53,331 nt of DNA from a virus (Duplodnaviria > Caudoviricetes): the IMG/VR virus record IMGVR_UViG_3300002446_000089, positions 1 through 53,331 of that record; one strand, written 5' to 3'. Made by a program: the position numbers and the translations under genes. Below, piece by piece: positions 1 through 53,331 of the stretch (the first letter of the stretch is position 1; each line of letters begins with the position of its first letter). Under the pieces are notes generated by a model, which did not search any database, had not been told where the DNA came from, and saw only the letters and a program-made list of their open reading frames with translations.

Positions 1-26
1 TCCATTTTGGAAACAACCACTTTTTT

Positions 27-1070
27 TTACTTTTCGCGCAATTCCAATATCCTTTTTCCTATCCATCTTGCAACCGGTACACACACCGCATTTCCGAGCA
101 TCCTATATCTTACGCTATCGCTTTCACCTTCCGTCCAATCATCATCGAACCCCTGTAACCGCTCGCATTCCAACGGGGAGAGACGGCGAACGGCTGTGTT
201 ACTGACGATATAAGTGGTGGAATCCGGTTTATCCGCTCTGGACGCGTTTGCCCGAAGAGCGTGGGACAGGTCGCTTCGTCCTCTGAACCCCGCCGCCACA
301 AGAAAATCTGTTTCTAACCTTGGCATGACGCTATCCTGGACAATATGGGTATCGCTTGCCGGATTCCATCGCATACCCGCGCGCGTGGTAACGGTATGTG
401 CTACAGCTTGACTCTGAATAACAAGAAAATCCGTTTCTGACCCTATACCTGCCGGGCGGCTTGTTCCAGCGCCGCTCGCAAGAAGCGTGGCAGAGACTTG
501 CCCCGTTTCTCTGCTCGGCGGAGGATCCCCTGACACGCTTTCCGGCTCAAATAATACTTTTGCAGGTGCGGACCAGGCGGTTCCAAGATGTCCGACAATG
601 AACACACGGCGGCGTCTCTGGGCCACTCCGAAGTATTGAGCGTCAAGCACACGCCAGGCGTACCCATACCCGAGTTCCGCCAGCGCCCCGAGTACGGTTC
701 CCATGTCCCTGCCTCCGTTCGACGACAGAAGGCCGGGGACGTTTTCGATAACCGCCCAGCGGGGAGAGAGTTCGGCAATGACGCGTATAAACTCAAAGAA
801 CAGTCCGGATTGGTCTCCAGCCAGACCAGAGCGGCGTCCAGCCACACTGAGGTCTTGGCAGGGAAATCCTCCGCAAACAAGGTCAACCGGTTCAAGGTTA
901 TGTACGCCGGTTTTTCTGACATCTCTATACCTCCTGACTGCAGGCCAATTCCGTTCTAAAATACGACTGCAAGCATTGTCAATTTCAACCTGCCACACTA
1001 TTTTCATGCCGTTCATTTCCATCCCCAAGTCAAAACCGCCTATGCCGCTAAATAAACTCCCTATCCGCAT
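27..1070 (-). CDS. DNA (cytosine-5)-methyltransferase, large (alpha) polypeptide
   Basis: Motif I LFSGIGG, motif IV GGFPCQDLS, motif VI ENVPG, motif VIII QRRRRVF, motif X GNAV. Confidence 0.95.
   Translation of the reverse strand: MRIGSLFSGIGGFDLGMEMNGMKIVWQVEIDNACSRILERNWPAVRRYRDVRKTGVHNLEPVDLVCGGFPCQDLSVAGRRSGLAGDQSGLFFEFIRVIAELSPRWAVIENVPGLLSSNGGRDMGTVLGALAELGYGYAWRVLDAQYFGVAQRRRRVFIVGHLGTAWSAPAKVLFEPESVSGDPPPSRETGQVSATLLASGAGTSRPAGIGSETDFLVIQSQAVAHTVTTRAGMRWNPASDTHIVQDSVMPRLETDFLVAAGFRGRSDLSHALRANASRADKPDSTTYIVSNTAVRRLSPLECERLQGFDDDWTEGESDSVRYRMLGNAVCVPVARWIGKRILELREK
443..922 (-). CDS. Nested alternative-frame ORF, likely beta polypeptide of a two-chain C5-MTase (M.EcoHK31I-like arrangement)
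   Basis: Own SD AGGAGGT (929-935) 6 nt before the ATG; C-terminal CSLSDILE...KYYLSRKACQGILRRAEKRGK segment resembles such beta chains. Confidence 0.7.
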   Translation of the reverse strand: MSEKPAYITLNRLTLFAEDFPAKTSVWLDAALVWLETNPDCSLSLYASLPNSLPAGRLSKTSPAFCRRTEAGTWEPYSGRWRNSGMGTPGVCLTLNTSEWPRDAAVCSLSDILEPPGPHLQKYYLSRKACQGILRRAEKRGKSLPRFLRAALEQAARQV

Positions 1071-1489
1071 CTCGCATCTTTCTCCTCTTTGGTCAGATCT
1101 TTCGTCACCTCTATCAGCCTGAGTATGTCCCCTGTGACACGAGTCACGTTGGGGCTGTAATAAAAATTACATGCGCGTTCATCAAAAGCGTCGTCCGTCT
1201 CGGCCCAGATAAAAACTGTTTTGGCCAGGGCTAAAGCTGCGCCAAGTTCAACATGTGTGCCCCGATGGCCTGGCAGGAGCACGATCAGAATGTCCGCATC
1301 GCGGACGCCTTGTATCTCCTTCTCGGCGATCTCGGTCAGCCACGCTTCCTCTCCGTGCCTGACGCTCCCGCATGTCGTCCAGTCGTATGTGTGCTGCCAT
1401 CCCCAGAACCGCAACACTGAGGCCAGCCTGCTCACCAGCGCGGCGTTTTCAAGTCCGCTAGCTATGTAAAATTTGACAAGCCCGTTCAT
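1061..1489 (-). CDS. Nucleoside 2-deoxyribosyltransferase-like protein
   Basis: KFYIAS...TYDWT...EIQGVRDADILIVLLPG..GTHVELGAALA pattern; SD AAGGAGG upstream of ATG 1489; frame is also open upstream to an SD-led ATG at 1702. Confidence 0.7.
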   Translation of the reverse strand: MNGLVKFYIASGLENAALVSRLASVLRFWGWQHTYDWTTCGSVRHGEEAWLTEIAEKEIQGVRDADILIVLLPGHRGTHVELGAALALAKTVFIWAETDDAFDERACNFYYSPNVTRVTGDILRLIEVTKDLTKEEKDARCG

Positions 1490-1704
1490 TACTTTAAACC
1501 GCCTCCTTTGTTTCTTCCGGTAATAGTCCGCCGATTCCGCTTTTCTCGACCACTGCTCCATCGTCCTTTTCCACGACTCAAACGGCACGCCCTCTACCCA
1601 CACCGTAACGAGTGGCGCAGGTTTGCGGAGGGGATACCTGCTGCACAGCAGTTTAAATGTGTCCGGCTGGCTGTGTGCGATTAGCTCGTAGATGCGGATC
1701 ATTG

Positions 1705-2070
1705 CTACTCCTTCCGCAAGGGCTCTGGGTTGGTGTGGATATTTCCGGCAATAGCAAAATATCCAAAATGATGAGCGCTCCAACCTCCGACCATGAACCT
1801 ACCATCATAATATTCAACCTTTAATTTCCAGTTTACCGTACTTAGAATGTCATTTTCGTAAATCTCTCCACCTTTCGGATTTTCGTACATTCCGGTGAAT
1901 TCATCCTTGGCGATAAGTTTATACCCGTCATCTTTCAACGCGGCAATCACATCGTCAACTGGTTGTTTTCTTATGCCTACGCCGCTTTGTATTTCATCTA
2001 GCATCCAAAACTCAAAATGAACGCTGCCGTCTTTGTGCTTGAATACATAGCGAAACTTTATCTCTCGCAT
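1705..2070 (-). CDS. YopX family phage protein
   Basis: MREIKFR start, FTG...GGEIYENDIL, IAGNIHTNPE end. Confidence 0.85.
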   Translation of the reverse strand: MREIKFRYVFKHKDGSVHFEFWMLDEIQSGVGIRKQPVDDVIAALKDDGYKLIAKDEFTGMYENPKGGEIYENDILSTVNWKLKVEYYDGRFMVGGWSAHHFGYFAIAGNIHTNPEPLRKE

Positions 2071-2073
2071 CGC

Positions 2074-2196
2074 TTACCCCTCCTGTTTTCTGCTCCACTC
2101 AATCAATCCCAACACATTACAGACCGCATAAATTGCCATGTTCCACATAAGGATATAAGGCTGTTGATATTCGATGTAATCATATATCTTGATCAT
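2074..2196 (-). CDS. Small hypothetical protein (40 aa, MIKIYDYIEYQQP...)
   Basis: Hand-translated; fills the gap between neighbouring genes. Confidence 0.45.
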   Translation of the reverse strand: MIKIYDYIEYQQPYILMWNMAIYAVCNVLGLIEWSRKQEG

Positions 2197-2200
2197 CACG

Positions 2201-2680
2201 TCACTTTCCCTCCCAAACAAAGATCTCCGTGTGAGGAGACTCTCGGTCCACCCGGAAATCTGGCTGCGGCAGGCTTAATACCTCTGCATCGTCTCTGGCA
2301 ATGATGCTGGCATACCGAAGAGCGTCAAGCAGGAATTTCCCATTGTAGTTGTCCTTATCTCGCTGTCTTGCATCCCGGAAGTAGTAGACTACCTGGACCG
2401 TGGCTATTTCAAACCTGGGTAGGTGTGCGTACTTGGCTAACCATGCAACATTCCCGGATAACTCTTTCAGGTACCTGTCCCGCTTAGCCCAGTACCATCG
2501 GGACCACTCGTTCAGGCTGGGCGGGAGCAGGGGAATCTTGATCCAGGTGCAGCTGCCAGGAGATCTGGAGATAATTTTTGCGTCCCACTGGTTTGCAGCA
2601 GCAATAGTTTTTCTCTTCACAAGCACCGGGTTAGGGAGGATCCCTAGTTTCCGGGCCTGTCTGGCGCTGAGTCTGGTCAT
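2201..2680 (-). CDS. RusA-like Holliday junction resolvase
   Basis: PPSLNEW...RDKDNYNGKFLLDAL...IARDD acidic catalytic pattern. Confidence 0.75.
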   Translation of the reverse strand: MTRLSARQARKLGILPNPVLVKRKTIAAANQWDAKIISRSPGSCTWIKIPLLPPSLNEWSRWYWAKRDRYLKELSGNVAWLAKYAHLPRFEIATVQVVYYFRDARQRDKDNYNGKFLLDALRYASIIARDDAEVLSLPQPDFRVDRESPHTEIFVWEGK

Positions 2681-2925
2681 TTGGGTAGCTCCTGTTCTGC
2701 CAGCTCTACGAGAACCCTCTCAGCATACGTATCCGTCGCATAGTACTCCGGCTCAATCCCCGGGCCGTACACGACGAACCAGGGGCCTCGAAAGCCGAGA
2801 ATGAAGCCGTTTACCTCTTTGATCTTTTGTATTTTATCCGGGTCAAAACTGGTGACGTTGTAGCCGGCTTCTTTTTCGTTCATTCCAACCTTGCTGAGTC
2901 TGGTCATATTAATTAGCACGTACAA
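2677..2925 (-). CDS. Hypothetical protein
   Basis: ORF coupled to the next gene in the early operon. Confidence 0.55.
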   Translation of the reverse strand: MYVLINMTRLSKVGMNEKEAGYNVTSFDPDKIQKIKEVNGFILGFRGPWFVVYGPGIEPEYYATDTYAERVLVELAEQELPK

Positions 2926-2996
2926 GATGCTCAGCGTCCTTTAAAAGAGATTTTCATGGACTTAAACCACGTCTGCCGCCTGTCTTTCTGAAGGCG

Positions 2997-3236
2997 CTAA
3001 AATGGCATCTGTTGATGTGTTCTAATTCCTTCTTGAATGAATTCTATAATCGCCTTTGAGGTAACGCTATCAAACACAATTAGGGTATCTCTTTCCCCTT
3101 CTTCACTTTCCGGAATCGGTTGCATTATTCGCACTGCCAGGTGCCCCCAGTTGTTATAACTCACCTGTTTGTTGTTTCCGTTTATCTGTTCCTTTTCACT
3201 GAATTGGCCTTCACAACGTTTTATAATTTCAACCAT
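2997..3236 (-). CDS. Hypothetical protein
   Basis: SD AGGGG, operon position. Confidence 0.6.
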   Translation of the reverse strand: MVEIIKRCEGQFSEKEQINGNNKQVSYNNWGHLAVRIMQPIPESEEGERDTLIVFDSVTSKAIIEFIQEGIRTHQQMPF

Positions 3237-3254
3237 GGGTGTACCCCTTTCTAG

Positions 3255-4052
3255 TTAGTTGCAGTATAAAGACCTGATTATATCCTTTTTCCGCTGCTTC
3301 TCCGGATCATCTTCATCAGGCGGCGGCTTCCCGCACGGTCCAGCGCGTCCCTCAGACAGGCGCACGTCGTTGACGGTTTTTAACCCTTCACGTGCCCAGT
3401 TCTGTAAGATTCCCTTGATGTACTTCACTCCGGGTTTGGCTTTACGCTTAAAAGCCGTTTCAATAGCCTCCGTAACGAGCGCAGTCCCGTGGATTTTCTC
3501 AGCTTCGTTAAAGAACATCTGCTCGTCGGGAGAGATCGGCCGTCCAATGCTTTTTTCATAAAATTGAGCTAAAGACAGGTTTGGAAGCGGGCGCAGTTCT
3601 TTTTTTTCTGGTTCCGCGTTAAGGGAATCAGCGTTAAGGGAATCAGGAATCAGGTTAAGGGAATCAGCAGGATCAGTTCTATGCTCGTATGGTGCTTGCA
3701 CGGGAATTTCCGGTGCTTGTACGGGATTTTCCGGTGCTGGTATCTCACTGGCCATTTCCTTGATGTGCGGGTTTTGATGCTTAAGCCAGTTGTATATCTG
3801 GATATAGGCATTCCCGTCAACAGTATACCGAATGATAAAGCCTTTCTTTTGGAGCTCTAATAGCAGTAAATTTATATCACAATCATCATAAGGCAGTATT
3901 TCAATTTTAATTTTCCTGGGTCTGTCTTCTAATCGTCCCTCTCTGTCAGCTATTGTCCACAGCCCGGCAAAGAGCAATCTTCCCAGCGGTTCAACCTCTG
4001 CTAAGAGGTCGTTCGTAAAAAAACCAGGCTTAATATTTCTTGATCTGGCCAT
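3255..4052 (-). CDS. Phage replication initiator (replisome organiser N-terminus, DnaD-like C-terminus)
   Basis: MARSRNIKPGFF start, GRLLFAGLWTIADREGR, C-terminal KYIKGILQNWAREG; internal iteron-like repeats. Confidence 0.85.
   Translation of the reverse strand: MARSRNIKPGFFTNDLLAEVEPLGRLLFAGLWTIADREGRLEDRPRKIKIEILPYDDCDINLLLLELQKKGFIIRYTVDGNAYIQIYNWLKHQNPHIKEMASEIPAPENPVQAPEIPVQAPYEHRTDPADSLNLIPDSLNADSLNAEPEKKELRPLPNLSLAQFYEKSIGRPISPDEQMFFNEAEKIHGTALVTEAIETAFKRKAKPGVKYIKGILQNWAREGLKTVNDVRLSEGRAGPCGKPPPDEDDPEKQRKKDIIRSLYCN
3618..3739. repeat. Iteron-like repeats, probable replication origin
   Basis: GTTAAGGGAATCAG x3 (3618, 3633, 3654) and a 21-bp unit GGTGCTTGyACGGGAwTTTCC x2 plus a partial copy (3691-3739). 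Confidence 0.7.
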
Positions 4053-4203
4053 TATTTATTGCTCCTCCTTTGATCGGCTTAATATGGTCGATTTGTAGTA
4101 AAATGTCCGGCGCAGAGGATCCGCAATACTGGCAGCGAAATGAGTCTCTTTTGAATACCTCAAATCTTATCTTTTTAGAGATTGCCTTTCTCTTATTGGC
4201 CAC
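4030..4203 (-). pseudogene. Truncated HNH endonuclease (McrA-like N-terminal half)
   Basis: Hand-translated: VANKRKAISKKIRFEVFKRDSFRCQYCG..APDILLQIDHIKPIKGG, then diverges; lacks the N..CxxCN half. Confidence 0.75.
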
Positions 4204-4255
4204 ATATTAGCCCCCTATTTACCACATAAAATATTGTCCTGTTATACAAATATAC

Positions 4256-4552
4256 TTAGTCAACCAACTTAAACTCCTTTAAATCCCGCCATTGATTGCT
4301 CCACCGGGAGCCGCCGCTCATGCACTTCTTTTTCTCGTCGAACCAAACGTCGTCAAGGGTTGCGGTTTCAAAGCCTCCTGGTACGGTCCTGAGATACTCC
4401 ACCGGCCTGCCTGTCGGTATATGTACCATGCGCTGGCCTTTCTTCGGAATCTCTAAAAGCTTTTCGTTTCCCTTACATAACGGCAAAGGGCATGTTCCGT
4501 CGCCTGGCTTTGGAAACCGTGATTCACATTTAGGGCAGATCCAAGTGTTCAT
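4256..4552 (-). CDS. Hypothetical protein with N-terminal Cys motifs
   Basis: CPKC...CPLPLC; overlaps the upstream stop codon. Confidence 0.6.
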   Translation of the reverse strand: MNTWICPKCESRFPKPGDGTCPLPLCKGNEKLLEIPKKGQRMVHIPTGRPVEYLRTVPGGFETATLDDVWFDEKKKCMSGGSRWSNQWRDLKEFKLVD

Positions 4553-5544
4553 TCCAGGAACTCACTCCATTCTCGCCCGTCCAAAAGGCGGCCGGCTTGT
4601 TTTTTTCCGAGGCGTATAAAATAAGTCCCGTGTTCTGGGCGCATCTTTGGTGGATTTCCATCCCATATTTCATCATGCGGCGGAAGCGCCCGTCTCCACT
4701 CCCCCCAAGATTTAAACCAAAACGGCACACCCGCCGCCTGGCATTGGTCACGCAAGCTTCGCACCCAATTAGGATGGCACGGCCTTGCGCTGGAGCCAGT
4801 TTCGCCACCTGCGATTACAAGATTCAGTTTAGGCAAATCCTTAATGTGTTCATCGTATTCTTTGTCTGCATCTCCTAGTGCTGGCCACCACTCTCCTGTT
4901 AATGTGTTATAGCATCCTTCTGCATAATGCTGATTACATTCACAAACAACCATATCAAGGTCTATTTGCCCCAACAACGGTTCACAACTTACAAACCTAA
5001 CTGCCGCCGGTGTCTGCAGAAGCAACGGTATACGCTCGTCTGCTGTAGCCTGGTTTTCTGCAGATATGCCCAACCAGACGTTAGGTAGCGGTCTGCGGTC
5101 ATAGGCGCCATCACGAAGATTCCAGTCCCAGAGATTTAATAACTCAGCCATGCGCCCTGGACGCTTAGTCAATATCAAAAATATGTGTTGCGGAGCACCT
5201 TTCATTGTCCAGAAAGCCTGTCGAATAAAATTATCCGTTACTGCCTCATTGAACAAATCATTCCATACCACCCACACCGTAGGCTTCTTCACCTGCAGTG
5301 GAATCCGAAACCTGTCAGTGTGCAGCCGAATGGATCCGTTCCATTTGCCTCCAGGCGTAGTCAGTCCGGCATATCTGGCCTTGATCTTCTTGTTTGACTG
5401 CCCCGCCCGCATGTGTGCCTCTGCACAGGCCCAACAGTTTTCGCAGCCAGTGGAAACAGGTGTGCAGCCACCAACCAGGGACCAGCTCCTTTGCCAATAC
5501 ATACCTTTTGCTATGCGCTCTTGGCTTACCATTGTATTCAGCAT
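4549..5544 (-). CDS. Phage Gp37/Gp68 (DUF5131) family protein
   Basis: GCTPVSTGCENCWA, ILTKRP, PNVWLGISAENQ, RFVSCEPLLG, GGETG, VPFWFKSWGEW. Confidence 0.9.
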   Translation of the reverse strand: MLNTMVSQERIAKGMYWQRSWSLVGGCTPVSTGCENCWACAEAHMRAGQSNKKIKARYAGLTTPGGKWNGSIRLHTDRFRIPLQVKKPTVWVVWNDLFNEAVTDNFIRQAFWTMKGAPQHIFLILTKRPGRMAELLNLWDWNLRDGAYDRRPLPNVWLGISAENQATADERIPLLLQTPAAVRFVSCEPLLGQIDLDMVVCECNQHYAEGCYNTLTGEWWPALGDADKEYDEHIKDLPKLNLVIAGGETGSSARPCHPNWVRSLRDQCQAAGVPFWFKSWGEWRRALPPHDEIWDGNPPKMRPEHGTYFIRLGKKQAGRLLDGREWSEFLE

Positions 5545-5658
5545 TTACCTCTCCTAATAAAGCATTATTAACTGTATGTTTCTAATACCCAACCGCTTTC
5601 TTTTGTGTCAGTAAAATTAACATAAACTAAAACGTCATCCATTGACTGTACCTTCCTC

Positions 5659-5850
5659 CTAATACCGATTGCGACGATGCCGGCGCAGTTCCAACGTGGC
5701 AGCATCTGCCGAATAGAGGCCCTCATAACGCATGTCTTCAAGTCTATCCCGGTCTACTGCATCAGGATCTCCGCCCCGACGCCATACCTCAAATTCAACA
5801 TCGCCATAATATTTTCTGCGTTCCTCTTTGTCTTTGCTGCTATTTCTCAT
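5659..5850 (-). CDS. Hypothetical protein
   Basis: ORF in the early operon. Confidence 0.55.
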   Translation of the reverse strand: MRNSSKDKEERRKYYGDVEFEVWRRGGDPDAVDRDRLEDMRYEGLYSADAATLELRRHRRNRY

Positions 5851-5986
5851 TTTCTACCGGATCCTCTCCGCAGTCTGGGTCCATAAATAACGGCCCCTGC
5901 AAGTTATCTGACTCGTCTATTTTGTAGCACCCTGCATTTACATAAGCGCATCTTTCACACCAGGGAAATTGGTATTTCTTATTCAA
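5840..5986 (-). CDS. Small Cys-containing hypothetical protein (48 aa)
   Basis: Hand-translated MNKKYQFPWCERCAY...; SD AGGAG before a TTG start. Confidence 0.45.
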   Translation of the reverse strand: MNKKYQFPWCERCAYVNAGCYKIDESDNLQGPLFMDPDCGEDPVENEK

Positions 5987-6124
5987 GTTTTATCTCTCCT
6001 TTTTATCGGGGCCGGCACAGCCTGCAGAGATGCTTTAACGTGCTACAGGCTGAGTTGCGGCGGTATTGCAGTTAGTCATTCATTTATAATCCCCTGGCAC
6101 GTCTCCAGATTTGGGTTCATGCTC

Positions 6125-6577
6125 TTATAACCACACACCGTCATTATCCGGGATCAAATCAAACGGAATTTCCCAGCCTTCTTTAACCCAGTCCGGCACT
6201 TCTCCGTTCCACATTCTCCGGATGTCACCGGCTGTAAAACCTATAACTCCACCACTTGGCATAACCGCTATATCAAACCCAGCCCTGATACAACAGATAA
6301 TCTGGTTATGAAAACGGCCTGTATAATACTCTTTTTTTCTGTTGTAGTGTAAATATTCCTCAAAGAATTCTTCTACTTGATCACAGAGATAATAGTTATC
6401 GCCATTACCGTCCCAGTCTTTTATTTCAGGCCAATCATTTTGTAATCTGCGCCAGTGATAATAATCCTTAACCTGTTCAAGGATCTTTGTTCTGCGGGCC
6501 TTTGTTGCTTTGAGATAGCAATGCTCTGCCATTCTAACCGCAAACGCTTCCCATCGAAAAAATTGCTCTTGTGTCAT
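6125..6577 (-). CDS. Hypothetical protein
   Basis: 150-aa ORF coupled to the upstream gene. Confidence 0.65.
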   Translation of the reverse strand: MTQEQFFRWEAFAVRMAEHCYLKATKARRTKILEQVKDYYHWRRLQNDWPEIKDWDGNGDNYYLCDQVEEFFEEYLHYNRKKEYYTGRFHNQIICCIRAGFDIAVMPSGGVIGFTAGDIRRMWNGEVPDWVKEGWEIPFDLIPDNDGVWL

Positions 6578-6882
6578 GGCTCATTCGCCACCTTTTTGCC
6601 ATGTATTTTCAGCACCCATTCAGGCGCTTCTACAAACTCAAATTCCCCGGGCCTAACCCCCATGTATTCGCCGTTCTCACACAAGCCGGAGATAGCACCA
6701 TTTTTGTTTGATTGAGCCTCGTATTCCCTGCCTGCCTGAAGTACCGTTCCGGGCTTTCCGCCTAATAGTTTAAAGGTACCCGGAATAACATCAGGTAAGA
6801 TGTTAACCAGCATACGGATCCTAATTTTGTTCGCAGATGATTTCACGATAACTTCACTCCTTCTGGCGGCGTCCAGTTCCAC
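6574..6882 (-). CDS. Hypothetical protein
   Basis: ORF in operon; true start probably near 6850. Confidence 0.6.
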   Translation of the reverse strand: MELDAARRSEVIVKSSANKIRIRMLVNILPDVIPGTFKLLGGKPGTVLQAGREYEAQSNKNGAISGLCENGEYMGVRPGEFEFVEAPEWVLKIHGKKVANEP

Positions 6883-7355
6883 AGGCCCTGCCTGCCTTTT
6901 GCAGGTATAGGCTCCGGCAGCCGTTTTGTATCTTCCAGGACATAAACATAACGCCCAGGTCCGTAGTTTCCAAAGACAAGCTCATTTCCGCTTACTTCAA
7001 TTAGACTGTTTTTGGTTTCAAGGAACGCGATTCTGATTAAATACCCGTCCCGCTTCACTGTCCTTATGGTTCTTATTTTCAAGCAATCAACCAAATTGCA
7101 GATACAGAGAACTGCGCCGAAAGGAAGATCAGTCATCGCTTTATCATTTACAACTGATCTCCTGACCATAAATCCTGCGTTCTCCAGGGCGCTCTTAAAA
7201 GGTTCTTTCATGCACAATTCTTTAAATTTATCATTGACGCTTGCATGTATGGCTATTGGCCCGCGATACCTTGTTGACCAGGAACGTGTCTCGAATTTCT
7301 TTGCATCAATTGCTTTCAGTGTTGCCCAGGGGTTATAAAGGGTCAGCGCTTTCAC
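6843..7355 (-). CDS. ASCH domain protein
   Basis: MKALTLYNPWA...KKFETRSW.T.YRGPIAIHAS...PIPAKGRQGLWNW. Confidence 0.85.
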   Translation of the reverse strand: MKALTLYNPWATLKAIDAKKFETRSWSTRYRGPIAIHASVNDKFKELCMKEPFKSALENAGFMVRRSVVNDKAMTDLPFGAVLCICNLVDCLKIRTIRTVKRDGYLIRIAFLETKNSLIEVSGNELVFGNYGPGRYVYVLEDTKRLPEPIPAKGRQGLWNWTPPEGVKLS

Positions 7356-7525
7356 GAGATTTTCATCCCTAGCTTTTCCAATTCCGAACGCCAGAGTTCC
7401 TTCATCTCATCACTGCAGTGAGCCATCGCATCTTCCCATGTTGGCCAGTGTCCATGTTCGTTATAGAACTTATATTGATAAAAAAGGCTCTTCTGGTTGT
7501 GAGGCATTTCCGGCTCATGCTTCAT
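7352..7525 (-). pseudogene. 5'-damaged small phage gene (PECAMKHEPEMPHNQKSLFYQY...WPTWEDAMAHC)
   Basis: Protein-like frame has an upstream in-frame TAG, and the SD-led GTG near 7559 is in another frame. Confidence 0.45.
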
Positions 7526-7576
7526 TGCGCATTCCGGGAATAAGCCCTAGTTTTTTCACGCTACTAATACCCCCGA

Positions 7577-9406
7577 TCATATCTCCAGTAAAAACATGCT
7601 TGGTTCCATTGCAACCAGTTTTTTACCCCACATGGTCTGCTTCAAAGACCTTGTGATATGGACCCTGTCCTTGGCCCGGGTTAAGGCGACGTAGAAAAGC
7701 CGGCGCTCTTCTTCCATGTCTTTAGTCTGCCCGGCGGGGAACAGTCCCTGGTTCATCCCGGCGATAAAAACAACTGAAAACTCAAGCCCCTTGGCGGCGT
7801 GAACAGTCAACAGCTTGACGGCATTAACCTTTTCCTGGACCAGTTTTTCCTGGATATCCCGTGTATTCAGATACTGAATAAACGTGGCATAGTCTTCCCC
7901 AAGGCCAATCCCGTTCTGAACTTCCTGCCACCTTGAAATTTGCTTATGAGCATCATCAAGGTGGTTTATCCTATAGGTCAGGTTCATTTCCGCCAGGCTT
8001 TCCCTTAATCCCAGGATACTTATTGTCTGCAAAAACACATGTTCAGCATCCTGGAAGTCCTCATTAAGAACCTCTTTGATCTTTGAAACTAAATCTAGAA
8101 ACCCAACAGCCTCCGGATGTTCGGAACCCTCCAATATTTCCATAAGCGAAAGTTCTTTATCTACTGCCTGCAGTTCCCAAAGGTCCATATTCCAAAGCAC
8201 AGAATTGGGTTGCAGGATCCGGAAGGCCTTCTTTACCACCACGTTGTCCTTGGGGTTATGTGCCGCCTGGATACAGGTCAGGACGTCCTTTACAACAGGC
8301 ATTTTAAAAACATCGTCCTGGTTGTTGACCAGCTGGCAGGGTATTCCCTGTTGATCAAGGAAGCCTTTGATATAGAGCAGCTGGCGGTTGGTACGGGCCA
8401 GGACTGCTGCATTGCTGTAATCGTCTATTCCCAACTGCCGGATTGCGCCTGCGATACCCTTTGCTTCTACTTTTTCATCTCCAAAGAAAGTAATGGTTAC
8501 AGGTTCTCCGTCTCTTCCGGCAATTAAAGTCTTGTGAGTTTGATTTACGTTGTGAGATATAAGGCTATTGGCGGCTTTGACGATTTGATTTGTGGACCGG
8601 TAGTTTTGTTCCAGTTTTACAACTTCCGCATCCGGGTAACGTATGGAGCTGTTAAAAAGCAGGATGTTCTGAATGTTTGCCCCCCGCCAGCCGTATATGC
8701 CCTGGTAGTCGTCACCCACTACGAAGAGGTTTTCGGGGGAAAGTTTTTGGATTATAGAGTCCTGGGGGGAGCTGGTATCCTGATATTCATCAACGAAAAC
8801 ATACCGGTAGATGTTGCGGTAATAATCCCGGACCTGATCAATGTCTAAGAGGTCGTTGGTTTTGTGCAGGAGCATGTCCAGGTCTAGGGCGTTATTCTGC
8901 TTTAACTGGTAAAGGTATTCCTTTATAACCTTACCTTCATCGCCCAACATGAAAAGAGCTTTATCCCACTGGCCAAGGTGCTTTAATACATCTGAAACCT
9001 TCACCTTTTTGAATTTGAATTCGCTTATGATTGCTTCAACTATTGCCCTGCGGTCTTCTTCATCGTAGATTGTGAAATTGGGCTCAATGTTTATAAGGTT
9101 TCCCCATTCGCGCAGGACCTTGACGCAGAAACTGTGAAAGGTACCGCAGAAAAGTTTCTTTGCATTATTCTCACCGATAAGCCTTATAAGCCTTTCCTTC
9201 ATTTCCTTGGCTGCAAGTCTGGTGAAGGTGAGCGCCAGCATATTACTGGTGCTCACCCTGTTTTCTACCAAGTGGGCTATGCGGTGCGTCAGCACTCTCG
9301 TCTTTCCGCTCCCGGCGCCGGCCAGGGTAAGGATAACCGGGCTGTCTGAAGTAACTGCCTGCGCCTGCTGTTCGTTTAAGCCGTCAAGCAGTCTTTGCAT
9401 CGGCAT
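7577..9406 (-). CDS. UvrD/PcrA-like superfamily 1 DNA helicase
   Basis: AGAGSGKT, TFTRLAA, VDEYQD, VGDDYQGIYGWRGA, QNYRS, TVHAAKGLEF, EERRLFYVALTRAK. Confidence 0.95.
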   Translation of the reverse strand: MPMQRLLDGLNEQQAQAVTSDSPVILTLAGAGSGKTRVLTHRIAHLVENRVSTSNMLALTFTRLAAKEMKERLIRLIGENNAKKLFCGTFHSFCVKVLREWGNLINIEPNFTIYDEEDRRAIVEAIISEFKFKKVKVSDVLKHLGQWDKALFMLGDEGKVIKEYLYQLKQNNALDLDMLLHKTNDLLDIDQVRDYYRNIYRYVFVDEYQDTSSPQDSIIQKLSPENLFVVGDDYQGIYGWRGANIQNILLFNSSIRYPDAEVVKLEQNYRSTNQIVKAANSLISHNVNQTHKTLIAGRDGEPVTITFFGDEKVEAKGIAGAIRQLGIDDYSNAAVLARTNRQLLYIKGFLDQQGIPCQLVNNQDDVFKMPVVKDVLTCIQAAHNPKDNVVVKKAFRILQPNSVLWNMDLWELQAVDKELSLMEILEGSEHPEAVGFLDLVSKIKEVLNEDFQDAEHVFLQTISILGLRESLAEMNLTYRINHLDDAHKQISRWQEVQNGIGLGEDYATFIQYLNTRDIQEKLVQEKVNAVKLLTVHAAKGLEFSVVFIAGMNQGLFPAGQTKDMEEERRLFYVALTRAKDRVHITRSLKQTMWGKKLVAMEPSMFLLEI

Positions 9407-11564
9407 CTACCTCCTGTCTGCCCAGGTCCCAAACCTGCCAGCCGGGTATTTCATCCTCTTCCGGACTTATCACACCGGCTAAAATTATGTTGTCAAGGTC
9501 GTCTTTGATCTGAGACAGGCCATGAACAGCTCTTTTAAAGTTATCCCCGTCAAGGTTCTCAATGTTGTCAATGGCCAGGACCTTAAGAGGAGGGTTCGCC
9601 CGTTTAAGCAGTGTGACCATCAGCGCAGCCAGTAAGAGGAGCTGCTGGCCGGTCGAGAGGGCGTCGAAGTTTAACTCCCGGCCTCTGTCGTCTATCCACC
9701 CGAATTGGAACACTTCTTTGCCGGTGTCGCTTTCCGTCTGAAAGAAGAATTCCTGCCTTAATCCCATTGCAAAGAGATTTTTCTGAACGTCGTCCTGAAG
9801 GGGTCCCAAGGTATTCTTGACAAGCTCACCTTTTAGCCCTTTTGGTCCTAAGGCGTCGGCAAGCCATTTTGAACAGTCAGCGTTATATGAGGCCTTTTTG
9901 CTGTCTATCATGGAGGCCTTCAGGTTGGATAAGGTTACTTTAGCCTTTTCCTGTTCGTATATTTTTGCCTTCATTTCGCTGGCCTGTTTGCTGAGTCCGT
10001 CCCGCCGCATTTCAAGAGCATCCAAAGGAGCGATGGCCTCAACCGGCTCCGCCTGAAGTATTTGAAATTCCTCCTGAAACATCTTCAGCCTGTCCTCCAG
10101 GCTGGTGCGCTCCTGGGCGCGGTCGGCCTTCTGTTTCTCCAGTTTCGCAATCTCTTTTCTGATCTCTTCGTTGGCCTTGACCTGGGCGCCAGCCTTACTG
10201 GTGATCGCCCTTCTTTCTTCCTGGATGGCCTTTTTCCTCAACGTCAGCTGCTGGATTTGTTCTCTTTTTTCGCCCAGTTCCTTCTGCTTTAAGATGACGT
10301 ATGCCCGCTTTTCATCCTGCTGCTTCTGTACGTAGTCCAGGTAGGGGGTGAAGTCCTTACTGCAGGCTATCAGGGGGCTGATGATGCAGACCCTGACCTG
10401 GCTGCCGTTCATATCCTGGAGCGTGTTCTGAATGCTTCTTACCGTCGCCTGCAGTGCCCGCATTTCCCCCTCGGCCCTGCTGACTTCCTTGTCCAATTCC
10501 CGCACCTGTTCGTCAAGGTTCCGGATGGTGTTCTCTTTCTCAAATTCTTCACTGTCCAAGGGTGCGGTAGAGGCCTCAATATCTATCTCCGTAATCCTGC
10601 CCTGGAGATCGGCAATTTGTTCATCCAGGCCGTCATCGCTGACGGGGAGTTGAGACAGCTTCTCCTCGATGTCCAGTATTGTTTCCTTAAGCTCATCTAT
10701 CCGTTTGTAGTGCTTGTCGGCGGCCTTTTTCTTTTCCTGATTTCCGGACAGCTGCTTTTCAACCTCTATAAGCTGCTCCTGGAGACCGGCTACCTCTGCT
10801 TTGTTATGGGCAATGTTGCGGTCGGTCTCAGCCAGATCGTTCTTCATGTCGGCAAGCTTTTTAACGGCGCCCCGGGCGTTCTCTTTTTCTGAATTCCAGT
10901 GCGTCTGCTCTGCCTTTGCCCAGTCCAGCATGGCCTGCAGTCCGCTCTGGAGGTCTTGATCTTCCTTGTACTGCTCCAGGGCGTTTTTAATAATGCCGGC
11001 CATTATATCGTACTGTTCAACGTTGTTGACCTGTAGCTCCATAGTCAAAAGGGTGTCTTTGAGGCGTTTTTCAACCGTCTGTTTATCCCATAAGTCAGTG
11101 GTGATCGGAGACAGGCTGTAGAAAAAGTCCCGGCGCTTGGCGTCTGACAGGTTTAAGAACTCCCCGAAGTCAAGCATCACAGGAAAGTTCCCGACCTCGG
11201 CCGCAATCCTGGCCCTGCGCTGGGTGTCGTTCTTTTCCCCGCGGCCGGGGGTAACTGCAACACTCTCGCTAATCGCTATAGTTATGGAGCCGTCCTTGCT
11301 CCTTTTCCCTGCTTTAGAGTACGTCCGGGCAGCCTTAAAGGAATCAGTCTCAATGCCCACGGTCATATCTCCACCGGGAGATAATTTGTATGTTTCTGCC
11401 GGCAGTTTGCCTTTCCCCGGGCAGTATCCCAGAAGGGATATGCCCAGGGCCTGCAGCCTCGTGGTTTTGCCGGAGCCGTTAGGGCCGCAGATTATATCCC
11501 GGCCTGTTAACAGCTGGACGCCTTTTTGGTTTTTGATACCGTCCATGATAATCTTCTTAATCAA
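9384..11564 (-). CDS. SMC/Rad50(SbcC)-like ATPase with long coiled coil
   Basis: Walker A GPNGSGKT, coiled coils, central Cys pair, signature LSTGQ, Walker B LAIDN. Confidence 0.85.
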   Translation of the reverse strand: MIKKIIMDGIKNQKGVQLLTGRDIICGPNGSGKTTRLQALGISLLGYCPGKGKLPAETYKLSPGGDMTVGIETDSFKAARTYSKAGKRSKDGSITIAISESVAVTPGRGEKNDTQRRARIAAEVGNFPVMLDFGEFLNLSDAKRRDFFYSLSPITTDLWDKQTVEKRLKDTLLTMELQVNNVEQYDIMAGIIKNALEQYKEDQDLQSGLQAMLDWAKAEQTHWNSEKENARGAVKKLADMKNDLAETDRNIAHNKAEVAGLQEQLIEVEKQLSGNQEKKKAADKHYKRIDELKETILDIEEKLSQLPVSDDGLDEQIADLQGRITEIDIEASTAPLDSEEFEKENTIRNLDEQVRELDKEVSRAEGEMRALQATVRSIQNTLQDMNGSQVRVCIISPLIACSKDFTPYLDYVQKQQDEKRAYVILKQKELGEKREQIQQLTLRKKAIQEERRAITSKAGAQVKANEEIRKEIAKLEKQKADRAQERTSLEDRLKMFQEEFQILQAEPVEAIAPLDALEMRRDGLSKQASEMKAKIYEQEKAKVTLSNLKASMIDSKKASYNADCSKWLADALGPKGLKGELVKNTLGPLQDDVQKNLFAMGLRQEFFFQTESDTGKEVFQFGWIDDRGRELNFDALSTGQQLLLLAALMVTLLKRANPPLKVLAIDNIENLDGDNFKRAVHGLSQIKDDLDNIILAGVISPEEDEIPGWQVWDLGRQEVDADAKTA

Positions 11565-11576
11565 CCAGCCCGCCTC

Positions 11577-12536
11577 CTAATACAGCCCTAATTGACCGCT
11601 TGGGATTTCAGAGGATGAGTTATCTTCCCCGCCGCCGCTGCCTTCGTCGCCTTCGGCGCCGGCAGAAATCTCGTCATCTGTTACTTCCCCGCTGACGTCA
11701 ATGGTCTGGACCCTATGACCTTTTACTTCCATTTCCCCGCCGGCACCCTCATCGGCCGCCTTTTGGGCGATCTCCAGGAGGTCCTCCCTGGTAAAGTCGT
11801 GGCAGAAACCGATAACTTCCACTTTGGATATCCGGGCTTTCAGGGGTCCCTCAGACAGGACGTTGACGGTGGACAGCGCCGGGTGTTTTTTCATGACAAG
11901 GCGCTCGCATATTGTCTGCGCCTTGCGCTCTGCGAAAAGCTTGTTCTGAATAAAAGTGTCCAGTGCTTTTAAAACTTCCGGATTGTTGTAATCAGCCCAG
12001 ACGCCGAGCTCGCCCTGGATGGCGTGAAAGACGCCTTTCTGCAGCTCTTCGGATGTCAGCGTCGACTTCATGCATATCTTGCCGGCATTTTTGTTGGTTT
12101 GAATCTTCTTAGCCAGATCCTGGATGAAATACATGGTGATATCGTAAAGGAGTGTTGAAGTTGTGATGACAAGGTTTCCGATGGGACCGAATCCCACCGC
12201 CATTTTTTTAACCCATACTTTTTCAATGGTCTTGGACAGTGGGTCGATAATCGGGTAGGGGTTGACGACTGTTTCGCCAGAAGGCAGGACCAGTTTTTCC
12301 GGGGTGATCACGGAGATGCTGGCTATTTTGTTTAACTCGTTATACCCGGACGCGGTAATCATTATCTTGTTCGATATCTCAGCCAGCTGTCCGAGTTGCT
12401 CCCGCAGGGTTATAAATCCCTTGACGGACTTTACTTGACCACTGGACGTGCGCTTGATGAAAACTTGACCGTCACCAAGGGCAACGATTTCTGGTTTTTT
12501 AAGAGTTTCAGGTAATACTGACATAGAATTAATCAT
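11577..12536 (-). CDS. Hypothetical protein, possible recombination/annealing factor
   Basis: 319 aa with acidic flexible C-terminal tail; directly upstream of the SMC-like and helicase genes. Confidence 0.6.
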   Translation of the reverse strand: MINSMSVLPETLKKPEIVALGDGQVFIKRTSSGQVKSVKGFITLREQLGQLAEISNKIMITASGYNELNKIASISVITPEKLVLPSGETVVNPYPIIDPLSKTIEKVWVKKMAVGFGPIGNLVITTSTLLYDITMYFIQDLAKKIQTNKNAGKICMKSTLTSEELQKGVFHAIQGELGVWADYNNPEVLKALDTFIQNKLFAERKAQTICERLVMKKHPALSTVNVLSEGPLKARISKVEVIGFCHDFTREDLLEIAQKAADEGAGGEMEVKGHRVQTIDVSGEVTDDEISAGAEGDEGSGGGEDNSSSEIPSGQLGLY

Positions 12537-12672
12537 CCTTTCTTTCTTCGTTTTTCCGGTCTTCAGCGGCCTTCAGTTCCCCGCCGCAGGCACACCTTTT
12601 TAGTACCAGCCGTTCCGGAGATGCAGCGGACCAATATATTTGTTTGCAGAGGGCGCAGATCAGCTTTCGCAT
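12529..12672 (-). CDS. Small zinc-finger-like protein (47 aa)
   Basis: Hand-translated MRKLICALCKQIYWSAAS...RCACGGEL; overlaps the next start. Confidence 0.55.
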   Translation of the reverse strand: MRKLICALCKQIYWSAASPERLVLKRCACGGELKAAEDRKNEERKDD

Positions 12673-12870
12673 TATTGCACTTCCTTAAAAGGATTCCGGG
12701 GCCGGGCCTTTGCTTCACCGGCCCCAGGTATATAAGGTAGGGATATATTAGCTTGCCCTCCCACTGGGCAAAATTGAAATTTCACTTGCCTTGCCGTTTT
12801 GCTGTGTGCTAGAATTAATGAAATGTACACTACTTTTTTCCTATTGGCTCCTTACAAAGCCAATATTTTT

Positions 12871-13362
12871 TTATATAGTTTTAAAATTAATATTTGCAAA
12901 TTCACCAAAATAAAGCATTGCTGCTTTGTCATAAGCTTTTGCCGCCTCGGATTCATCTTTGTAAAAACCAAGGTGAATACACTCATAATTAATCCTTATC
13001 CTTGCCTGCCAAATATTGATATCGCGTCGCCAGGTTACCCCTTTAAATTTTGAAATACCACGCCTTGAATGTTGATTCCGAGCGTTTTCAGCTATACTAC
13101 AAATACGAAGATTGCTTCTACGGTTATCAAGACAATTACCGTTTATGTGATCCACATATTGTTGCGGTTCTGCACCACAGATAAGTCTGTGCATCTTCTC
13201 TGACCTTGCGTGACCATTCTTATAGCCGGTTACTGCTGAAGCGTATCCGTATTTTCCTTCTCTACCGCATTTCATGTAGTGCCATTTGTATTTATTTACA
13301 ATTGAATAATCTGCTTCATCAATTATTGCGACTTTGCCTTGTGTCAGAGGAATTTGAATCAT
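12871..13362 (-). CDS. HNH endonuclease with C-terminal AP2 domain (free-standing homing endonuclease)
   Basis: MIQIPLTQGKVAIID, MHRLI, VDHINGNCLDNRRSNLR, SKFKGV, HLGFY...AAKAYDKAA..YFGEFA. Confidence 0.92.
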   Translation of the reverse strand: MIQIPLTQGKVAIIDEADYSIVNKYKWHYMKCGREGKYGYASAVTGYKNGHARSEKMHRLICGAEPQQYVDHINGNCLDNRRSNLRICSIAENARNQHSRRGISKFKGVTWRRDINIWQARIRINYECIHLGFYKDESEAAKAYDKAAMLYFGEFANINFKTI

Positions 13363-13880
13363 GCTAGGATCTCCTTTTTTACGTACCCTTTTTCCCAACA
13401 TTTTTGATTATGTTGTTCTACCAAAACACTAACGTCACAAATCCTACCTAGAGCAATTTTTAAGATCTCGACTCCATGTTCGATATCCAAAAACTCCTGA
13501 ACGATCTGGCTGAATTCAGTCCACTCCTGGCTGCTGAAATCTTCCCTTTTCTGTTTGTTTACCGTAATCACAAGCAGCCGATTGAACACCTGCCGTGCTT
13601 CTTCCATCTCAACCGCCAGTTTCATGATGACAGCTGGAAGGCTTGTATCTATCGCGTTTAAAATTTCATAGCTATACACCCTACCAATTGCGCAGTTATG
13701 TCTGCAGTATTCCTGGGTCATTTCCGGCTTCCGGTAGACCCTTGACATTCCCAAAACGACTTCCGGAGGCGGCACTGTTTCACCGGCTTCATACTTAACC
13801 AGGGTCCTCGGTGCAACATGCACCCGGAAAGAAGCCTCGTCTATGCTCATTCCTGTTGCTTTTCTGGCACTTTTGAACAT
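13359..13880 (-). CDS. XRE-family HTH regulator
   Basis: ARKATGMSIDEAS...RTLVKYEAGETVP; SD GGAGGTG. Confidence 0.8.
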   Translation of the reverse strand: MFKSARKATGMSIDEASFRVHVAPRTLVKYEAGETVPPPEVVLGMSRVYRKPEMTQEYCRHNCAIGRVYSYEILNAIDTSLPAVIMKLAVEMEEARQVFNRLLVITVNKQKREDFSSQEWTEFSQIVQEFLDIEHGVEILKIALGRICDVSVLVEQHNQKCWEKGYVKKEILA

Positions 13881-13963
13881 TGTTTCACCTCCTTGCCTGT
13901 GATTTAATTTAAGTATTCAAATCATCCCGCCGCCCCTGGTCGAAGGATCCTCGGTCAGGGGAA

Positions 13964-14413
13964 TTACCCCGCCTTTTTACAAACTCCCTGAGCTTCCAGC
14001 CAAGCCAGGATGTCAGTGCGTTTAATCCTGCCGCCCTCCTGAGGCATTGTGGCTATGAAGTCCCGCTTAAACTGCTGATACAATCCGTTCTCCTGTGCCG
14101 CTTCCAAGCCGATAATACCTGACAGGATATTCAGTGCCAGATCAGCCGGTCCAGACCCGCCATACCCCCACTCAAAACCGTCAGGGGAATGCCTAATAAA
14201 TAAATGGGGTATGTTGGTTATTACCCTGCCGTTTTCATCACGGGTGCAAATGATATCTCCATCTGGATCAGAAGTCAGCGGTATATCTTGTTCCTGCTTC
14301 TCCCGTTCCTTCTCAACAAGGTGTTTGCTGTAACAGACCGGCCCCATGCCAAGTCTTATGCTCTGGGGATCGGATAAACCTCGTTTGCATTTACTGCATG
14401 TGGTTTCAGCCAC
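13964..14413 (-). CDS. Hypothetical protein (DUF6011-like zinc finger plus DUF6166-like domain)
   Basis: CSKCKRGLSDPQSIRLGMGPVC; HSPDGFEWGYGGSGPADLALNIL. Confidence 0.7.
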   Translation of the reverse strand: MAETTCSKCKRGLSDPQSIRLGMGPVCYSKHLVEKEREKQEQDIPLTSDPDGDIICTRDENGRVITNIPHLFIRHSPDGFEWGYGGSGPADLALNILSGIIGLEAAQENGLYQQFKRDFIATMPQEGGRIKRTDILAWLEAQGVCKKAG

Positions 14414-14420
14414 TTCTTTA

Positions 14421-14804
14421 TCACCTCACCTTCAGTAAAGTTCCACCCAACAACCAGATCGCTATCGGCAGCACAGCTATGGCTGCTGCTACTATATAGA
14501 CCAAATAGACTAAGACCGCCAAAGGCTTGCATCTGTCCGCTTTCCAGCGCCGCCCTTTGTAAAACCTCCAAGGCGGGATACTGGATATCTTGTTTACATT
14601 TGCCCCCGAATACCCAAACGCCATAGCTTTCTTGACAGCATCACCAAGCGTTCTTGCTACACCGCTGTGCAGTTTGCCGTCTTTGCCCCGATAGTCCCAC
14701 TGAATATAGGTTCTTTTTGTTATCGGTGAAGATAATTTCTCATAGCGGAACCGATCTTTCCCCGTGGTGGTTGAAACGCCATTCTCAGTCAGTTTAGTAG
14801 CCAA
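14421..14804 (-). CDS. Hypothetical protein with C-terminal hydrophobic segment
   Basis: ORF in operon. Confidence 0.55.
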   Translation of the reverse strand: MATKLTENGVSTTTGKDRFRYEKLSSPITKRTYIQWDYRGKDGKLHSGVARTLGDAVKKAMAFGYSGANVNKISSIPPWRFYKGRRWKADRCKPLAVLVYLVYIVAAAIAVLPIAIWLLGGTLLKVR

Positions 14805-14988
14805 TTCGTCCGCTCCTTCCCCTGATAATTTCCTGCATCATCAGCCGCCGCCCAAGGCCGGTCCGGTTTAACAACTCCTGCCTGCGTTTTTCAATTTCAG
14901 CCTGGCATTCAGGGCAACTGCCCTGGGCAACATAGCCACAAACAGGGCCATCGTTTGGCTTATAAAGTCTGGGTAGAACTGCGTTCAT
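14794..14988 (-). CDS. Hypothetical protein
   Basis: SD AAGGAG before MNAVLPRLY. Confidence 0.55.
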   Translation of the reverse strand: MNAVLPRLYKPNDGPVCGYVAQGSCPECQAEIEKRRQELLNRTGLGRRLMMQEIIRGRSGRIGY

Positions 14989-15010
14989 GCTCCTTACCTC
15001 CAGTTCTTTT

Positions 15011-15151
15011 CTATCCCGCCAGGTAGATCCCATCGTCTAACTTGAGCAGTCCGTCCTGAAAGGATCTGTTGACATGTTCGATCAAATCTTCCTGCCTGTT
15101 GCCGTCGAAATACCGGGCTTTCCCTTTGTAAATCACCACAACTGTCGCCAT
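15011..15151 (-). CDS. Hypothetical protein
   Basis: SD GGAGGTG before MATVVV. Confidence 0.55.
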   Translation of the reverse strand: MATVVVIYKGKARYFDGNRQEDLIEHVNRSFQDGLLKLDDGIYLAG

Positions 15152-15236
15152 TGATTTATTTTCACCTCCCATCCTGTGTACTGCTTGTCCATTTGTTACC
15201 GGAGATGAGGCCATCCTTAGCCCTCTTCTCACGTCA

Positions 15237-15431
15237 TCATCCAGAAACACTCTTTGGCTCTTGTGCTGCCGCCACTTCGGCGTTTTTACGCGTCACTGCT
15301 TCATAGAACAGAGGTGTCAGTGTGTCCATGACTTTCTGCCGGAATTTCTGCATTTCTTCAGGCGTTAGTTCGGTTTTTATCTGACCTCCGGGTAACACCC
15401 AGGCACGTTTCACTCCCAGTGGCATTACCAA
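15237..15431 (-). CDS. Hypothetical protein
   Basis: SD GGAGGTG. Confidence 0.6.
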   Translation of the reverse strand: MVMPLGVKRAWVLPGGQIKTELTPEEMQKFRQKVMDTLTPLFYEAVTRKNAEVAAAQEPKSVSG

Positions 15432-15533
15432 CCACCTCCGTTAGATACTATGAAAAGTTATGTTTGTCCGATAACGGGCAGCCTGTCCCAGTTTGACCGT
15501 TTACCTATCCGAGCGATCCCGATAATTTGTTAC

Positions 15534-15598
15534 AGGATTTTCCTTCTCCCTGTCGAAATTGATAGGTGTCCAAACTACCAATTCAAGGAAGGGAGGTG
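15534..15598 (+). promoter_or_regulatory. Sigma-H-like promoter plus conserved hairpin leader and SD (copy 1)
   Basis: AGGA-N14-GTCGAA; 41 of 49 positions shared with 31801-31848. Confidence 0.6.
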
Positions 15599-15604
15599 TA
15601 GAAT

Positions 15605-15766
15605 TTGAAATCTAACAAAGAACTAGCCGTTGAATTAACGATCGCTTATATTCAATCTTGGTTCGGCAATAACAGCACAGCACCCATTTACAAAGAAGAA
15701 TGTGTTGAGATCCTCAATCTTTTTAAAGAATCCCTTGACGCTATGACCGATACTAAAGAGGCCTAA
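15605..15766 (+). CDS. Small moron protein (53 aa, MKSNKELAVELTIAYIQSW...)
   Basis: Hand-translated; TTG start with SD GGGAGGTG; opposite strand to the surrounding operon. Confidence 0.65.
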   Translation: MKSNKELAVELTIAYIQSWFGNNSTAPIYKEECVEILNLFKESLDAMTDTKEA

Positions 15767-15902
15767 TGGTCATTCCGTTTATCAATTTCACAACCTCCGG
15801 TAATATTTCAATCTCCTTGTCGGAGGTTGCGTTCCCTTTTAACACTCTGACTGCAAAATCTTTTAATGCGTTAAAAATCTCATCTTTTTGAACGTCCGCC
15901 AT
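15753..15902 (-). CDS. Hypothetical protein
   Basis: SD GGAGGTG before MADVQKDEIF. Confidence 0.55.
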   Translation of the reverse strand: MADVQKDEIFNALKDFAVRVLKGNATSDKEIEILPEVVKLINGMTIRPL

Positions 15903-16086
15903 TTGTCTCACCTCCCTCCATAAGCAGCTCACGTTCAACATAGGGAAGCATTATCTTAGCCAGGCTATCGAGGTAGCTGTCTTCGCTTTGGTCCGTTATC
16001 CCGATTACTTCCTCGCTTAATTTCTCAAAACCGTCTTTTGTACGCCTGGCTATTATCTTTACTAGGGCTATGGGCATTGTGATCAC
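15880..16086 (-). CDS. Hypothetical protein
   Basis: SD GGGAGTG; follows cro. Confidence 0.6.
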   Translation of the reverse strand: MITMPIALVKIIARRTKDGFEKLSEEVIGITDQSEDSYLDSLAKIMLPYVERELLMEGGETNGGRSKR

Positions 16087-16096
16087 TCCCTATGGT

Positions 16097-16426
16097 TTAT
16101 CCAAGCGTCCCAGTGGCAAGACCGATTAGGTTGGGGTTAGGTTGCCTATTGTTATTATCTTCACTACCTGTGAAGTATTTAGGCAAAAAAATTTCTGTTA
16201 CCTTTGCTGAACCGATACCTAATTCTTCACAAATAGCCACGGCTAATCCATAAGGTATATTCTTTAAACCGGCTTCAATTTGACTTATATAGCTTTCTGA
16301 TGCTTTAAATCCACGTTTTCTTAATCGCTCAGCTAACTCGGCTTGAGTCATTACTAATTCCCGGTACTCTTTCATCCTGTTTTTATAAGGCCCTATTTTC
16401 CCTCTAACCATTGACCACTTCACCAC
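16097..16426 (-). CDS. Cro-like XRE HTH repressor
   Basis: MTQAELAERL...SESYISQIEAG; divergent from cI. Confidence 0.85.
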   Translation of the reverse strand: MVKWSMVRGKIGPYKNRMKEYRELVMTQAELAERLRKRGFKASESYISQIEAGLKNIPYGLAVAICEELGIGSAKVTEIFLPKYFTGSEDNNNRQPNPNLIGLATGTLG

Positions 16427-16434
16427 CTGTAATA

Positions 16435-16535
16435 ATATTAACTACTAGTGAAGTATGTGTCAATAGGTTCTCTTATAATTTTTTAAAAAAATATTACTAG
16501 TAGTTAAGAGGTTAATTACTTCACTGTGCGTAAAC
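16435..16535. promoter_or_regulatory. Lysis/lysogeny switch: lytic promoter and three operators
   Basis: Minus-strand TTGACA(16463-58)-N17-TAATAT(16440-35); operator-like CTTCAC-N5-GTGAAG variants at 16437-16453, 16492-16508 and 16519-16535; perfect copy at 16159-16175. Confidence 0.7.
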
Positions 16536-16557
16536 ATTTATTAGGGTGTGATTAAAT

Positions 16558-17499
16558 ATGACAGGAAATCCAATTAATGATAATTGGTTTTTGGGGCAAC
16601 AAATAAGAGAAGCAAGAAACCAGATGGAATTAACTCAGGAACAAGCAGCTGATGCAATACAGAAAAAGTATAATGTTCGCCTTTCTCCATCATATTTAAG
16701 TATGATAGAAAGTGGAGATAGGAAAAATCTAACACACAAACTTCTACAAGCTTTGTATGATTTTTTCTCTTTAGATAAACAAGATATAGTTAAAACAACA
16801 TCCCCCAGTGTCACTATCGACCTTGCCGATGCCCTAGAGAATAGCAATATTGAACTTCTCTCAGCCGGTCAAAAGATTAGCCCAGATCAAAGGCTTAATA
16901 TAGCCCGCATACTTAACAATCAGGACGTATCCAGACCAATATCTAAGCCAAACCACATCCCCATCTTAGGTACCATCCGTGCCGGTATTCCCCTTTTAGC
17001 CGAAGAAAACTACGCCGGTGAACTGGACATCCCTGCCGACGTCAGGGCTGACTTCGCCCTTCAGGTGAAAGGCGATAGCATGATAGGAGTGGGGATCCAT
17101 GCAGGAGATTTTGCCGTTTGCCGCCAGCCGGACAAGATAAAGCCTGGGGATATCGTTGTGGCGCTTCGCGATATAGCAGCTGGCTTTTCCGAAGCAACGT
17201 TGAAGTTTTACTTTGAGGACAAAGAAAAGGGAGCCGTACTTAGGGCAGCTAACCCGGATTATGAAGATATAATTATGGATAAGGAGTACCGAATCGCCGG
17301 TGTTGTGGTGGCCTTAATCAGAAAAGAGCCGCCGGAGTACTGGTTTTACCAAGACTATATAGCCAGTAAAGAAGAGAGCTTGCAGGAATGGAATAAGGTT
17401 ATTGAAAAGGCTATACAGTGTGGGATTAAGCCGGGGCAGGTGGAGGAAATGATGGAGCTGCAATGGCAGATGGCAAGGAAGATTGCGGGGAAAAAGTAG
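16558..17499 (+). CDS. CI/LexA-like repressor (HTH + S24 peptidase)
   Basis: N-terminal HTH; IPILGTIRAG autocleavage site; VKGDSM; ATLK. Confidence 0.92.
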   Translation: MTGNPINDNWFLGQQIREARNQMELTQEQAADAIQKKYNVRLSPSYLSMIESGDRKNLTHKLLQALYDFFSLDKQDIVKTTSPSVTIDLADALENSNIELLSAGQKISPDQRLNIARILNNQDVSRPISKPNHIPILGTIRAGIPLLAEENYAGELDIPADVRADFALQVKGDSMIGVGIHAGDFAVCRQPDKIKPGDIVVALRDIAAGFSEATLKFYFEDKEKGAVLRAANPDYEDIIMDKEYRIAGVVVALIRKEPPEYWFYQDYIASKEESLQEWNKVIEKAIQCGIKPGQVEEMMELQWQMARKIAGKK

Positions 17500-17525
17500 T
17501 TAGTGATGCTGATTTTCAAATAAAA

Positions 17526-17598
17526 TATAGCGATGGGATTCGAACCCACAATCTAGCTCTTAGCAGGAGCCCGCTTTATCCAGTTAAGCTACGGGCGC
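17526..17598 (-). pseudogene. tRNA-like element (Arg-like body, GCT anticodon) with broken 3' acceptor strand
   Basis: GCGCCCG-TA-GCTT AACTGGATA AAGC-G-GGCTC CTGCTAA GAGCT-AGATT-GTGGG TTCGAAT CCCAT, then CGCTATA instead of CGGGCGC. Confidence 0.75.
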
Positions 17599-17610
17599 AT
17601 CTCAATGAAT

Positions 17611-17640
17611 ATTATAGCAGAAAATGGTATTACCGGACAA
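17611..17640 (-). promoter_or_regulatory. Sigma-A promoter upstream of the tRNA-like element
   Basis: TTGTCC-N18-TATAAT with TGn extension. Confidence 0.65.
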
Positions 17641-17664
17641 TAAAATTTAGTAAGGTGAAAACAT

Positions 17665-17991
17665 ATGTCCTGGAAAAACAAGCTTTATTACGGGGACAAT
17701 CTGTATATCCTTCGCGAACATATTCAAGATGAATCTGTGGACTTAATCTACATAGATCCACCTTTTAACAGTAATGCTACCTATAACGTTCTATTTCAGG
17801 AGACTAATGGTACTGCATCGGCTGCCCAGATCGCAGCTTTTGAAGATACCTGGCACTGGAACATGCAAACCGAAGATGCTTTTCGGGAAATTGTTACCGA
17901 AGGGCCAAAAAGGATTGCTGATCTAATTCAGGTTTTAAGAGCTTTCCTAGGCCAAAACGATATGATGGCCTATAATGATTTAGTGTGGTAG
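17665..17991 (+). pseudogene. Truncated amino-DNA methyltransferase (N-terminal part only)
   Basis: NKLYYGDNL...SVDLIYIDPPFNS; stops at 108 aa with no SAM-binding motif. Confidence 0.8.
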
Positions 17992-18010
17992 ACATTGGGG
18001 GATTAGGAAC

Positions 18011-18277
18011 ATGTCTAAATCACGTAGTTTACGGTCGATTGTTGCTGTTTGCCTGCTTATTGCCGGATCTCTCTTAACGCTTACCGGGCTTACAATGATC
18101 TTTACGCATGCTGATCCAGGGCATGGCCGGCAATTAATGCTTATAGGAATGACAAGGCATCAATTTTATGATATACATATTTTTTTCGCCTTAATAGCAC
18201 TGCTATTTGGAGTAATTCACATAACCATCAATTGGAAAGCGTTAATTGGTTCCTTTAGATATTTGTTTAGGGATTGA
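18011..18277 (+). CDS. Small membrane protein, DUF4405-like
   Basis: Two hydrophobic helices, LTGL, DIH...IHITINWK His pattern. Confidence 0.65.
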   Translation: MSKSRSLRSIVAVCLLIAGSLLTLTGLTMIFTHADPGHGRQLMLIGMTRHQFYDIHIFFALIALLFGVIHITINWKALIGSFRYLFRD

Positions 18278-18316
18278 AAAGAGAGCTTGTACTATTAAGT
18301 TTCTGGAGGTGCCCCT

Positions 18317-19771
18317 ATGACCAAACCAAAACCTTCCTTATCCACAAATCTCGCCCTGGGTATCGTCAGAGTTTCAACTATCGAGCAGGCCCAGGAAGAG
18401 AGGTACTCAATACCTCACCAGCGTACTCACATAGCCGAGGAATGCCGCACTCGCAAACTAGACCTTGTCCACATCTTTGAATTTGTACAGTCCGGGGCAA
18501 AGGTATTAAGCAGCTCCGGAAAAGAACGCCAGGCAGTACTCAAGTTCATCCAGGATTACGGCGTTTCTGTTGTCATAGTCCACGAACTGGACCGGTTGGC
18601 CAGGTCTATGTTGGATACCCTTCTTTTCGTTGATCAACTGGACAAAATGGGCGTCTCTTTTGTTTCGATCCACGACGGCTTTGATACAACTACAGCCCAG
18701 GGCCAGCTGCAGATGCATATCCTTTCCGCATTTTCGGAGTATTTTAGGAAGCAGCTGGCTTCAAAAGTGCTTGGCGGAATGATCGAACGGGCGAAACAGG
18801 GTAAGTACATGGGTCGGCGCCCTCTGGGTTATAAGCTTACTCCCGATGGTTTTGAAATAGATGAAGAGGAAGCTAAAATTGTAAGACTTATTTACTCCAT
18901 GTACATGGAGCAGAATTTTGGCCTGCGGGCTATTGCCGATATGCTGAATAGAATGGACTTTAAAAGCCTGCGGGGGAATTCCTGGGCGCATGTGTCTGTA
19001 AGAGAGATTATTGAAAATGAGGTTTATACAGGAACATTTACATGGGGAGATGTAAGGGTAGAAAACAACCACCCGGTAATAATTGATCGGGGCATGTGGG
19101 ATCAGACCCAGGCCAGGCGAAAAAGAAAGGCGGATCTCGGCGGCCGGTCACAAAATGACTTTTACCTGCTTTCCGGCCTCCTGCGTTGTGGAGTGTGTAA
19201 AGAAGCTACATTGGTCGGCAGGAAAGCCCGGAAAGGGAAGTACACATACCGGTATTACACTTGCAATAATTACGCAAGCAGAGGTACGGGTACCTGTGAC
19301 ATTGGATATATCAGGGCGGATCTGCTGGAAGAAAACGTTTTGCTGGACATAGAAGAGATATTAAAAGACGGCACTTTGGTAAACAGGGAGATAATCCCTT
19401 CAGATGTAGACGTATTGAAGGAAAACCTGGTCATGAAGGAAAGGGAACTGGAACGGCTGAAGACGATGTTGATCCGTGCAGCAGAAGCATACGAAACCGG
19501 CCAGTACGATATCGGCTTTTTCTCTCAGCGGCGGGAGACTATTTTAGCCCAACAAGTAGGCGTTGAAGAGGATATTATTAACCTGAACAACCAATTATCT
19601 TGTCAGCTTTCTGGTGAAGCAATGGAGGAAAAAATAAAAGCCTGCGCCAAAGCTGCAGCTTCAATATTAATAGAGCAGGACCCTATAAAACGGAAAGCGC
19701 ACCTCCAGGGGTTGATCAGCCATATTGAAGTGCGCTCTAAGGATGATATAACGATTTATTATCGAATATAG
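18317..19771 (+). CDS. Large serine recombinase (integrase)
   Basis: RVST catalytic Ser, DRLARS, recombinase domain, LLSGLLRCGVC zinc ribbon, coiled coil. Confidence 0.95.
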   Translation: MTKPKPSLSTNLALGIVRVSTIEQAQEERYSIPHQRTHIAEECRTRKLDLVHIFEFVQSGAKVLSSSGKERQAVLKFIQDYGVSVVIVHELDRLARSMLDTLLFVDQLDKMGVSFVSIHDGFDTTTAQGQLQMHILSAFSEYFRKQLASKVLGGMIERAKQGKYMGRRPLGYKLTPDGFEIDEEEAKIVRLIYSMYMEQNFGLRAIADMLNRMDFKSLRGNSWAHVSVREIIENEVYTGTFTWGDVRVENNHPVIIDRGMWDQTQARRKRKADLGGRSQNDFYLLSGLLRCGVCKEATLVGRKARKGKYTYRYYTCNNYASRGTGTCDIGYIRADLLEENVLLDIEEILKDGTLVNREIIPSDVDVLKENLVMKERELERLKTMLIRAAEAYETGQYDIGFFSQRRETILAQQVGVEEDIINLNNQLSCQLSGEAMEEKIKACAKAAASILIEQDPIKRKAHLQGLISHIEVRSKDDITIYYRI

Positions 19772-19824
19772 TCTATCTGTTATGCTTCATTGGGTAAGCC
19801 TAACCATACATAACATATAAACTA
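19769..19824. other. Candidate attP site
   Basis: Imperfect inverted repeat TAGTcTATcTGTTATG...CATAACAtATAaACTA centred on AA 19796-19797, at the integrase stop. Confidence 0.65.
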
Positions 19825-19887
19825 ATATTTACTTTTCGTAACTTTCCTCAAGCGGCATTTCAAACCGCCTTCCTTCACAACTAATTA

Positions 19888-20217
19888 TTAATTATATTCG
19901 CTCCAGGCTTTTTCAATGGCTGTACGAATCGCCTCAACAGATAGGCCGCTCAATCCCCACTGCGATTTATGCTGGTTGAAGTACGCCAGTGCTTTTTCAA
20001 GCTTGACTTCACCGATCTCATCCTTAAAGACAGTCTCGGCATAAGTGTATGCGTCATGGCCGAGCTTGTCAGTGACCACTTTCTTTAACAACACCTTAAG
20101 CGGGTTCCAGACGAGGATCAAAAGGCATACTATGATGAGATAGACTAGGCTTGGGAGCAGCTTACTGATTATACTGATTAATTCAAGAATTACGTCTAAC
20201 ATATACATTACCTCCAC
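19888..20217 (-). CDS. Holin (LL-H-like)
   Basis: N-terminal TM segment, AYTYAE...KLEKAL...IRTAIEKA; next to the endolysin. Confidence 0.7.
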   Translation of the reverse strand: MEVMYMLDVILELISIISKLLPSLVYLIIVCLLILVWNPLKVLLKKVVTDKLGHDAYTYAETVFKDEIGEVKLEKALAYFNQHKSQWGLSGLSVEAIRTAIEKAWSEYN

Positions 20218-20358
20218 AGTTTTGATTTGAGCATAAATAAAGCCCTCTTCCAGGGCTTGTGAGTCCTATACCAATATTCTTTTTTTATTATGGCCATTTT
20301 CTGACCTGGCCTCAGTTCTCTTAAACTAGGGACTTCGGGGACGCTTCATCGGGATCAC

Positions 20359-21069
20359 CTACTTCCCCATAAACTTTGTAAATGCCCTGTCCAGGATAAC
20401 AACAACCTGCGCCCTGGTTACTGGCGCATCCGGGTTGAAATTGCCCTGTGTGTCTCCTTTAACGATCCCCAGTTGGGCATATTTCTCGACACTAGCCTTG
20501 GCTGGATGATTATCCGGAACATCTTTAAACATACCTGCCACTGTACTTATCGCCTCCTTTACAACATGATTCTGTAAATCGCCCAGCAATCTTGTCCACG
20601 GAAAGTTAGGACCCGGGCAGTTTGGCCTGTTTACCGAATCGATCCGGTAATGGCCGATGATGTGGTCTTTATCCACAACAATGCCATGTTTGGCTATGAG
20701 TTGCTTATGTAGCCAAAGGGTTGCCTGATACTGCGCTTCTGTAAGTGTCCCATCGCCGCCGTTATTTCCGTAGCCTTCGTGTTCGATGCCGATGGTTATT
20801 TTGTTGGGGTTGGTCTTGCCGTCGTATAGTGCCCAGTTTGGTTTGTTGACTATCCCTGCATGCCAAGAAGTATCCTCATCTTTGACTAACTGATAAATAG
20901 CGCCTGTTCGTGTAACAATGTAATGGGCGCTGCTTTTTGCTGCCGGATTTTGGAGCCAAGACAGGCAACCTGGGAACGCGCCTGAAGTGATATGGTTTAC
21001 AATTCCTATTATCTTTTTTCCGCTACGCCCGGTACTGAAGTTTTTTGTCGGTGACCAGTGAATATCCAT
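20359..21069 (-). CDS. Endolysin: N-acetylmuramoyl-L-alanine amidase (Amidase_2) with SLH domain
   Basis: IVNHIT, SAHYIV, SWHAG, IGIEHE, IIGHYRID, CPG; C-terminal FKDVP..H...GIVKG...FNPDAPVTRAQ. Confidence 0.92.
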   Translation of the reverse strand: MDIHWSPTKNFSTGRSGKKIIGIVNHITSGAFPGCLSWLQNPAAKSSAHYIVTRTGAIYQLVKDEDTSWHAGIVNKPNWALYDGKTNPNKITIGIEHEGYGNNGGDGTLTEAQYQATLWLHKQLIAKHGIVVDKDHIIGHYRIDSVNRPNCPGPNFPWTRLLGDLQNHVVKEAISTVAGMFKDVPDNHPAKASVEKYAQLGIVKGDTQGNFNPDAPVTRAQVVVILDRAFTKFMGK

Positions 21070-21083
21070 GCATTTTCACCTCC

Positions 21084-21476
21084 TTATATTCCGGCGTCTC
21101 CGCCGCTTAAATCGGTTGGTTCGGGTGTGACTGTGTTTACTGTTTGCGACGTGTCTACAGAAGGTGTCGATTGGGTTCCGTAGCTATAATTGTTATAACC
21201 GTAACCGCCGTAGCCGCCATAATTATTGTTCATGCCCTGACTACGCATAAAGTACATTGCAGCGCCTTCCTGGAGGAAGTAGCCGCCTAATACAATACCT
21301 ATAACCGGGACAAGTGCCTGAAGCACTGCCAGCGCATTATCTTTGCCGAAACAGGCAAGCACACAGACAAATAAAAATGTACTGGAAAACGCAATCGCTA
21401 AAATGTCTTTGAAGCTAATCTGCCAGGGCTGATTAAAAAAACCTTTTGTATTCTCTTTTATTGGCGGCATATTCAT
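21084..21476 (-). CDS. Membrane protein, holin-like, with Gly/Tyr/Asn-rich tail
   Basis: Two TM segments; ATGA overlap with the upstream gene; lysis module. Confidence 0.6.
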   Translation of the reverse strand: MNMPPIKENTKGFFNQPWQISFKDILAIAFSSTFLFVCVLACFGKDNALAVLQALVPVIGIVLGGYFLQEGAAMYFMRSQGMNNNYGGYGGYGYNNYSYGTQSTPSVDTSQTVNTVTPEPTDLSGGDAGI

Positions 21477-21775
21477 CGACAAAACACCTGCGCTAATACT
21501 GCAAGTAGAGCAATAAACAGCCCTCCGGCGCCAAAAATATATGCCCACCGCTGGGCACTGTTTTCCTTTGACTCCGTCTCATTTTTCTCTTTACCTTTTT
21601 GCTCACTTAGCCATAATTCGATTTCATTCAGCCGCTTCCGAATACCGTTGTAATCACGCAGCAAGGTTGTGGTTTTCCCTATTTCTGTGCATACATGACT
21701 TATCTGCTCTTTAAGCTCCTCAATCTGCTCAAAAAGGGCCTTATTTGAGTACCACTGTGTCTTTTCGTTTTCCAA
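21473..21775 (-). CDS. Lysis-module coiled-coil protein with C-terminal TM (XhlA-like position)
   Basis: QWYSNKALFE...LLRDYNGIR; C-terminal TM. Confidence 0.65.
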   Translation of the reverse strand: MENEKTQWYSNKALFEQIEELKEQISHVCTEIGKTTTLLRDYNGIRKRLNEIELWLSEQKGKEKNETESKENSAQRWAYIFGAGGLFIALLAVLAQVFCR

Positions 21776-21853
21776 ATCCCACCCACCTCCAAATAAAATA
21801 ACCCCCTATTTCGGCGGCTCTTATCCGATCATTATGTGCCTAAGCGTTTAGTC

Positions 21854-22417
21854 TTAAGCCAAGTGCACCGTATTGGTAACCCGGCTCTCCAGACCTGACG
21901 CGCATCGATCATTATACGTAGGCACAAACTTGCAGTCAGCATGTCCGGAAGGACATGTGATCGTGTCCATATCAATAACTCCGCTTGTCGGTTCGTTACC
22001 TGTGTAGCTGTGGTAGTGTTCTGCGTTTACGTTTACTTTCCCCGCAGCGGGAGCAGGACCAGTGTTGGCCTGCTCGAAGTCATCCACCCCAAAGGTCTTG
22101 CTTAGGTGCCAAAGCTGGCAGTTTGCGTGTCCCGATGCGCACATATACAGATGGGGATGGTTGAACGTGACATTGCCTGTCGTCCGATAAAATGAGTGCG
22201 TATGCCGGCCTATAACGCTTATTTTCCCGCTGCGTATATGACCTTTACTATTATTCGAACAGCCCTTGACTATATGAAAGGTCCACATGTCATGAATTTT
22301 GCAGTCAGCGTGCCCAAGGACACATTGCTCTGTTCCCACTTCATACACAGCTATCATTCCGTCGTTAGCGTCACCAATTGTATGAGGGTTGTCCTGGTTT
22401 ATAACCACTCTTGCCAT
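21854..22417 (-). CDS. His/Cys-rich hypothetical tail-associated protein
   Basis: Three CxxGHAxC repeats and HxH motifs; SD GAGGTG. Confidence 0.7.
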   Translation of the reverse strand: MARVVINQDNPHTIGDANDGMIAVYEVGTEQCVLGHADCKIHDMWTFHIVKGCSNNSKGHIRSGKISVIGRHTHSFYRTTGNVTFNHPHLYMCASGHANCQLWHLSKTFGVDDFEQANTGPAPAAGKVNVNAEHYHSYTGNEPTSGVIDMDTITCPSGHADCKFVPTYNDRCASGLESRVTNTVHLA

Positions 22418-22429
22418 ATAAGACCACCT

Positions 22430-23407
22430 CTATTCAATCGTGAAGGCTACAAATCCGGTTGCCTCCGACCTATTTGCTCCACTGGTATTTTTCAACCGGA
22501 AGGCAACAACTTTATCTGCAGCTACCGTGGCAAGTGGATTTCCGGCAGACCAGCTTGAATTGGAAGAATACACCGACTGGCTGTCAGTCACATTCCAGAC
22601 CTCGCAGATCATATTAGTTATCCCGGCAGGGTAAACATTTGTTGCCTTAATCTTAAGCGTTTTTCCTGTGGGTACCGTTACCTCGAAGAACCAAACCTCG
22701 TCAGCATTATTGAGGTTTGTTGACTGGCAGTTTGCGCAGAAAGGAAAGACCGTACTTGCCGGCATTGCCCCAATGGCAGCCGGTGTAATTGCATCAGCTT
22801 GTCCAGAAGCGTGGCTAGCTGCATGTGCCGATGGCGGGTATGTTGACGGTTTCCCTGCGATATTTGCCCAGATCAGATCGGACAGAGTAATTGCTCCAAT
22901 ATTCGCTGCCGTGAGAGCGTCCGATCCTCCGGTAGAGTGAGTAGTCTTATGTGCACTTGGAGTAAATGTCGAAGGCTTCCCTCCAAGGTTTGCCCAAGTA
23001 AAGAGAGCTGACGCAAGCGCACCGATAGACGCTGGAGTAATTGCATCAGCTTGTCCAGAAGCGTGGCTAGCTGCATGTGCAGATGGGGGAAACGTCGAAG
23101 GCTTGCCCTCTATACTAGACCAATCCACCTGGCCGCCGCCGATCAGTTCCCAAGTATCTGCAGCAACGTCCCGGTAGAACTTTTTCTCGTCCTCGTCAGT
23201 GGCGATATAAATGGCGCCGCTTCCGGTAGCCTCCGGACGGTTGGCAATAAGTCCGGCTTGGATTGACGGCACATCCCCGGCATTAACGATTTTTAGCGCA
23301 AGGTCTAAGATAGCCTGGTTTAATTCTGCAATTGCCAGGTTGATCTTCTGGGCTCCAGTAAGTAAACTGTCCTGCCCTTCACCGGATATAACAATTTGGT
23401 CTGCCAT
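22430..23407 (-). CDS. Tail fibre-like protein with three ~42-aa repeats
   Basis: WxxxxGKPSTxxPSAHxxxHxxGxxDAxTxAxIGA x3; 44-bp exact repeat at 22785-22828 and 23037-23080. Confidence 0.75.
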   Translation of the reverse strand: MADQIVISGEGQDSLLTGAQKINLAIAELNQAILDLALKIVNAGDVPSIQAGLIANRPEATGSGAIYIATDEDEKKFYRDVAADTWELIGGGQVDWSSIEGKPSTFPPSAHAASHASGQADAITPASIGALASALFTWANLGGKPSTFTPSAHKTTHSTGGSDALTAANIGAITLSDLIWANIAGKPSTYPPSAHAASHASGQADAITPAAIGAMPASTVFPFCANCQSTNLNNADEVWFFEVTVPTGKTLKIKATNVYPAGITNMICEVWNVTDSQSVYSSNSSWSAGNPLATVAADKVVAFRLKNTSGANRSEATGFVAFTIE

Positions 23408-23423
23408 GATATTTTCAGCCTCC

Positions 23424-24548
23424 TTATGACAGGATCAGCATCAGCCGTCTGGCCCGCGGTGTTACCAACCTGGAATTCGAAGTTGCGTTCAAGCGGATTC
23501 TAACATGCGTTGCCGGGGAAGCCAGGTGCTTAGTATACCTGTACTGGAAATATTCCGCACTTACCTGCTTTGCAGTTGGTGATTCAAAGTTCAGCCAGTT
23601 GGCTCCATCGTCTATACTGTATTGCAGCGTCTGCGTTGTTCCGCTTGGTGTGTTTAGGTCAACGTAGACCAGGATGTCCGAAAAGTTATCCGCTGATACC
23701 TGCTTTGTAACATACACTCCTGCAGCCTTATAGCTCAGGCCTACCAGAGTTGCAGACTTAACGTGGATGACCGGGCTTGTCTTACCGCCCCTCATAAGGA
23801 TAGCTTTTACATAAACTGTTGTCCTTATCGCGCTCAGAGCCGTAACATTGCTATCGTTTAATGGATACCACTGACTACTGTCAGGGGACCATTGCCATAA
23901 AATGCTGCATCCTTGAGGGATCAGTTCACCAACAGCAAGCAACAGCATCCCGACGTTATCTACCGGCACTGAATTGAATCTCAAGATCGCCTCGTCGCTG
24001 AATACCGCTCCGTAAAGCTTGAACTTTAGATCCATTTCTTGGTGCGCCGTCCATGTCGAAGCATTAGAAGAAGAGAACAGAACCCCTACCGTGTATGGCT
24101 GCCGGGTAACCTTTACTCCGGAGATTAGATCGTTCTCCGCGAGACGAGCTACAAACAGGCGGTATTGGTCAGCTGTAGTAATTATTACAATGCAATATTC
24201 AGTGTCAGCATAAAGTAGCACCGGCTCGTCAAAGGTAGCTTTTATTTCAACCGAACCGTTCGTTGATACAGAAACATCTGTAGGCCGAAGAGTCTTAGAC
24301 ACAAGAACAGTAGATCCGGGATAACCGTTAACCACATTCCTAATTTGAACTGTAACAGGTATCGATGGGTCTTTTGTATGAAAATAAAGACCAACCGCTG
24401 TGATAAACCTATTCTCAGCCAAAGTAAAACTTTGAGCTAGGGGATCTATCAGGTAACGCCAGGGATTCTGCCATGTAGTCGTCTCAATAACCTGTTTTTT
24501 GCCGATTCCTGTATATGCCGCAACTGCCTCATCTTGTATTACTGGCAT
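23424..24548 (-). CDS. Baseplate/virion structural protein (resembles C-terminal part of DUF4815 proteins)
   Basis: DPLAQSF...GVLFSSSNASTWTAHQEMDLKF. Confidence 0.7.
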   Translation of the reverse strand: MPVIQDEAVAAYTGIGKKQVIETTTWQNPWRYLIDPLAQSFTLAENRFITAVGLYFHTKDPSIPVTVQIRNVVNGYPGSTVLVSKTLRPTDVSVSTNGSVEIKATFDEPVLLYADTEYCIVIITTADQYRLFVARLAENDLISGVKVTRQPYTVGVLFSSSNASTWTAHQEMDLKFKLYGAVFSDEAILRFNSVPVDNVGMLLLAVGELIPQGCSILWQWSPDSSQWYPLNDSNVTALSAIRTTVYVKAILMRGGKTSPVIHVKSATLVGLSYKAAGVYVTKQVSADNFSDILVYVDLNTPSGTTQTLQYSIDDGANWLNFESPTAKQVSAEYFQYRYTKHLASPATHVRIRLNATSNSRLVTPRARRLMLILS

Positions 24549-24559
24549 CTGTCCACCTC

Positions 24560-26659
24560 CTAATTCTGAACATAATTAAACAGCCTGACTTCACGGGTTC
24601 CACTGCGTATATTGGCCGGAATCATGAAGGTTGCTGTGAACCTGCCGTTAGCGTCCGCTTTTACAGTGCCCGGGTCTGTGCCGGCCTGTGTAGGCGCAAC
24701 TGGCGTCAGGGTAACTGCCACATTATCAAACGTTGCCTGGATATTATCGGCGTTGGGCAGGAAGTTTTCACCTTTGACTGTGACAGTGCGCTGCCGGATG
24801 TATGTAATTTCCTCTTCTACTAGAATCTTAGTTTCAACTTTATTTGCACTGCCAGCGTCCCATACAGCGTCCCACACAGCGTCCCACCAATTCCATATTC
24901 CCCGGAGGATTTCCGTAACCTCAATCCAAATATCTTCGCTCGGATCGAGTAAGATAACACCGAGATTTTCCCAGACTGCGTAAGGATTGACATTCATATC
25001 CGTAGTCCCGTAGGCTTGCTGCAAAACGACCTCTTCCGTGTACGGAAGCATATACAACCTGCCTTTTAAAAGGGCTGTTGTGTTCGCTACATCTACAGTC
25101 AGATCGTGTTCTTCCCAGTTTAACGGCAGGATTAGGGATTGATTATTCGGGTCAAACATTGCGTCAAATAGTTCGTGGTATATATCTGCCTTTTCAAAGT
25201 TCACGAAGGTATCTGACATAATGCCTAATTTAGTTATATCCGGATCGCTTGTCTGTGCCTCTTTATCAAGGTCTGCTATAGCTGCGTTATATTCCGACCG
25301 TTCCAACCGCTTAAGCATTGCCCGAAGGTCCATCTGTGTCAGTCTTTTTGGTTTGTAATTGGTCACAACTGCTTCATCGCTGTCTGGAGGATAATATACT
25401 TCACCAAGCGGTAGACATAAAAGCGGAGCAATGGGCACCGATGGAGTTATTGCCGGCTGCCCCTGGACCACTACAAAGTCACCGCTGTTCTCCAAATAGT
25501 GCAGGTCCCGCCTGGCCAGATAAAAGGCATAGCTGACCTGGAACGTCGAACCGTTCACGGGCCTGTCACCGGCCAAGAAACGGGCGTTGTTGCTGTGCAG
25601 GTCATAATCTACTCCCTGTACCATTACCTTCGTGTAGCGGTAGGTTACACTGTATGTCGTTCCACCGTCTGGCTCTGCCCCTCCAGGAGACCAGTCTATA
25701 TTGTTTCCGGGCGTCAGATAATCGGTATTAAGCTGATAGGTAGTTCCTCCCTGTATGACAGATATAACACTCACAACCGGCGTGTGTGGCAGCAAGTCTT
25801 CTGTCCCGGGTATGTTACCACGGGTGATATTTTCCGTAATCTGCACTGTAGCAGTCAGCGTGTCGATCTGCTTGACCGGCGTACTGTTTAAGGGATATTC
25901 ATTCGTGCCATTGTTGTAAGTTTTTGTCTCGTTGACTACTCCCCAGGTTGTCTTCGACTTGGGTACAGTAATCCGGGTAGGGATAAGCTTATCAATCTCT
26001 CTGCCCAGGACGTAGGCTTTACCGGCCTCAATTACAAGCGAAACGTTGTCTGCATCCAGAGCTTCAACAAATGCATCCATCCCGGAAACCAGAAAATCGC
26101 CGCTGACATCGAATGTGCGCCTGGCCAGAATCGGCGTGATACCTTCAAGCTCTGGAGGAACGGCGGTCTGCATAACAACACCGTCCTGAAGCTTAAAAAC
26201 CGGGAATGCTTCCGGATCATCCTTTGCCCATGAAAGTATCGCAATCTTCCGGTCTGCCCCTGGTAAGCCGTAATTTCTGGCGCCCAGCGCAGGATCTTTT
26301 AAGGTCGGATCGTCTTCTGACGTGATGTATGAGAAGACTACCTTAAGGCCGATAACTTCCAGGCCTGATTGAGTGATCTCTACCGTGTCTTCTGCAAGGT
26401 TAAAAATCATACCTTCATAGTAGATACGTCCTGATGTGATCTTCGCCTCACTGTTTTCTGTATCTACAAGGATCTGGCATCCGTCTACTATCTTGCCTGT
26501 GCCAAACAGGACATTGCCCAGGTCGCGGTCCCGATGCAAAGACATCGCTTGAATTTCATTTAACTCTGCCGACTGCAGACGTCTGCCGGCAATAAACTCC
26601 AACATGACCCACAGACTGGCATCGTTATATCGGTTGTAATATGTCATTTGGGCCCCCAC
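24560..26659 (-). CDS. DUF4815-like baseplate protein
   Basis: YYNRY...FIAGRRLQSAELNEIQ, ARRTFDVSG, GKAYVLG, VNPY. Confidence 0.75.
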   Translation of the reverse strand: MGAQMTYYNRYNDASLWVMLEFIAGRRLQSAELNEIQAMSLHRDRDLGNVLFGTGKIVDGCQILVDTENSEAKITSGRIYYEGMIFNLAEDTVEITQSGLEVIGLKVVFSYITSEDDPTLKDPALGARNYGLPGADRKIAILSWAKDDPEAFPVFKLQDGVVMQTAVPPELEGITPILARRTFDVSGDFLVSGMDAFVEALDADNVSLVIEAGKAYVLGREIDKLIPTRITVPKSKTTWGVVNETKTYNNGTNEYPLNSTPVKQIDTLTATVQITENITRGNIPGTEDLLPHTPVVSVISVIQGGTTYQLNTDYLTPGNNIDWSPGGAEPDGGTTYSVTYRYTKVMVQGVDYDLHSNNARFLAGDRPVNGSTFQVSYAFYLARRDLHYLENSGDFVVVQGQPAITPSVPIAPLLCLPLGEVYYPPDSDEAVVTNYKPKRLTQMDLRAMLKRLERSEYNAAIADLDKEAQTSDPDITKLGIMSDTFVNFEKADIYHELFDAMFDPNNQSLILPLNWEEHDLTVDVANTTALLKGRLYMLPYTEEVVLQQAYGTTDMNVNPYAVWENLGVILLDPSEDIWIEVTEILRGIWNWWDAVWDAVWDAGSANKVETKILVEEEITYIRQRTVTVKGENFLPNADNIQATFDNVAVTLTPVAPTQAGTDPGTVKADANGRFTATFMIPANIRSGTREVRLFNYVQN

Positions 26660-26662
26660 CTC

Positions 26663-27193
26663 CTAACATTCAAGAATAAACTCGACGAATTCCTTTTTAC
26701 TCTCGCTGCGCTCAACCTTCTTCCGGTTGGTAAAGACGAGCATTGTTCCGTAGCTTTCAACCTGTGCCGGCAGTAGTACGGTTGCCCCGGGAAGAACACC
26801 TTCCGCTTTAACAACGTCCACGTAAACACACTCCTGACGATAAGTGACTACCGGAAACTGATCGTACATAAGCCAGCCGGATATATAAACCCACCGGGCT
26901 TCCTGGGCAATCATTTCCTCAAGCGAGTAGGGCGGCGTAAGCATGTGCCAGTTATATCCGGGAAATTCAATTTCCCCATTCTCATCAGGGATCACTGTGC
27001 CGATTGTTTCAGGCAAAACCAGGCCGACGATTTCAGCTATATCCTGCGTTGTAATTTCCGGGTCCGGTGGTTCATTCTCATCCGGCCAGGCGGTTGTTCT
27101 GCCTATTCCGATCCATATATCATCTTCATTGACCAGTTTATAAGCATCTCTTATACTTTTTACTAATGTCTGAGTAGATTTGGCATCAGCCAC
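26663..27193 (-). CDS. Baseplate wedge-like protein
   Basis: WIGIGRTTAWPDENEPPDP...YRQ; position in the baseplate cluster. Confidence 0.65.
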   Translation of the reverse strand: MADAKSTQTLVKSIRDAYKLVNEDDIWIGIGRTTAWPDENEPPDPEITTQDIAEIVGLVLPETIGTVIPDENGEIEFPGYNWHMLTPPYSLEEMIAQEARWVYISGWLMYDQFPVVTYRQECVYVDVVKAEGVLPGATVLLPAQVESYGTMLVFTNRKKVERSESKKEFVEFILEC

Positions 27194-27214
27194 TATTTAG
27201 ACACCTCCGTTTAT

Positions 27215-27940
27215 TTACGACATCTGCGTGGTGCAGCTTTGAGCCATAAATGATGTTTCACTGTTCCAATAAAGTTCCTCAACCCAAAAAGCAAGCGGGG
27301 AAAAAATTGATACCTTCGCTCTGTTGGCAAAAGACTTCGATGCAGCGTCAGAACGCATTTGCGACATAGCCAGAAGTATTCCGCCCGATAAGATATCAAA
27401 GTCCCAAGGCTCCGGCAAACAGAGTGGAGGAATCTCCGACAAGCTCACATAAGGTACCGCTGGGCTCTTTGGGACAGTGTTCTGGCACTTCAGCACCATC
27501 CAGTACCTGAATCCTGCCATGCCGGTTAATGCAACAAGTCGCTTGGCTACTTCAAGCTCATCAGTATCAACCCATATCTCCGAAATAAGCGGCCCATAAT
27601 AAATCCCGTCTACAAAGAAAGCATCATCCTCAGAAAGATTGATCCCGACCTCCGGGCAAAGAAACGTTGTCTCGACTGCTCCTATGCTAAGGGCCAGAAG
27701 CATTTCCAGGTTAAGGGCTCCACCACCGCGCATCTTTGCATAAACTTCGTCCCGGGTCAGGGCATCATATTCGTCCAGCCACAGCCATAGCCCTTCATCA
27801 GGGACAGTGTTGCAAAACAGTACCCGCCAGAGGTACCCGATAGCATCCGGGACTTCTTCGCCTATAGAATCCTGCAGCGCCTTCATGATACGGCTGTCCA
27901 GGTAATACCGCGGCAGATACTTAAAAAGGTCTATTGCCAT
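27215..27940 (-). CDS. Baseplate protein (XkdU/DUF2313-like)
   Basis: LFKYLPRYY; follows the baseplate J gene. Confidence 0.65.
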   Translation of the reverse strand: MAIDLFKYLPRYYLDSRIMKALQDSIGEEVPDAIGYLWRVLFCNTVPDEGLWLWLDEYDALTRDEVYAKMRGGGALNLEMLLALSIGAVETTFLCPEVGINLSEDDAFFVDGIYYGPLISEIWVDTDELEVAKRLVALTGMAGFRYWMVLKCQNTVPKSPAVPYVSLSEIPPLCLPEPWDFDILSGGILLAMSQMRSDAASKSFANRAKVSIFSPLAFWVEELYWNSETSFMAQSCTTQMS

Positions 27941-27943
27941 CAG

Positions 27944-28981
27944 CTACACCACCGTTATGTAGATATTCGGGTACAGAACACTGTCCGGTGATAATTCAAG
28001 CCTTGTTCCTTCCGGTTCGGTCAGGTAGGCATCCGTCGCTCCCGCCTGAATTAATGCTGCTATAAGTTTGGAGAAGATAACCGTCCCGCCAATTCCAACT
28101 GTGTTCAGGTATTCCGTGGCTGCATCTTCCGCTTCCAGAGCAGTAATTCCTGATACCGTAATCCTGAAGTCTTCCTCTTGAATCGTTGCGCCGATTACTA
28201 TGGCATCCACACCCAAAGGCTTCTTCAGGTCTACCACTGCCTGTACAAGAGGAACAAGATCGTCTATCTCGGCCGGTGGAGCACCGATAACTACATCTAC
28301 GCTGCCGATTCCCCGGCTTAAAGCTACAACGTGCGCAGCCTGGACCCCGGACACAGAAAGCGCCCACCGAACATAATCCGTTGCTGTGCCGCCGCGCTCC
28401 GGATTGCGTTTAAAGAAAAGAATTCTGACTCTTAGAACGTCATCTGATTCTGCATCCACGCCGCCGGTTGCAGGGCTCGGGTTGGTGACTTCCTCCACGT
28501 TGGGGATAAAGTCAACCAGAACGTTGACAACATCGTTGGGCACGTTACCGTCTGTCCCGGCCGTTGTGCATGTTGCCGGAATAGTGACCGTACCTTCCGC
28601 CCCGATGATGCCTTCCTGGTCAGTTGCGAACATGATCTCTGTCGCCTGGACTGCCACGCGTGTTCCGGCAGGTATAGTAATCCCCGGCGTCCCGGTGAAT
28701 TCCAAGCCAACCGTGGCCGGAATAGCAGCCGCCCGGGAAATGCCGAAGTCTGCAGCCATCTTATCCAGGTATTCACCTTCTGCCAGTAATGCAAAAGCCT
28801 GTTCAATCACAAACCTGAAAAACGCAGCCTGTTTGGAGTGCTCAAAGGCATTAGGCGCAACGGCGTCGTAAATATAGCTGCCTTCTGCCTTGTCGATATC
28901 ATCTGAGATACGATCAAGCAGTCTCTGTAAGATTGAAAGATAACTCTCGTCTTCGAACAACTGCGATATTGTAACGGTCAA
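27944..28981 (-). CDS. Baseplate J-like protein (XkdT-like)
   Basis: EGSYIYDAVAP, AEGEYLD, GGVDAESDDVLR, GGTATDYVRWA. Confidence 0.9.
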   Translation of the reverse strand: MTVTISQLFEDESYLSILQRLLDRISDDIDKAEGSYIYDAVAPNAFEHSKQAAFFRFVIEQAFALLAEGEYLDKMAADFGISRAAAIPATVGLEFTGTPGITIPAGTRVAVQATEIMFATDQEGIIGAEGTVTIPATCTTAGTDGNVPNDVVNVLVDFIPNVEEVTNPSPATGGVDAESDDVLRVRILFFKRNPERGGTATDYVRWALSVSGVQAAHVVALSRGIGSVDVVIGAPPAEIDDLVPLVQAVVDLKKPLGVDAIVIGATIQEEDFRITVSGITALEAEDAATEYLNTVGIGGTVIFSKLIAALIQAGATDAYLTEPEGTRLELSPDSVLYPNIYITVV

Positions 28982-28995
28982 GTATCATCACCACC

Positions 28996-29448
28996 TTAAA
29001 GGGCAATTCCTGCACTGCTGGAGAGGTTCAACTGCGATCCTCTTGCAGTAACCACTGTACAATCAAAAGCCACGTCATCCTCCAGCCAGGTAAATACAAA
29101 ATCCCCGACCGTTCCGGTCCGGGGATCAACCATCAGTGTTTCTGTAACCATCCGGGCTATCTCGCTTTCAATTGCAGCCCGGTCAAGTGCCGTCTGGAAC
29201 AAAGTTTCAAGCTCGCTTCCGTAGTCAGGGGAATAAATCACGTACCGGTACCGTATGGTTAAGAGCGCCTTCTGGCACCATTCATAATAGGCTTCAACCT
29301 CATCAGCCGCCTCAATTTTGTTTGTCGGACCAACAACGAACTCACCCTCGTCAAAATCGAACTTCCATGACTTTCCGAACTTGACTGCCCTGCTTATTTT
29401 TGCCGGTACTACTGCTGGAATACTGCCTGTTGGGAATAGATTCTCCAT
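28996..29448 (-). CDS. XkdS/DUF2634-like baseplate protein
   Basis: KFDFDEGEF...WCQKALLTIRYRYVIYSPDYGSE. Confidence 0.85.
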   Translation of the reverse strand: MENLFPTGSIPAVVPAKISRAVKFGKSWKFDFDEGEFVVGPTNKIEAADEVEAYYEWCQKALLTIRYRYVIYSPDYGSELETLFQTALDRAAIESEIARMVTETLMVDPRTGTVGDFVFTWLEDDVAFDCTVVTARGSQLNLSSSAGIAL

Positions 29449-29506
29449 TACGGATCACCTCGTTTATAAAGAAAAACCGGTCAAACTGACCGGCATACTA
29501 CCTACT

Positions 29507-30031
29507 TCACCCATCGCACCCGCCGCAACCACCGCACCCTTCACCGCATGGTGGTTTAACCTTGCATACAATAAGATGATCTTGCCCTCGATTAAACGTC
29601 GCCACCAGCACCCTGTCTCCAACTTTAAGGCCGTCCTTTGTGCGAAGTTCAACCTCGACTGTGATTTCCTTTCGTTTGGCGCCCTCAGCATCAGCCACGC
29701 CCTGCACTTCAAAATCAAACCTGGTCAGGTCGCTATATTCTGCGCCATCGCCATCTGTTCCGTCAGGGTTGACCGGAGACACCAGCCTAACAACTCGGGC
29801 AAAGTCTTTCATAACCATTTTTACTTTGAAGTCAGAGAACATGGCGTCTTTGATGGTGTCCTTGAAATTGTCTAATTTCAGCCATACGCGTTTGACTGTA
29901 TATGCGTCCTCTCCCAAGAACACTTTCGTTATAGTTCCGATCTCTGCAGCAATCCCCTGAACTGCCCTGGCAGCATTGGTAGCCATCCTGTGCTCAAGTG
30001 CTCGTACTAGGCGAGTAGTTGGAATCTCCAA
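29507..30031 (-). CDS. XkdR-like putative spike protein
   Basis: LKVGDRVLV motif; position between XkdQ-like and XkdS-like genes; Cys-rich C-terminus. Confidence 0.6.
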   Translation of the reverse strand: MEIPTTRLVRALEHRMATNAARAVQGIAAEIGTITKVFLGEDAYTVKRVWLKLDNFKDTIKDAMFSDFKVKMVMKDFARVVRLVSPVNPDGTDGDGAEYSDLTRFDFEVQGVADAEGAKRKEITVEVELRTKDGLKVGDRVLVATFNRGQDHLIVCKVKPPCGEGCGGCGGCDG

Positions 30032-31064
30032 GGTAATACTTCCTCCTTACATAATCCAGGTTACCGAGCTCCAATACGCAGTGCCCGGGACTGGACTGAT
30101 TGCCATGTTCACGCCGCAGATTAATGATCAGCAGTTCCATGGTCCCTGTAACAATATTACCGGACACATCCATCGTTCCAATTATCACCTTGTCTCCGGC
30201 TCTACTGTTGATTAGTTCATCCGACACATAGACAGTGATGATTTCTTCAATCGGCACTATCTGTTTTGCACTGGCACTGTTGGCCTCTGGGACAGTGTTC
30301 ATCCGGTCATCAATCTGAATCCTGTACTGCGTACCGTACTGTGATACCTCTCCAGCGGCACTGCCATAGACCGGTTTCCGTGTCCCGCCTCTTTGTTTGC
30401 CGACATACTTTACTCTTGTGTTCTTGTCCAGCATGGTCCGGCGCTGCTGGATTTTTTCAATATTAATCTCAGGGAGCAAAGTGGGGATTACGGAGTTGGA
30501 TCCAAGCTCAACCAGATCAAGGACCCTGTTATTACTCCGCACCCTAAACATTCTCCCGTTCTTTTTGGCAGTCTCTTCTAAGTCAGCCTTGATCATTGCA
30601 GCCAGTTTTCGTGGTCGATAGACTGCCTTGTCCAGTTTCTGTCCGGCGTCCGCTATGCTGCCCAAAGGAATGCCCCATTTATTTGCATACAACCTGAAAC
30701 GAGATGTCGCAGTCATATCGGCGCCTAACCAAACCTCGTCTTCTGATTCTAGGTACTTTGCCCTACAATAAGCTTTAATGTCCAGGTGCTTCTGGCCGGC
30801 GTTCTCGCTGTTCGTTTCATGGATAATACCGTCATACCTTACAAGATCGTTCTGCAGGGTGTCTATTATTTCTATCGTTTGCCCTGGCCCGATAAAGGGA
30901 TAGTCCTGGGTAATTGCTACCCTAATAGTCGCCCTGAGTGCTATTTCGTCAATAGATTCTTCCGTAGTAATTTTCTCAACTGTGTCGCCCAGGTAATGAG
31001 TGCCGGCAAGCCTGACATCGTACCGGAAATACTCGTCCCGGAAATCTGAAATCAAAACCAGCAC
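29994..31064 (-). CDS. XkdQ-like baseplate hub protein
   Basis: Size and position after the LysM protein; YG..Y and RAGD motifs. Confidence 0.7.
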   Translation of the reverse strand: MLVLISDFRDEYFRYDVRLAGTHYLGDTVEKITTEESIDEIALRATIRVAITQDYPFIGPGQTIEIIDTLQNDLVRYDGIIHETNSENAGQKHLDIKAYCRAKYLESEDEVWLGADMTATSRFRLYANKWGIPLGSIADAGQKLDKAVYRPRKLAAMIKADLEETAKKNGRMFRVRSNNRVLDLVELGSNSVIPTLLPEINIEKIQQRRTMLDKNTRVKYVGKQRGGTRKPVYGSAAGEVSQYGTQYRIQIDDRMNTVPEANSASAKQIVPIEEIITVYVSDELINSRAGDKVIIGTMDVSGNIVTGTMELLIINLRREHGNQSSPGHCVLELGNLDYVRRKYYLGDSNYSPSTST

Positions 31065-31068
31065 CCCC

Positions 31069-31764
31069 TTAAACTGGTATGGTCAGGACTGTTCCAATTG
31101 GTATTACCGAGAAGGGATTAGCCCCGATTACATTCCTGTTAAGCTCGTATATATCTTCCCATCTATTGCTGTCTCCAAGAAGACGGACGGCAATATCAAA
31201 AACAGTCTCACTGCTTGAGTTGACTGTATAGGTGCCCGGAGAAGTCTGGAAGTCAGCCCGCAAGCCCCTGGAAGTTCCACTCGGGAACTCCATATCCGGC
31301 CTGTTCTCGGTACCCAGAAGCCCGGCCGGGACCATCGGAGCTGTACGAACACCGACGTTGCGCCATGTCCGTGCTGTAAACTCAAAATACACGTCGCCCG
31401 GTTCCCCGCCTTTGAATGTTGATGTGTGCGCTATAACTAATACCAGGACGTTGATAATCGTCTTCGTAATGATCAACCTTACCGGGCGCCTGCTCATAGT
31501 CCAGAGTGTTAACAAATTCATTGCTGCTTGTGGGTCTGGAATGTCAGCATACTGGCAGAAAGAATCGTAGTCTCTCGGAAAAAAGGAAGAGAAGCTAATT
31601 TCTTTCAGCTTCTCACCAGTTGCAATCTCATTTTCTCCCAAATTTAATAGTGTAAATACCTCTGAAAGTTTTTCCCGTTTTATTGTTACTTCCTGCGGGT
31701 TAACAGGGAAGTGCAGAAAGCCACCCGCCCCGTCAAAAAGGTAGAAGTCCATTTGGATCACCAC
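31069..31764 (-). CDS. XkdP-like LysM tail tube initiator
   Basis: FPVNPQE, ISFSSFFP, GEPGDVY, C-terminal LysM. Confidence 0.85.
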   Translation of the reverse strand: MVIQMDFYLFDGAGGFLHFPVNPQEVTIKREKLSEVFTLLNLGENEIATGEKLKEISFSSFFPRDYDSFCQYADIPDPQAAMNLLTLWTMSRRPVRLIITKTIINVLVLVIAHTSTFKGGEPGDVYFEFTARTWRNVGVRTAPMVPAGLLGTENRPDMEFPSGTSRGLRADFQTSPGTYTVNSSSETVFDIAVRLLGDSNRWEDIYELNRNVIGANPFSVIPIGTVLTIPV

Positions 31765-31784
31765 GATTCGACATTCTTTTACAA

Positions 31785-31848
31785 AGGGAACACCTCCCGC
31801 CTGTCGAAAATGGTAATTGTCCAGACTACCAAAACAAGGAGGGAGGTG
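31785..31848 (+). promoter_or_regulatory. Sigma-H-like promoter plus conserved hairpin leader and SD (copy 2)
   Basis: AGGG-N14-GTCGAA; TGGTA/TACCA stem around TGTCCA; SD GGGAGGTG. Confidence 0.6.
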
Positions 31849-31852
31849 AAAA

Positions 31853-32095
31853 GTGTTTAATTGTCCAATTTGCGGAAGCGAATATGAAAAACTTTTAAGC
31901 GATCAATTAGCAGATCAACCAGATAGATTTGCACTTGTGCGTCTTATAATTAATGATCAGGGAAAACTGGAACAAGACCATAAAACTTCTTTAGTTCTTA
32001 ACGCCTTTCATTGCCCTAAATGTGGCCATTTATCTCTTCACGCCGAAAAAACGCTTGAAAAGTTTCTGAATGAAGCCAAGTATCGGCAAAGATAA
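31853..32095 (+). CDS. Small zinc-ribbon moron protein
   Basis: CPICG...CPKCG; strong SD; opposite strand within the tail module. Confidence 0.7.
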   Translation: MFNCPICGSEYEKLLSDQLADQPDRFALVRLIINDQGKLEQDHKTSLVLNAFHCPKCGHLSLHAEKTLEKFLNEAKYRQR

Positions 32096-32248
32096 TTTAT
32101 GGGTTTGCCGTTCTCGCTGCAACTCCTGTTCCAAGCCTCTTACGGTAAGATCGTCAGTTACGACACGGCTCTTCATATTGGCGTAAGCTTTCGAAAAACG
32201 TTCATAATCAAATTCGTCTAATAATGGTGTCTCCTGCATACTTTGCAA
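32030..32248 (-). CDS. Hypothetical protein
   Basis: ORF convergent with and overlapping the zinc-ribbon gene. Confidence 0.45.
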   Translation of the reverse strand: MQSMQETPLLDEFDYERFSKAYANMKSRVVTDDLTVRGLEQELQRERQTHKLSLPILGFIQKLFKRFFGVKR

Positions 32249-32263
32249 CCCCTTTTTTCAAAT

Positions 32264-32294
32264 ACAAAGGCACCCCGGAGAAGGGTGCCTTTGT
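32264..32294. terminator. Hairpin terminator after the lipoprotein gene
   Basis: ACAAAGGCACCC-cggagaa-GGGTGCCTTTGT. Confidence 0.7.
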
Positions 32295-32324
32295 GAGTGA
32301 CGTTTAAGACATTATAGTGCTCAT

Positions 32325-32825
32325 CTACTTTAGTTCCTGGGCAAGAGGAAATCCGTCCTGATCATCTATTTCCACTCGGCCAACAATATCTCCAGCTAAA
32401 ATGGTCCTGGCTAAAAAAACCGCTGCGTTTTTGCCTTCATCATCACGATAAATATCGGTTTTTACCACAGCCCATTTATCCTGTCCATCGGAATATGCCT
32501 TTATTTCTTTAATCAAGCTATACCATGAAGTTTCATATTCAGGATTACCATTGCCGCCGTAATTTTCAAACATATATTTCTTTAATTCTTCTGTTAAGGC
32601 TTTGTCATAATCTGTGGTCTGTTCCTGCTGCGGCTTTGTTTCCTGTGTTTTGGTAACCTGCCCTTGGTTTGTATCCTGATTTTGCTTTTGCTCAGGCTTC
32701 TTTGCAGTAACCTTATCAGATCCCGTGTCAATAGATGGAGCTCCACTACATCCCGCTATACCCAGGATTAAGGCTACAAAACATATCACCAAGAATACCC
32801 TTTTCAAGAAACCACCCCACCTCAA
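32325..32825 (-). CDS. Lipoprotein moron (possible superinfection exclusion)
   Basis: Signal peptide with lipobox IAGC; Gln/Thr/Lys linker; AT-rich; own sigma-H-like promoter at 32841-32864. Confidence 0.75.
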   Translation of the reverse strand: MRWGGFLKRVFLVICFVALILGIAGCSGAPSIDTGSDKVTAKKPEQKQNQDTNQGQVTKTQETKPQQEQTTDYDKALTEELKKYMFENYGGNGNPEYETSWYSLIKEIKAYSDGQDKWAVVKTDIYRDDEGKNAAVFLARTILAGDIVGRVEIDDQDGFPLAQELK

Positions 32826-32900
32826 TAAATTACTAGAGGTTTCGACAAAATATTTCTTATCCCTTTATTTTCCTGCCGACAAATACCGACAATATCTTAC

Positions 32901-35645
32901 TTAAACCTTATTCTCAAGATCGTTTATAATCGCTCTAACGAGTTTATGTCCAATAGTCCAAGCAAGTTCATCCTCGTCTATCTCGGAGGAAGGCATATTG
33001 AAAGTTGAATTAACGCCGCTGACATTGACGTTGATATTCATACCGGCGCTACCGGTTGCGGCAGGTTCTTTCCAGTTGGGACTATAATTAAAATCTACAT
33101 TATACCCTATCCCACCAACTCCAGCCAATGCCGGCATGGGGGACATAACCCTGCCGACGTCCAATAAATTGCCCGCCTGCTGCCAGAGATCAAGGCCTCT
33201 GCTCCTCATCCGAGAGGATAAAGGGATTATCGCCTCCGAACCTGCTTCTGCAACCATACCCAGGTGAGGACTGCTGAAAACACCGCCTGTTGCATGTTTG
33301 GCCGCCGGAACCGTCGCCGGAACTGGTATGGTAGTAAATGATCTTACTGCAACCATGGCAGCAGCATTTATAAGGGAGTTGGCCAGGAATGATCCGCCGG
33401 CGATAATGCGATCAGACATGGACCGGAAATCTGTTACAAATGAGGCTGAGACTGTTGTTATATTTTTTAGCTGATCGCCCCAGGCTCCCATTTTGGCAAG
33501 TATGTCTTTAGTCGCTTTCTGTAGATCGGTATTCAGACTGGTTATTATGGATGTCGTATCTTTGGTTGCTTTTTGCAGGTTTGCGTTACTGGCCGCCGCT
33601 GCTGCAGTTATATCTTCTGTTTTTGCTGTTTTTACAACTCCCGCCTTCGCTGCCGGTGTTTCGACCATCTTTGAGGCAGCCCACTTGCCTGCAAGATAAC
33701 CACCAATGCCTCCAAGTGCTCCACCTATGGCTGTACCGATTCCAGGAAGGATTGCTGTTCCTATGGCAGCGCCGATTTGAGCGCCAGCCCAGCCGCCGCC
33801 TAAACCGCCGGCAGACTTGATAATTGCTGCGGGCTTATCCTTTGCTTTAGATACGTCGTAAGCCTCTCCTGCTATCGCCAGGGGTAAGGCTGCTTTCCCG
33901 GCAACCTTGGCTACTTTATTAAAGGCGGGCATTACCTTACTGAACATTGACAGTCCTTCCCCTGCTTTTGAGGCTGTGCCGGCAGCCATTTCAGCGACAG
34001 GGGTAACGGCAGCCTTTACCACTGGGGACTTAGCAACGGCTTCAACAGCAGGAGTAGCAGCTTTAGCGACAGGTGACGCAGCAGCGGGAACCTCTTTAAT
34101 ACCGTAAGTGCTTTTTACCATTTCAGCAGCTAGGGGGTTAGTTTTCTCCAACTTTGCTATTTTGCTGATAGCTTTATTTTTAAGGACTTTATCAAATATC
34201 TCTATTCCCCATTTGCCAGCGCCAAATAGCCCTTTACCTGCACCCAATGCACCTTTAAGAAGCATACCGCCACCCAGCAGACTAAAACCAGCAGCCAAAC
34301 CGGCGGCTCCAAGGATATTACCATTAGCCAGGGCACTGACTGATCCCTTCGCCATACTGGTAAGACCGGTAAGCCATGCTTTTACCGCTATTTCACCAAA
34401 TTTAATGAATATCTCCTGTACTTTTGCGCCGCCCGGGCCGTCAAGCCATTTACTAACAGCATCCAGCCCGCTGTTAAGAACAAATATAAGCTTGTCCCCC
34501 CAGACCATTTTTTTAAATTTTTCATCCGACGAAAGACGCTCAAGCCAATAATAAATGCCTTCAAACCTGTCCACAATCCAGCCACCGACACCACGGCCGA
34601 TCTCGGTAAGGCGGTCCTGCACCTGTTTAAGCCCTTTCTCATTTGCTGTAAGCTTGTCGGTAAATTTCTGCATTGCTGGAACTACTGCCTGCCGGATACC
34701 CTCGCCAAATGCAGTGAAGAATTTCAGGTTGGCGTAGTCCTTCAGGGTAGAGACCAGGCCGAATAGAGAACGTGACTGCTTGTCCATCATTTGCGGGAAG
34801 CGTTCCTCCATGCCCTTGAGCAGTGAATCAATAACTTTTTCAGCAGGAATAAGGCCCCGTTCGCTTAGTTTCATAACTTCTGCAGTGGATTTCCCCATTT
34901 TTTTGGCCAAGATGTCCCAAGCTGGGATACCGCTTTCGGTCAATTGTAACATCTCATCCCCGGAAACCTTTGCTTTGGCTTTCATCTGCCCCAAAGCCAG
35001 CGTTATCCGGCTGATGCCTTCTTGTCCCAGCCCGAGGCCCGAAGCAGCATCACCGACGGCCGTCAGTGTCGGGATTATCCTTTCAGACGAGAAACCGAAG
35101 GCCAGGAGCTTCTTGGACGCGTCCCGGAGCTGGGGCATTTCAAACGGAGTTTTAACTGCAAAATCAGCCAGGTTATTGAGGAACTTATTCGCCTTTTCAG
35201 AACTGCCCAGCATTGTTTCCATAGCGATGTTTGCCTGTTCCATTTCACCGGCCAACTTCAACGGATAACCGATCGCCCCGGCAATACCCACGCCGCCGCC
35301 GAGTAACATTAGCGGACTGGTTAGAGTTGACGTGATGCGTTTGAAAACATTGGTGACTTTATCCACACCCTGGAGAGTGACTTTATGAACGGTGTTCAAC
35401 CGGCTCAGTTTTGATTCAATCGTCCGCAACGGCGCCGATATACGGTCATTGATAGTCACTGCCGGACTCATCTTGATCCGCCCTAATATTTCTGCCCGCT
35501 TTTGGGTTTGCTTTATGAACCTATTCATAGCAGCAAAACCGCTTTTCGCCCGGTTAGCCTCTTTAGACGGCCGCTCGCCAACTTCCTTCATAGCAGCGTC
35601 ATACTGCGATATATCTGCCCTGACTGTTGCTACCATTTCGCTCAA
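32901..35645 (-). CDS. Tape measure protein
   Basis: FAVKTPFE...ALGQMKAKAKVSGDEMLQLTESGIP tape-measure domain; Gly/Ala-rich; HATGG..GEAG-like end. Confidence 0.92.
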   Translation of the reverse strand: MSEMVATVRADISQYDAAMKEVGERPSKEANRAKSGFAAMNRFIKQTQKRAEILGRIKMSPAVTINDRISAPLRTIESKLSRLNTVHKVTLQGVDKVTNVFKRITSTLTSPLMLLGGGVGIAGAIGYPLKLAGEMEQANIAMETMLGSSEKANKFLNNLADFAVKTPFEMPQLRDASKKLLAFGFSSERIIPTLTAVGDAASGLGLGQEGISRITLALGQMKAKAKVSGDEMLQLTESGIPAWDILAKKMGKSTAEVMKLSERGLIPAEKVIDSLLKGMEERFPQMMDKQSRSLFGLVSTLKDYANLKFFTAFGEGIRQAVVPAMQKFTDKLTANEKGLKQVQDRLTEIGRGVGGWIVDRFEGIYYWLERLSSDEKFKKMVWGDKLIFVLNSGLDAVSKWLDGPGGAKVQEIFIKFGEIAVKAWLTGLTSMAKGSVSALANGNILGAAGLAAGFSLLGGGMLLKGALGAGKGLFGAGKWGIEIFDKVLKNKAISKIAKLEKTNPLAAEMVKSTYGIKEVPAAASPVAKAATPAVEAVAKSPVVKAAVTPVAEMAAGTASKAGEGLSMFSKVMPAFNKVAKVAGKAALPLAIAGEAYDVSKAKDKPAAIIKSAGGLGGGWAGAQIGAAIGTAILPGIGTAIGGALGGIGGYLAGKWAASKMVETPAAKAGVVKTAKTEDITAAAAASNANLQKATKDTTSIITSLNTDLQKATKDILAKMGAWGDQLKNITTVSASFVTDFRSMSDRIIAGGSFLANSLINAAAMVAVRSFTTIPVPATVPAAKHATGGVFSSPHLGMVAEAGSEAIIPLSSRMRSRGLDLWQQAGNLLDVGRVMSPMPALAGVGGIGYNVDFNYSPNWKEPAATGSAGMNINVNVSGVNSTFNMPSSEIDEDELAWTIGHKLVRAIINDLENKV

Positions 35646-35815
35646 CGCTTATCACCACCTTTGGACTGCTTCTTCATTTGCTCTAACTCAATATCCGTAC
35701 TGGCTAATAAAAATTGCTGTTCTCCATGGGGCAAAGCCCAAAACTCGCCGGGGCGCAGGTGATGCCGCACCCACATCCAGTACAGCACCCCCGCCATTCC
35801 CCCGGCCTTGATTAA
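35642..35815 (-). CDS. Tail assembly chaperone frameshift extension (GT product)
   Basis: -1 frame LIKAGGMAGVLYWMWVRHHLRPGEFWALPHGEQQFLLAS...; slippery A AAA AAT at 35821-35815. Confidence 0.75.
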   Translation of the reverse strand, partial: LIKAGGMAGVLYWMWVRHHLRPGEFWALPHGEQQFLLASTDIELEQMKKQSKGGDKR

Positions 35816-36273
35816 TTTTTTACATCTTCCAGGTCAGTATTGTAGCCGCTTAGATCAAGCACTATGCTCCCGAGAGAGTCAAGTTCGCCGGCAAGCAACA
35901 TACGTTTCACGACCTGGTCAGGACCGGACAGCCTGTACTTGCTTAAGAACCTTTGGTCGCCCCAGCCGCTGAACACAATGACCTTCTTCTCCGTATTCTC
36001 ATCCTCTTCTTGGACAACAACCCGAAGCCCTGTAGTTGCCTGTGCTATCAGCAAGCAGTTGAACTTCTCCTCGTCAAAGTCCACTACCGTTTGGCCTTTA
36101 GACTTCTTTTTAACAGTACATTGCTCACGGGTTTTGTAGACTTTGTCCGCTATCAGCCCCTGCAAGTCAATCTCCAGATTAAGTCGGCCTATTTTACAAA
36201 AATCGACCGGCATCTCAGCATTGCCTAAAAGAGAATCAATAACTTGATCTTCGCTCATTCCTCTAAAATCCAC
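35812..36273 (-). CDS. Tail assembly chaperone (XkdN-like)
   Basis: VVKRMLLAGE...LSGY; located between tube and tape measure genes. Confidence 0.85.
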   Translation of the reverse strand: MDFRGMSEDQVIDSLLGNAEMPVDFCKIGRLNLEIDLQGLIADKVYKTREQCTVKKKSKGQTVVDFDEEKFNCLLIAQATTGLRVVVQEEDENTEKKVIVFSGWGDQRFLSKYRLSGPDQVVKRMLLAGELDSLGSIVLDLSGYNTDLEDVKN

Positions 36274-36310
36274 TTATCAACAACCCTTTCTTTTAATAGT
36301 TTTCCGTGAT

Positions 36311-36751
36311 TTAATCCGCCTCGATATAGTCCTTTGGATCAATTCCCTCAAAACGGAATGGTATCTCTTGCTCAATAACCTCGCCGGCTTTCCAGTTGAT
36401 CGGTATTTTATCGAACTTGACATTTGTCAACCGCACACGTTCAATGCCGAATGATTCCGGGTCTTTTAGCTTCGTGATCAGTTCAGTCTTAACTGCCCCG
36501 TTATCGTCATCCGTCATGGGCATTATTCGCTTCATCATGTCAGACGTTACTTTAAACCCAGTAATCGTCCCGGTTCCTTTTACGCCAACCAGTTTGTTCT
36601 GTGTCCAGCGTGTACCGCATACCTTAAGCTCCGACCATTCAAATTCAACATCAACGGTAACAGCGGTAACGTTTGTCTGCCATTCACCTTCAAGATACAA
36701 TTCGCCGTAAGTCCCGTTAATCGCCCGAGCAATATCTAAAATATCAGGCAC
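36311..36751 (-). CDS. Tail tube protein (XkdM-like)
   Basis: INGTYGEL, KGTGTI, KLKDPES.GIERV, EIPFRF. Confidence 0.9.
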   Translation of the reverse strand: MPDILDIARAINGTYGELYLEGEWQTNVTAVTVDVEFEWSELKVCGTRWTQNKLVGVKGTGTITGFKVTSDMMKRIMPMTDDDNGAVKTELITKLKDPESFGIERVRLTNVKFDKIPINWKAGEVIEQEIPFRFEGIDPKDYIEAD

Positions 36752-36855
36752 CTGTTAACACCTCCTGAGATTTATTAGTAAAACAGAAAGGACGCCGTAC
36801 ATTCTCTGGTATTGAGCGTCCTTTTCTTTGATTTTATTTTAGTTAGTTGTTTAGC

Positions 36856-38328
36856 TTACAAGACATAGAACACTCCAAAAATAGCTTCAATGGTGTCGGT
36901 CAACCTCGCTCCGAAGTTCAAGAATACCTGATCCGGTTCAGGCGTCAAGGTTGCCCCGTCGCCGTAGTAATCCGGATCGAGAATAACATAATACCCGGTT
37001 GCCTCAATTACACCGCCCTTGGCCAGAGTGGCCATATACTGCAGACATGCACCGATCAGCGCAAGGCGGCCTTCCTCTGTATTGTTTACTTTGCCGATGT
37101 AGTTTGCTTCTGCAGTTTTCTGCAGATCAGAGGCTATAGCATCCATAACCCTGATGGGCCGGATCTTCTTAAACGAATTGTTTTGGTCTGTCCTGAGAGC
37201 TACAAGGGTATTGATTCCCTTGAGCACCTTGACGATCAGACCGTCATGGAACAGAAGAAATACGCCGCCCTCTACAGCATCAACCTGCTCCGATTTCGTC
37301 CATCTCCGGTTCACATCGCTAAACGGCGCCGGCGCATAGGTTACCGATTCTTTCAGTTTCTTCCCGGCAATAAGCCCGGCCACCCAAGGCGCCAGTTCCG
37401 CCGAACTATATTCAACGCCGGCAAGGTAAGCCCCACAGCCCACGTTGACAATACCTTCGTAATTATTAGCTGCGCTGCGGGCAACCGCCTGATCGACAGC
37501 ATCTACGGCCTTATCATTAACCGCCGACCCACCAATTACACCGATAATGTATGTCCCTTCTGACCGGACCCGTTCAACCCAGGCCTTGAATGATGCCTGA
37601 ATACCGGAGCTTGTTACCCCATCCAGGGCGATCAGGTTGAATTCCTGCGTCTCAAAGAGGGTAAAAGCGTCAGTATAATCCTGCGTTACCAACCCATCAA
37701 TACCAGAATCACCGCCGGTCATAGGCTGTGCTGCTATGTTAGTTAGGATTCCATTGCCTTCCGCCAGTAACGTTGCTTTCAGGTATTTGCTTGTGTCGTT
37801 ATTGATGGCCGCAACCGCCGCTGCAATAGTCCCGCTGGTGAACGTGTACGTCCTCCTCAACGTGGTACCCTCATACAGCTTGATGTCTTTGTAGTTACCG
37901 TCCACCGGATTGACTGCTACAGTGATCTTGAAACTGTTCCCCCTGGCTCCTTTATAATAGGCATCCAACCGAATCACATTTACCGGCTCCGCGGTCGTGT
38001 CCTTCAGTGTCAGGGTAGCAACCGCCGCATCACCGTCAACCAGCCGATAGGCAATTACCTCTTTCGCTCCGCCCATCAATGCAAACCGGCAAGTCTTATA
38101 GGCCGTCGATCCATCGCTGTCATCGGCGGTAAATAAATCAGTAATATGCGACTCACGCGTGATTGTTTGAAATTCCTTATCCGGCCCCCAGTGTGCCTTT
38201 ACAGGGACCAGCACTATACCTCTGCTTCCGGGCTGAATGGCTGCCAAAGCCGCAGCCTCAAAATTCATATAAAGCCCAGGAATGCGAGGAAGATCAAGTA
38301 CGTCCCACTTACCCCCAGCCATAGTCAA
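36856..38328 (-). CDS. Tail sheath protein (XkdK-like)
   Basis: MAGGKW...PGLYMNF, AHWGP, GINT, FKKIR.IRVMD, YIGKVNN. Confidence 0.92.
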   Translation of the reverse strand: MTMAGGKWDVLDLPRIPGLYMNFEAAALAAIQPGSRGIVLVPVKAHWGPDKEFQTITRESHITDLFTADDSDGSTAYKTCRFALMGGAKEVIAYRLVDGDAAVATLTLKDTTAEPVNVIRLDAYYKGARGNSFKITVAVNPVDGNYKDIKLYEGTTLRRTYTFTSGTIAAAVAAINNDTSKYLKATLLAEGNGILTNIAAQPMTGGDSGIDGLVTQDYTDAFTLFETQEFNLIALDGVTSSGIQASFKAWVERVRSEGTYIIGVIGGSAVNDKAVDAVDQAVARSAANNYEGIVNVGCGAYLAGVEYSSAELAPWVAGLIAGKKLKESVTYAPAPFSDVNRRWTKSEQVDAVEGGVFLLFHDGLIVKVLKGINTLVALRTDQNNSFKKIRPIRVMDAIASDLQKTAEANYIGKVNNTEEGRLALIGACLQYMATLAKGGVIEATGYYVILDPDYYGDGATLTPEPDQVFLNFGARLTDTIEAIFGVFYVL

Positions 38329-39180
38329 TCACTCCAATCTTAATATTTTTCTAAATACCTCTTTCTTTCTTGATAGCCAACGTGTTGCGTCTTTATATAG
38401 ATACTGATAACATTGGCCTACTTGGTTCCGCCCACTGATAATCAGCGAATAGATACTGGTGTTTCTGTATACCCCGCCTCCTGGCACACCGGCATAAAAA
38501 CGGAACTGTTCCAGTGTCCATTCGCAAAACTCTTTACAACCGCAAATATTAAACTGTGGTTGCATGCTATAAACGCCTTTTGATTCCCCTATGTGGCCAT
38601 CTCCATCAAAAACGCCCCGCAAATAATGATTGAGCAGGGTGGGATCGTCAAACATGGGGAATGTTCCGATTTTAATTTTATTTGGATAAATCCCTTGTTT
38701 CTCAAGATCGTAAACCATTTCATCTGAATTAAAGCGTATATAAACACGTCTCCTCTTAACATCGTGAGCAATTGGAACCGTGAACGCATCAATATCCTGC
38801 CGAAAGCATTCCACCATATAAGCATCTTTTTCGCCTAGCAATATCTGTAACCGTTTATTATTATAATTGTCGATAATACAACCATCGGCCTGAATAAAAC
38901 CTAGCCAATATGCTGATTCAGGAGTAAGGGTTTTAAAATAATTCTCATTGAAACGATGCTTCCGTCCGGTTTTTCCATTTCTTTTTCCAATCTCGCCGAG
39001 AAAAGACCTCTTGTATAATGCTTCCTTTTTCAGATGTAAATCCCTCGCCCTTGTTGTTAGGGCATCATATGTCACATGAAAAATATCCACCAATTCCTTA
39101 TTTGGAGTTAGTGGATACAGATCAATCAATCTTTTGTTTTCCTCTTTTGTCCATCTGTGAAATGTTTTTACTGAGCCAAT
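38329..39180 (-). CDS. Free-standing LAGLIDADG homing endonuclease with N-terminal HTH-like segment
   Basis: AYWLGFIQADG and YLRGVFDGDG motifs; AT-rich; frame open upstream through WTKEE..L to ATT at 39180. Confidence 0.88.
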   Translation of the reverse strand: MGSVKTFHRWTKEENKRLIDLYPLTPNKELVDIFHVTYDALTTRARDLHLKKEALYKRSFLGEIGKRNGKTGRKHRFNENYFKTLTPESAYWLGFIQADGCIIDNYNNKRLQILLGEKDAYMVECFRQDIDAFTVPIAHDVKRRRVYIRFNSDEMVYDLEKQGIYPNKIKIGTFPMFDDPTLLNHYLRGVFDGDGHIGESKGVYSMQPQFNICGCKEFCEWTLEQFRFYAGVPGGGVYRNTSIYSLIISGRNQVGQCYQYLYKDATRWLSRKKEVFRKILRLE

Positions 39181-39182
39181 GA

Positions 39183-39377
39183 CTATTCCACCTTCCTTTC
39201 TAAAAATGCTTTGATAAGCACTTTCACCTCATCCACTGTTAACTCGTTCCCGGAACAGCCATAAACTGCTCCAACAACAACTTCCGGCTTAACGCCGAAT
39301 ACCGCTTGTGACTGAGCGATTAGTTCGTTAATATGATACTTCGGCGCCTCTTCGGGTTGCTTTTCGCCTTTGGCCAC
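39183..39377 (-). CDS. Small conserved protein upstream of the sheath gene
   Basis: FGVKPEVVVGA...FLERKV. Confidence 0.7.
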   Translation of the reverse strand: MAKGEKQPEEAPKYHINELIAQSQAVFGVKPEVVVGAVYGCSGNELTVDEVKVLIKAFLERKVE

Positions 39378-39395
39378 TTTCCCCCCGCCTTTCTT

Positions 39396-40352
39396 TTATG
39401 GAGTGCTGAAATGTACTTCAGCCATAACCGGCACCTCATCAAAGGGCCTCATTGTAATCCTGCTTAACTCAACCCTCACCTGGCCGACAGTGAGAGCTTC
39501 AGCCTGGTAATCTCCTTTAACCGGACCAACCGTCAAGTAACGCCTGTCAACCAGGCTCAAGGGTACCTTAATAGCTGCTGCCAATCCTTCGGTAATACTC
39601 AAAACACCCGCCGCCTGCTGATTGGGCGTGCTTCCCAAAACATGTCCAACCAGTACTTTTTTTACCTTATACGCCGCCCGGTTGACGCCCTCAATGTCCG
39701 TATTGGCCACACTCCACATCATCGAAGGTTTGGCAAATCCCAAATTAAACGCTCCCGGGTATATGGTCCACCCCGGTCCCAGGATTCCGGCAGACCATTG
39801 ACAAAGCGCCTCCACCCATGGATCAACAGGAATTGTATCCGTAAAAGCTTTCCACCAGTGGACGTTGTAAGTCAAAAAAATGCTCTTGTTTGCCGGGTCG
39901 TTAGGGTCCTCCAACGTCCTCTCAAGCGGTGTTCGGGCATTCCTGTCCACCTCAAACCAAACCCCACCGTCTTCCACGGGATTCTCAGGATCTGTGAAAT
40001 CAAAACGGGTAATAACAATCCCGGTTTCTCCCGCCCCCGCCAAGGCGGAATAGACCTTGTCCCGGAATTCCCAAAGACTGTTCCAGGGAAAATCTTTCGA
40101 CGGGTCTGAAGCCCTCATCTTGCACTCTATTTCCACCTGCGTTACGGACCTATTGTTTTCATCCGGTACCACGTACGGACCTTTTGGCGACCCGGGAAGG
40201 GTTTGCATTGCCAATAATGTAAGCCACTTGCCGCCGTCGGTCAGTTGGGACTGAGGACTTTCTATAAACTTCGATTCGGTAACGGAGCTTAAGCCAAAGG
40301 TTGAAAAGTTTTCAATTATATGCTTTATAATTGACTGCATAGTATTTTTCAT
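39396..40352 (-). CDS. Tail terminator-like / neck protein
   Basis: Position before the sheath gene; 318 aa. Confidence 0.6.
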   Translation of the reverse strand: MKNTMQSIIKHIIENFSTFGLSSVTESKFIESPQSQLTDGGKWLTLLAMQTLPGSPKGPYVVPDENNRSVTQVEIECKMRASDPSKDFPWNSLWEFRDKVYSALAGAGETGIVITRFDFTDPENPVEDGGVWFEVDRNARTPLERTLEDPNDPANKSIFLTYNVHWWKAFTDTIPVDPWVEALCQWSAGILGPGWTIYPGAFNLGFAKPSMMWSVANTDIEGVNRAAYKVKKVLVGHVLGSTPNQQAAGVLSITEGLAAAIKVPLSLVDRRYLTVGPVKGDYQAEALTVGQVRVELSRITMRPFDEVPVMAEVHFSTP

Positions 40353-40403
40353 GACAACGCTCCTGTTTTTTTAAAGATAACGCCGATTCCGCCAAGCGCT
40401 CAC

Positions 40404-40434
40404 AAAAAAACCGTTCTCTTAAGAGAAACGGTTA
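40404..40434 (-). terminator. Intrinsic terminator inside the late region
   Basis: AACCGTTTCTC-TTAA-GAGAACGG followed by T7. Confidence 0.75.
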
Positions 40435-40512
40435 ACGCGTAAATTTCCACGTAACTAATATCCACAGCAACAGAATCGCAACCAGCCAGAACCATTGTTT
40501 CCGGGTAGGCAT
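40432..40512 (-). CDS. 26-aa hydrophobic Trp-rich peptide
   Basis: Hand-translated MPTRKQWFWLVAILLLWILVTWKFTR; SD AGGGG; terminator follows. Confidence 0.55.
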   Translation of the reverse strand: MPTRKQWFWLVAILLLWILVTWKFTR

Positions 40513-40584
40513 AATTAATTCAACCCCTAATATCTTTTTAACCTAATCACTGCTCAATTAAACAATCGCGTTCCGCTGGTTAAA

Positions 40585-41955
40585 TTACGGTGCTTGATAC
40601 CCTTGGGCATTCACGTATACATTCGCCCCGGTAGTTATACAGGCGAAGTTCATAACCGTTGCAGCCGTTCCCTTTAAGGGTGTTGGGAACGAAACTAAAG
40701 CAGGAAAGGCCATATTCGCTGGAGCGTAACACAGCCAGATTACAGTTGAACCGTTCTTCACAACAACTTCCGTTGCGGTTGCATTGGTATTTTGATACTG
40801 TAAGCAGGTTACATAGTTCCTTATGCCCGCTGCCCCGGCTGCTACTAAGGCAACATCTGCAGTATTTGCGATAGGAGATGAACAAGCGAATTGCCAATCC
40901 AAATTAGGAATTGAGTAGGGTTTTTGAATTAATGCTCCCACTGTGGTTGTAACTAAATCAGCAGTATCGCCTGTGGCTACACCTGTATAGTTGGCTGTTA
41001 TAGCCCGGCCGCCTATGCGGACAGGGGCACTGGTAATAGGGGAATCGTGAGACGTTGCTCCAGCCACACCATCCGGTATAGTGACAGGCATTCCCATACC
41101 GCCAACCTTGCCGCCCCGGCTTGCAGTTATCTCCGTGGTTAGCTCCGAAAACTCAATAGCATTCACAAAATACAAAGTCCAGTTTGTATTTGATGCCGGA
41201 GGAGTTGAACTATTGTATATACGAATCTGTAGTTTATAACGTGAATTAGGGTTCGGAATAACAGTCTGTTCAACCTTACTGTTTGAACGTGCAGAAACCG
41301 AGTTGAGTCCCCGGCTGTGAAACCACGCCTCATCTGAGAATACTTCTATTTCCTGTATCGCATCTGAATTTGTCGCGAGCGTAGTCACATTAGGCGTAAA
41401 CCATATTGCCTGACCATCACATTTTGAATATAGGGTACAATATGTTGCCGTTGTACCATCAAAACTAACAGCAATCATGTCCTTATTATCAGGCGCCCCG
41501 TTATCATCAACGCTAATTAACTCAACGATAAATGACTGATTTGCGATACGCTGTGATAACTTATGACCGAATGTCAACCTCAATGGAAAATTAAATATCT
41601 CTTTGCTTCGCAGAATAGTTGCAGCACTTGCTTCTATCCCTGCACTTGCTACCATATTAAAACCTGATAAATCTAATATTTGCCCAGCGCCTTGCTGAAC
41701 GATTTCCCATTTATCAAGGTTTAGACTCGGCCCTCTGAAATTGTCACGCCATTTTTTATGAATTGAACTCATCTTAAGGACATCACTATTATTGTCGTAG
41801 GCAATATTACTGCCCATAAGTTGAGTTTCAATACTATACGTCCCATCGCCATTGGCCTTTGCCTTTATGGGCACATATTTACTTGTATCCTCCGGATCCT
41901 GGGCTAATAAGATAATCGGATCTGCATCATTACCCAGTTTCTCTGCATATTTCAA
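40585..41955 (-). CDS. Hypothetical beta-rich protein, possible virion appendage
   Basis: 456 aa, Ala/Thr/Ser/Asn-rich; SD AGGAGTG; inserted among neck genes. Confidence 0.7.
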   Translation of the reverse strand: MKYAEKLGNDADPIILLAQDPEDTSKYVPIKAKANGDGTYSIETQLMGSNIAYDNNSDVLKMSSIHKKWRDNFRGPSLNLDKWEIVQQGAGQILDLSGFNMVASAGIEASAATILRSKEIFNFPLRLTFGHKLSQRIANQSFIVELISVDDNGAPDNKDMIAVSFDGTTATYCTLYSKCDGQAIWFTPNVTTLATNSDAIQEIEVFSDEAWFHSRGLNSVSARSNSKVEQTVIPNPNSRYKLQIRIYNSSTPPASNTNWTLYFVNAIEFSELTTEITASRGGKVGGMGMPVTIPDGVAGATSHDSPITSAPVRIGGRAITANYTGVATGDTADLVTTTVGALIQKPYSIPNLDWQFACSSPIANTADVALVAAGAAGIRNYVTCLQYQNTNATATEVVVKNGSTVIWLCYAPANMAFPALVSFPTPLKGTAATVMNFACITTGANVYVNAQGYQAP

Positions 41956-42079
41956 TCCAACATCACTCCTTAAGCCGCTTAACCTGATCGCCCTGACTCT
42001 TCAGAAATTAATCATTTGTTTAGAGGCAGGACAAAGCAAGCGAACAGCGAAAAGTTAAATTACAAAGGGGGTAAAATAC

Positions 42080-42265
42080 TTGAAAAAAGAAAACAAGAAG
42101 AATGATCTTTTCCCAACACGCAGGCTGGCCGTGAAACAGAAGGATTGGCCGGATACGATCGTTATCGAGCACGACATTGGGCCCATGATCAGGGAAACAT
42201 TCAGCCTTGACAAAAAGAAGCCCGACAAACCCGCCGAAGTAATCCCCTTGAAACCTAAAAAGTAA
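42080..42265 (+). CDS. Small basic hypothetical protein
   Basis: SD AGGGGG before TTG; opposite strand. Confidence 0.5.
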   Translation: MKKENKKNDLFPTRRLAVKQKDWPDTIVIEHDIGPMIRETFSLDKKKPDKPAEVIPLKPKK

Positions 42266-42851
42266 CCGGCATTAACCTGCCTATTTCGGTATACCTGATC
42301 GCTTCTTTCATCTGCTGCTGAAAATAGTTATCGATTAACACCAGGTTGCGCCTGAAGAAACCTCTGCCTTTAACGCGCGACACAAGACCCGCCCGTTTAT
42401 TAATGCGCCTGTTCACATTACTTATAACGACTTTGCCATTCACGCTTTTTAAAATCCCAGCCGCAAATAAATACCGCCGCTGCTTGTCGGTCAGTTTCTT
42501 CGGTCCGGTGGCCTTATGGCCGTATTCCACGGGAAGAGCGTATTTGACATTTGTCCCGATCCTGCCCCTGTAGCTTTCAACCTGGGTCATCGACTGGCTT
42601 TGTCCTTCTGCAATGGCAGCAAGATCACCATCAATGCTTAACCCGTACTTTTGCGCCAAATACCCCAGGATGCTGGCCCGCAGCCTTCCGGTATCCACCG
42701 GGCAGTCTTGCGCAATCCTTCCCGCTCCCCATAAGACGGTCCGGGTCACAGCCGCCTTTACATTGGCGTCTAAGAGCTGCTTTTGTTTTTCCGCTGCTCT
42801 TAAAAGATCCTCAGTGCCTTTAAAAGTGATATTAAATAGATCCCTGCCCAT
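42255..42851 (-). CDS. HK97 gp10-like tail completion protein
   Basis: CPVDTGRLRASI...GTNVKYALPVEYG. Confidence 0.85.
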   Translation of the reverse strand: MGRDLFNITFKGTEDLLRAAEKQKQLLDANVKAAVTRTVLWGAGRIAQDCPVDTGRLRASILGYLAQKYGLSIDGDLAAIAEGQSQSMTQVESYRGRIGTNVKYALPVEYGHKATGPKKLTDKQRRYLFAAGILKSVNGKVVISNVNRRINKRAGLVSRVKGRGFFRRNLVLIDNYFQQQMKEAIRYTEIGRLMPVTF

Positions 42852-43231
42852 TACTGCTTACCTGCCCTAATCGTCCAGTTTACTACCCCGCCCAGGAAAG
42901 AGCGGCTGATACTCTTTGGCTTATATGTTGTCCCGGCGTAAATAACCCGGTCGGTATAGGCCGGAGTTTCTGCTAGAACTGTCTGGCGGATCTTAAACTC
43001 CGTATCGCCGAAAACATAAGCCCCGCCGGAAACCTGGATTTCCTCCAGGGTGAGTTCCCTGACGGAGGCTGTTATAGCTAAATCAGTGTAATTAGGCGTG
43101 TCGGCAGTACCCCTTACCGGATCGCCGGCGGTCATGCCGGTATACCGCTTGTAGGTAATGGGTTCCTCAATATCTGGGGCAACTTCGTCAAAACACTCAC
43201 GGATATAGGTAAGGTCGTCGGGTCCAAGCAT
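42851..43231 (-). CDS. Head closure / head-tail joining protein
   Basis: Size and position; SD GGAGGAG before MLGPDD. Confidence 0.65.
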   Translation of the reverse strand: MLGPDDLTYIRECFDEVAPDIEEPITYKRYTGMTAGDPVRGTADTPNYTDLAITASVRELTLEEIQVSGGAYVFGDTEFKIRQTVLAETPAYTDRVIYAGTTYKPKSISRSFLGGVVNWTIRAGKQ

Positions 43232-43232
43232 T

Positions 43233-43559
43233 TTATATCTCCTCCGGCGGGTCAAATACATTTGTCCATACTATTTCAGCCACACCGTCAGAAGGTGTCA
43301 AAGTGGCCAGTTCTCGGAAAGTTAATGCTTGTTCTCTACATTCCTTAGCCGTAAGAGTTTTGTCTACAGTACGTCCGTCCACCGTGAACTTGAAGTTGCG
43401 CTTGGCTGCATCCCCGGCCCGGATCAGCCAGAGGTGGGAACTGACCATATTGACGTCATTACCGTACCTGGCCAACAGAGACTCAATGGTTGGGTCGCTG
43501 AAGGCGTACGGTTCTGCCTGGTCGCGGACATTCAGGCGGACGAGTTCAACGTCAGTCAT
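43233..43559 (-). CDS. Head-tail adaptor protein
   Basis: VRLNVRD...FSDPTIESLL; position after the capsid genes. Confidence 0.65.
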   Translation of the reverse strand: MTDVELVRLNVRDQAEPYAFSDPTIESLLARYGNDVNMVSSHLWLIRAGDAAKRNFKFTVDGRTVDKTLTAKECREQALTFRELATLTPSDGVAEIVWTNVFDPPEEI

Positions 43560-43572
43560 GGGGGATCACCCC

Positions 43573-43848
43573 TTATCCTGCAATAATGTCAGCTAATCTA
43601 AGCTTTGCAAGTGCGGTGTTAAGCTGTGCCTTTGTCTCATTGGTCAGTGCAACAAGTGCATCAAACTCGGCTTTGGTCGGGTTTGCGCCTGCCGCCACAA
43701 CAGCATCCGCACTGGCTACATTAGCCACAGCAGCCTGCTCCGGGTTGGCTGTCGCTGCATTAATCTGAGCGGCGGTCTTTGTGACCGCCGTTCCGTTTAT
43801 TTTCAGACTTCCCACGTCAATTCCGTTTGGGAAATTGGTATCCGGCAA
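43573..43848 (-). CDS. Head fibre/decoration protein
   Basis: TNFPNGI...PTKAEFDALV...LNTALAKLRLADII. Confidence 0.6.
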   Translation of the reverse strand: MPDTNFPNGIDVGSLKINGTAVTKTAAQINAATANPEQAAVANVASADAVVAAGANPTKAEFDALVALTNETKAQLNTALAKLRLADIIAG

Positions 43849-43904
43849 TTTGATAACCTCCTTGGGGGGAGATCTCCCCCTGTTATTTGTTAGGCTGTGC
43901 CTGA

Positions 43905-44924
43905 TTAGGATGCGCCGGTAGACTTATACAAGCCTCTCCAGTCAGCCGCCTTAGCCTTGGCGATGTGGCGGACCTTGTATTGGATCGGAGTGTCGTCCAT
44001 CTGGAACGGATCAACGGCCATCCCGCTGATGGTGGTCCAACCGGGTGACTTCAGGAACAACTGCGGGCTTTCTCCCACGCCGCGCAGGAAACCGACCTCA
44101 ACGGTGTCGATACTGCCCGGGTCAGCGATTAAGTACCATGCAGTCGCGTTGGTCAGCCAGGTGCAGAATATCGGCTGCAGGTTCAATTCGCGCAGGACAT
44201 TCGCATCGTTATTCGCCGTACCGGGGACCTGGATGCTCTCCAAGAGTTTCCGCAGAGTCCATTCAAGCGTGGTCGTGGGAACTGCGACGTACCTGGGTTC
44301 GACGTAGATTCTATTTCCCTTATCGTCAGTCTGGTTGCGCATGGCCGTAATGGCGGCCGTCAGGTTGGCTTCGTTTAACGCTCCGCTGCCCAGGTTGCCA
44401 TGGCCTGCATGGAACAGGGCTATACCGTCACCCATAATCGGATTGGCTTCGAGGATGCTGAACACGAGCTGGTTTAACAGCCGCGCTGCCGACCGCCCGA
44501 ATTTGTCCGGCATTTTGCGGATCGCGTCCATATCATCATTGATGATAGCCTTCCACAGCACTGAAAATACCCGGCCGTAAATAGACAGCGAATAGGTTTC
44601 CTTAGCCTCTTCCAGAGTGCTGTCCTTGTACTCCCCGGGCTCGCCGTTTACTTCCGCCAGGTCGTCAGCCTCAGAAAGGCGCAGTATTTCCTTCGGTTTG
44701 AAGTCTGCCAGGGTTGCGATGTTGACGATCTGCCGCCACTGGTCGGGTACAGCCTTGTATGCCCGCTGCAGCACCTTATTTAATGTGTTGGCCAGCAGGT
44801 ACGGAAAATCAGAAGTGCTGGCCGCTTCCACCAGCACTTCGTACACACGCCTGAGACTTTGCATTTCTAAAGCTTCGTTGAGCTTGGCCTGCTGGGCCTC
44901 AGTCAATTTTTCAAGATATGGCAC
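43905..44924 (-). CDS. Major capsid protein (Mu gpT-like)
   Basis: STSDFPYLL, DFKP, GEYK, YGRVFS...IINDD, LFHAGHGN, DWRGLYK. Confidence 0.9.
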   Translation of the reverse strand: MPYLEKLTEAQQAKLNEALEMQSLRRVYEVLVEAASTSDFPYLLANTLNKVLQRAYKAVPDQWRQIVNIATLADFKPKEILRLSEADDLAEVNGEPGEYKDSTLEEAKETYSLSIYGRVFSVLWKAIINDDMDAIRKMPDKFGRSAARLLNQLVFSILEANPIMGDGIALFHAGHGNLGSGALNEANLTAAITAMRNQTDDKGNRIYVEPRYVAVPTTTLEWTLRKLLESIQVPGTANNDANVLRELNLQPIFCTWLTNATAWYLIADPGSIDTVEVGFLRGVGESPQLFLKSPGWTTISGMAVDPFQMDDTPIQYKVRHIAKAKAADWRGLYKSTGAS

Positions 44925-44965
44925 TGGTTATCTCCTCCTTAGTACTTGTTTAACCTGCAGAATGT

Positions 44966-45313
44966 TTACTTATTTGCCAGCTTGACGTTAATCGTATCGG
45001 TTGAGCTGGCTGTAATAGCCTCCAGAGCGTAACCGTAAAGCACGCCGGAAGTCTTCTTGGAAAGCTTCGGCGTATCACCGGACACATAGTAAATGGCGTC
45101 ACCGACTGATACTGCGCTGTTGCCACCCCCGTCTATTGCCTTAACGCTGAGGTCATAGACGCCTTTAGTATCGACGGTAGCCTGGTTGTTGGCATCTGCA
45201 TCAATGGTCGCCACCCCGATAATCTGCCCTACAGCAACCGGATCGCCGGATTTTACCCCAGCACCTACGGTCAGCCAAAGGTAATGGCCTTTCTGTACGT
45301 AATTCTTTGCCAT
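44966..45313 (-). CDS. DUF2190 capsid cement protein
   Basis: MAKNYVQKG...VKSGDPV.VG...GVA...GVY. Confidence 0.85.
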   Translation of the reverse strand: MAKNYVQKGHYLWLTVGAGVKSGDPVAVGQIIGVATIDADANNQATVDTKGVYDLSVKAIDGGGNSAVSVGDAIYYVSGDTPKLSKKTSGVLYGYALEAITASSTDTINVKLANK

Positions 45314-45340
45314 AATTTTTCCCTCCAGTTTTTTAATACT

Positions 45341-46753
45341 TTACTGCGTTGGTTTCTCTTCGGGAATACCGAACAGGCGGTCAAGCTTACCCTGTACATC
45401 CTTTTCCCTGCCCTCAGGTTTTGATGTCTCCCCGCCGCCCATGCCGGTAATTTTCCCGGCCTCGGTCAGTTTGGAAAGATAGTCGCGCTCCTCCGCCACA
45501 GCGGTATCAACGGCTTCTTTCAGTGCAGCATCATCCAGGGCGCCGTCTTTCACATACTCACGGGCTTCCAGCGTCCGGGCCAGCTTTGCCTGCGCCAGTT
45601 CCGGAAGTTTGGACTCTTTGAGCAACTCCCTGATCTTAGGGCCGGCCTGCAGCTTGATGCTTGTCCGGGTAAGCTCTTCAGCGGCAGCTTTCGCCGGGGC
45701 GACGGCCGCCTCTTTGATCTTCTCCACCTGCTTTGCGACGGCTTCGGCAACAAGCTCTTCTACCGGCTTGCCTCCGGCTGCCGCGGGTGCGGCGCTTTCC
45801 CTGGTCTGTTCGGCCTGCTCCAAGAGGTCAGGCCTGTTCTTCTTCAGCTCTTCCAATGTTACTTTGTCCCACTCCACGGTATCATCCTCCTTGTTTGGTT
45901 TTGCTCCTTCCAACAGTTTGTCAACAGTCCCCCCGGCACCCGGCTCGGTAACGATGTCGATAGACAGCAGCTGCTTGGCCGACTCCACGATCTTTCCGCG
46001 CCGGCCTTCAGCCTCACCCATCTTAACGGTACCAAAGCCGTTGATCGAGGGACCGACAAACACGATCCCTTTTTCATTGTTGAGCATTTCGGCATCGGTC
46101 AAAATGGGTTTTAACCATGCGGCAGACTCGGAAAGGTTCAGTGTCGCAGTTGCTCTTCCGTCCGGTTCCTGTTTTGCGTCAGACCAATAGCCAATGAGTT
46201 TTTCCACAGAGTTCTGCGGCCGTTCTCGCTCTTCCCGCTCGGTCTGGTGGTCGGTATAGGCCTTTGCGCCTTCGATCAGCGGGAGCAGGCTCGTGATGTA
46301 CTGCCGGGTATAGTACTTATCCCCGGGAGTCTTGTCCAATCTTAGGTTCCACCCCGGCTTTAAGACTGTCATGCGGAATTTGCCGCCGCCAAGGGCCTGC
46401 GCCGCTTCGGTCAGGCGGGTCAGTCCGCCGATATCGCCTTCTTCAGCAGTTTCAGACATAACAACAACGTCCGGAGTTGGCACCGACCCGTTCGGCTTAA
46501 CCTGCAGGACGTATTCAGCTTCCTGCCATGCTCCCAAGGTGACGTTTTCACTGGCGTCCACAGTATAACTGACCCTGTAGATTTTATTCTCGTTATCGTC
46601 TCTAACTACAACGAAATCGGGAAAGGTCTCTTTGATGTAGTAGCGCCAGGAACGGTTACCTTCGGCATCCGGCGGGTCGATCAGGTCCCGGATCTTTTTC
46701 TCCAGGGCGTCGTAACTCATGGTTTCAATGAGCTTTTTTACTACTTTGGGCAT
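45341..46753 (-). CDS. Prohead protease/scaffold protein
   Basis: YTDH, GPSI, SIDIVTEPGAGG followed by an Ala/Glu/Lys-rich scaffold. Confidence 0.8.
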   Translation of the reverse strand: MPKVVKKLIETMSYDALEKKIRDLIDPPDAEGNRSWRYYIKETFPDFVVVRDDNENKIYRVSYTVDASENVTLGAWQEAEYVLQVKPNGSVPTPDVVVMSETAEEGDIGGLTRLTEAAQALGGGKFRMTVLKPGWNLRLDKTPGDKYYTRQYITSLLPLIEGAKAYTDHQTEREERERPQNSVEKLIGYWSDAKQEPDGRATATLNLSESAAWLKPILTDAEMLNNEKGIVFVGPSINGFGTVKMGEAEGRRGKIVESAKQLLSIDIVTEPGAGGTVDKLLEGAKPNKEDDTVEWDKVTLEELKKNRPDLLEQAEQTRESAAPAAAGGKPVEELVAEAVAKQVEKIKEAAVAPAKAAAEELTRTSIKLQAGPKIRELLKESKLPELAQAKLARTLEAREYVKDGALDDAALKEAVDTAVAEERDYLSKLTEAGKITGMGGGETSKPEGREKDVQGKLDRLFGIPEEKPTQ

Positions 46754-46899
46754 TCAAAACCACCTCTTTATGTTATTTGCCAGCCGGTAAAGTAGAGCGC
46801 CGGCGCCTGGGTCCCATAGAGATCCCCATCTTTTTGCGCCAAAAAGAAAGAGGCCCTTTTAAAGACCTCTTTGAACACTTTCTTATTTAGTTGCTTTTA

Positions 46900-47139
46900 T
46901 CAGACTACCTCTTCAACCGATTTAATCTCGGCCTCTTCCACTTCCCATAGCTCCCCGTTCGAGAAATAAGAGAGTCCATCAATAATCTCTACAAGATAAG
47001 TCAAATCATCATCTTCTTCTTCCGGTTCAAGATAATGCAATGGCTTACAAATAAGCTCTTCTCCATTTTTAAAAGCTAACCTTACTTTCTTGTCCTGTAG
47101 GTTGAACAACTCACCTAATTTTCCTTCTCCAACCTTCAT
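46900..47139 (-). CDS. Putative immunity protein for the MuF toxin
   Basis: 79-aa acidic protein with ATGA coupling to the toxin stop; hairpin follows at about 46847-46872. Confidence 0.65.
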   Translation of the reverse strand: MKVGEGKLGELFNLQDKKVRLAFKNGEELICKPLHYLEPEEEDDDLTYLVEIIDGLSYFSNGELWEVEEAEIKSVEEVV

Positions 47140-47555
47140 TTTCTCCCACCATCCGGCACCGGATATATATGCGTTCCTGTCTTTGAGTATACAATAATTG
47201 CTCTGTTTGTTTCCAGGTATTTTTTCTTTTTCAGGTCAAAATATTTTCCGATAACAGTATCCGACGAAATACGTTCTTTCGGCGGACCTTTTTTCTGAGG
47301 TAGGATTTGTCCTGTTCCGGCATATTTGTCAATCAATTCCTGAGCGTTAACTGTTAATATTCCCGGCTTCATTTCTTTTATTTCAAACTTTTTAACATAT
47401 TGTTCATATTTCTTGGTGCCTTCAATGTGTCTATTCTGCTTTTCTTTATTAACTGCAAGTTTATACTTACCCTCTTTGATGTCCGCTCTGTACTGCTCTA
47501 TTATTTTCTGATGCTCAACATCTTTAGCTAACTTTAAGGCTTTCTTGCCTTCCTG
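47136..47555 (-). pseudogene. Ntox50-like toxin domain, in frame with MuF but behind a TGA
   Basis: Open frame QEGKK...NKEKQNRHIEGTKKY...QELIDKYAGTG...IGKY...ETNRAIIVYSKTGTHIYP. Confidence 0.75.
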
Positions 47556-49379
47556 TCAATCTTTAAAATCCTTCACGTTCTTTTTGGCCTCAAGATCAGC
47601 CTGTTTTCCCTCTTCCTCGGTAGCAATAATGTGAGGTGTAATGTAACACCTACAGTTATGTGTTATAATACCATTAGCAGTATAAAACCCATCTTTTGTT
47701 TGGAGGTTGTAAACATATCCATGGAAAGGCTCAATCTTGATATCGACTATATCGTCAACGAATACCTTTCCGGGCGCTCCACTGTTAGTTTGGCTAAAGA
47801 GCTTGGTGTCGCCGATGGGACTATTACCAAGAGAATTAAAGAGGCTGGGATAAAAATGAGAAGCATAACCTCTGTTAAACGCTTTGGTGGTCGTGTCAAT
47901 ATCCCCACCGAAAAAATGATTGCACTCTATTTTGCTGGTGAATCCGAAAAGGCCCTTGCTGAACGGTATAGTGTTAACAGGGGTGTCATTCGGCGCCGTT
48001 TGCTTGAAAACAAAATCAAGCCCAGAAATAGCAGCGAATCCATGCTGATCAGAATGTCCAGAACTAGTAAGGACGAAAGAATGCGTCTGGTTGAAGCTGC
48101 CAATAGAGCGTCTAAGCTCCATGTCCATACCTTTGAAGAGAAATGCCTTCGCGCCAAGACCATTCAGGCGAAACAGCTCCATATTTCTGATACCGAGAGA
48201 GAATTGGCTTCCATGCTCATCACCAGAGGTATTGAAGCAATCCCTCAACAAGCGATTGGCCCATATAATTGCGATCTTGGAACCTTTCCCGTCGCCGTGG
48301 AAATCTTCGGGGGAAATTGGCACTGGCATGGCCGCCACCTCTTGCGAACTCCCGAACGATTTCGCTATATCCTCAATGCGGGATGGCATATTCTTGTTAT
48401 CACTATTGACCCTCGCCGTCACCCACTCACTACCGCTACTGCTGATTACGTAGCCACCTTTATTAAGCAAGCCCGCAGCGACCCATCCGCCCGGCGTGAG
48501 TATCGGGTGATTCGGGGTGCAGGAGAGTTCCTTGCCGCTGGTAGTGTTGATGACAACGAGATTTCCGTCATACCAGCGCTTACTAGCAGCAGAGATGTCA
48601 GAGGCAGATACACGAGTGTCCCCCGGTAAACACCTCGGGTGCGCGGGCGGCCCTCCAAACGGCACTTGGTCAATCGGGAATATCTTGCGGTGCAGCGCCC
48701 CGCAGACCGGACATGTTCTTTCATCCGCGGCGGCCAACCACATTACGCGTTTTATATCGTACTGCCGGTAAGCATACAAGGCCCCCTGATTACTTGCCCG
48801 GATAATCTCTGTCCTCGCAACAACCTCGGCCCTCTTCTCGACAGAAGGCCAGACGCCTTTATCCAGCTTCGTGTTCCGCAGGCGCTTGGCTATATCCGGA
48901 ATGCTTTCACCCATAATGTAGCCGCGCTTTAACTCATCCTTGATCTGCTCCCGGACATCCTGGGTGATCCGCCTAATTAACCCCAGTTGGTAATCCTGCA
49001 TGTACGACATTACCGGCATGTGGACTATCGAAAAACTGGCATTCACACCCGTTGCCGCTATGGCCGCTTCTCCCCCTGTCAAAGCAGGGAACTGAGCTAA
49101 GCCGGCCAAAGGACTTTCCGGAAGCACGTCCGTGCGGCCCCTGACCCACATCTCGGCGTTGTGCTGCATCCTGTCTATAGCCCGGTCCACTTCTACCAGC
49201 AAAGACTCCAGGCGGGTCTTCTCCCAGCCCTCGGCACTCACTAAAAGGGCTTTAATCTCAACCTCTGCGTCCCGGAAAGACTTCAACAATTCGGCAAGTT
49301 TTTTCTTCTCCCATGCCGCCAGCTTGCGGTTCAGTTTAGCATGAATCTTTTCTAGGGCTTTTAAATCAGGCGGCGTCAT
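47556..49379 (-). CDS. MuF / SPP1 gp7-like minor head protein containing an intein
   Basis: RAEVVARTEIIRA, DERTCPVC, PPAHPR|intein|CRC; located between portal and scaffold genes. Confidence 0.9.
   Translation of the reverse strand: MTPPDLKALEKIHAKLNRKLAAWEKKKLAELLKSFRDAEVEIKALLVSAEGWEKTRLESLLVEVDRAIDRMQHNAEMWVRGRTDVLPESPLAGLAQFPALTGGEAAIAATGVNASFSIVHMPVMSYMQDYQLGLIRRITQDVREQIKDELKRGYIMGESIPDIAKRLRNTKLDKGVWPSVEKRAEVVARTEIIRASNQGALYAYRQYDIKRVMWLAAADERTCPVCGALHRKIFPIDQVPFGGPPAHPRCLPGDTRVSASDISAASKRWYDGNLVVINTTSGKELSCTPNHPILTPGGWVAAGLLNKGGYVISSSGSEWVTARVNSDNKNMPSRIEDIAKSFGSSQEVAAMPVPISPEDFHGDGKGSKIAIIWANRLLRDCFNTSGDEHGSQFSLGIRNMELFRLNGLGAKAFLFKGMDMELRRSIGSFNQTHSFVLTSSGHSDQHGFAAISGLDFVFKQTAPNDTPVNTIPFSKGLFGFTSKIECNHFFGGDIDTTTKAFNRGYASHFYPSLFNSLGNSPIGDTKLFSQTNSGAPGKVFVDDIVDIKIEPFHGYVYNLQTKDGFYTANGIITHNCRCYITPHIIATEEEGKQADLEAKKNVKDFKD
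47659..47707 (+). promoter_or_regulatory. Extended -10 promoter and SD for the antisense endonuclease
   Basis: TGTGtTATAAT at 47659-47669; GGAGGT at 47702-47707. Confidence 0.65.
47721..48629 (+). CDS. Antisense intein-nested endonuclease: tandem HTH + Vsr/DUF559-like PD-(D/E)xK domain
   Basis: HTH repeats (YLSGRSTVSLAKELGV..GTITKRIKEAGI; YFAGESEKALAERYSVNRGVIRRRL); SDTERELASML...QQAIGPYNCDL...VAVEIFGGNWH...LNAGWHILVI. Confidence 0.85.
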   Translation: MERLNLDIDYIVNEYLSGRSTVSLAKELGVADGTITKRIKEAGIKMRSITSVKRFGGRVNIPTEKMIALYFAGESEKALAERYSVNRGVIRRRLLENKIKPRNSSESMLIRMSRTSKDERMRLVEAANRASKLHVHTFEEKCLRAKTIQAKQLHISDTERELASMLITRGIEAIPQQAIGPYNCDLGTFPVAVEIFGGNWHWHGRHLLRTPERFRYILNAGWHILVITIDPRRHPLTTATADYVATFIKQARSDPSARREYRVIRGAGEFLAAGSVDDNEISVIPALTSSRDVRGRYTSVPR

Positions 49380-50859
49380 CTTCTACCGCCCCCCGGCCGC
49401 CGTTTCCATTACTGGACGGAGTAAACGGCGGGAAAAGGTTAGTATCGTCCTGTCTTTGCTTCCTGGCCTGTTCTTCTTCCTCCTCTGCCATCATTGATTT
49501 TTCCTGCTCCCAGTCTTCAACACCTAATTCCAAAGCCGCCGTCTGCTTAGATTTAAGACCGGCTTCGATCTGTTTCGTAAGAGCATCCGTTAAGTCATTG
49601 ATTTCATTCATGACCAGCGGCGGGAAATCAATGTCAATATGTATCTGATCAACCGGTATCTCCAGTTCATTTGTTTTCCCGTTCTTCTGACGGGAGACCT
49701 TTACCTTGTCGGGTAGGATACCGGCATCCGCCGCAGATCGAATCACCCTATGAAATATAATCAGAAATACCTCTTCAAACAACTTCTGCCGCCATTCAAA
49801 AAGTTTTAACATCGGCAGTTCCATTGCCTTGGCGCTGGCCAGATTGGCCACTTTTGCATCGCCGAAATAATGTTCAAAGAGTCCGCTCCCGGCGCAGATC
49901 ATCAATCTAATGGCGCGGCCGTCTTCACTGGCGTCGTCGGCGCCGATCTTGGCCTGGATAATGTCCCACTCGACAGAATCATTTTCAACTATTACACCGC
50001 CGGTTTTGGGAGGGATCGGCTTCTCTGTACCGGTGATTACCCTGTTAAGCGTATTTAATACGCCGGTTACTGCGCTGGTTACTCCATTAGCGGCGGATTT
50101 AATCTTCTTCTTCCAGGCGAAAGCTGCCCGGGCTTTGTTCAGCTTAGCCCTGTCCTCCAGCCACTCCTTATAAGCGTTCAGGTACCCAAGCACCCGGTAA
50201 AGGGGAGACTGCCCGAACTTCGCGTAAAGAGGGGCGCCGATCTTAACGTGCAGAATTTCACCAGCAGGGATGTAATCAGCCTCAACTCCGGTATGGTACT
50301 TGACTATAACGTAGAGCTTGCTTTGCGGGTCCCACTTCTGTTCAACCCATTCCCGTCGGTAGTAAAGAGGTGTCTCAGCATCCTCCTGGTCAGTAACGAC
50401 ATCGGTTATTTGCCAGGCCGGAATGCAGCGAACCTGCACCCGTCCCGTAAATTCATCAGTGAAAAACCTGATAAATAACTCTCCGTCTATTTCAAGATCG
50501 TCGGAGAGTTGGGATTGCCTTTGAAACCATTTGTTCGACTCATCCTGCCAGAACTGTTTGAGGACTTCGTTTACCTCAGGGTCCTCGGCTTTAAAGCTGA
50601 TACCCTGGCCCATTGTGAAGTATCTTTTCAAGTCGACAATTTGCCCGGCAAGGGGGTTCTTTTTGAACACGTCCCGGACCTTTTCAATAATCCGTTGCCG
50701 TTCTTCCCCGGTTACCTCCCAGGGGACAAAGCCCTGGCTGACGTTAATCCAGCCGGTTTCGTTCACGCTTACGGCTTCGGACAACTTATTAATTGATTCC
50801 TGAATGACTAAAAGGTCGTCTTTTAAGACACGCTGGGCCAAGTTTTTCAAGACTGACAC
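49366..50859 (-). CDS. Portal protein
   Basis: NPLAGQIVD..RYFTMGQGI, IDGELFI; position after the terminase. Confidence 0.85.
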   Translation of the reverse strand: MSVLKNLAQRVLKDDLLVIQESINKLSEAVSVNETGWINVSQGFVPWEVTGEERQRIIEKVRDVFKKNPLAGQIVDLKRYFTMGQGISFKAEDPEVNEVLKQFWQDESNKWFQRQSQLSDDLEIDGELFIRFFTDEFTGRVQVRCIPAWQITDVVTDQEDAETPLYYRREWVEQKWDPQSKLYVIVKYHTGVEADYIPAGEILHVKIGAPLYAKFGQSPLYRVLGYLNAYKEWLEDRAKLNKARAAFAWKKKIKSAANGVTSAVTGVLNTLNRVITGTEKPIPPKTGGVIVENDSVEWDIIQAKIGADDASEDGRAIRLMICAGSGLFEHYFGDAKVANLASAKAMELPMLKLFEWRQKLFEEVFLIIFHRVIRSAADAGILPDKVKVSRQKNGKTNELEIPVDQIHIDIDFPPLVMNEINDLTDALTKQIEAGLKSKQTAALELGVEDWEQEKSMMAEEEEEQARKQRQDDTNLFPPFTPSSNGNGGRGAVEDDAA

Positions 50860-50867
50860 GGTTTCAC

Positions 50868-52334
50868 CTACTCCATTTGAACGTCGTAGTCATCATTGTC
50901 GTAAACTTCGGACTGCGGCAAGACCATCGCCGGCGTGAAGGCCAGCACAACAGCATCGCCGCGGTCGGGGCTGCGCCCGATCCGCTTTTTCATCTCTTCC
51001 TTGGGCTCTACTCTGATCTGCCCCTTGCTGGTAAACTTGTATTTAATCCCGCACAAGTCGCCTAAAAGCTCGTCGTCTTTCGGCAGGGCAATCGGATTAG
51101 GATTAATCCGTGGGTCAGGATTTAAAAGCTCCCGCAGCAGCCACCAAAGCTCGCTTCTTCTATTGAGAAACTTATTCGGCTCGCAAGCCGCCTCAGCCAC
51201 GTTTACCCCAAAGACCGGATACTGCTGCTCTGCCAGCCGGTCTACAACTCCGCCGCCGACACCGATATCGTCAACTTTGATCGCTACAGCTTGACGTTCT
51301 CTATATTCCACGATTGCATGACCCGCCGTCTCCATGGTGCCCTGCTTGGCGAATACTTTCAGCGGCAGGACTTTCAACCCGCACCTGGTTGCAATTACTG
51401 TTTTGTCGCTGCCGAAACGGGCCACGTCCACACCCAGTTCTACCGGTACCATTCCCTCAGGCACTTCGCGCTCCATGGCTGCCTCGATCCAGGAGAGCGG
51501 GATCAGCGTGTCGTCCGCTTCGGTCGGGAACTGCCCTTTCACCCGGGCCTGGTACGCCGGTGATTCCGGCCCCCAGCGCAGGTACTTATCGGCTACCCAG
51601 TCAGGAGTAATTAGCTTCGGGTTGGGTAGGGGACCTGTTATTTTTGCTTCCCAGGTCCCGTTTATGATGTCCTCTTCAGTGATACCAAACGCCGTAAAAT
51701 TCGGGCTGTCGAAAGCCGATATGGCGATTGTGTGCCAGCCCGGGCCGCGAAAGGCGTTGTAAAACGTTCCGGAGAGTGATGTCGGATTGCCCAAAAGAAG
51801 AAGGCGTGCATGTTCCGATGTCAGCACGCCCTCTACGGCTTCGAATATATCCTCCGGTACGCCGGCCGCCTCATCAACTACTACCAGGATAAATTCCTCA
51901 TGGTAGCCCTGGAACCGGTCGGGGTCGTTTGTCGACAGCCCCATGGCGTACCACTCGTCCTGGACGATCTGAATTTCCGGACTCTTCGGCAGGATGTGCC
52001 CGCCCAGGGGAACCTTTGCCCTTTTGTAGCTCGCCCGGACTTCCTTCCAGACCAGCTTTTCCACTTGGCGCCAGGTTGGTGCGGTGGAAAGCACGATGCT
52101 GCGCGGGAAGTTATATAAAAACCACAGGATTACTTGACCTGCGGTGAATGACTTTCCTATACCGTGACAGCTTCTGACTGCAGTTCTGGGATTATCCCGG
52201 ACGCTTCTTAAAATTTCTTGCTGCTTAGGCCATGGGATTGCTCCAAGGATTTTTCTTACCCACCAGACCGGCTTTTTCTTTCCTCTTGTTCTGAGCTTCC
52301 TCTTTTCCTTCGTGCTAAGACTCTTCAGTGGCAT
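50868..52334 (-). CDS. Terminase large subunit
   Basis: SCHGIGKS Walker A, VVDEAAG Walker B, GNP, GVDVARFGSD, SPDRGDA; start approximate. Confidence 0.93.
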   Translation of the reverse strand: MPLKSLSTKEKRKLRTRGKKKPVWWVRKILGAIPWPKQQEILRSVRDNPRTAVRSCHGIGKSFTAGQVILWFLYNFPRSIVLSTAPTWRQVEKLVWKEVRASYKRAKVPLGGHILPKSPEIQIVQDEWYAMGLSTNDPDRFQGYHEEFILVVVDEAAGVPEDIFEAVEGVLTSEHARLLLLGNPTSLSGTFYNAFRGPGWHTIAISAFDSPNFTAFGITEEDIINGTWEAKITGPLPNPKLITPDWVADKYLRWGPESPAYQARVKGQFPTEADDTLIPLSWIEAAMEREVPEGMVPVELGVDVARFGSDKTVIATRCGLKVLPLKVFAKQGTMETAGHAIVEYRERQAVAIKVDDIGVGGGVVDRLAEQQYPVFGVNVAEAACEPNKFLNRRSELWWLLRELLNPDPRINPNPIALPKDDELLGDLCGIKYKFTSKGQIRVEPKEEMKKRIGRSPDRGDAVVLAFTPAMVLPQSEVYDNDDYDVQME

Positions 52335-53217
52335 CGTCATCATCCCCGGCTGCAAGGTCGGCCCAGGTATCGCCTTTACCGGGCTCATCATTCCTGCCCA
52401 TTTTCGCTTTCTCCAGTTCCAGCCTCTCTTTGGCGATGTCTATATCCTGTTTGAGTTTCTCTAACCTGAGCTTGTGTTCATTACTGATATGGCCTCTTTG
52501 CAGGAGGTCCTCATAACTGCTGATAAGTTTTTCAAGCGCTGTTGTTGCTTTCGATTGGGCTGAGAGAAAGTTCGCATGTTTATCCCAGGGGTATTGAAAC
52601 TCCCATTCGTACTCATCACCGTTTATGGATGACCGTTCACGCTTCAGATGTTTCGTTAAATCCTCTTTATCCTTTACAAACATAATCCTCTGTGCCCGGG
52701 CGATGGCCAGGTACTGGATCATGATGTTCTCCCAAAGAATATCGAGTGGGTTTTTGTTGATTATTTCATCGACGAGCGCTCTGGTATCTTCATCGTCGGG
52801 AAAGATCCTGCTGAAAAAGCCGTGCTTTAAGTGATTATGGCTGCCTTTGGGCGGCCCCGTTGCTGCTCCCCCGTGGAACTTGCACTTTGTTTTGCCTGGC
52901 AGGGCTTTGTTTTTGCACCGCTGCTTAGTCTGCCTAGAATAAGCCGTGCACTGGTTCTCTATTTGATCGGCATGCCGCCGGCAGTATTCGCTTCCGGGCA
53001 GAGCTTTTAATCTGCATCTTTTCCCTGACTTGTGAGCGATGGCCGCACAATAGCCTGCTGCTGAATGCTCAATTTTTGAGCGCTCATTTTTTAAATTGCT
53101 TATCCAGCGCCTTATCGTCCCGGCAGGGATGCCTGTTTTCTTAGCTGCATTTTCCGCGGTGGTCGCAATAGCCAGTTCGATAGCTTTGTTCTTTATTTCC
53201 CCGTCCCACCATGCCAT
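52315..53217 (-). CDS. Terminase small subunit with HTH and two Cys/His (HGG-type) motifs
   Basis: GIPAGTIRRW HTH, CKFHGGAATG, NHLKHGFFS, WDKHANFL. Confidence 0.8.
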   Translation of the reverse strand: MAWWDGEIKNKAIELAIATTAENAAKKTGIPAGTIRRWISNLKNERSKIEHSAAGYCAAIAHKSGKRCRLKALPGSEYCRRHADQIENQCTAYSRQTKQRCKNKALPGKTKCKFHGGAATGPPKGSHNHLKHGFFSRIFPDDEDTRALVDEIINKNPLDILWENIMIQYLAIARAQRIMFVKDKEDLTKHLKRERSSINGDEYEWEFQYPWDKHANFLSAQSKATTALEKLISSYEDLLQRGHISNEHKLRLEKLKQDIDIAKERLELEKAKMGRNDEPGKGDTWADLAAGDDDDATEES

Positions 53218-53331
53218 TGATCACCACCTTCTCTTTGGTCTTGATTTCATTGTCTGTTACGCCTTCGGTTTATGGTGAAATAATTGCAAATACAAATATT
53301 AGCCGTCTCTCATCCCCTCCCTAACGGAAGG

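Follow-up and report, generated by a model that had tools for sequence, protein, structure and literature searches.

The DNA analysed here, hereafter the window, is a stretch of 53,331 nt from a virus of the Caudoviricetes. A gene for a MuF-like minor head (head morphogenesis) protein occupies positions 47556–49379 on its minus strand, in the form of an intein-interrupted ORF of 607 codons. The gene matches the phrog_15127 head protein (1.2e-42), and its precursor contains the Pfam domains Phage_Mu_F (2.6e-16, residues 145–250) and Intein_splicing (2.4e-09, residues 256–575; 37.6 bits, the cut-off being 35.8). The intein comprises 326 codons on the minus strand (47655–48632; residues 250–575 of the precursor), from its first codon at 48630–48632 to its last, an Asn codon, at 47655–47657, and the translation places its insertion point between ..AHPR and CRC... 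It starts with CLPGDTRV, which supplies Cys1, continues with TPNHP (block B, of the TxxH type) and VYNLQT (block F), and closes with GIITHN (block G), whose terminal His-Asn is followed by a Cys nucleophile at +1. By these features the insert of the MuF-like gene is an intein with a HINT splicing domain, and splicing is predicted. As to other features of the window, ARAGORN reported no tRNA; the Rfam tRNA model does match.

Opposite the intein, and codon-aligned with its frame, the plus strand carries an ORF encoding a putative nuclease of 302 aa (47721–48629). Its start codon ATG (47721–47723) lies opposite the His codon of FHGY, and its stop codon TAA (48627–48629) is the complement of the second intein codon (Leu), so that the gene ends one codon before the N-terminal boundary of the intein. 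The stop lies opposite intein residue 2 in 19 of 58 non-redundant loci and within a few codons of it in most others. According to the ORF list, the nuclease is the sole plus-strand gene among minus-strand neighbours and hence cannot share a transcript with them. A search of the protein gave 230 homologs (best 1.7e-95), and a nuclease homolog lies inside the opposite-strand frame of a MuF intein in 69/69 related viral loci. The AlphaFold2 model (mean pLDDT 91.7) has as its top Foldseek matches 3r3p (I-Bth0305I) and 1vsr (probability 1.00, TM ∼0.61 on the target), with a weak sequence-profile match to 3r3p (E 0.2). As candidate positions of a composite E-D-x-H-D catalytic motif, residues D185 and E194 are invariant and H201 near-invariant. 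The product would be a protein resembling homing endonucleases, with helix-turn-helix repeats in its N-terminal part and a Vsr-like nuclease domain at its C terminus. Given these homologs, the high-confidence fold matching I-Bth0305I and Vsr, and the lone plus-strand position, we regard the antisense ORF as a real gene. The nucleases of the relatives are 26–59% identical to that of the window, which shares 37.7% identity (E 1e-45) with proteins encoded under the MuF genes of the Gordonia phages Vivi2, Fosterous, Affeca and Angelicage. Relatives are carried by cultured phages of E. coli (6 Escherichia records), Salmonella, Klebsiella, Pseudomonas and Gordonia, which makes a laboratory test possible.

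The sequence-only reading had located two expression signals for this gene in the complement of the splicing motifs, and both are found where it placed them. Opposite the block G codons for I-I-T-H (ATT ATA ACA CAT; His-Thr-Ile-Ile in plus-strand order), the plus strand reads TGTGTTATAAT at 47659–47669, a candidate extended −10 promoter element with the hexamer TATAAT at 47664–47669 and TG at 47661–47662. Opposite the block F codons for N-L-Q (AAC CTC CAA) it reads GGAGGT at 47702–47707, a putative Shine-Dalgarno sequence of the GGAGG type, complementary to the 3′ end of the 16S rRNA, 13 nt before the ATG at 47721. The boundaries of the intein enclose both signals, as had also been claimed. 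The end of the hexamer is separated from the ATG by 51 nt, and the transcript is predicted to start at A47676 or G47677, 7–8 nt past the hexamer, a position set by the usual distance from a −10 element to a transcription start. The best −35 candidate, ATGTAA (47641–47646), matches 3/6 positions and is situated in the extein; a simple sigma-70 −35/−10 scan does not report the TGTGTTATAAT site, since no −35 of at least 4/6 lies upstream.

The evidence for these signals from the window alone is modest and only suggestive, and the case therefore rests on the relatives. The pattern TRTGNTATAAT occurs once on both strands of the 53-kb window, where 0.14 are expected, and at least once in 12 of 100 shuffles, and TGNTATAAT occurs twice against 1.67 expected. 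The motifs might be a by-product, without function, of the conserved IITHN and NLQ residues and an AT-leaning codon use. Part of them does come free, given that His always yields xTG and the complement of Gln always ends in G. When the sequence was recoded 2000 times with the peptide kept, an equally good TG-extended −10 appeared in 2.4% of cases (P 0.024), and arithmetic from the background codon frequencies puts GGAGG in ∼13% of N-L-Q recodings.

Codon choice was examined in 59 non-redundant viral loci, after removal of the 10 near-duplicates among the 69, and was compared with a background of 18067 extein codons. Strong preferences were found for Thr ACA (16/23, background 0.17), Ile ATA (23/30, 0.20), Ile ATT (33/41, 0.30) and Leu TTA (13/19, 0.08), as well as for the block F Leu codon CTC (44/53, 0.21), with binomial P values of 5e-8 to 5e-22 that are optimistic because the relatives are not independent samples. 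Adjacent codons stay at background, namely Asn AAC (37/59, 0.62), His CAC (21/35, 0.58) and Tyr TAC (28/50, 0.55). Collection scans by peptide, which are unbiased as to codon, gave the same picture. The GIITHNCRC scan (48 distinct sequences) returned ATA in 47, ATT in 39 and ACA in 34, with varying His, Asn, Cys and Arg codons, and the GHVYNLQT scan returned Leu as CTC in 63/69 and CTT in the other 6, with no further Leu codon. In the latter scan the His codon opposite the nuclease start is CAT in 57/70 against a background of 0.42, that is, ATG is preferred over GTG. These comparisons are strong evidence that synonymous choice in blocks F and G is fixed only at the codons which spell the −10 element and the Shine-Dalgarno sequence.

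The nuclease is present in 76/80 of the GHVYNLQT and 47/48 of the GIITHNCRC matches, the remainder lacking downstream DNA. As neither peptide scan found a nuclease-less intein at the same MuF site, other intein families sharing the block G peptide had to serve as controls, namely 25 families of inteins ending in NGIITHN without this antisense gene, mostly from AT-rich contigs. TATAAT occurs in 2/25 of these control families versus 13/14 families with the antisense gene (Fisher 1.7e-7), and TGnTATAAT in 0/25 versus 10/14 (Fisher 1.6e-6). Likewise, the Leu codon of V-Y-N-L is CTC in 7/22 loci of nuclease-less inteins (only 4 families), against 63/69 in those with the nuclease. The view of the motifs as a by-product, which appears already largely refuted by these sequence comparisons, is in our judgement very unlikely. 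The results also bear out the earlier expectation that codon choice at IITH and NLQ would be constrained only in inteins that have the antisense gene.

A shared nucleotide sequence could also reflect recent spread of the intein, with identity by descent rather than selection behind the common codons. Inteins do spread horizontally, and the near-duplicates removed from our set are in line with such spread. However, pairs of loci agree on average at a fraction of 0.54 of the first 36 nt, the nucleases themselves have diverged to the extent given above, and synonymous sites nearby (Asn, His, Tyr, Cys, Arg, Gly, Val and Gln) vary so freely that they are argued to be saturated. We consider common descent a highly improbable explanation. 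The motifs exist, and the codon comparison shows, at the level of sequence, that selection holds them at synonymous sites in the relatives. The features of an extended −10 promoter are found together here: the hexamer and the TG, a workable distance to a gene in need of a promoter, and a selection that goes beyond the needs of the protein.

The ribosome-binding site of the window is less regular in its position. Its 13-nt spacing falls outside the usual range of ∼5–10 nt and is longer than that of any other window gene examined (∼7–11 nt), the other genes of the window also using strong Shine-Dalgarno sequences. Among 200 relatives the motif is GGAGG in 91, GGAG in 36, GAGG in 24 and AAGG in 15, and of the 167 relatives with a motif, 115 have a spacing of 8 nt, counted from the motif core, 29 have one of 9 nt, and 11, those of the window's type, have one of 14 nt. 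Most relatives use a start codon that lies two codons nearer to the motif, again opposite a His codon, which gives the spacing of 8–9 nt; the long spacing of the window is a feature of its lineage. The nuclease frame of the window is open upstream as far as GTG 47631, so its start at ATG 47721 is taken from the homologs; in 37/69 relatives an in-frame stop lies between the intein boundary and the nuclease start.

Other members of the family seem to have arrived at the same arrangement through different sequences. A subgroup whose block G ends in ..[LV]SSN or ..VKN has TTGACA, 17 nt and TATAAT wholly inside the intein, with a 12/12 match in five loci (L015, L039, L047, L061 and L062), and the block F variant D-A-S-S spells AGGAGG at the same place. 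On sequence grounds, both appear to be convergent designs. In a cultured Salmonella Jerseyvirus the homologous place reads TGTGCTATAAT, followed by GAGG, 8 nt and ATG. Of 200 distinct upstream regions, a set in which the scanning procedure favoured group-1 peptides, 128 have a strong promoter-like element whose distance to the start codon is fixed (mode 45 nt), against 14/842 control windows taken from these loci and this strand. If only loci identified through protein homology are counted, the element is present in 49/84. In 72 of the 200 distinct relatives a strong sigma-70-like element is absent by the criteria used, and the share with a strong element falls from 88% below 45% GC to 42% at 65% GC or more. 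These designs also bear on a possible constraint in the sense mRNA, according to which the cluster of ATA, ACA and TTA would make translation slow down as it reaches the end of the intein and so aid folding or splicing. The three are indeed minority codons in the background. However, the constrained Leu CTC and Ile ATT are not rare, pausing does not account for the fact that the second subgroup has exactly a TTGACA-17-TATAAT geometry, GGAGG or AGGAGG recurs through different amino acids, and the control inteins have no such bias. There is very little probability in this account. The sequence comparisons give good support to a promoter-like element and a ribosome site that lie within the intein.

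A real promoter need not serve the nuclease above all. Its main product could be an antisense RNA with a regulatory role, adjusting the expression of MuF and perhaps of portal, with translation of the nuclease being secondary. The transcript would necessarily be complementary to the MuF mRNA, and the promoter and terminator scan of the window found no terminator-like site directly after the nuclease stop codon. Against this stand the selected Shine-Dalgarno sequence, the bias towards ATG and the conserved, well-folding ORF, which together place translation under selection, so that we hold a primarily regulatory RNA to be unlikely. An antisense action on the MuF/portal mRNA, implied by the sequence-only reading together with independence from late timing and homing during replication, might nevertheless accompany expression of the nuclease.

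The reading of the promoter further depends on the host. The closest terminase relative of the window (56.5% identity) belongs to a virus deposited with the host 'Methanosarcinales', to which a sigma-70 reading would not apply, and in an archaeal host TTATAATA would work as a TATA box instead of a bacterial −10. This assignment is hard to reconcile with the LexA/CI-type S24 repressor and the large serine recombinase encoded in the window, with the sigma-70-like sites in its lysogeny-switch region, and with the genome records holding the nuclease, which are bacterial in 26/26 cases; we deem it extremely unlikely. Terminase and capsid relatives of the window gave no clear host. As to the Bacillota promoter suggested by the sequence-only reading, the strong Shine-Dalgarno use would fit Bacillota without being specific to them, and the 'TR' of TRTG, imposed by the CA with which every His codon begins, is uninformative about the host.

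Taken together, we think it probable that the 3′ end of the intein, blocks F and G, doubles as a plus-strand expression cassette for the antisense homing-endonuclease gene. Transcription would begin at a sigma-70-type TG-extended −10 that needs no −35, and a leader of ∼45 nt would lead to the GGAGG Shine-Dalgarno sequence and the ATG. The predicted promoter, ribosome site, start codon and stop codon all lie between both splice junctions, so that the cassette would be copied whole with the intein on homing into an empty MuF allele. We infer that the promoter fires in vivo from the predicted start, and that the host RNA polymerase could read the cassette without the late-gene programme of the phage, which would make the time of expression independent of late-gene timing and would allow homing during replication.

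The layout of an antisense nuclease within an intein has already been published in a 2025 preprint, which describes antisense VSR-like homing endonucleases in full inteins of actinobacteriophage genes, including those for minor capsid (MuF-like) proteins (Gosselin, Arsenault and Gogarten, bioRxiv 10.1101/2025.01.02.630785). Our element resembles them in its MuF-type host gene, its class-1-like intein and the Vsr-like nuclease on the opposite strand inside the intein, with an opposite-strand ORF, a Vsr-like fold and a continuous rather than split intein. The available text of that preprint contains no mention of promoter, RBS, 'ribosom-' or expression, whereas in the window the ORF spans from block F to intein codon 2 with putative promoter and Shine-Dalgarno signals in blocks G and F. 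Relatives were found here in genomes labelled with ∼20 different bacterial lineages, a distribution reaching far beyond the actinophages of that set. Antisense LAGLIDADG homing endonucleases in inteins (Gorbalenya 1998; Gogarten 2002, as cited in bioRxiv 10.1101/2025.01.02.630785) likewise lie opposite the intein strand but belong to a different nuclease family. The Vsr-like (EDxHD) enzyme I-Bth0305I, which is the top fold match and shares the HTH-type N-terminal DNA-binding region and Vsr-like nuclease domain, sits in a group I intron (Taylor 2011, PMC3239194), and further Vsr-like ORFs are reported to lie between split-intein halves (Dassa 2009, PMC2677866), whereas the gene in the window is antisense over a continuous intein. 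Another comparable case is the ShiLan insertion of a phage methylase, where a mobility nuclease is also overprinted on sequence inserted in frame into the phage gene; this hidden, out-of-frame HNH endonuclease lies on the same strand, with no splicing domain and no detectable RBS, and leaderless translation has been proposed for it (Arsenault 2025, PMC11855218). Unlike ShiLan, the nuclease of the window has its own predicted promoter and a strong Shine-Dalgarno sequence. Group I introns of phage T4 contain homing-endonuclease ORFs with independent promoters, and there too the signals of the mobility gene lie inside the self-splicing element and apart from the host gene; they stand in non-coding intron RNA, whereas those of the window would be overprinted on the codons of catalytic splicing motifs. 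A literature search, with most subscription journals outside its coverage, brought up no publication that describes expression signals in antisense-nuclease inteins.

It is possible, although we advance it tentatively and with somewhat less than even confidence, that this intein family carries a complete host-agnostic cassette overprinted on its splicing motifs, with the residues of blocks F and G (I-I-T, S-S/L-Y-I, N-L-Q and D-A-S-S) co-determined by the regulatory DNA of the other strand. If so, splicing chemistry, promoter and ribosome site would form a three-way overlap, and ∼70 bp could hold three superposed codes. This would offer a testable answer to how 'hidden' intein-associated nucleases get expressed, a point left open for a related case (Arsenault 2025, PMC11855218, section 4.3), and would matter for gene callers that drop antisense ORFs as well as for the recoding or engineering of these inteins, where exchanging synonymous codons of blocks F and G would shut the nuclease off. 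A nuclease fused in frame to the intein of a late head gene would appear only together with the head proteins, a limit that an antisense gene with its own promoter would lift; the nuclease could then be made early in infection and also in lysogens, while the late head gene is silent, which may be why inteins of late structural genes use separately expressed nucleases. A consensus promoter suited to nearly any housekeeping sigma would likewise help to explain the spread of the family across phages and prophages of diverse bacteria.

The MuF-like head protein of the window (607 residues; 47556-49379, minus strand) matched Pfam Phage_Mu_F (2.6e-16) as well as Intein_splicing (2.4e-09), the latter above its cut-off. 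The intein spans residues 250-575 of this precursor, beginning with CLPGDTRV (first codon 48630-48632) and ending with GIITHN (last codon 47655-47657), after which the extein resumes with CRC. On the plus strand, direct reading located TGTGTTATAAT at 47659-47669, GGAGGT at 47702-47707 and an ATG at 47721-47723. The -10-like motif and GGAGGT are the exact complements of the I-I-T-H codons of block G and the N-L-Q codons of block F, respectively, and both lie within the intein boundaries. The sequence-only reading, which had described a promoter and a ribosome-binding site written into these splicing motifs, was thus correct on re-reading in every detail of letters, coordinates, complementarity and placement. 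The record itself is linear, viral and 53331 bases long, with an estimated completeness of ~67%. A TTGACA-17-TAAAGT site (10/12) on the minus strand at 47531-47559, which overlaps the MuF stop and points toward the downstream small genes, may serve the head operon as an internal promoter.

The ATG at 47721 opens a plus-strand frame of 302 residues, with its stop at 48627-48629, and this antisense gene is real. Its product had 230 database homologs at E <= 1e-3 (top 1.7e-95), and its AlphaFold2 model, computed with an alignment of 55 relatives as input, reached a mean pLDDT of 91.7. The top Foldseek matches of the model in the PDB were the catalytic domain of I-Bth0305I (3r3p) and E. coli Vsr, both with prob 1.00, TM ~0.61 on the target and E values of 2.6e-3 to 8e-3; Pfam by itself gave only sub-threshold HTH and REase hits. 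In all 69 related viral loci, the nuclease homolog lay entirely inside an opposite-strand open frame matching the MuF-intein protein. Nuclease and intein shared codon triplets in 68 of the 69 cases that were mapped (68 loci plus the window, leaving out the unmappable L070), the exception being locus L016, apparently frame-shifted. The nuclease stop lies opposite intein codon 2 in the window and in 19/58 non-redundant loci, so that the nuclease gene is almost exactly co-extensive with the intein. Since the genes flanking it in the window are all on the minus strand, the nuclease needs a promoter of its own. In two relatives the nuclease gene appears damaged, in L016 by a frame shift close to the start and in L044 by a stop after 197 intein codons.

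Taken on its own, the window is suggestive only as regards a promoter and a ribosome site. TRTGNTATAAT occurs once in the whole window against 0.14 expected, and TGNTATAAT twice against 1.67 expected. An equally good TG-extended -10 arose in 2.4% of 2000 synonymous recodings with the amino acids held, and background codon frequencies give GGAGG in ~13% of recodings of N-L-Q. A plain -35/-10 scan of the window did not list the antisense site. The sole other TGnTATAAT of the window, TGCTATAAT (17611-17619, minus strand), has TTGTCC 18 nt upstream and adjoins, on the upstream side, a tRNA-like sequence at 17531-17593 that lies between the repressor and recombinase genes (whole region 17531-17640). 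The tRNA-like sequence scored 44.3 bits with the Rfam tRNA model (model positions 6-65 of 71), was not called by ARAGORN and has an unpaired 3' acceptor strand; it could represent a degenerate tRNA or the remnant of an attachment site.

Codon usage among the relatives carries the argument further. In 59 non-redundant viral loci aligned at the C-terminal splice junction, with 18067 extein codons as background, bias was found in block G for Thr ACA (16/23 vs 0.17), Ile ATA (23/30 vs 0.20) and Ile ATT (33/41 vs 0.30), at codon 10 for Leu TTA (13/19 vs 0.08) and in block F for Leu CTC (44/53 vs 0.21), whereas the adjacent Asn AAC (37/59 vs 0.62), His CAC (21/35 vs 0.58) and Tyr TAC (28/50 vs 0.55) stayed at background. 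Synonymous choice therefore deviates from the extein background only where the codons spell a signal. Two collection scans used fully degenerate peptide patterns, which keeps the search itself free of codon bias. With G-I-I-T-H-N-C-R-C (62 stretches, 48 distinct sequences), 47/48 sequences had ATA, 39/48 ATT and 34/48 ACA, while the free positions were split (His 20/28, Asn 21/27, Cys 13/35) and Arg was spelled by six different codons. With G-H-V-Y-N-L-Q-T (80 loci listed of 118 stretches; 70 distinct sequences), Leu among the matches listed was spelled CTC in 63/69 and CTT in the remaining 6, and His was CAT in 57/70, giving ATG rather than GTG on the complement.

The sequence-only reading had proposed testing whether such constraint is confined to inteins with the antisense ORF, and the comparison supported this. 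When N-G-I-I-T-H-N was sought regardless of context (80 loci listed of 112 stretches), the matches listed comprised 15 loci with the nuclease and 65 without; of the latter, 56 were intein-like, the next residue being C, S or T, and represented 25 families in other host genes. Among these listed matches, TATAAT was present in 13/14 families with the antisense gene vs 2/25 control families (Fisher 1.7e-7), and TGnTATAAT in 10/14 vs 0/25 (Fisher 1.6e-6); counted over distinct sequences with the antisense gene, the figures were 52/61 and 42/61. The comparison is conservative, as the controls came mostly from AT-rich contigs. The Leu codon of V-Y-N-L varied in inteins lacking the nuclease (CTC in 7/22 loci, from only 4 families), and among the matches listed in the GHVYNLQT and GIITHNCRC scans, which used the block F and G peptides of the family itself, there was no such intein. 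Five control inteins without a Vsr-like gene (L294, L312, L305, L303 and L322) have long antisense open frames of 161-389 codons, which may encode other antisense nucleases or be due to chance. Eleven further controls (L268, L270, L279, L283, L297, L300, L319, L325, L330, L334 and L335) have a sense frame of just 9-46 codons ahead of NGIITHN, bounded by a stop or by the end of the locus, which fits C-terminal halves of split inteins (fractured genes); in L268 and L283 the short frame was probably cut by the locus end.

Two promoter-like designs were found in the family. In group 1, to which the window belongs, the TG-extended -10 occupies nucleotides 6-14 counted from the junction, and the intein contains no -35; the extein codons next to the junction showed no constraint in the 48 distinct G-I-I-T-H-N-C-R-C sequences. 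In group 2, block G ends in ..SSN or ..VKN with L-Y-I further in, and TTGACA (nucleotides ~5-10) is followed, after a 17-nt spacer, by TATAAT (28-33), the whole lying within the intein, with a 12/12 match in L015, L039, L047, L061 and L062. Where block F reads G-H-V-Y-D-A/I-S-S (L086, L090 and L092, from Bacteroidales, Firmicutes M10-2 and Ruminococcaceae records), its complement gives AGGAGG or GGAGA in the place where N-L-Q gives GGAGG, so different amino acids yield the same predicted ribosome site. Overall, 128/200 distinct upstream regions contained a strong promoter-like element (80 extended -10, 9 both types, 21 a -35/-10 pair, 18 a perfect hexamer only), mostly at a constant distance of 45 nt to the start codon, vs 14/842 control windows taken from these loci on the same strand. 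The peptide scans had enriched the 200-region set for group 1 peptides; loci retrieved solely through protein homology gave 49/84. The share with such an element dropped with GC content, from 88% below 45% GC to 42% at >= 65%, and several Actinomycetota records had TACGAT, CACGAT or similar as hexamer.

In 36/58 loci the His codon of G-H-V-Y-N-L-Q supplies, on the complementary strand, the start codon 8 nt past GGAGG. In 8/58, the window among them, this His comes two codons earlier in the intein (F-H-G-Y/F-V-Y-N-L-Q), which moves the plus-strand start 6 nt downstream and accounts for the long spacing of 13 nt that had been remarked upon. An in-frame stop between junction and start rules out a longer ORF in 37/69 loci; the frame of the window is open upstream, and its start at 47721 is thus a predicted one. 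The predicted 45-nt leader folds weakly (z = +1.57).

The promoter had been assigned to a Bacillota type, and a Bacillota host is possible. The T and R of TRTG are set by the His codon. The 26 genome records with the nuclease bear ~20 different bacterial lineage labels, including Armatimonadota, Sumerlaeota, Gemmatimonadota, Chloroflexota, Firmicutes, Proteobacteria, Synergistota, Actinomycetota, Bacteroidales, Cyanobacteria, Omnitrophota and Saccharibacteria, and the nuclease also lies beneath MuF genes of cultured Salmonella, Pseudomonas, Klebsiella, Escherichia, Vibrio and Gordonia phages; Jerseyvirus jersey has TGTGCTATAAT, as well as GAGG with an ATG after a gap of 8 nt. Given the S24 CI/LexA-type repressor and the large serine recombinase encoded in the window, the virus is probably temperate with a bacterial host. 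The window's genes have strong Shine-Dalgarno sequences, and sigma-70-like sites lie at its switch region. The closest relative of its terminase (50868-52391), at 56.5% identity and with similar gene order, is BK063673.1, a 60-kb circular virus from a methanogenic enrichment deposited with Methanosarcinales as host; the window nonetheless has the bacterial-type S24 repressor. Capsid relatives gave no guidance on host. The MuF-like gene of BK063673.1, 198 aa by its annotated coordinates, is too short for the intein.

The accessible text of a preprint by Gosselin, Arsenault and Gogarten (bioRxiv 10.1101/2025.01.02.630785) describes continuous inteins, including some in minor capsid proteins, that hold an anti-sense VSR-like homing endonuclease, a layout shared with the window, and cites earlier anti-sense LAGLIDADG cases; promoter, RBS, ribosome and expression are nowhere mentioned in that text. 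For a hidden HNH on the same strand, the part consulted of Arsenault 2025 (PMC11855218) reports that no RBS was found and poses the route of translation as a question. We found no description in the literature of expression signals in inteins with an antisense nuclease. Promoter and ribosome site appear to be selected overprints on blocks G and F, evidence for which is, as far as could be found, not in print. Judging from this anatomy, the overprinted promoter would fire with a transcript start near 47676, the nuclease would be made early or in lysogens, and the antisense RNA may act on MuF or portal expression.
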